Notes under the pieces: generated by a model
Database searches by the model: none
Seen by the model: the letters and a program-made list of their open reading frames with translations, nothing else
What the model was told of the DNA's origin: nothing
Position numbers and translations under genes: made by a program
From: Thermodesulfovibrionales bacterium
GTDB lineage: Bacteria; Nitrospirota; Thermodesulfovibrionia; Thermodesulfovibrionales; UBA6898
Length of the DNA stretch: 27,191 nt
Assembly (NCBI GenBank): GCA_044450345.1
Contig: JBIOIY010000042.1
Location: 1-27,191 of the forward strand
Reading direction: 5' to 3'
In this document: positions 1 through 27,191 of the stretch, piece by piece
How positions within the stretch are numbered: position 1 is the stretch's first letter
How the letters are laid out: the number at the start of each line of letters is the position of its first letter

Positions 1-308
1 CCGTCTATCAGGAGGGTGACCTTGTTGCCTGCCACAAGCGGCCTGCCGCTGACGTCTTCCAATGCCAGGGTCTGCTTCTCGATAATGTCGCTCACCCCTG
101 AAAAGCGCTTGATCTTCTTTATGATCTTCTTGCTGGTCTGTTCGGGCAGCGCACCTTTGGCGCCGACAATCTCCGGATGTCTCTCCCCTGCCGGTACATC
201 CTCCATTATCTCTGAAACGTTCGGCAGGGTCGCGCAGCCGCATACTATGCATGCAGCGATCAGCAAAACCGATAGAAATAGAAACTTTCCGAATCTTCTC
301 ATCTGCAT
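1..308 (-). CDS. Cardiolipin synthase / phospholipase D family protein, 5' part only (runs off the left edge)
   Basis: Not in the ORF track; translated by hand: MQMRRFGKFLFLSVLLIAACIVCGCATLPNVSEIM...SGRPLVAGNKVTLLIDG. It has a lipoprotein-like signal, and the 'PLxxGNxVTLLxDG' motif precedes the first PLD domain of cardiolipin synthases. The HKD motifs lie outside the window. Confidence 0.7.
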   Translation of the reverse strand, partial: MQMRRFGKFLFLSVLLIAACIVCGCATLPNVSEIMEDVPAGERHPEIVGAKGALPEQTSKKIIKKIKRFSGVSDIIEKQTLALEDVSGRPLVAGNKVTLLID

Positions 309-349
309 GTTATACGAATGCCCTCTCAGCGAAGTCAATAACCACAATA

Positions 350-544
350 TCACTTCGCATTCAAGTTAACATATTGCGCGTCATAAATGCCTTCTATATT
401 TTGTAAGCGGATAAGCACAGCGGCGCTTACCGGCTCATCCACGTTTAGGGTCAGAACAGGCTGGTAATCCACTTCGCAGATGTCCTGCAAGATTTTCACG
501 GCAATCCTGTCGATCTCATCGGTGACTAAAACTTTATAACCCAT
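350..544 (-). pseudogene. serA: Internally deleted D-3-phosphoglycerate dehydrogenase remnant (N-terminus fused in frame to the end of the C-terminal ACT domain)
   Basis: First ~31 aa (MGYKVLVTDEIDRIAVKILQDICEVDYQPVL) resemble SerA N-termini. Last ~33 aa (TLNVDEPVSAAVLIRLQNIEGIYDAQYVNL) resemble the end of the ACT domain of long-form SerA. No Rossmann motif; only 64 aa. Confidence 0.65.
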
Positions 545-546
545 GC

Positions 547-825
547 CTATTTATCCTTGCATCCGCATATCTCGACTTCTTTTTTTTCCATTGTCCCGTC
601 ATTCTTCCATCCTTGTATCAGTGCTATAGGACATCTACCCTTTGATACCTTCCCCGTGTACGTTATTACGTATACTCGTTGGTCATAATCCATCTTGACC
701 TCGACTTTTTTGCAGTTCTTTTCCATCTCCGAAATCAGGTTGGCTTCGATGTCGTGCTTCCGCAAGCTCGCGCAGGCAGTAAGGGCCACTACTATAAAAA
801 GAAGCGCGAGTAGAAATTTCAACAC
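547..825 (-). CDS. Small lipoprotein of unknown function
   Basis: Probable GTG start at 825 inside the 547..921 ORF. Signal peptide with lipobox LTAC, and four more Cys in the mature part. Confidence 0.65.
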   Translation of the reverse strand: MLKFLLALLFIVVALTACASLRKHDIEANLISEMEKNCKKVEVKMDYDQRVYVITYTGKVSKGRCPIALIQGWKNDGTMEKKEVEICGCKDK

Positions 826-954
826 ATGTCTCTCATTTGAACCACTCGCTCTGAAAGAAACGATGGGGATGAATAAGCCTGCTTGACCTTCTTGCCGTTT
901 CCTGTGATAAGGAAAAGGCAAAAAAAGCCAGACTTACCCCGCACCATCCTCCCC

Positions 955-1143
955 TTAGCGCGCCCTGTATCGAAAATAGAAGCTGGACCCGTACGGGTAA
1001 TCATAGTCGTAGTAGTAACGGGAATGCGGATGTTCATAGTAATATCCACGATTATAGTAACCATTGGGCCGGACTTCAGCGACGCAGCCGCAAATGGTGA
1101 GAAACAGGCTAATGCCGAAAATTATGGTAAGTAATCTCCTCAT
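955..1143 (-). CDS. Small Tyr-rich lipoprotein
   Basis: GGAGGA RBS upstream, signal peptide with lipobox ICGC, mature part rich in Tyr/Arg/Gly (GYYNRGYYYEHPHSRYYYDYDYPY). Confidence 0.7.
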   Translation of the reverse strand: MRRLLTIIFGISLFLTICGCVAEVRPNGYYNRGYYYEHPHSRYYYDYDYPYGSSFYFRYRAR

Positions 1144-1159
1144 GTTATCCTCCGCTCGG

Positions 1160-1828
1160 CTATTTGCCGCCTTCTTTCATTTTCATCCCTTTTTCGGTCA
1201 TCATCTTGCCCTCTTTCTTCATGAGCTCCCCTCTCTCCATCATCATTCCACCGTCCTTCATCATCATCTCTTTATCCATCATTATCGTCTCTCTTTCCGT
1301 CATCGTCTCTCCCTCTTTCATCGCCTTTGCTTTATCCATCAGCAGCTCACCCCGCTTCATCATCAGCTTCCCCCTGTCCACCATTAACGCGCCTTCTTTC
1401 ATCATCATGTCGCGATCCATGACGCCCCCCTCCGTCATCATATTCCCTTTCTCCGTTGACAACGCGTCTTCTTTCATCATCTTCCCTCTGTCAGACAACA
1501 ATTGTCCCCTGTTCATCAACAGTTTCCCCTTTTCCATCAACACATCCCCCTCTATCATCTGTATATCCTTGTCCGTCATTCGGCCCTCTTTCATCGCCTT
1601 CCCTTTTTTGATCAACATCTCTCCTTCTTTAATCTGGACCCTGGTTTCTTCCGTCCTCAGTTCGCCATCTTTCATCAACATTTGGCCTTTCTCGACCATC
1701 ATCTCCCCTTCTTGTGCCATCTTGTCCTTGTCTGTCATTACTTCAGTCCCTACACTGAATTTAACCCCTGCAGACAACATCATAACCGTAAAGATAACCG
1801 CAGTTAATGCCATGGTCACTTTTTTCAT
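1160..1828 (-). CDS. Secreted methionine-rich heptad-repeat protein
   Basis: AAGGAGG RBS, N-terminal signal peptide, ~43 Met in 222 aa, recurring G-x-x-M-x-[EDK]-[KR] heptads. Confidence 0.85.
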   Translation of the reverse strand: MKKVTMALTAVIFTVMMLSAGVKFSVGTEVMTDKDKMAQEGEMMVEKGQMLMKDGELRTEETRVQIKEGEMLIKKGKAMKEGRMTDKDIQMIEGDVLMEKGKLLMNRGQLLSDRGKMMKEDALSTEKGNMMTEGGVMDRDMMMKEGALMVDRGKLMMKRGELLMDKAKAMKEGETMTERETIMMDKEMMMKDGGMMMERGELMKKEGKMMTEKGMKMKEGGK

Positions 1829-1944
1829 CTTAGTTCCTCCTTCGAGAAGATTTTATGCGCTTCTTGCCATTCCATGCTTGTAAAAAAATGAGTGAAAGTT
1901 CTTAGAACCTTCCAGAATATTTATATAATCTCTTTGAGACGCAC

Positions 1945-2271
1945 TTACTTAAAGGTCTTCAAAATATACTTCGCGATCTCTTTCGCATCCTTGTCAGGAA
2001 TGGTCTTTATATCAAATGTTGTCATGCCGGGGCCTGGGTTCCTCATCTTGCCCATTATGTCCGACGCTTTCTTCACGCCATTTGCCTCCCGGTCCTTCTT
2101 GTGAAGGGTCTTCTGAGGGTTGACGTTATTGCCGCCCTCGGGATGACATGGAGAGCAATGCTGTTTAAAGAGCGCCTCACCCGTTTTCCCGGTTCCCTTT
2201 GCGGTACCGGCCGCTGCAAATGCAAAAGCTACAATTGCAAGAATGGAGAGCACTATATAAGCTTTCCTCAT
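1945..2271 (-). CDS. Periplasmic class I monoheme cytochrome c (c6-like)
   Basis: Signal peptide, 'GEALFKQHCSPCHPEGGN' with CxxCH, distal Met in 'PGPGMTTF', GGAG RBS. Confidence 0.93.
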   Translation of the reverse strand: MRKAYIVLSILAIVAFAFAAAGTAKGTGKTGEALFKQHCSPCHPEGGNNVNPQKTLHKKDREANGVKKASDIMGKMRNPGPGMTTFDIKTIPDKDAKEIAKYILKTFK

Positions 2272-2371
2272 CTTTACTCCTTTTCGATTTAATTGTTCTT
2301 AAATATAACCTTAATAATCGGCAGAACCCGAAAATCTCTTTCCGTTGTCTCTGATCAGGCCTTTTTCAAGA

Positions 2372-2521
2372 TTATAAAGGACTTCGTCCCTGAATGATTC
2401 TAATCAAAACCACAACGATTGCGATGATCAGCAGGATATGGATGAATCCGCCAATCGTATACCCGCTGACTAATCCCAGAAGCCACATGATCATAAGAAT
2501 CACAAAGATCGTCCACAGCAT
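2372..2521 (-). CDS. lmo0937-family small membrane protein (49 aa)
   Basis: Below the ORF-track cutoff; hand translation MLWTIFVILMIMWLLGLVSGYTIGGFIHILLIIAIVVVLIRIIQGRSPL with the hallmark GGFIHILL; AAGGAG RBS. Confidence 0.9.
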   Translation of the reverse strand: MLWTIFVILMIMWLLGLVSGYTIGGFIHILLIIAIVVVLIRIIQGRSPL

Positions 2522-2601
2522 ATTATTCTCCTTTCTGGATTAGCGGCGGCACAATTGTCCATTGGCCGCACATAGAGCAGATATGAACAAGGCGTTTGCT
2601 C

Positions 2602-3054
2602 TCATTCCGACTTGAACTTGTCACGCACTTTATTGTATGACTCTTCGAGTTCGTCTCCTGCGGCCTGTATCTTCTGCTTTGCCTCTTCCCATTTTGTCTT
2701 GCTCCTTGCTTTTAGTTTCTTCATATTTTTCTTTAACGTTGCGCGCTTCTCTTTGAGTTCCTGCAGTCCCTCTTTAGTCTCCGCCTTCACTTTCGAGCCG
2801 GCCTTCTTTGCCTCTGCCTCCAGTTCATCAATTTTTCTACCCAGTTCATGGAGTCTCGCTTTAGCCTTTGCGTCAAATTCTTTCTTTTCTTCGGAGAATT
2901 TTTCCTTCGTCGAAGATGTTTCACCCGATTTTTTCTCCACTTTCGGTTTTCCCTCGTCCTCTTGCCCCTGGACGTTCTTTACGAGACCGGGCAAGAACAA
3001 CATCGCGACAAAAGACATGCAGATAAGAACAGACAACCCCTTGCTTTTCTTCAT
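2602..3054 (-). CDS. Secreted Lys/Glu-rich coiled-coil protein (stress-protein-like); paralog of 22148..22552
   Basis: AGGAGGAG RBS, signal peptide, highly charged helical body ending in 'WEEAKQKIQAAGDELEESYNKVRDKF'. Confidence 0.85.
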   Translation of the reverse strand: MKKSKGLSVLICMSFVAMLFLPGLVKNVQGQEDEGKPKVEKKSGETSSTKEKFSEEKKEFDAKAKARLHELGRKIDELEAEAKKAGSKVKAETKEGLQELKEKRATLKKNMKKLKARSKTKWEEAKQKIQAAGDELEESYNKVRDKFKSE

Positions 3055-3145
3055 GTGCTCCTCCTTTACATCTGATTTTATTAAGATTAACCCATTGTCG
3101 CACAGAATATGACCGATGCAACGCTCCCTGAACCTGCCTATACCA

Positions 3146-3173
3146 ATAATACCTCCATATGAGGCAGTGTCAA
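3146..3173 (-). promoter_or_regulatory. Sigma70-type promoter for the leftward gene cluster
   Basis: TTGACA-16 nt-TATTAT on the minus strand, upstream of the CDS starting at 3054. Confidence 0.5.
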
Positions 3174-3188
3174 GAATCTTCGCACGTT

Positions 3189-3209
3189 GGTAGTGCCCAG
3201 GACACTACC
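3189..3209. promoter_or_regulatory. 21-bp palindrome, candidate operator in the divergent intergenic region
   Basis: GGTAGTG-CCCAGGA-CACTACC, with perfect 7-bp arms. Confidence 0.35.
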
Positions 3210-3336
3210 CGTACATTTCTGCAGCCTCATCTTGCCATATATAGTTTGAAACAACTTGAATTAGAGCCGCAGTCGAGATACATTGTTATCAGGCGCGGGA
3301 ATATATGAAGAGTCTTTACCCTTATGTCGGCAGATT

Positions 3337-4851
3337 ATGATTCTTGAAATGCATTGCCATACGGCCGAGCACTCCGGCTGTAGCGCGGTGAGCGCCGCCG
3401 AGGTTGTGCAGCATAATTTTGACGTAGGCCTGCAGGGCACCGTGCTCACAGATCATCATTACTTATGGCCTCCCGGGGAGATTGCCGAATTAAGACGCAG
3501 GATTAAGGTGCCGGATTATTACCTGGTCCTTTCAGCACAGGAAGTTGCCACCCCGGAATTGGGTGATGTCCTCGTTTGCGGTGCAGATGTTTCAATCGGA
3601 AAAGGCACGTCCCTGGAGACAATAAGAAATCATTTTCCGGAGGCCGCAATTATATGGGCGCATCCCTACCGGCATAACAATATCCCGCCCCGCGACAAGT
3701 TATTTCATCCCCTTATCGACGGTATCGAAATTTTCAGCTCGAATCATACAGTAGCCGAAAGCAGCCGGGGGCTGCGTGACTGGCATGACCTTAAGTTTAC
3801 CGCGATTGCCGGAACCGATACCCATGCGCTGAGTTATGCCGGGCTCTATCCCACTATTTTCGATCATCCCATATTGACGATAGCAGAATTGGCCTGTGAA
3901 ATCAGGGCAGGTCGCTGCCGCCCTTTTTTAAAAGAAATTCCCCGGGCGGGATCGAGCAGCACCCAGGTAACGGAAATCGCTATCGGCACCGGCAGAGGCG
4001 GAGACATCCGCGAAAGATACGTGATTAAGAAACACAAGGATCTGGCTGCCTGGCGTTCCGCCGCCCGAAGGTCAGAAGTAATGGATGAGATCCGCGGCCA
4101 CGGATTTGAGGAAGGGAGATTTCGTGTCCCGAAGCCGCTCGGGAAGGATCAGGAAAGTCTCACAATGATGGAGCAAGGAATCAAAGGAAAAACGCTTTTT
4201 GACAAAATAGTTGAGGCAAAGCCGAGGGAAGCGAGAAAATATATCGAGATGGCGGCGGAGTGGCTGGCCCGCCTACATAACTTAAGGCTGCAGATTGTTC
4301 CGCCCGAAGAATTTTTTTCGGATGAAAGACGCCGTCTCGAACTTTATCTGTCGGCCTTTTACAGGACCGCTCATCGTCATACCCGAAAGGCGCAGGAGAT
4401 CATGGACGGGATCATCGAGTTCGAAACGTCCTTATACTGCAAACATCCGGAGAAGCTGATACAGGGACATGGAGATTTCCATCCTAAAAATATTTTTATC
4501 GGACAGGATTCCGATGATCCCTCGTCCCGATTTGTTGCCGCTATTGATTTCGGCAGCTCCTATACTATGCCTCCCGCCTTTGATGTGGGCACATTCCTTG
4601 CGCAGTTCCGAAACCAGTTCTACGGCATGCAGGAGGTCCATAACAAAGTCAGTGAAACCGTCTTTCTTCAGAAATACCTGAATGAGGCTAAGCAGTTGGA
4701 CGACGATTTTCTTCGTCAGGCAGAAGTCTTCAGGGCGCGTACGAGCCTCAGCATCGCCTATTATCTTATAAAACTTAAACTGGGCGAGAGCGAAAACCTC
4801 TGGCGGGTGCTGGTGGAAGCGGAGCATCATCTGGCCCGCGTCTCGATGTGA
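3337..4851 (+). CDS. PHP phosphoesterase domain fused to an APH/choline-kinase-like phosphotransferase domain
   Basis: PHP motifs: MHCHT, TDHH, AHPYR, GIEIFS, GTDTH. Kinase motifs: VIKK, LARLH, HGDFHPKNIF, AIDFG. ATG at 3337 preferred over TTG at 3283. Confidence 0.85.
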   Translation: MILEMHCHTAEHSGCSAVSAAEVVQHNFDVGLQGTVLTDHHYLWPPGEIAELRRRIKVPDYYLVLSAQEVATPELGDVLVCGADVSIGKGTSLETIRNHFPEAAIIWAHPYRHNNIPPRDKLFHPLIDGIEIFSSNHTVAESSRGLRDWHDLKFTAIAGTDTHALSYAGLYPTIFDHPILTIAELACEIRAGRCRPFLKEIPRAGSSSTQVTEIAIGTGRGGDIRERYVIKKHKDLAAWRSAARRSEVMDEIRGHGFEEGRFRVPKPLGKDQESLTMMEQGIKGKTLFDKIVEAKPREARKYIEMAAEWLARLHNLRLQIVPPEEFFSDERRRLELYLSAFYRTAHRHTRKAQEIMDGIIEFETSLYCKHPEKLIQGHGDFHPKNIFIGQDSDDPSSRFVAAIDFGSSYTMPPAFDVGTFLAQFRNQFYGMQEVHNKVSETVFLQKYLNEAKQLDDDFLRQAEVFRARTSLSIAYYLIKLKLGESENLWRVLVEAEHHLARVSM

Positions 4852-6665
4852 GAATAGGGTCTTTTGAATTGAAGGGCTTTTACAGAGTATATCGGGTTCT
4901 TTTCCCCCAGCTTAAAATATATTGGAAACTTTTTTCCATGGCATACGCTGCGCTTATCGCCGCCACGCTCATGAATCTGCTCAAGCCCTGGCCTCTGAAG
5001 CTCATATTCGATTATATCCTTCTGGACAAGCCAATGCCGGAGCAAATCATGTTCCTGAGATCCCTTGCAGGCCATGAGAAACCAGCGCTGCTGGCTCTCT
5101 TATGCGCAGGCATAGTGGTGATATTTTTTTTTGAGAGTCTCTTCACCTTCATTCGCAAGTACTTCATGGCGAGCGCAGGAGAAAGAGCGGTAAACGACAT
5201 CAGGCAACAGGTCTTCGGACACCTTCAAATGATTGAAAGCGGAACGGGGAGGTCCGCGGATTTTATCGTGCGGCTGACCTCGGACATCGATTCTCTGAAA
5301 TTACTGATCACCCAGCATATCCAGACCCTGGTGAACTATTTTTTAACCTTTATAGGCATAGGCTTTACCATGTTCTTTCTTGATTGGCGGTTGACTGCGG
5401 CAGCCCTTGCCGTGGCCCCGCCATTGTATCTTATATCGCTGTACTTTTCCGGCAAGGTTTCCCGGCTCACCCGAAGAAAAAGGGAGAAAGAGAGCGAAGT
5501 GGCGTCACTTGTCCAGGAGACTGTCACTTCTAAAGAGGTTGTGCAGGCCTTCGCCCGAGAAGAACAGGAGAAGAAACGTTTTGCAGAGGAAACCGGGGAG
5601 AGCCTGGATGCAACCCTTGAAGCAACAAGGGTCAGCAAAGGTCTTGGAAGGATGGTCGACGTGTTTACTGCTATAGGCACTGCAATGGTCGTATATGTCG
5701 GCGCCCGAAGGGCCCTTGCCGGCTACATAACCCCCGGAGCTCTAATAGTGTTCGTTTCATATCTCAGGGACCTCTACAGACCGGTGGGAGGGTTTTCCGA
5801 GTTGATGATAGACTTCAGCGGTTCACTCGTGTGCGGAGAGAGGGTTGCAGACTTACTGGAAACAAGAGTCCGCGTTGCAGATGCACCGGATGCTATTGAT
5901 GCGCCTCCTTTCGAAGGCGAGGTAGCTTTTGAGAATGTAACTTTCGGATACGTGCCGGGTGAGCAAGTGTTACAGGACCTCTCTTTTAGGGCAAGGGCCG
6001 GAGAGAGGGTGGCCTTAATCGGTTCAAGCGGCACAGGGAAATCCACGGTCGTGAACCTGCTTCTAAGGTTTTATGACCCCTGGAGAGGCCAGATTTTCAT
6101 AGACGGAGCGGACATCCGTCGATATACGCTAAAGTCCCTTCGCCAACAGATAAGCGTTGTGCTTCAGGAAACCCTGCTTTTTCGCCGGACGATCCGCGAA
6201 AATATTGCGTACGGCAAACCGGAAGCCAGTCTCGAAGAGATAACGGCTGCCGCGAAAGCCGCGCAGGCCCATGATTTCATCATGAGGATTCCCGGCGGTT
6301 ATGAGACGCTTCTTCAAGAGGGCGGTGCCAATCTTTCAGGGGGACAGAGGCAACGAATAACACTGGCCCGGGCGATTTTGAAGAATGCACCGATTCTCGT
6401 ATTCGATGAGCCGGTCACCGGGTTGGACGCGGTGACGGAGGCAGAACTGAATAAGACCTTGGAGCGTCTCATGAAAGGGAAAACCAGCTTCATCATCGCC
6501 CATCGCTTTTCCACTGTTATGAAGGCGGAACTCATCCTGATGATCGAGGAAGGAAGGATCGTGGAGAGGGGTACGCATGAGGAACTGTTGGCCAGGAGTG
6601 ACCGGTATCGGCAACTTTATGATCTTCAGAGACTTGGGCCATCCGGGCAGGAAGACGCACGATGA
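4848..6665 (+). CDS. ABC exporter, fused permease and ATP-binding subunit (MsbA/ABCB type)
   Basis: N-terminal TM helices, Walker A GSSGTGKS, signature LSGGQ, Walker B ILVFDE, H-loop IAHR. GTGA overlap with the upstream stop. Confidence 0.95.
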   Translation: MRIGSFELKGFYRVYRVLFPQLKIYWKLFSMAYAALIAATLMNLLKPWPLKLIFDYILLDKPMPEQIMFLRSLAGHEKPALLALLCAGIVVIFFFESLFTFIRKYFMASAGERAVNDIRQQVFGHLQMIESGTGRSADFIVRLTSDIDSLKLLITQHIQTLVNYFLTFIGIGFTMFFLDWRLTAAALAVAPPLYLISLYFSGKVSRLTRRKREKESEVASLVQETVTSKEVVQAFAREEQEKKRFAEETGESLDATLEATRVSKGLGRMVDVFTAIGTAMVVYVGARRALAGYITPGALIVFVSYLRDLYRPVGGFSELMIDFSGSLVCGERVADLLETRVRVADAPDAIDAPPFEGEVAFENVTFGYVPGEQVLQDLSFRARAGERVALIGSSGTGKSTVVNLLLRFYDPWRGQIFIDGADIRRYTLKSLRQQISVVLQETLLFRRTIRENIAYGKPEASLEEITAAAKAAQAHDFIMRIPGGYETLLQEGGANLSGGQRQRITLARAILKNAPILVFDEPVTGLDAVTEAELNKTLERLMKGKTSFIIAHRFSTVMKAELILMIEEGRIVERGTHEELLARSDRYRQLYDLQRLGPSGQEDAR

Positions 6666-6821
6666 GAGAGCATGGAGAGCCGGCTTCTTATCTGAAAAGG
6701 TTGAGACTTTACCATTCTCGCGCTGTATATTCAAGGTTCGTAACCGCAAGCCGACCCTTTCAGACAGTATCCGTCAGGTCAAGTAAAGGCAACTACATCC
6801 TATAAGAAGAAGGAAGGATCG

Positions 6822-6890
6822 GGGGTCTGCCCTGACGTTCGATAAACTGAAAATGACGACGTAATTTGTCATGGGTCAATGGCTGACCCC
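6822..6890. repeat. Short element bounded by imperfect inverted repeats (REP/MITE-like)
   Basis: GGGGTCTGCCCTGAC (6822-6836) versus the reverse complement of 6875-6890, GGGGTCAGCCATTGAC; intergenic. Confidence 0.35.
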
Positions 6891-7001
6891 AGGGCATAGC
6901 GACACGGACACGCCGCATGTACAATATGAGGAGAGATAGGAAGGGCCGCAGGTGCAACTCCCTTTCCTGCGGTCGCTTAGACCAATAAAAAAGGAGGACG
7001 T

Positions 7002-8174
7002 ATGAAAGCGTTTTGGAGAAGTATCGGCATTGTGCTTGTCCTTTTTTTGTGCAGCGCAACGGTCTTCGCTGGTATAAAAAAAGGGCCGTATCTGGTATAC
7101 GAGGGTTCGAACACGTCGATGGCAGTGCTCTGGCAGACCGACGCCACAGAGTCAAACATCATCCATTGGGGGACAGACACCACCTACAGCTTAGGGCAGG
7201 CCCCCAGTACTGAGTATGGTGACCACCAGCACAAGGTTGTCATCCCCGGGTTGCACCCGAATACCAAGTATTACTACAAGGTGGATGGGTACGGGTTAGG
7301 ATCGTTTCACACCGCGCCTGATTCCAGCGCAAAGTCGGTGAAGATCCTCTCATACGGGGACACAAGGAGCAGGCCGGAGAGCCAAGAGTTGGTCGTTGCC
7401 AGGATGCGAGTGGCTTATGCCTCTGACCCTGCCTTCCAGAGCATTGTCCTGCATAGCGGGGACTGGGTGTCGGGCGATGGCGAAAGTTACTGGACATCAC
7501 AGTTCTTCGTCAACACAAACCCGCAGATGCATGCATTCCAATCCGAAGTCCCTATAGAGGGCGTCAGGGGAAACCACGAGGGGGCCGGCACATACTTCAA
7601 AAAATACTTCCCTTATCCATATGTGAACAGCTTCTACTGGTCTTTCGACTACGGTCCCGTGCACATTGTGGTCCTTGACCAGTACGTGAGCTACAGTCCG
7701 GGTTCGGCGCAGTACAATTGGCTCATCAATGACCTCGCCTCGACCACCAAGCCGTGGAAGATCCTTATGTTCCATGAGCCGGCGTGGGGTGCCGGCGGCC
7801 ACGAGAACAACACCGCTACGCAGAAATACCTCCAGCCCCTCTGCAAGAAGTACCAGATCGACTTGGTCCTCAACGGACACAACCACTATTATGCCCGCGC
7901 GCTGGTCGACGGGATACCACACATCACCAACGGCGGCGGCGGCGCTCCTCTGTACACTCCCGATGCGACATACCCCAATATCGTCATCACTGACGAGTCG
8001 CTCAGTTACTGTGAGATCAACATCCAAGACACCACTCTTGCCTTGACCGCCAGGAGGGCCGACGGCTCGGTGATCGAGACGTTTTCGCTCAACCACCCGG
8101 TGGCCCATGCCGGAGAAAACCTTAATACAAGTTTCGTTGTTTCCTCACAGACTGTCTTGGTGACCCACTTCTGA
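7002..8174 (+). CDS. Secreted calcineurin-like metallophosphoesterase (purple-acid-phosphatase type with N-terminal FN3-like domain)
   Basis: AAGGAGG RBS, signal peptide, 'HKVVIPGLHPNTKYYYKV', motifs GDT, GDWV, GNHE, FHEP, GHNHYYAR. Confidence 0.92.
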   Translation: MKAFWRSIGIVLVLFLCSATVFAGIKKGPYLVYEGSNTSMAVLWQTDATESNIIHWGTDTTYSLGQAPSTEYGDHQHKVVIPGLHPNTKYYYKVDGYGLGSFHTAPDSSAKSVKILSYGDTRSRPESQELVVARMRVAYASDPAFQSIVLHSGDWVSGDGESYWTSQFFVNTNPQMHAFQSEVPIEGVRGNHEGAGTYFKKYFPYPYVNSFYWSFDYGPVHIVVLDQYVSYSPGSAQYNWLINDLASTTKPWKILMFHEPAWGAGGHENNTATQKYLQPLCKKYQIDLVLNGHNHYYARALVDGIPHITNGGGGAPLYTPDATYPNIVITDESLSYCEINIQDTTLALTARRADGSVIETFSLNHPVAHAGENLNTSFVVSSQTVLVTHF

Positions 8175-8208
8175 CCCTTGGGTGGACAGTTTTGGGGCTG
8201 GTTTAAAG

Positions 8209-8382
8209 GTCATTGTTATCGTGGCATACAAAATAATCCATAATGGCTGGACTGTGGAGGAGGCCTATCAAGAGGCCGTCGACAAAGGGCATAATAGATA
8301 GTTCCATGATCTTATCCTCGGCTGGAAAGAATCGCTATGGTTTATAGCCAGCGGGAAAACAACTGTGCAAGCCATTGCCTGA
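8209..8382 (+). pseudogene. C-terminal remnant of a probable dual-specificity/tyrosine phosphatase-like gene
   Basis: Hand translation VIVIVAYKIIHNGWTVEEAYQEAVDKGHNR*FHDLILGWKESLWFIASGKTTVQAIA*. It resembles the 'AAYRxxxxGWxxEEAxxE' segment that follows the HCxxGxDR loop. No start codon; internal TAG at 8299-8301. Confidence 0.45.
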
Positions 8383-8409
8383 TCCCGGGTAGTAAGGGCC
8401 TATCTTCCC

Positions 8410-8643
8410 TCATAGGCGCCGGATCAGCCATAGAAGCACAATAGCTCCCACCGTAGCCGATACAAGCGAACCGATCACCCCTAAGGAAATGACACCAAGG
8501 AGCCGGAAGAGAAAACCTCCGACCAGAGCTCCAAGGATTCCGACTACAAGGTCTCCTACCAGACCGAAACCGTGTCCCCGCGTCAGCTTTCCAGCAAGCC
8601 AGCCTGCTACTACCCCAATAATCAGAAACCATAACCAGTGCAT
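8410..8643 (-). CDS. GlsB/YeaQ/YmgE family (transglycosylase-associated) stress membrane protein
   Basis: MHWLWFLIIGVVAGWLAGKLTRGHGFGLVGDLVVGILGALVGGFLF...; ATG at 8643 after a G-rich RBS. Confidence 0.93.
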   Translation of the reverse strand: MHWLWFLIIGVVAGWLAGKLTRGHGFGLVGDLVVGILGALVGGFLFRLLGVISLGVIGSLVSATVGAIVLLWLIRRL

Positions 8644-8684
8644 AACACCCCCCAAACTTTTCTTCCGCGTGTCCTCATGTTTCA

Positions 8685-8712
8685 AGTTTATCAATATGTG
8701 CGGGGATGTCAA
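8685..8712 (-). promoter_or_regulatory. Sigma70-type promoter for the GlsB/YeaQ gene
   Basis: TTGACA-16 nt-TAAACT with an extended -10 TGn. Confidence 0.5.
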
Positions 8713-8817
8713 ACAAAAGAAGCAGCCTCGTGAAAAACGGCGATTTGCACCGGCCTTTTTGCATGCGATAATGAAAACACAGAACAGTGCTATGAAACTC
8801 AGTGAAGGGAGAAAGAG

Positions 8818-10299
8818 ATGAAGAAAAGAGGTCTCCCTGTTTTGATCTGTATATGTCTTGCTTTTTTGATGATTGCGGATTGTTCTCGCAAAAAAGAAGA
8901 TATCCCGCTACCGGCCGGGGAGCAGGGAGGAGAGACCCTGGTTAGCCGTCTTCGTGAGCCATGGACCGGAGACCTGGATGAGATCCTCAGGCAGAGACGT
9001 GCAGTCCGGGTGCTTGTATATTACAGCAAGACTAATTTCGCAGTCGTAGAGGGGCGCCCCCAGGGACTCGATTATGAGCTTTTGCATAACTACGAAAATT
9101 TCCTGGACTGGAAAGGCGGCCGACGGAAGGAAAAGCCTCTGGTTGTTTTCATCCCCGTGCCCCGCGAACAGATCATCCCCATGCTCCTTGAGGGCAGAGG
9201 CGATATAGCGGCGGGCCTGACCAGTACTCCTCAGGGGGAAAAGTTAGTAGCCTTTACCGGCCCATACATCACGGATGTTAGGGAAGTAGTCGTGACGGGA
9301 AAATGGGTGAGCGGTCTCCGAAGTCTTGGAGACCTTGCGGGAAGGACGGTGCATATTGTTGCCGGGAGCAGTTATGCCGAGCACTTAAGGGAGCTGAATA
9401 AGCGCTTCCGGGAGGAGCGGCACAGGTCCATCAATATTGTCGAGGCCGACAAGGTACTGGAGGCAGAGGATATCTTCGAGATGGTGAACTCGGGGATTTT
9501 CCCGATAACGGTCGTCGATCAGCATATCGCCGACCTCTGGGCCTGCGTCCTGCCTGGTATAGTTGTGAGGAAGGACATAGTCGTTGCCAGGGGGGCAAAT
9601 ATTGCGTGGGCGGTGCGGAAGGGCAACCCTCAACTTCTCGCCAGTCTTGACGGGTTCATTAAGGCAAAGGCTGGACAAGGCAGCATTCTCAACAATCTGC
9701 TCTTCACCCGATACTACGGTAACACGAAATGGATCCGGAACCCCATCGCAGAGTCCGAGAAGCTAAAGCTCGTCAAGTATCAGTCTTACATCAAGAAGTA
9801 CGCGAACATGTACGGTTTTGACTGGCTCAAGATCGCCGCTATGGCCTATCGAGAATCCCAGCTGGATCAGAATGTGCGGAGCCGCACGGGCGCCGTAGGC
9901 GTCCTTCAGGTGCTTCCCCGGACAGCCAGAGAGGTAGGGATACGGAATGTCGCCCGCGCCGAAGACAACATCCACGCCGGCGTAAAATATCTCAATTATC
10001 TCAGGGAAACCTACTTCAATGATCCGGCCATAAGTCCGGACGACAAGGTCGATTTTGCCCTCGCCGCCTATAATGCCGGGCCGGCCAGGATAGAGTCACT
10101 GCGCCGAAAAGCGGCTGATAAGGGACTCAACCCGAACAAGTGGTTTTTCAACGTTGAAAGAGTGGCTCTCCAGGTGATCGGCAGCGAGACCGTCCAGTAT
10201 GTGGCCGATATCTATAAGTACTTCATCGCTTACAAGTCGGCCGAGACAATTATCCGTGAGAAACGCATCAAAATGCAAAAGGCGGGAAAAGACTCATGA
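8818..10299 (+). CDS. MltF-like lytic transglycosylase (substrate-binding-protein domain plus SLT domain)
   Basis: PBP2-type N-domain (WTGDLDEI, GRGDIAAG, IAWAVRK) and SLT motifs AYRESQL, GAVGVLQV, AAYNAGP. Confidence 0.9.
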   Translation: MKKRGLPVLICICLAFLMIADCSRKKEDIPLPAGEQGGETLVSRLREPWTGDLDEILRQRRAVRVLVYYSKTNFAVVEGRPQGLDYELLHNYENFLDWKGGRRKEKPLVVFIPVPREQIIPMLLEGRGDIAAGLTSTPQGEKLVAFTGPYITDVREVVVTGKWVSGLRSLGDLAGRTVHIVAGSSYAEHLRELNKRFREERHRSINIVEADKVLEAEDIFEMVNSGIFPITVVDQHIADLWACVLPGIVVRKDIVVARGANIAWAVRKGNPQLLASLDGFIKAKAGQGSILNNLLFTRYYGNTKWIRNPIAESEKLKLVKYQSYIKKYANMYGFDWLKIAAMAYRESQLDQNVRSRTGAVGVLQVLPRTAREVGIRNVARAEDNIHAGVKYLNYLRETYFNDPAISPDDKVDFALAAYNAGPARIESLRRKAADKGLNPNKWFFNVERVALQVIGSETVQYVADIYKYFIAYKSAETIIREKRIKMQKAGKDS

Positions 10300-10350
10300 G
10301 TACACGCTTCAGTTTTTGCAATGTCCAGCTGAACCTGCAATCCAGCCGCC

Positions 10351-12219
10351 CTATTCACGCAGGTACCATGGGGCATTGATGATCACAATCTGAGGTCCTC
10401 CTTTAAGGAGCAGCAGCCCTTTGAGCAGGGTGGCCCGATGCGAAACCAGGAAATGGTACCACTTCCTCTCGACAAGCTCCGGAACGATGACCGCTATAGA
10501 CCGGTCGGGATGCCTGGCGGCCAGCTTCTGGATATATTCCAGCAAGGGGCCGAAGAATTCCCGGTAGGCGGAAGACACGACGACCAGCTTGGGAGGACGG
10601 TAGCCTGCTTCGCGCGCGGGAGTTTCCACCAACTCAGCCCAGCGCTTCGATAGGTCTGCTGTCTTCATCTCCTCGGCAAGGATTTGGACCGCATGAACCT
10701 CTGTTGACAGGGTGAGCGCAAGCCGCAGTGCTTTACGGGCCACGCGATCCAGCCGCCTTAGCGGAATTACAATTATTGGTGGAGAGATATCTCCGGTATC
10801 CAGTGGACCGCCTTCAGTAGTCTCCCTTTCTACTTTTTCGCGGTAATTTCGCATGCGCACGAACAGCAGCACGAGTGGCGGGATGACGAAGATCGTTAGC
10901 CATGCGCCTTGCATAAATTTTGAGATCGCGATAATGATCAGGGTGGAGGCAGTCGCAAGGGCACCCACTGCGTTGAAGACGAGGGAGCGCGTGGCATGTT
11001 CTTCTTTCGATTTATACCAGTGGATGACCATCCCGAGTTGCGATAGGGTAAACGCCGTGAATGCGCCGACAGCGAAGAGCGGGATCAGCCGGTCCGTGAT
11101 CCCGCCGAAGACGATCAACAAAATGCCGGACAAAAAAGTTAGAACTATAATCCCCCTCGAGTAAACCAGTCGGCGTCCGCGGTGAGCGAATCCGGCGGGC
11201 AAATATTCATCGAGCGCGAGCAAACGGAAGACGCGGGGAAAATCAACGAAGCTTGTGTTTGCCGACAATGCCAACACCATAAGGATCGCGGACATGGACA
11301 CGAAGTAAAAGACGCCTCGCCCCGCGACTGCCCCTACTATCTGTGATAGAACACTCTGATATCCGGTTTCTCCCGGCACTGTGGCGCCGATCCCATAGCT
11401 GTGTGACAGAAATGCTATGCCGGAGACCAGAAACGCCAGTATCCCGATAATAATGGCCAGCGTTCGCTTGGCCAGAGTGATTGTCGGTTTACGGAAGATG
11501 GGGACGGCGTTGCTGACTGCTTCGACGCCGGTAAGAGCAGTGCATCCACTCGCGAAGGCCCGCAATAGGAGCCAGGCTGCTGCAGTGGTGGACGCCGTCG
11601 GGAAAGTCGGCGGTTGAACTACCGGTGCCGGATGCCCGTGGGAGAGCAGCGTCTTCACTACGCCCATGACAATGGTGATTACAAGGCACACTACGAATAG
11701 GTAGGTCGGGAACATGAAGATCACACCGGCAGAGCGAACACCGCGCAGGTTCACGATGGTGAGCAATGCCAGTATGATCAGACAGAATAGAAGCGTATAT
11801 GGCAGAAAGGCGGGCACTGCGGAGACAAGTGCGCCGACGCCGGCCGAGATTGCTACTGCCACGTTTAGCACGTAGTCGATAGAAAGGGCGCTCGCGGCCA
11901 GCAACCCCGGAACTCTTCCGAGGTTCTTCTTCGCGACGGTATAGGCCCCGCCGCCTTGAGGATATGCCTGAATCGTCTGCCGGTAAGAAATGAAAACGGC
12001 AATGAGCACAGCGACAATGAACGCGGTGATCGGACCGAGGTATCCTGGAGCCATAATACCCAGAGGGAGGAGCACTGTCAGCGCCGCTTCAGGACCATAC
12101 GCGGCCGAGGCAAGGGCATCTAAACCGACAACAGGTATTCCCGACAGAGGACCTATCTGCTCAACTTGTTCCTCTTCAGTGCGAAGCGGCTTGCCAAAGA
12201 GCAGCTCTCTCAAATTCAT
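10351..12219 (-). CDS. APC-superfamily permease, KimA/YdaO-like (possible K+ or amino-acid transporter)
   Basis: DALASAAYGPE, SYRQTIQAYPQGGGAY, ALTGVEAVSN, LIPLFAVG, soluble C-terminal domain; CAGGAG RBS before ATG 12219. Confidence 0.9.
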   Translation of the reverse strand: MNLRELLFGKPLRTEEEQVEQIGPLSGIPVVGLDALASAAYGPEAALTVLLPLGIMAPGYLGPITAFIVAVLIAVFISYRQTIQAYPQGGGAYTVAKKNLGRVPGLLAASALSIDYVLNVAVAISAGVGALVSAVPAFLPYTLLFCLIILALLTIVNLRGVRSAGVIFMFPTYLFVVCLVITIVMGVVKTLLSHGHPAPVVQPPTFPTASTTAAAWLLLRAFASGCTALTGVEAVSNAVPIFRKPTITLAKRTLAIIIGILAFLVSGIAFLSHSYGIGATVPGETGYQSVLSQIVGAVAGRGVFYFVSMSAILMVLALSANTSFVDFPRVFRLLALDEYLPAGFAHRGRRLVYSRGIIVLTFLSGILLIVFGGITDRLIPLFAVGAFTAFTLSQLGMVIHWYKSKEEHATRSLVFNAVGALATASTLIIIAISKFMQGAWLTIFVIPPLVLLFVRMRNYREKVERETTEGGPLDTGDISPPIIVIPLRRLDRVARKALRLALTLSTEVHAVQILAEEMKTADLSKRWAELVETPAREAGYRPPKLVVVSSAYREFFGPLLEYIQKLAARHPDRSIAVIVPELVERKWYHFLVSHRATLLKGLLLLKGGPQIVIINAPWYLRE

Positions 12220-12295
12220 TTCATAATACTCCTGTATCTGCAACAGGGCCGGCGGGCTGCACATCTTCTTATCACCGCGGATAGTGTCAATTCTT

Positions 12296-14125
12296 CTATC
12301 CCCCGACGCTGAGAGATCGTGCTTCCATCTCGGTAATTGCCACCGCGGCGGCGATTAATGAGAGGTGAGTGAGGCCCTGGGGAAAGTTACCTAGCATCTC
12401 CCGGGTCTCCGTGTCGTACTCTTCCGAAAAAAGACCGAGTTCATTGCCCGTTGACAGGACACGCTTAAAGACCTCGTGTGCCTCGTCAAGACGACTTTGG
12501 CGTGCCAGACACTCCACGAGCCAAAGAGAACATGCAAGGAAGACACCTTCTTTGTCACGGATTTCGTCGTTACCAACTGCGTAGCGCCTCAGCAGACCGT
12601 CTTCCTCGAGGTCTGCCCGCACTGCATCGGTCGTGCGGATCATGCGCTCGTCATTAAAGTCCACCAACCCTGTGTTCGGCAGGAGCAGCAGGCCGGCGTC
12701 CATCTCCATCCGGTCGAACGCCTGTACGAAAACGCCGCGCTTTGCGTGGTAGCCTTTCACCTCTATCGCACTGCGGACTTCATTACGCGCCTTCTTCCAG
12801 CTGTCTACGGGCCCCTTGCGGCCGAGGTCCCCTGCGAGCTTGATCCCCCTGTCAAGGGCAGTCCAGCACATCGCCTTGGAAAGTACAAAATGGCGCGGTT
12901 TCCCACGCATCTCCCAAATGCCGTGATCCGGTTTTTTCCAACTCTCTGCCGAGGCATTGACGAGTTCAACCAGGAACTCCCAGTAGTCGTCATCCGGAGA
13001 GTGGCCCCGGCTGTGCCAACTCCAGGCGAGATCGAGAAGCTCACCGTAAATGTCCAACTGCCTTTGTCCGGCAGCTGCGTTCCCCACGCGAACGGGTTTT
13101 ATCCCCCGATACCCCTGCAGTTCTTTTATCTCGTACTCGGGAAGGCGTCGCTCCCCCCCGACACCGAAGAGGATCTGGAGTTCCTCTGCGCTGCCTGCTG
13201 CACTGCGCTCGATGAACCGGCGGAACCCATCGGCTTCACTTAAGTGACCGACTTCTGCCAGCGAGCGAACAGTGAAAGATGAGTCGCGGATCCAGGTGTA
13301 CCGGTAATCCCAGTTCCGTGAGCCACCGGGAGATTCAGGAAGCGATGTGGTCGACGCTGCGACGATCGCTCCGGTGGGTGCATTAGAAAGTCCTTTGAGG
13401 ACAATGGCCGAACGACGCGCATGTCCGGCAAAAGGGCCTTTGAGAGTATTCTTGGAAGACCAGGAGCGCCACCACGCGATTGTCTCATCCAGTCGACGGT
13501 CTAGTTCTTCGATGGAAGGAGACTCCACGATCCCTTCGTCAAGATCTTCCGGCCGCCGGTAAAGAATGGACAGGTGAGCCCGCTGACCCTCCTCTACAGA
13601 ACAGGACCCCGATAGAGAATGACGATCAGTCATTTCACAAACGAAATCATTAGAGATGAGGAGACCGTCGTTCCCTCCGATGGCGATGTGATGATTGCCC
13701 TTGTACCCCCGAATCCAGGACCTTCTGGTCCCGTAATCGAAGCACGGCACTATCCCGATAATGAACTCCGTCCTGCCTCTAATGCCCTCGATAATCCGCA
13801 GGATCTGCTGATGTGGATCGCGGGCCCCTCCCCTACGCATTGGGAAGCAATCGAGAAGACGTGCTTCGCCATGATCGGTTCGAAAGCTGGTTTCCAAAAC
13901 GAGCGTGTCTTCGAGATAACGCCGGGAGGCCTCATAAGGACCCGAAGGGGCGATTTGACAATAGCCCCCCTTTTTCCAATCGAGGATACGGCCGAAGCAG
14001 CTCCCGGAGTCTAACCTCGGCATGCAGCACCAGTCGATAGAGCCGGATATCGAGACCAGCGCAGAGGAGTGACAGTCACTGATGTATCCGTAACGACTGA
14101 TGGGCGGATAAACGGTATTATTCAT
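12296..14125 (-). CDS. Glycoside hydrolase family 15 (trehalase/glucoamylase-like)
   Basis: GSIDWCCMPRLDS, TTSLPE, NWDYRYTWIRD, GIWEMRG, LFSEEYD, GNFPQGLTH. Start uncertain (14125 or 14167). Confidence 0.93.
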   Translation of the reverse strand: MNNTVYPPISRYGYISDCHSSALVSISGSIDWCCMPRLDSGSCFGRILDWKKGGYCQIAPSGPYEASRRYLEDTLVLETSFRTDHGEARLLDCFPMRRGGARDPHQQILRIIEGIRGRTEFIIGIVPCFDYGTRRSWIRGYKGNHHIAIGGNDGLLISNDFVCEMTDRHSLSGSCSVEEGQRAHLSILYRRPEDLDEGIVESPSIEELDRRLDETIAWWRSWSSKNTLKGPFAGHARRSAIVLKGLSNAPTGAIVAASTTSLPESPGGSRNWDYRYTWIRDSSFTVRSLAEVGHLSEADGFRRFIERSAAGSAEELQILFGVGGERRLPEYEIKELQGYRGIKPVRVGNAAAGQRQLDIYGELLDLAWSWHSRGHSPDDDYWEFLVELVNASAESWKKPDHGIWEMRGKPRHFVLSKAMCWTALDRGIKLAGDLGRKGPVDSWKKARNEVRSAIEVKGYHAKRGVFVQAFDRMEMDAGLLLLPNTGLVDFNDERMIRTTDAVRADLEEDGLLRRYAVGNDEIRDKEGVFLACSLWLVECLARQSRLDEAHEVFKRVLSTGNELGLFSEEYDTETREMLGNFPQGLTHLSLIAAAVAITEMEARSLSVGG

Positions 14126-14173
14126 GTGTATCCGCCCGATGGCTATGCACTCCTGTCTGCGTGTCACATCTTC

Positions 14174-16369
14174 TCATGGGACCGCGCTCCTCTTTCGGCG
14201 TTTGATGATACCCATACCTTCTTCAGGAGGTCGGGCGGTCGCGAACCAGGGCAAGAGAAGAAGCGCGGGCAGCGGCGACAGAAGCGTCCCCAGAACAACC
14301 GAGATGCCGAACCGCTGGGTGGGAGGAAACCCGGATAAGATGAATATTCCAAAGCCCGCGCAGACGACGGTCATGGAATATAAAATAGGTTTCCACAATC
14401 GCGAACAGACGCCTGCCCAGGCCTCCCGGGAGAGCATGCTCCCAGCAGGATGACGCCGCACCCAAATGAGCACGTGGATCATGGCATCGACGCCGATGCC
14501 GATCGCGATGTTGGCTCCGGGTGCTGAGATAATGTCAATGGGGATGCGGAAATGGCCCAGGATGCCGAGCATTAAAAGGGGAATGATGCCCAAACTGATT
14601 ACCATGGCCCCAATCACCTGAAACGAGCGGGAGATGATCCCTCCCATGACCACAAACAGCAAAATCAGGAGCGTCAGTCCCTCAATAAGACTTGACGCCA
14701 CGAGTTTCGAAAGTTTCCCATACAAAAGGTAGGTGCCGCCGACGAGCACGGGGTCGAACCCCTCTTTCCGGACAATTGTTTTCAGGCGTTCCACGTTTGC
14801 CAAATGGTCTGTCTGGTGGTAGCTTTCTTTCATCCTCAGCAGAAAGAGGGTTTTTCTTCGGTCTTTTGTTATGTAGTATTTTGCGACATTCCCGAGTATG
14901 GGGCTCTCCATGAGTTTCAGCAACCAGTTAGTCGGAATGAAAGATGCGAGGCCGTGACGTTTCGCTTCGGCCAAAAAAAGTGTCAACGACACAACGCTCC
15001 CGACAGAAGGATCGCGTTCCAGGGCGTTCTGAAGGCGCCACAGCCTCGGATAGGCCTCCTCGATCTTCAAAGGGACCTTGGTCGGAGCCGACAGGACAAT
15101 ATTGAGCGGCGTACTTCCCCCGTTTTCGTCGATGTATTCCAGATTTTTTCTTAGTTCACTCCCTTTCTTGAAATACGCGAAAAGGCTTGGTTCAGTGTCC
15201 AGCTTCCATATGCCTATAGAAGCCGCAGCAGCGGCGAGAAGGATGGACGCTACGATACGGCCATGCCTCTTCTTGAAAAATGGGTGGATGTCCGTTGGTT
15301 CGCGGAGCGCCTTCTCCCGTGCCGGGAGTCTCGGCGTTTGGATCCTAAGGAAAAAAGGATAGATGACATAAGCAGATGCGAAGGCAATCACAGTCCCCAG
15401 CGCTCCCGACAGTCCCAGTTGACGAAGCGGCGTCGCCGGAACAAGAAGGAGACTGAGAAAACCCAAGAGGGCTGTGAGCATGCTCCAAAAGGAGGGCAGC
15501 AGCGTCACCCGGACCGCAGGCCGCCAGGACTTTTCAACGCTCGTCTCTTTTTTCTCAATAATATGCTTCCAGTTGAAGGTCATAAAAACCATGTGCGTCA
15601 GAGTGAGGACAAAGACAATTGTGGAGAGGTTGGCGGTCAGGGGTCCGATGGTGATGCCAAAGGCGTGAGTCAGGATAAGTGTGAGGGCGCCGGCATTTGT
15701 GCAGGCGATTAGGGTTCCAAGAACCATGGCGACGGAACGTGAGATCAAAAGACCGGCGAGTCCAAAAACGCAAACGGCCGCGACAGTGAATACTTTCATA
15801 TCTTGCAGAAGGTTGCGCTGTATGAGTTCGACTATGTATGGGGCACCGGAGATCATGAGTTGAAAATCAGGCGAGTCGAAACGTTCCTTGCTTTTTTCAA
15901 TCTTCAGAACGGCGTCTTCAACGGATGCCCTCTCTTTCAGGAAGACGTAGATAAAAGTGGCTTTTTGGTCTTCGGAAAAGAGCACCCGCTTCCAAAGAGG
16001 GCTCTCCAGGGCGTCGACCATGTTCCGGGGGCCGCGTGTCAGGGACTGGACCGATTCTATCCCGGGAATCGCTGCGAGCTCGTTGCTCAACTCACGGATT
16101 TTCCTGAGATAATCAGGGGAACGGATGTCCCCCTTGGCACTCAAGATAAGCTCCGGCGTTTGCAAAAAAATTTTGGAGATCAACTTATCGGTCTGAGCCT
16201 GGGGGTCATTACTCGAGAAAAAAAAGTTTTCATCCACCCTTGGCCTTAAATCGACGTAACGAAAGACATAGAAGAGGAAGAAAACGGTCAATACGCCCCA
16301 GGCGATGGCCGGCAGAAGATTAAAAAAAATGGCCCGAAGCGGTAATCCCTGCTTGCCTGAATAACGCAC
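14174..16369 (-). CDS. MMPL/RND-family membrane transporter
   Basis: Two repeats of TM + periplasmic loop + TM bundle; ISGAPYI, GIGVDAMIH, SGFPPTQRFG. Confidence 0.88.
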   Translation of the reverse strand: MRYSGKQGLPLRAIFFNLLPAIAWGVLTVFFLFYVFRYVDLRPRVDENFFFSSNDPQAQTDKLISKIFLQTPELILSAKGDIRSPDYLRKIRELSNELAAIPGIESVQSLTRGPRNMVDALESPLWKRVLFSEDQKATFIYVFLKERASVEDAVLKIEKSKERFDSPDFQLMISGAPYIVELIQRNLLQDMKVFTVAAVCVFGLAGLLISRSVAMVLGTLIACTNAGALTLILTHAFGITIGPLTANLSTIVFVLTLTHMVFMTFNWKHIIEKKETSVEKSWRPAVRVTLLPSFWSMLTALLGFLSLLLVPATPLRQLGLSGALGTVIAFASAYVIYPFFLRIQTPRLPAREKALREPTDIHPFFKKRHGRIVASILLAAAAASIGIWKLDTEPSLFAYFKKGSELRKNLEYIDENGGSTPLNIVLSAPTKVPLKIEEAYPRLWRLQNALERDPSVGSVVSLTLFLAEAKRHGLASFIPTNWLLKLMESPILGNVAKYYITKDRRKTLFLLRMKESYHQTDHLANVERLKTIVRKEGFDPVLVGGTYLLYGKLSKLVASSLIEGLTLLILLFVVMGGIISRSFQVIGAMVISLGIIPLLMLGILGHFRIPIDIISAPGANIAIGIGVDAMIHVLIWVRRHPAGSMLSREAWAGVCSRLWKPILYSMTVVCAGFGIFILSGFPPTQRFGISVVLGTLLSPLPALLLLPWFATARPPEEGMGIIKRRKRSAVP

Positions 16370-16676
16370 TATTGTCCTTTGTCAACAGAACATGGCCGCA
16401 CCATAACCCCCATCGCATCTGCTGTCATTCTTTCGCTTGTTCTCGTCTTTTATTTCAACCGATTCCTCAACAAATCTCCGTAGAGAAGTGTGATGTCAAA
16501 AAACTCGGAGTTTAAGGGGCACCCGGGAATTCAGGATACATGAGAAGTGCTTTCACGGAATGCCCCTTATCCAGCTACTTTCTCTCTTCCATCTTCAGGA
16601 GGCTCTTCACGGATTTCACACCCTTCCCTCCCGCCTTTAGATGTGCAATCATCAGATTGCAACGTTACTGCATGGT

Positions 16677-16709
16677 ACGTACGGGCTGGCTTAAAACCCG
16701 CCCGTACGT
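16677..16709. repeat. REP-like palindrome / possible transcription hairpin downstream of the OmpA gene
   Basis: ACGTACGGGC-TGGCTTAAAACCC-GCCCGTACGT: perfect 10-bp arms; resembles GTAxGGGCGGGTTTxAAACCCGCCCxTAC-type REPs. Confidence 0.5.
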
Positions 16710-16757
16710 CGCTCTCCTATTTCACAATGTAAGGACCCGATCGCAATTCTTCTCTTA

Positions 16758-17870
16758 CTACTGGAGAACGCAATCGACGATGGCGTTAATTCTCCTGTTT
16801 TTCTGCCTCCCTTCGGGTGTATTGTTATAGGCGATGCGCCGGGTGGAACCGTAGCCCTTGGCGCGGAGACGGGAGCGATCGATCCCGAAATTTTTCACCA
16901 CATAGTCCACCACGCTTTCGGCTCTTTGCTGTGAGAGCCTCATGTTGTTCTCATAGCCGCCGATATTGTCAGTGTGGCCTTCGATAGTCGCCGTTGTCGT
17001 TGGGTATTTCTTCATAAAATCTCCGACCTTAGCGATCTCATTGTGGTATTGGGGCTTGATATCGGCCTTGCCGGAGTCGAATTCCATCTGGAGAGAAATG
17101 CAGAGTCTATCCGGGGGCTTGACCTCCTTGACGTCAAAGGTGCAGTCGATTATCGCCTCGATCCTGCGGTTCTTCTGCTTGCCCTCGTCGGTGGAGTTAT
17201 CGGCTATGGGACGGGTGAGGCCGTACCCCTTGGCGCGAAGGCGGGAGCGCTCGATCCCGAACTTATCCGCCAGATAATTCACCACGCTCTCGGCGCGACG
17301 CTGCGATAGCGCCATGTTGTATTCCGCGGAAGCGATATTGTCAGTGTGCCCTTCGATAGTCGCCGTTGTCGTTGGGTATTTCTTCATGAAATCTCCGACC
17401 TTGGCTATATCGTCATGAAACTGTGGTTTTATGTCGGCCTTATCGATGTCGAAATCGAGGTGAAGCGTGACGCAGTATTTATATAGTCCGAGAGTCGGCT
17501 CGGCAGCGGGGATCGGCTCAAGGGGTGGTTCCTTCTCGGCGGCCGGATTGGCCGGGCAAAGGGCCTTAATTTTGGCAGTTGCCTCATTGGCCATATCGAT
17601 CGCTCCCTGGGTATCGCATGCCATGTAGAGCTCATAGGCCCTGTCCACCATATCTCTTGCAGCATTAAATTCCGCCGGACATTCCTTGTCTTTACCCGCC
17701 GCGCGAGCTTCATCCAGGGCCCGGTCTGCATTGACTAATGCCGGAGGATAGTACAGATAGCCGCCTCTGTTTGCGGGTCTTTTCTCCAAACCGGCACAAC
17801 CCACCATCACACTCATGGAAAATATGGCAATTACGAATATGAGCACTCTCTTTGCTGTTATTGCTAGCAT
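16758..17870 (-). CDS. Lipoprotein with two tandem OmpA-like peptidoglycan-binding domains
   Basis: AAGGAGG RBS before ATG 17870, lipobox MVGC, two copies of IEGHTDN...N..LSQ.RAESV...KGYG...NRRI. Confidence 0.93.
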   Translation of the reverse strand: MLAITAKRVLIFVIAIFSMSVMVGCAGLEKRPANRGGYLYYPPALVNADRALDEARAAGKDKECPAEFNAARDMVDRAYELYMACDTQGAIDMANEATAKIKALCPANPAAEKEPPLEPIPAAEPTLGLYKYCVTLHLDFDIDKADIKPQFHDDIAKVGDFMKKYPTTTATIEGHTDNIASAEYNMALSQRRAESVVNYLADKFGIERSRLRAKGYGLTRPIADNSTDEGKQKNRRIEAIIDCTFDVKEVKPPDRLCISLQMEFDSGKADIKPQYHNEIAKVGDFMKKYPTTTATIEGHTDNIGGYENNMRLSQQRAESVVDYVVKNFGIDRSRLRAKGYGSTRRIAYNNTPEGRQKNRRINAIVDCVLQ

Positions 17871-17993
17871 CTTTAATACCTCCTTCACGAAGTTTGTTGT
17901 TTTCACATCCCCAACATGTCCTTAAAATTGTTTCTTCACTCACACCCCCTTAGCACCAGCTTTTCCTTCTTTGCCCCGGCGGCAAGATAAATG

Positions 17994-18132
17994 TTATCCT
18001 CTCCGAAAGAGGCCTACCACCAGCACAATGACTACCACGACGAGCAAGATATGGATGAATCCGCCCATCGTGTAACCGCTACCAATCCCAACAGGCAGAG
18101 TATTAGGGGATCACAAAGATCATCCAAATCAT
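17994..18132 (-). pseudogene. Frameshifted second lmo0937-family gene
   Basis: Restoring two 1-nt deletions gives MIWMIFVIxLILCLLGLVSGYTMGGFIHILLVVVVIVLVVGLFRRG*. As written it stops at codon 10 (TAA). Confidence 0.75.
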
Positions 18133-18169
18133 TCATTCCCCCCCCGGCAACATGAGCGCCATCGATTGA

Positions 18170-18197
18170 ATTGTACCCTCTTTTGAGGTGATGTCAA
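18170..18197 (-). promoter_or_regulatory. Sigma70-type promoter upstream of the lmo0937 pseudogene / OmpA gene
   Basis: TTGACA-16 nt-TACAAT on the minus strand. Confidence 0.55.
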
Positions 18198-18334
18198 ATC
18201 AGCATGTCGGCCAAAACTGAAACTCCTCATTAAGTTGTTCATTTCAAAAATGAGGATTTCCATTTAAAGCAGAAATAGTCTCTATCCCCAGTTAATCACT
18301 GATAAAATGCGATCTTGTACGAAAAATAGTCTAT

Positions 18335-18616
18335 TTGTCGATTCCGGGCAGATATGTATATTTTCCCCCTGATATTGATTTCGACCCCTTTTTTTACCAT
18401 GGGTGGTGGCATAGACGCTGGTTAAGATCAGAACATTATGGCGGCCCCTGGAAACACATCAAGGACATTCCCTCCACTTTGATAGATCTGCCGTCTGATT
18501 ACAGGAGTATTCCACCCGGTTATTACCGTGTTCCTTATGAAAGAGTCAGAAATAATTGGGAAAGATGGGAGCGGGAACGATATTGGGACAGAATAGGGGA
18601 AATAAAGAGAACTTAG
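18335..18616 (+). pseudogene. 5'-truncated remnant of a Trp/Tyr/Pro-rich hypothetical secreted protein
   Basis: IPGRYVYFPPDIDFDPFFYHGWW...GPW...LPSDYRSIPPGYYRVPYERVRNNWERWERERYW is protein-like, but has only a TTG start, no RBS and no signal peptide. Confidence 0.5.
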
Positions 18617-18910
18617 AGAACGAGAAAGGGAGGGGGAAGAAGGAGAATTCCGTCCTGAGCGCGAACGGGAACGCCATGAGAATAGGGATCGATATTAAGA
18701 AAAAGGAATTGGAGCAGGCCTGCCTTCGTCATCTGATATAATCTATTCATGACATACAGAAATTATGAACGCGACAAGGACGGCAGGCTTACGGTGTACC
18801 CTTCTATGTATGCACCACGAGAAAAAGTTTCTTTGCGAAGAATATTCATGAAGATAATAAATCTTATCGTCAGGAGAAGAAAGTAGGTGGCTCCGCATAG
18901 CTTTCCAGAG

Positions 18911-18974
18911 CATTGCCGGAGGTGAGAGCCGCGAGCCCGAGCGTTGCGAGCGTCGCCAAGCTCCATCGTTAGGA
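18911..18974 (-). other. Degenerate integron attC-like sequence
   Basis: Minus strand, ~25 nt after the ICMT stop: TCCTAAC-GATGGAGCTTGGCGACGCTCGCAACGCTCGGGCTCGCGGCTCTCACCTCCGGCAATG. It has an R''-like CCTAAC and a GC-rich imperfect palindrome, but no intact GTTRRRY. Confidence 0.3.
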
Positions 18975-18999
18975 GTGCACACACGGGGTGAACGCCCTT

Positions 19000-19677
19000 C
19001 TACCAAATGTGAGGTATAAGACGATACAGGACCTTCTTCCGGTATTCCGTATATCCAGAAAGATTCCCCACGAGGAAGCTCTCCTCGTCATAGAGCCGCC
19101 AAATCAGAAATGGTATCATGACAACGAGCGCGAGGAGGCCCCAAAACGAGCCCAGGGCAAGGGGTGTGCCGACCAGGTACAGTAATGCACTTGCGTACAT
19201 CGGATGGCGGACAATGGCATACGGCCCGGTAGAAATAACCTTCTGATCCTCCGCGACTTCGATGGTCGCTGAAGCGAACGTGTTCTCTTTGTAGACGCGG
19301 AAAATGAAATGGAACCCTATCGCAACGAGAACATCCCCGACTATAACGACGGAGAGCGGCATTGCAGACCACCCGAAGCGGTGGTCGAGCGCAGGGACGA
19401 CAAGAAGGGCAATAAAGCCGATTGACGTACAGAGCATAATGAGCTTCTGTGTTCTCCGCTTTTCCGCAGTTGGCCCACCGCGCATACGACGATCGAGAAG
19501 CGCGGGGGCCTTTTTCATGAGATAGAGCGTGGTAAGGAGGGATGCCCCCGTAAAGATCGACAGGTACACCCATGCCTGCCAGTAGTGGATGGTCCAAGCG
19601 GGAACGAATAGTAGAAGACCCATTACGACTGCAAGGACGACAAGGCTTAGCCATGCCTGTGCATTAATATTGCGCAT
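19000..19677 (-). CDS. Isoprenylcysteine carboxyl methyltransferase (Ste14/PEMT) family membrane protein
   Basis: Multiple TM helices, ENTFASATI, QKVISTGPYAIVRHPMY, EE..L...L.GY.EY...V.YRLIP. Confidence 0.93.
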   Translation of the reverse strand: MRNINAQAWLSLVVLAVVMGLLLFVPAWTIHYWQAWVYLSIFTGASLLTTLYLMKKAPALLDRRMRGGPTAEKRRTQKLIMLCTSIGFIALLVVPALDHRFGWSAMPLSVVIVGDVLVAIGFHFIFRVYKENTFASATIEVAEDQKVISTGPYAIVRHPMYASALLYLVGTPLALGSFWGLLALVVMIPFLIWRLYDEESFLVGNLSGYTEYRKKVLYRLIPHIW

Positions 19678-19935
19678 AGCCTTATCTTACCACTGCCGTC
19701 TATTCTGTTGAAGCCGCGTTCTGTGGCTCGCGATCACGTTCGAACCCGACAAGGAGATAATTTTCATAATTTCTCCTCACCATTGACATTAGAACATTCA
19801 GATGACTCTGCAGGTCAGTGGCGGAAATGGATGCGTAGCTTGTCAGCCTCGCTGTTGGCTTCCTGACTGATCTTATAGTCAATTGCTTTTTTCACCTTTT
19901 TCTGGTGTTATAGAGTGATTCAATACAGGGGAAAC

Positions 19936-20175
19936 ATGGAAAAGAGGGAAAGACACAAGACTTATAGGAAACAAGGAGAACCTTCCATAGAAGAATGCCA
20001 AGACCTTGCTGCGATTTCTATTCAACAAATGAGAAATAAAAATAGAGAACCAACCATTGAGAGCCTTGTCAAAAGATACTTGATATCTGATAAGATGGCG
20101 AGTGCGCTACTTTCTCAAGAGCCTCCACAAACACACCCTGACCATGATGCATATCCACATGCAAAAATTGATTAA
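19936..20175 (+). CDS. Hypothetical protein (79 aa)
   Basis: AGGGG RBS before ATG 19936; co-oriented with the receiver gene; no recognisable motif. Confidence 0.4.
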   Translation: MEKRERHKTYRKQGEPSIEECQDLAAISIQQMRNKNREPTIESLVKRYLISDKMASALLSQEPPQTHPDHDAYPHAKID

Positions 20176-20261
20176 CACGCGTTGCATCAGTGCATCAAGG
20201 AAATAGTGAGGCTTTCTTTGAAGACAAATACCCAGAATAGACGCTCGCTGAGGAGCACGTC

Positions 20262-20612
20262 ATGAAAATTTTAGTCGTTGATGATGACGAAAATAACCTA
20301 TTATTAACCAAATTAGAACTTAGCGACGAGCTCTGGCAAGTGATTACGGCCTCAAATGGGCAGGAAGCCATGGAACTTTTTGAGAGTGAAAACCCCGATA
20401 TGGTAATCGTCGATGTCAAGATGCCTGGCATCGATGGATTAACACTATTGAAGAAAATGAAGGATATACGACCAGAAATACCAATAGCAATCTTTACTGG
20501 CTACGACGAAGCAGCCTTAACTGTACCGGATGAAGCGGACGCTATCATGATCAAGTCTTCTTCTTACAAAAAATTAAAAGAATTCGTCAGAAAATATGCC
20601 CCAGACAAGTAA
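20262..20612 (+). CDS. Single-domain response regulator (receiver)
   Basis: MKILVVDDDE, phospho-acceptor in IVDVKMPGIDG, conserved Thr (IFTG) and Lys (MIKS); GAGGAG RBS. Confidence 0.93.
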   Translation: MKILVVDDDENNLLLTKLELSDELWQVITASNGQEAMELFESENPDMVIVDVKMPGIDGLTLLKKMKDIRPEIPIAIFTGYDEAALTVPDEADAIMIKSSSYKKLKEFVRKYAPDK

Positions 20613-21266
20613 ACTGTATCCTGTCCAGCTTTTCTGATACAACCAATCCCCATTCAGGACACTGTTTTTTAAAGAATCCTATTTTTTCTTGATTTACTTT
20701 CTATGCCGGTTCCGTCATTCCTACCTTCCTAAATTTCCCGTCAGTTCAATCGTCGGCAGTCTTAACGGATGGATTTTCCATCCTCGCCGCAGCAAGGGTT
20801 TTCTCGAATTCCTCGGTCGACATCACGCCGAAATTATGGATTCTACGACTTTCCCGCCCCCCCCGTGATTATCTCGCCGATGACCTCGCCCGTAGCAAGT
20901 CTCTTGAAACACATCGCTGCCTTGTCCTTCATTGTTGAATTTCGGCTTCCTGAGTGACCACAGAAAACAATGACGCGGTTCGGCCTCGATGGCCAAGAAA
21001 TAAAAGCACTGTATCGAACGGAACGGTGGAATGCAACTTAAGAGTATGTTTTGGAAAATGGGAATCAAGAAAGCAGGAATTCTTGACAGCACCTGCTTTG
21101 TCAGATGATCATGTGATGCGTTAAGCTTCATGTTCACACACGGCATCCGCCGTGGTAAGCTGTAAATGGAGGAGGTGGACACAGTCTATTAACGAGAGTC
21201 TCTCCTCGACCGTGTACAGAGGACGCGAGTCGAGAAAAGACACCAAAAAGGAGGACGGAGGACTAT

Positions 21267-21830
21267 ATGAAGAGTAAGAGGATTTACAGAGTTCTTGTAC
21301 TGGTCTTATGTTTTATGTTTGCGTTTACTCTGCCGGCTGCTGTGTCGCACGCAAAGACACGGGGAGAGATCAATGCGAGTGTCAAAGCAGCGATGGACCG
21401 GTTCAAGAAGCAGGTTAAAGGAAGCACGGAATATCTCAAGGGAGCCAAGGGAGTGCTCGTCATGCCGGGCATCACCAAGGCCGGGTTCGTCGTCGGTGGT
21501 AAGTACGGCCAAGGCGCACTGCTGATTGGCGATAAAACCGTTGACTACTACAGCCTTGCGGAAGGTTCGCTGGGATGGCAGATTGGCGCTGAGAAGTACG
21601 ACATGGTCATATTGTTCATGACCGATGAGGTCCTGAAGAAATTCCACAGCGGTGAGAACTGGGAAGCCGGCGTGGATGCTGAGGTCACACTTATCGATGT
21701 AGGCAAGCAAGCCACTGTTGAGACACTGCGGAGTCAGCACCCTATCGCAGGTTTTGTTTTCGGACAGAAGGGGCTGATGGGAGGCGTATCAATTAAGGGA
21801 GCGAAGTTCACCAAGATAAAAACCGATTAA
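21267..21830 (+). CDS. Secreted SYLF/YSC84-related lipid-binding domain protein
   Basis: Signal peptide, AKGVLVMPGITKAGFVVGGKYGQGAL, GSLGWQIG, QKGLMGGVSIKGAKFTKI. Confidence 0.92.
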   Translation: MKSKRIYRVLVLVLCFMFAFTLPAAVSHAKTRGEINASVKAAMDRFKKQVKGSTEYLKGAKGVLVMPGITKAGFVVGGKYGQGALLIGDKTVDYYSLAEGSLGWQIGAEKYDMVILFMTDEVLKKFHSGENWEAGVDAEVTLIDVGKQATVETLRSQHPIAGFVFGQKGLMGGVSIKGAKFTKIKTD

Positions 21831-21910
21831 CGTAAAGTCCCTGGTGCGGTGATCCTCTGCACCTTGCCAGACGGACTCGGGCCTCTTACGTGTGAAAGTT
21901 GACGGTACTG

Positions 21911-22063
21911 ATGCGCGAGAAACTGGAAGCAAAAAAATTGACACCAATCGGCTCAGCGACATTTTGGAAATCACGCAATCGCTTTATCGAGGGGTTAGGT
22001 GCTTCAGGAGTAATCCTGCTGATTGTGGGGGGTTTTTTGGTGGTTGTTGGTTTTGTATTTTGA
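21911..22063 (+). CDS. Possible 50-aa small protein with a C-terminal TM helix
   Basis: Hand translation MREKLEAKKLTPIGSATFWKSRNRFIEGLGASGVILLIVGGFLVVVGFVF*; weak RBS. Confidence 0.35.
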   Translation: MREKLEAKKLTPIGSATFWKSRNRFIEGLGASGVILLIVGGFLVVVGFVF

Positions 22064-22147
22064 GAGGTCCTCCCCCTTGCATAAACCCGGCGTTCTGCAA
22101 TAATGGAGGTGAGATTGATTTTTTCTTTAAAAGGAAAAAGGGGAAAG

Positions 22148-22552
22148 ATGAAGAGACATAAATACTTATCTGCTATGATCTGCATCTCCTTTTTGATGGT
22201 TCTGTTTTTGCTTGGACTCTCAAGAAATGTTCGGGGTGAGGTGAAAGAAGTAGACACTACTGTCCAGGGGAAAGAATTTAAGTGGAAAACGAAAGAGAAA
22301 TTTGACGAGCTGAGCAAGAAGATAAATGAACTCGGAGCGAAGGCAGAGAATACCGACTCAAAGACAACGGCCGATGTTAAGAAGAAGATGAATGAGCTGA
22401 GGGAAAAACGTGCAGTTTTACGGATCAATATGGAGAAACTCGATGTGGTGAGCAAGGATCAATGGGAAACTGCAAGACAGAAAGTAGAGTCTGAAATGGA
22501 CGAACTGGAGAAGGCATATAATAAGGCTCGTTCCCTTTTTGAATCAGAATGA
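22148..22552 (+). CDS. Secreted Lys/Glu-rich coiled-coil protein; paralog of 2602..3054
   Basis: ATG 22148 after a purine-rich RBS; aligns with the 2602..3054 product from the signal peptide to the C-terminal F.SE. Confidence 0.82.
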   Translation: MKRHKYLSAMICISFLMVLFLLGLSRNVRGEVKEVDTTVQGKEFKWKTKEKFDELSKKINELGAKAENTDSKTTADVKKKMNELREKRAVLRINMEKLDVVSKDQWETARQKVESEMDELEKAYNKARSLFESE

Positions 22553-22612
22553 AGCACCAGCGGTACTTACGATGAGATTCGTCTAAATGAGAGTTCTTAA
22601 AGAGGAGGTAGC

Positions 22613-24742
22613 ATGAAAATATGGCCTGGAAAGCCCTATCCGCTAGGTGCAACGTGGGATGGCAAGGGTGTCAACTTTGCGCTCTTTACAGAAAATGCCG
22701 AGCAGGTGGAGTTATGCCTGTTTGATGCTCCCATAGGGAAACCGGAAACAGCGCGTATCAAGATGCTCGACCACACGGACCAGGTATGGCATGTCTATCT
22801 TCCGGAAGCGCGTCCCGGACAGTTTTATGGTTACCGGGTTCATGGGCCCTATGAGCCCGAGAAAGGCCACAGGTTCAACCCTTATAAGCTCTTAATAGAC
22901 CCATATGCCAAGGCTATCACAAGCGATGTCCAGTGGGATGATTCCCTTTATGGATATACAGTCGGTCACTCTGGTGAAGACATCAGCAGGGACGAAAGGG
23001 ACAGCGCATCATATATTCCCAAATGTGCCGTAATAGATCCTGCCTTCGACTGGGAAGACGACCGTCATCCGGCGATCCCCTGGCATAAAACCCTCATTTA
23101 CGAACTGCACGTGAAGGGGTTTACCGCCCGCCATCCGAAAGTGCCCCCTGAAATCCGGGGCACTTACTCCGGCCTGGTCTGTGACGAAGTGATCGATTAT
23201 ATCCGCTCTCTCGGCATGACCGCGGTGGAACTTATGCCGGTCCATCATTTTGTCTCGGAAGGACCTCTGGTGAAAAGGGGGCTCACCAATTACTGGGGGT
23301 ATAATTCGATCGGTTTTTTCGCTCCCGATGTCCGCTACAGCAGTTCAGGCGCATTCGGACAGCAGACAGCTGAATTTAAGACAATGGTCAAGAAATTTCA
23401 CAACGAAGGGATAGAGGTGATCCTCGATGTCGTTTATAACCATACCGCCGAGGGCAATCAACTGGGCCCAACCCTGTCTTTCAGGGGAATCGACAATGCC
23501 TGTTATTACCGGCTCGAGCCCGGAAAGAGCCGCTACTACGTGGATTATACGGGAACGGGAAATACGCTGAACATGATGCATCCCCGTGTGCTCCAGCTCA
23601 TCATGGACTCCCTCAGATACTGGGTCCTCGAGATGCATGTCGACGGGTTCAGGTTCGATCTGGCGTCGGCCCTGGCCCGCGAACTCCATGAAGTAGACAG
23701 GCTGGGCTCTTTCTTCGACGTCATTCATCAAGATCCGGTGATATCCCAGGTCAAACTCATAGCCGAACCCTGGGACCTTGGAGAAGGAGGGTATCAGGTC
23801 GGGAACTTTCCGGTGCTATGGGCGGAATGGAACGGCAAATACCGTGACACCGTAAGACGCTTTTGGCGGGGCGACGAGGGGCAGGCAGCAGACCTCGCCT
23901 ACCGGCTGACAGGCAGCAGCGACCTGTATGCGCACGAAGGACGCAGGCCGTATGCGAGTATCAACTTCGTAACAGCACATGACGGATTTACGCTGAACGA
24001 CCTTGTAAGCTACAACTCCCGGCATAACGAGGCAAACGGAGAAGAAAACCGCGACGGGACGAACGATGACCTGAGCTCAAATTCCGGGGTCGAGGGATCG
24101 ACCGACGACCCTGAACTAGTCAAATTACGCGAACGCCAGAAGCGGAATTTTCTTGCAACTCTCTTTGTCTCTCAGGGGGTGCCGATGCTTCTTGCCGGCG
24201 ATGAGGCGGGACGGACCCAGCAGGGAAACAACAACGCCTATTGCCAGGACAACGAAATTTCATGGGTAGACTGGGACCTTGACCAAAAGCGAAAAAATCT
24301 CCTTGAATTCGCCAAGTTCGTAATACGCTTCTTCAAACAACATCCCGTATTACGGCGCAGGCATTTTTTCCAGGGCAGGAAGATCCGGGGTTCTGAAGTG
24401 AAGGACCTGACATGGTTCCGGCCCGATGGAAAAGAAATGACCGAAGAGGACTGGGACAATCCGGGGACCCGATGCATCGGCTTAAGAATGGCAGGTGACG
24501 CAATAGACGAGACAGATGAACACGGCAATGCGATCACTGACGACACGCTGCTGGCGCTTCTGAACGCTCACGATAAGGCAGTCCAGTTTGTTTTGCCTTC
24601 ACAGCACCAGTGTCGGCAGTGGACGGTTGTTTTGGATTCCCGGGAAGTAACCCCGGAAAAGCAGGTTGTTCGGAAAGAGGCAGGGGGACCATTTACACTG
24701 GAGGCGCGTTCTCTGGCAATTCTCAGTTGTGAATCGGGGTAA
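22613..24742 (+). CDS. glgX: Glycogen debranching enzyme (GH13 isoamylase)
   Basis: PGKPYPLGATWDG, NYWGYN, DVVYNHTAEG, DGFRFDLA, IAEPWD, FVTAHDGFTL, QGNNNAYCQDNE; GAGGAGG RBS. Confidence 0.97.
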   Translation: MKIWPGKPYPLGATWDGKGVNFALFTENAEQVELCLFDAPIGKPETARIKMLDHTDQVWHVYLPEARPGQFYGYRVHGPYEPEKGHRFNPYKLLIDPYAKAITSDVQWDDSLYGYTVGHSGEDISRDERDSASYIPKCAVIDPAFDWEDDRHPAIPWHKTLIYELHVKGFTARHPKVPPEIRGTYSGLVCDEVIDYIRSLGMTAVELMPVHHFVSEGPLVKRGLTNYWGYNSIGFFAPDVRYSSSGAFGQQTAEFKTMVKKFHNEGIEVILDVVYNHTAEGNQLGPTLSFRGIDNACYYRLEPGKSRYYVDYTGTGNTLNMMHPRVLQLIMDSLRYWVLEMHVDGFRFDLASALARELHEVDRLGSFFDVIHQDPVISQVKLIAEPWDLGEGGYQVGNFPVLWAEWNGKYRDTVRRFWRGDEGQAADLAYRLTGSSDLYAHEGRRPYASINFVTAHDGFTLNDLVSYNSRHNEANGEENRDGTNDDLSSNSGVEGSTDDPELVKLRERQKRNFLATLFVSQGVPMLLAGDEAGRTQQGNNNAYCQDNEISWVDWDLDQKRKNLLEFAKFVIRFFKQHPVLRRRHFFQGRKIRGSEVKDLTWFRPDGKEMTEEDWDNPGTRCIGLRMAGDAIDETDEHGNAITDDTLLALLNAHDKAVQFVLPSQHQCRQWTVVLDSREVTPEKQVVRKEAGGPFTLEARSLAILSCESG

Positions 24743-25007
24743 AAGAATTTGAACCATTCATCCGTTATAACCGCTTCGGTGAATCCGGAATCAACCTTAC
24801 GGTCATCCTTTGCGCCGACGAGTATGCCGATTAATATGTGATCATCCATGAATTCATCAAACGACTCCACCTGCGTTATAAAACAGAGGGAATAGAGACC
24901 GCCTCATCAGTTCAGGACACGATTATAGGAAAGATTACTTCAGAAACAGAGAGGCGGGATGCTCGAGAGAAGGGTGTTCAATCTCCCTTGCAATAGAAGA
25001 GAGCCTA

Positions 25008-25036
25008 TTGACAATTAGATATTCTTGACATACATT
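25008..25036 (+). promoter_or_regulatory. Sigma70-type promoter for the PilZ genes
   Basis: TTGACA-17 nt-TACATT; a second TTGACA lies at 25025-25030. Confidence 0.45.
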
Positions 25037-25052
25037 TTTTATAGGGGTGAAA

Positions 25053-25349
25053 ATGCCACGAGATATTTATGACAAAAGAAGACATAGGCGACATCTTTTT
25101 TTTCACAAAATAGAGTATTGTTCTGGGCCTTGCTCTCCCGGTGACACGTGTCATGGCTCGGTCATCAATATCAGCGAGTCCGGCATGTGCATGTATACTG
25201 ACAGACGACACGATGAAGGGGAAGATATAGAGATCTTGAATGCTTTCCCGGTGCCATATCAAAAAGCGACCATACGATGGGTAGTAAAATACTTTCACGA
25301 TCTTTATAAAATAGGACTTGCGTTTATTGATCAATATGCTATTCCATGA
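25053..25349 (+). CDS. Stand-alone PilZ-domain protein
   Basis: RxxxR (DKRRHRR) and [D/N]xSxxG (NISESG), followed by IRWV...YKIGLAF. Confidence 0.85.
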   Translation: MPRDIYDKRRHRRHLFFHKIEYCSGPCSPGDTCHGSVINISESGMCMYTDRRHDEGEDIEILNAFPVPYQKATIRWVVKYFHDLYKIGLAFIDQYAIP

Positions 25350-25420
25350 AGCGATGGGGGCGATCTGAATTTGCGATCGCACAACTAGTTCGTCGCATTA
25401 TTACATTCTAAGGAATCTGT

Positions 25421-25714
25421 ATGGAGCAGCAAAAGGAAAAACGCAAGCACCAGAGGGTCCCCTCCCAATCTCCATTTAACTTCACTGTCTTATCTATGCT
25501 TGGATCTGAATTCCAGAGAATTCAGTCCACCGGTACCATTAGGGATGTCAGCAAAGATGGCATAGAAATAATAACCGGGTTCCCCCTTCAGCCTGGGCAA
25601 GTGATTCACTGGGATGATAGACATAGGCGCAATAGGTTGCATATAGCCCTCGTTAAATGGTCTCGAAAGCAAAGCTGTCTTTACAAAGCCGGGTTGCAGT
25701 TTTTATCGAGATGA
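25421..25714 (+). CDS. Stand-alone PilZ-domain protein
   Basis: EKRKHQR, DVSKDG, VKWS...YKAGLQF; AAGGA RBS. Confidence 0.85.
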   Translation: MEQQKEKRKHQRVPSQSPFNFTVLSMLGSEFQRIQSTGTIRDVSKDGIEIITGFPLQPGQVIHWDDRHRRNRLHIALVKWSRKQSCLYKAGLQFLSR

Positions 25715-25805
25715 GTTGTTCCTCTTGTTATTGGATGAAGCAGCGATAATTTAATGGAGTAATTCACAACAGAATAAAGAATGCAGCGACAATGAGTACA
25801 GTCAT

Positions 25806-26990
25806 CTATGTACAGACCTCCCGGAACATTGTCCTCTGAGTGAGCATTGCAAAGATGAGGCGTATGAGTTTATGCGCCGTTGCGAAGACCGCCTTCTTGA
25901 ATGGTTGCCCCTCACTGCGTTTTTTCATATAGTACGCCCTGAAGATGGCGTTATGCTCGATAACGTGGGTGGTCATCAACCAGATCACTCGTCTAAGATG
26001 CCGGTTGCCCCGCTTCGATATCCTACTGCTGCCTTCGAACTTGCCTGACTGATACACCGTGGGATCTATTCCGGCAAAAGCGATAAGCTTCTTATGCGAG
26101 GCAAAGTTGCTGATACACCCTATCTCGGCAAGAAAGGTAGTCGCCGTACACTTGCTGATCCCATCGATCGACGTGATGATCTCGAAGTCTTCCAGCATCG
26201 ATGATTTACAGTACTCAGTCAGGATTTTGGTCAGTTCCTCATAACGCTCCCTGAGGTGCTGGAGCGTCCTGACCTTACCTTGTAAGATAAGCTCCTTTGC
26301 CGGGCTTATCGTTGCGATAGACCGCTTCGCAGCCTGTATTAGATCCTCTGCCGTATAGGTTAGTCTGGTCCCCACCCCTTTTCTCTGCAATATCTTCTGT
26401 ATGGCTTTCGGCTTTGCCATTTTCACCAGCCGGGCAGAAGGGAATGCCGCGATGAACTCCTGCATCACCCTGGTAGAGAAATCGCCGATTCGCTCCAATT
26501 CAGGAAAGGTACTTTGAAGCAGCCTCTTGACCTCGACCTTATGGGCGCTGAGCATGTTACATACGGACTCCCGCTCCCTGGCAATGTCCCGGAAGTCCTG
26601 CATGTCTTGGGACAACGACAGCTGGCTGATAGCGTCCTGGTGAACCAGAAGAAATTGGGCTATAGTCATGGCGTCCTTCTTGTCGGTCTTAGTTTTCCTC
26701 AGGGACAGTTTTGCGAAGTTGGAAATCAACAGGGGGTTGATCACTACGGTGGGGACCCCCTTTGCCGTGAGAAAGGAGTAGAGATTGATGTGGTAGCAAG
26801 CGGTTGATTCAACCGCTACCAGAACTTTCGAGAGGTCTTTACTGTGCTCTACAATCGCTTTCCACAACCGCAGGAATCCTTCTGAATCCATGTCAAATCC
26901 CAGGGAAAACTTCCCCTTTCCGCTACTGTCTATCCCCTGCGCTGAAGACGTGCCCTTGGCTACATTGATCCCAACCAAAAGCTCTGGCAT
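25806..26990 (-). CDS. IS110-family DEDD recombinase/transposase (first catalytic Asp replaced by Asn)
   Basis: AGGAGG RBS before ATG 26990; GINVAK, VESTACY, KTDKKDA, AFAGIDPTVYQSG, ISKRGNRHLR, ATAHKLIRLIFAML. Confidence 0.95.
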   Translation of the reverse strand: MPELLVGINVAKGTSSAQGIDSSGKGKFSLGFDMDSEGFLRLWKAIVEHSKDLSKVLVAVESTACYHINLYSFLTAKGVPTVVINPLLISNFAKLSLRKTKTDKKDAMTIAQFLLVHQDAISQLSLSQDMQDFRDIARERESVCNMLSAHKVEVKRLLQSTFPELERIGDFSTRVMQEFIAAFPSARLVKMAKPKAIQKILQRKGVGTRLTYTAEDLIQAAKRSIATISPAKELILQGKVRTLQHLRERYEELTKILTEYCKSSMLEDFEIITSIDGISKCTATTFLAEIGCISNFASHKKLIAFAGIDPTVYQSGKFEGSSRISKRGNRHLRRVIWLMTTHVIEHNAIFRAYYMKKRSEGQPFKKAVFATAHKLIRLIFAMLTQRTMFREVCT

Positions 26991-27009
26991 AGCACCACCT
27001 CCTTGGATT

Positions 27010-27170
27010 GTTTTCCGACAAGACAGGATGTGCCTCCCCACCAATCCTCCCGCGTTACCAGGGCTCTTAGGCCCAATCATCCTATTATGGCTCTGGGAGG
27101 CAGGGAACAGACTGTAGTCAGGGTTCTTTGACCCAGGAAGAAGTGCGTTCTCCTGCCTTACCGATCTTAC
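27010..27170 (-). ncRNA. Candidate IS110 bridge RNA
   Basis: Stem with a symmetric 12x12-nt internal loop (27098-27158), two related capping hairpins GGGTCAAAGAACCCTG and GGGCCTAAGAGCCCTG, and a loop strand complementary to the element's right flank. Ends approximate. Confidence 0.7.
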
Positions 27171-27174
27171 TCTC

Positions 27175-27183
27175 TTTATAGCA
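27175..27183 (-). promoter_or_regulatory. Extended -10 element at the IS110 left end
   Basis: TGC-TATAAA immediately upstream of the structured RNA. Confidence 0.5.
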
Positions 27184-27191
27184 CATTTGTC

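Follow-up and report, generated by a model that had tools for sequence, protein, structure and literature searches.

Elements of the IS1111 group (seekRNA) have a recombinase of the same family as the element described here and choose both target and donor by means of an RNA, and in that group the guide RNA is located downstream of the recombinase gene. IS621 of E. coli, as described in the sections of PMC11208160 and PMC11208158 drawn on here, has a recombinase composed of a DEDD RuvC-like domain and a Ser-containing Tnp domain, and its guide RNA is located in the left end, upstream of the gene, with a first loop that reads the target and a second loop that reads the donor. In that RNA the sense of the left guides is that of the top strand, the right guides being complementary; all four pairings include the CT core, a discontiguous right donor guide is present (PMC11208160), 2-nt handshake guides lie 3′ of the core-binding bases, the target-loop stem contains a bulged A, and a -35 box is provided by the right end. 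Each of these features but the last was found again in the element analysed here, for which a -35-like box at the right end is a prediction from sequence. The window (the whole stretch of DNA under analysis, 27,191 nt, equal to the entire contig C42) carries an IS110-group element on the minus strand that runs off the window end. With high confidence, the window ends inside an insertion sequence of about 1.4 kb whose left end encodes a bridge RNA of about 150–170 nt, in which 27158–27098 is the target-binding loop. Assignment to the IS110 group with an IS621-type bridge RNA was made from sequence-level features, all of which were present except for the first catalytic residue; the system is of an already known kind and leaves the knowledge of the mechanism unchanged. 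An element of IS1111 type was considered and rejected because both loops are located upstream of the gene and only 6 bases separate the stop codon from the core. The architecture, the matches at both junctions and the covariation of guides with flanks and with element ends were observed directly and are given below.

The recombinase gene (25806–26990, minus strand, 394 aa; stop codon TAG at 25808–25806) encodes both Pfam domains of the family, DEDD_Tnp_IS110 (PF01548; 115 bits, E 3.6e-33) and Transposase_20 (PF02371; 92.5 bits, E 2.1e-26). The nearest solved structure was the IS621 transposase 8wt6 (E 2.4e-14), a distant similarity with an aligned stretch mainly at residues 248–385, followed by the ISCro4 transposase (PDB 9t56; E 3.3e-14), an IS110-family bridge recombinase that was compared by name and score alone. 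E61, D103, D106 and the Ser of YQSGK were aligned to IS621 catalytic residues. Codon 9 (26966–26964, minus strand), which encodes the first catalytic Asp in the GIDVAK motif of the family, is AAT (Asn) in this copy, and the full DEDD + Ser set is accordingly incomplete here; this bears on the activity of the copy and not on its family membership. Among the homologue N-termini, 100 of 101 have Asp at this position and one has Ala (motif G-I/V/M-D), and the second copy in the same genome also has Asp. Contigs of the public runs X1, X3 and X4 (variants 95–99% alike) have Asp at codons 9 and 13, with C at 26966 on the plus strand giving GAT; codon 13 (26952–26954, minus strand) is Gly in the window and Asp in close relatives. 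In IS621, D11 is named among the four acidic residues of the composite active site (PMC11208158, in the section consulted), and Asn9 would be its equivalent, as judged from the conserved GID motif and the start of the Pfam profile, not from a residue-level alignment.

The copy was therefore regarded as probably disabled because its first DEDD Asp is replaced by Asn; it is fairly likely that it cannot move on its own, and it may be the record of an earlier insertion by a system that has since lost its activity. It was judged rather unlikely that the element, with a genuine bridge RNA, is still autonomously active and that Asn9 is tolerated or is an assembly or sequencing error. The ORF is of full length with the remaining catalytic residues E61, D103, D106 and Ser of YQSGK intact, both RNA loops are intact, the target guides are identical to those of two homologous loci (L122 and L123), and run X2, whose contigs are identical to the window, has no coverage of 26966, so that this base lacks independent confirmation; against continued activity stand the near-invariant Asp of the homologues, the loss of the second conserved Asp at codon 13, which looks like decay, and the place of D11 in the IS621 active site, as far as the inferred equivalence of Asn9 holds. 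Asn9 is thus a caution that the activity of any given genomic copy should not be assumed.

Upstream of the recombinase gene, 200 nt of non-coding DNA continue past the window end. In this DNA the first-pass annotation had placed a target-binding loop like that of IS110 bridge RNAs, and its coordinates and letters proved correct throughout on the minus strand. The loop (27098–27158, minus strand; read from the letters and from the family alignment) is composed of a stem, a 12 × 12 internal loop and a capping hairpin: the 5′ stem strand AGGCAGG(A)GAAC (27158–27147) is followed by the 5′ loop strand GCACTTCTTCCT (27146–27135), the capping hairpin GGGT-CAAAGA-ACCC (27134–27121), the 3′ loop strand TGACTACAGTCT (27120–27109) and the 3′ stem strand GTTCCCTGCCT (27108–27098). 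The first 2 nt of the 5′ loop strand are a linker without covariation, ACTTCTTC is the left target guide and the final CT binds the core; in the 3′ loop strand, the right target guide is ACTACAG, whose AG binds the core, and UC (27111–27110) is the handshake guide.

At the right junction, TGACTACAGTC (27120–27110) was complementary at 10/11 positions to GACTGTACTCA (25803–25793), which starts 2 nt past the stop codon, as had been stated. Read as UGACUAC-AG-UC-U, the 3′ loop strand pairs through AG with the CT core (25800–25801, minus strand) and through UC with GA (25803–25802), the invariant element end, while the seven bases before AG face the right target GTACTCA (25793–25799, minus strand; flank DNA in which other copies diverge) with one mismatch (6/7). 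The 10/11 match thus comprises 2 handshake bases, the CT core and 7 flank bases, among them the single mismatch; for this copy it amounts to 8/9 for the right target including the core and 2/2 for the handshake. The handshake guide of IS621 consists of the two bases that follow, on the 3′ side, the core-binding bases of the right target guide; after strand exchange it pairs with the last two bases of the left side of the donor (PMC11208158, in the part used here); the right junction corresponds to the exact post-exchange product, which accounts for the long match. The right end of the element, which is the left donor (ATAGATGA, 25802–25809, minus strand), overlaps the stop codon, and its last GA is complementary to the handshake UC. 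CT is present at both junctions, after ATAGATGA on the right and before CCTACC on the left; of the 50 distinct right junctions, 47 have CT directly after the right end. An invariant element sequence at 25793–25803 would have spoken against guide recognition; beyond 25802 the copies differ and covary with the 3′ loop strand.

The left junction was read on a second contig of the same genome (C39), since the inner part of the left end (right donor; 27186–27191, minus strand) reaches the window end and the first 6 element bases, CCTACC, are located on C39. The final 126 bases of C39 are identical to window 27066–27191, after which it extends outward; on the recombinase strand, GGACTTCTTCCT is followed there by CCTACC and the first bases of the window. 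A comparison of this left flank with the 5′ loop strand had been proposed as a check, and GGACTTCTTCCT matched GCACTTCTTCCT at 11/12 positions, the last ten contiguous. The identity is in top-strand sense, which is required of the left target guide of IS621 (PMC11208160, in the section consulted). The 126-base overlap contains the loop, and therefore both junctions belong to elements with this exact loop. The two junctions are on different contigs and may be derived from two copies with the same loop; C39 may show the left junction of another copy whose loop is identical; the assembly break at this point would then be explained as well. The shared 126-base ends of C42 and C39 look like an assembly-graph junction. 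The C39 overlap, together with a contig from run X4 described below, suggests at least two copies or variants with a common target loop in the sampled population.

The loop-to-junction complementarity could in principle be a chance match in an ordinary 5′ untranslated region, and the window by itself would allow this: a search of the whole window for the 12-mer with up to 2 mismatches gave 2 matches (self and junction) with about 1.15 expected by chance, 33/100 shuffles gave at least 2 matches, so that the window alone is without significance, and the one non-self match in 27 kb equals the chance expectation; the fold z-score of 0.04 (see below) is also unremarkable. Significance arises because the match is located exactly at the right junction, because the left-flank match was predicted independently and was found at 11/12, and because guides and flanks covary across homologues; a chance origin is contradicted by these data already and was given practically no weight. 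Two loci with the same target guides as the window (L122 and L123) have the left sites ACTTCTTCCT or TTTCTTCCT and the right site CTGAAATCA, and are thus natural sites with one to two mismatches, as described for most natural sites by Durrant et al. 2024 (PMC11208160, in the part seen).

For the analysis of guide/flank covariation, 108 loci were examined (26 genome loci, 80 metagenome loci and 2 copies of this genome). Loops were anchored on the conserved stems and element ends on the conserved boxes, and the loop strands of each copy were compared with its own flanks. Loci without a loop region (18/108, partial or divergent) and loci with too little flank were left out. For the shuffles, flanks were exchanged among loci in 10000 rounds, in which relatedness was ignored. 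In the right-side count, the right ends of L109 and L129, mis-set by the automatic finder, were scored as misses, and so was copy 2, which was scored at fixed register although its loop has one extra base. On the left, 78 loci gave 68 distinct pairs with 545 matches, compared with 477.6 ± 9.2 after shuffling (0/10000 rounds reached the observed value); the excess was located at -10, -7, -6, -5 and -3, with none at -12 and -11. On the right, 50 distinct pairs gave 308 matches, compared with 256.2 ± 7.5 (again 0/10000), and the excess (observed vs shuffled) was found at positions 3 (0.90/0.75), 4 (0.70/0.41), 6 (0.58/0.28) and 7 (0.58/0.41); in the same 50 pairs positions 8 (0.38 vs 0.37) and 9 (0.30 vs 0.28) had no covariation excess. 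When the comparison was repeated inside each of three clades, which were delimited by the donor loop, the observed matches exceeded the shuffles in all six tests (154, 2, 3, 271, 110 and 330 of 10000 rounds reached the observed value), four of the six at only about 0.01–0.03. The covariation check called for by the first-pass annotation was thus positive on both sides and within clades, and together with the left-flank match and the position of the junction it bears out the reading of 27098–27158 as the target loop of a bridge RNA.

The proposal of a right guide of about 11 nt had to be divided: it is longer than the 4 of IS621, but the 11-nt figure is a composite of guide, core and handshake bases, and covariation ends at position 7, which leaves an effective right guide of about 7 nt, core included. 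Effective guide lengths were estimated at about 8 + 2 (left) and 2 + 5 bases (right), that is a target of about 8 left, 2 core and 5 right bases, compared with 7 + 2 + 2 in IS621 (as given in the sections used). Longer right guides in some IS110 orthologues have already been published (Durrant et al. 2024, PMC11208160, in the part seen).

Much of the target is nearly constant in the family (CTTCCT on the left, CTG.A on the right), and these positions fit a protein-determined site preference equally well. It was accordingly considered whether the leader is mainly cis-regulatory for recombinase expression, with the likeness of loop and flank reflecting a fixed motif preferred by the protein without RNA guidance. 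The best-matched positions (CTTCCT, CTG) do barely vary, and the conserved helix AGGCAGG/CCUGUCU ends about 16 nt upstream of the ribosome-binding site, as such a leader might; the variable positions, however, covary with the loops, within clades too, the clade-specific targets CACCT, ATCCT and CTACT (instead of TTCCT) are accompanied by matching loop changes, the CA core of copy 2 is accompanied by UG in two guides, and the layout is a part-for-part match to the experimentally established IS621 RNA (PMC11208160 and PMC11208158, as far as consulted). A mainly regulatory leader is therefore highly improbable, and an RNA-guided element remains the preferred reading.

Copy 2 (locus L002; contig C51, about 1484–2876) is 68% identical, has both Pfam domains and reads GIDVSK at the first catalytic Asp. 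Both of its junctions have CA as the core; the right target guide correspondingly has UG and the right donor guide GGUG, a concerted change of core and guides. Its flanks match its own target loop poorly (6/12 on the left, 2/9 on the right at fixed register).

The donor-binding loop (27031–27102, minus strand) matches the element's own ends. Its basal stem is formed by TGCCTCCC (27102–27095) and GGGAGGCA (27038–27031), and it contains the left donor guide TAGGATGATT (27084–27075), a capping hairpin (27074–27061), a right donor guide that is split into TGGTA (27060–27056) and GGAG (27050–27047), and a handshake GA (27046–27045), all on the minus strand. The 5′ strand of this second module ends in GATGA-TT in the clade of the window and in GTTGA-TT elsewhere, and the type of the left donor guide (GATGA/GTTGA) equals the type of the right end in 65/67 loci (of the two exceptions, one is due to a fault of the end finder), a signal that is essentially one clade-level change. 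In the 3′ strand, GGAG pairs with the core and CC (GGAG:CTCC) and UGGUA with TACC(G) (GUA:TAC), with a 5-base bulge between; at position 6 of the left end, all four Watson–Crick pair types (G:C, U:A, C:G and A:T) were found. The GA of the donor loop complements the target TC, and in this copy each of the two handshake guides is a full complement of its non-cognate partner, which is a difference from IS621. Of 62 family sequences, 51 pair their donor-loop handshake with target position -3 and 37 with -4; for the target-loop handshake, the invariant right end leaves no scope for covariation. One locus (L151) combines a donor loop of GTTGA type with a right end of GATGA type, matches its right flank at 3/9 positions, and may be a chimeric contig or a hybrid element.

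From these pairings a route of insertion can be proposed. The 5′ loop strand (ACTTCTTC + CU), being the top strand of the left target and the CT core, would pair with the bottom strand. The partner of the 3′ loop strand (ACUAC + AG) would be the core and the right target, to which it is complementary, and that of its UC handshake guide the last GA of the element. The donor loop would read the element's own ends likewise, GAUGA with UU opposite the core matching the right end, GGAG and UGGUA, 5 bulged bases apart, matching the core and CCTACC(G) at the left end, and the donor handshake GA matching the target TC. By analogy with IS621, a recombinase tetramer would hold both loops, cut at the CT core and swap strands, and the circularised element would be inserted into sites like ACTTCTTC-CT-GTAGT. 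Transcription of the RNA, RNA-guided catalysis and a promoter at the junction are likewise presumed from this analogy. The locus had been described as a natural RNA-programmed system in which guide and insertion site can both be read; the readable guide and site stood, but present activity became doubtful, given Asn9 at the first DEDD position. As a clean example of natural RNA-guided recombination, the locus allows the guide, the donor ends, the core, the handshake bases and the site of insertion all to be read from sequence, and the roughly 100 related copies are a natural guide/target table with about 15 specified target bases, which could inform the design of bridge recombinases that are orthogonal to IS621 and have longer right guides.

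For the fold of the RNA, single-sequence prediction of the 202-nt leader (26990–27191) gave a z-score of 0.04 (98/200 shuffles folded at least as well), and the minimum free energy (MFE) fold did not contain the 11-bp stem reported previously. In the family alignment, helices were about 99% paired in 69 distinct sequences, with compensatory changes in 4–5 pairs, among them 20:66 (AU 56, GC 8) and 102:115 (CG 45, UA 21), located in the short stem beside the target loop and in both capping hairpins; a non-coding region upstream of the gene, on the same strand and with two internal-loop modules, was evident in the same 69 sequences. Folding as a check on the stem was therefore divided in outcome, with conservation and about 99% pairing in the family but a single-sequence fold no better than shuffles. 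The 11-bp stem itself (AGGCAGG-A-GAAC with GUUC-CCUGCCU) is present and fully conserved, but it is one of two mutually exclusive and equally conserved pairings. Its last five bases also begin the donor-loop stem (UGCCUCCC with GGGAGGCA), and a second 3′ partner of AGGCAGG (27152–27158), CCTGTCT at 27021–27027 on the minus strand, forms the outer helix of a nested fold (structure B).

The nested fold (AGGCAGG with CCUGUCU) was picked by RNAalifold and was lower in energy in 65/69 sequences (mean -36.3 vs -30.4 kcal/mol); the MFE fold of the window over 27166–27000 contained a 13-bp version of its outer helix, and a compensatory A:U in one locus (L020) is compatible only with it. Covariation did not separate the 11-bp stem from the nested fold, both being about 99% paired. 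It is possible, though still somewhat doubtful, that the bridge RNA of this clade is a nested three-way junction, with the donor arm inserted in the 3′ strand of the target stem opposite the bulged A, and not a tandem of the IS621 kind. With the duplicated heptamer (CCUGCCU beside the loop and CCUGUCU 70 nt downstream), a single molecule would be able to alternate between two folds, the first with a full stem only for the target loop and the second with full stems for both modules. If true, such a switch could set which loop a molecule brings to the synaptic complex, and could couple RNA folding to recombinase translation, the ribosome-binding site being located just beyond. Compared with IS621 as described in the sections consulted, which has a 5′ stem-loop and a linker between the modules, the clade of the window has neither; the 3′ stem of the target loop and the 5′ stem of the donor loop overlap by 5 nt, and the downstream heptamer offers the nested three-way fold. 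Other clades of the family have a 5′ stem-loop: L028–L034, L038, L065, L026, L027 and L037 have an additional hairpin of about 20 nt, placed after the -10 box and before the first loop, that is missing from the clade of the window and looks like the IS621 5′ stem-loop. An Rfam search of 25500–27191 with E values up to 10 returned one irrelevant match at E 9.3 and no fitting family.

An extended -10-like box (TGCTATAAA, 27175–27183, minus strand) is conserved in the family alignment as TGnTATAA. In the circular form, the right end and core would place a -35-like box 17 nt upstream of it (ATGACT here, TTGACT in most relatives). A promoter and terminator scan of the integrated left junction gave 0 sites; the scan accepts a -10 box only with T as its sixth base, and TATAAA lacks it. 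Part of the stretch is contained in 20 public runs from 13 studies, which are soil or peat metagenomes where labelled and of which none is recorded as RNA.

For the right boundary, Logan contigs from four runs of one study were compared with 25300–27191. Five contigs with related copies, from four public runs, depart from the window sequence at 25796–25799 and continue with unrelated letters, which places the right boundary at the core. A 714-nt contig of run X4 matched the right flank (25347–25801) with 5 differences and then continued with a different sequence, which on the recombinase strand reads CCTTCTTC directly before CT-GTACTCA and matches the left guide at 7/8 positions. This contig looks like an unoccupied target site, as far as one contig and 30 letters can indicate; its left side is unlike C39. 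The 30-letter continuation was absent, at up to 3 mismatches, from the window's own genome (91% complete) and from 7 genomes of the genus. In 40 related genomes, the left flank had matches in 18/40 and the right flank in 1/40 (G004), in coding parts only, and in G004, the nearest genome, the two flank genes are on separate contigs, with no empty site readable. The search for an empty site thus gave a candidate on one public contig but none readable in the 40 related genomes.

The scan of the genome collection gave 75 loci, 26 of them 47–87% identical, and the metagenome scan gave 80 further loci, most of them 56–91% identical; the approximately 100 related copies are from metagenome-assembled genomes (MAGs) labelled Thermodesulfovibrionales, Nitrospirota and Thermodesulfobacteriota and from metagenome contigs. 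The shared layout of relatives is a flank ending in CT, then CCTAC, TGnTATAA, the first and second loop modules, the ribosome-binding site with the gene, and the right end, which reads ATAG(A/T)TGA and is followed by CT. The genome of the window has three further pieces, namely copy 2, the left junction on C39 and a left-end relic on contig C15 (L004, about 1473–1562). This relic is 90% identical over 61 nt and ends inside the capping hairpin of the target loop, and its left flank, read by eye, matches its own 5′ loop strand at 9/12 positions. Two loci about 7 kb apart on one MAG contig (L029 and L030) have at least 260 identical upstream bases including the left flank, and their right flanks differ after CTTATAATC; they could be the result of a segmental duplication or of an element-mediated rearrangement. 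The MAG in question carries 9 full-length copies.

Both flanks of the insertion were also inspected by eye for targeting of ribosome-binding sites, an idea that was dropped as there was no start codon at a suitable distance. The element is located about 85 nt downstream of the second of two small adjacent plus-strand ORFs with PilZ domains (25047–25349, E 7e-5, and 25421–25714, E 2e-4), the second of which scores slightly below the Pfam cut-off, and an isoamylase/GlgX-like gene is present on the same strand at 22613–24742.
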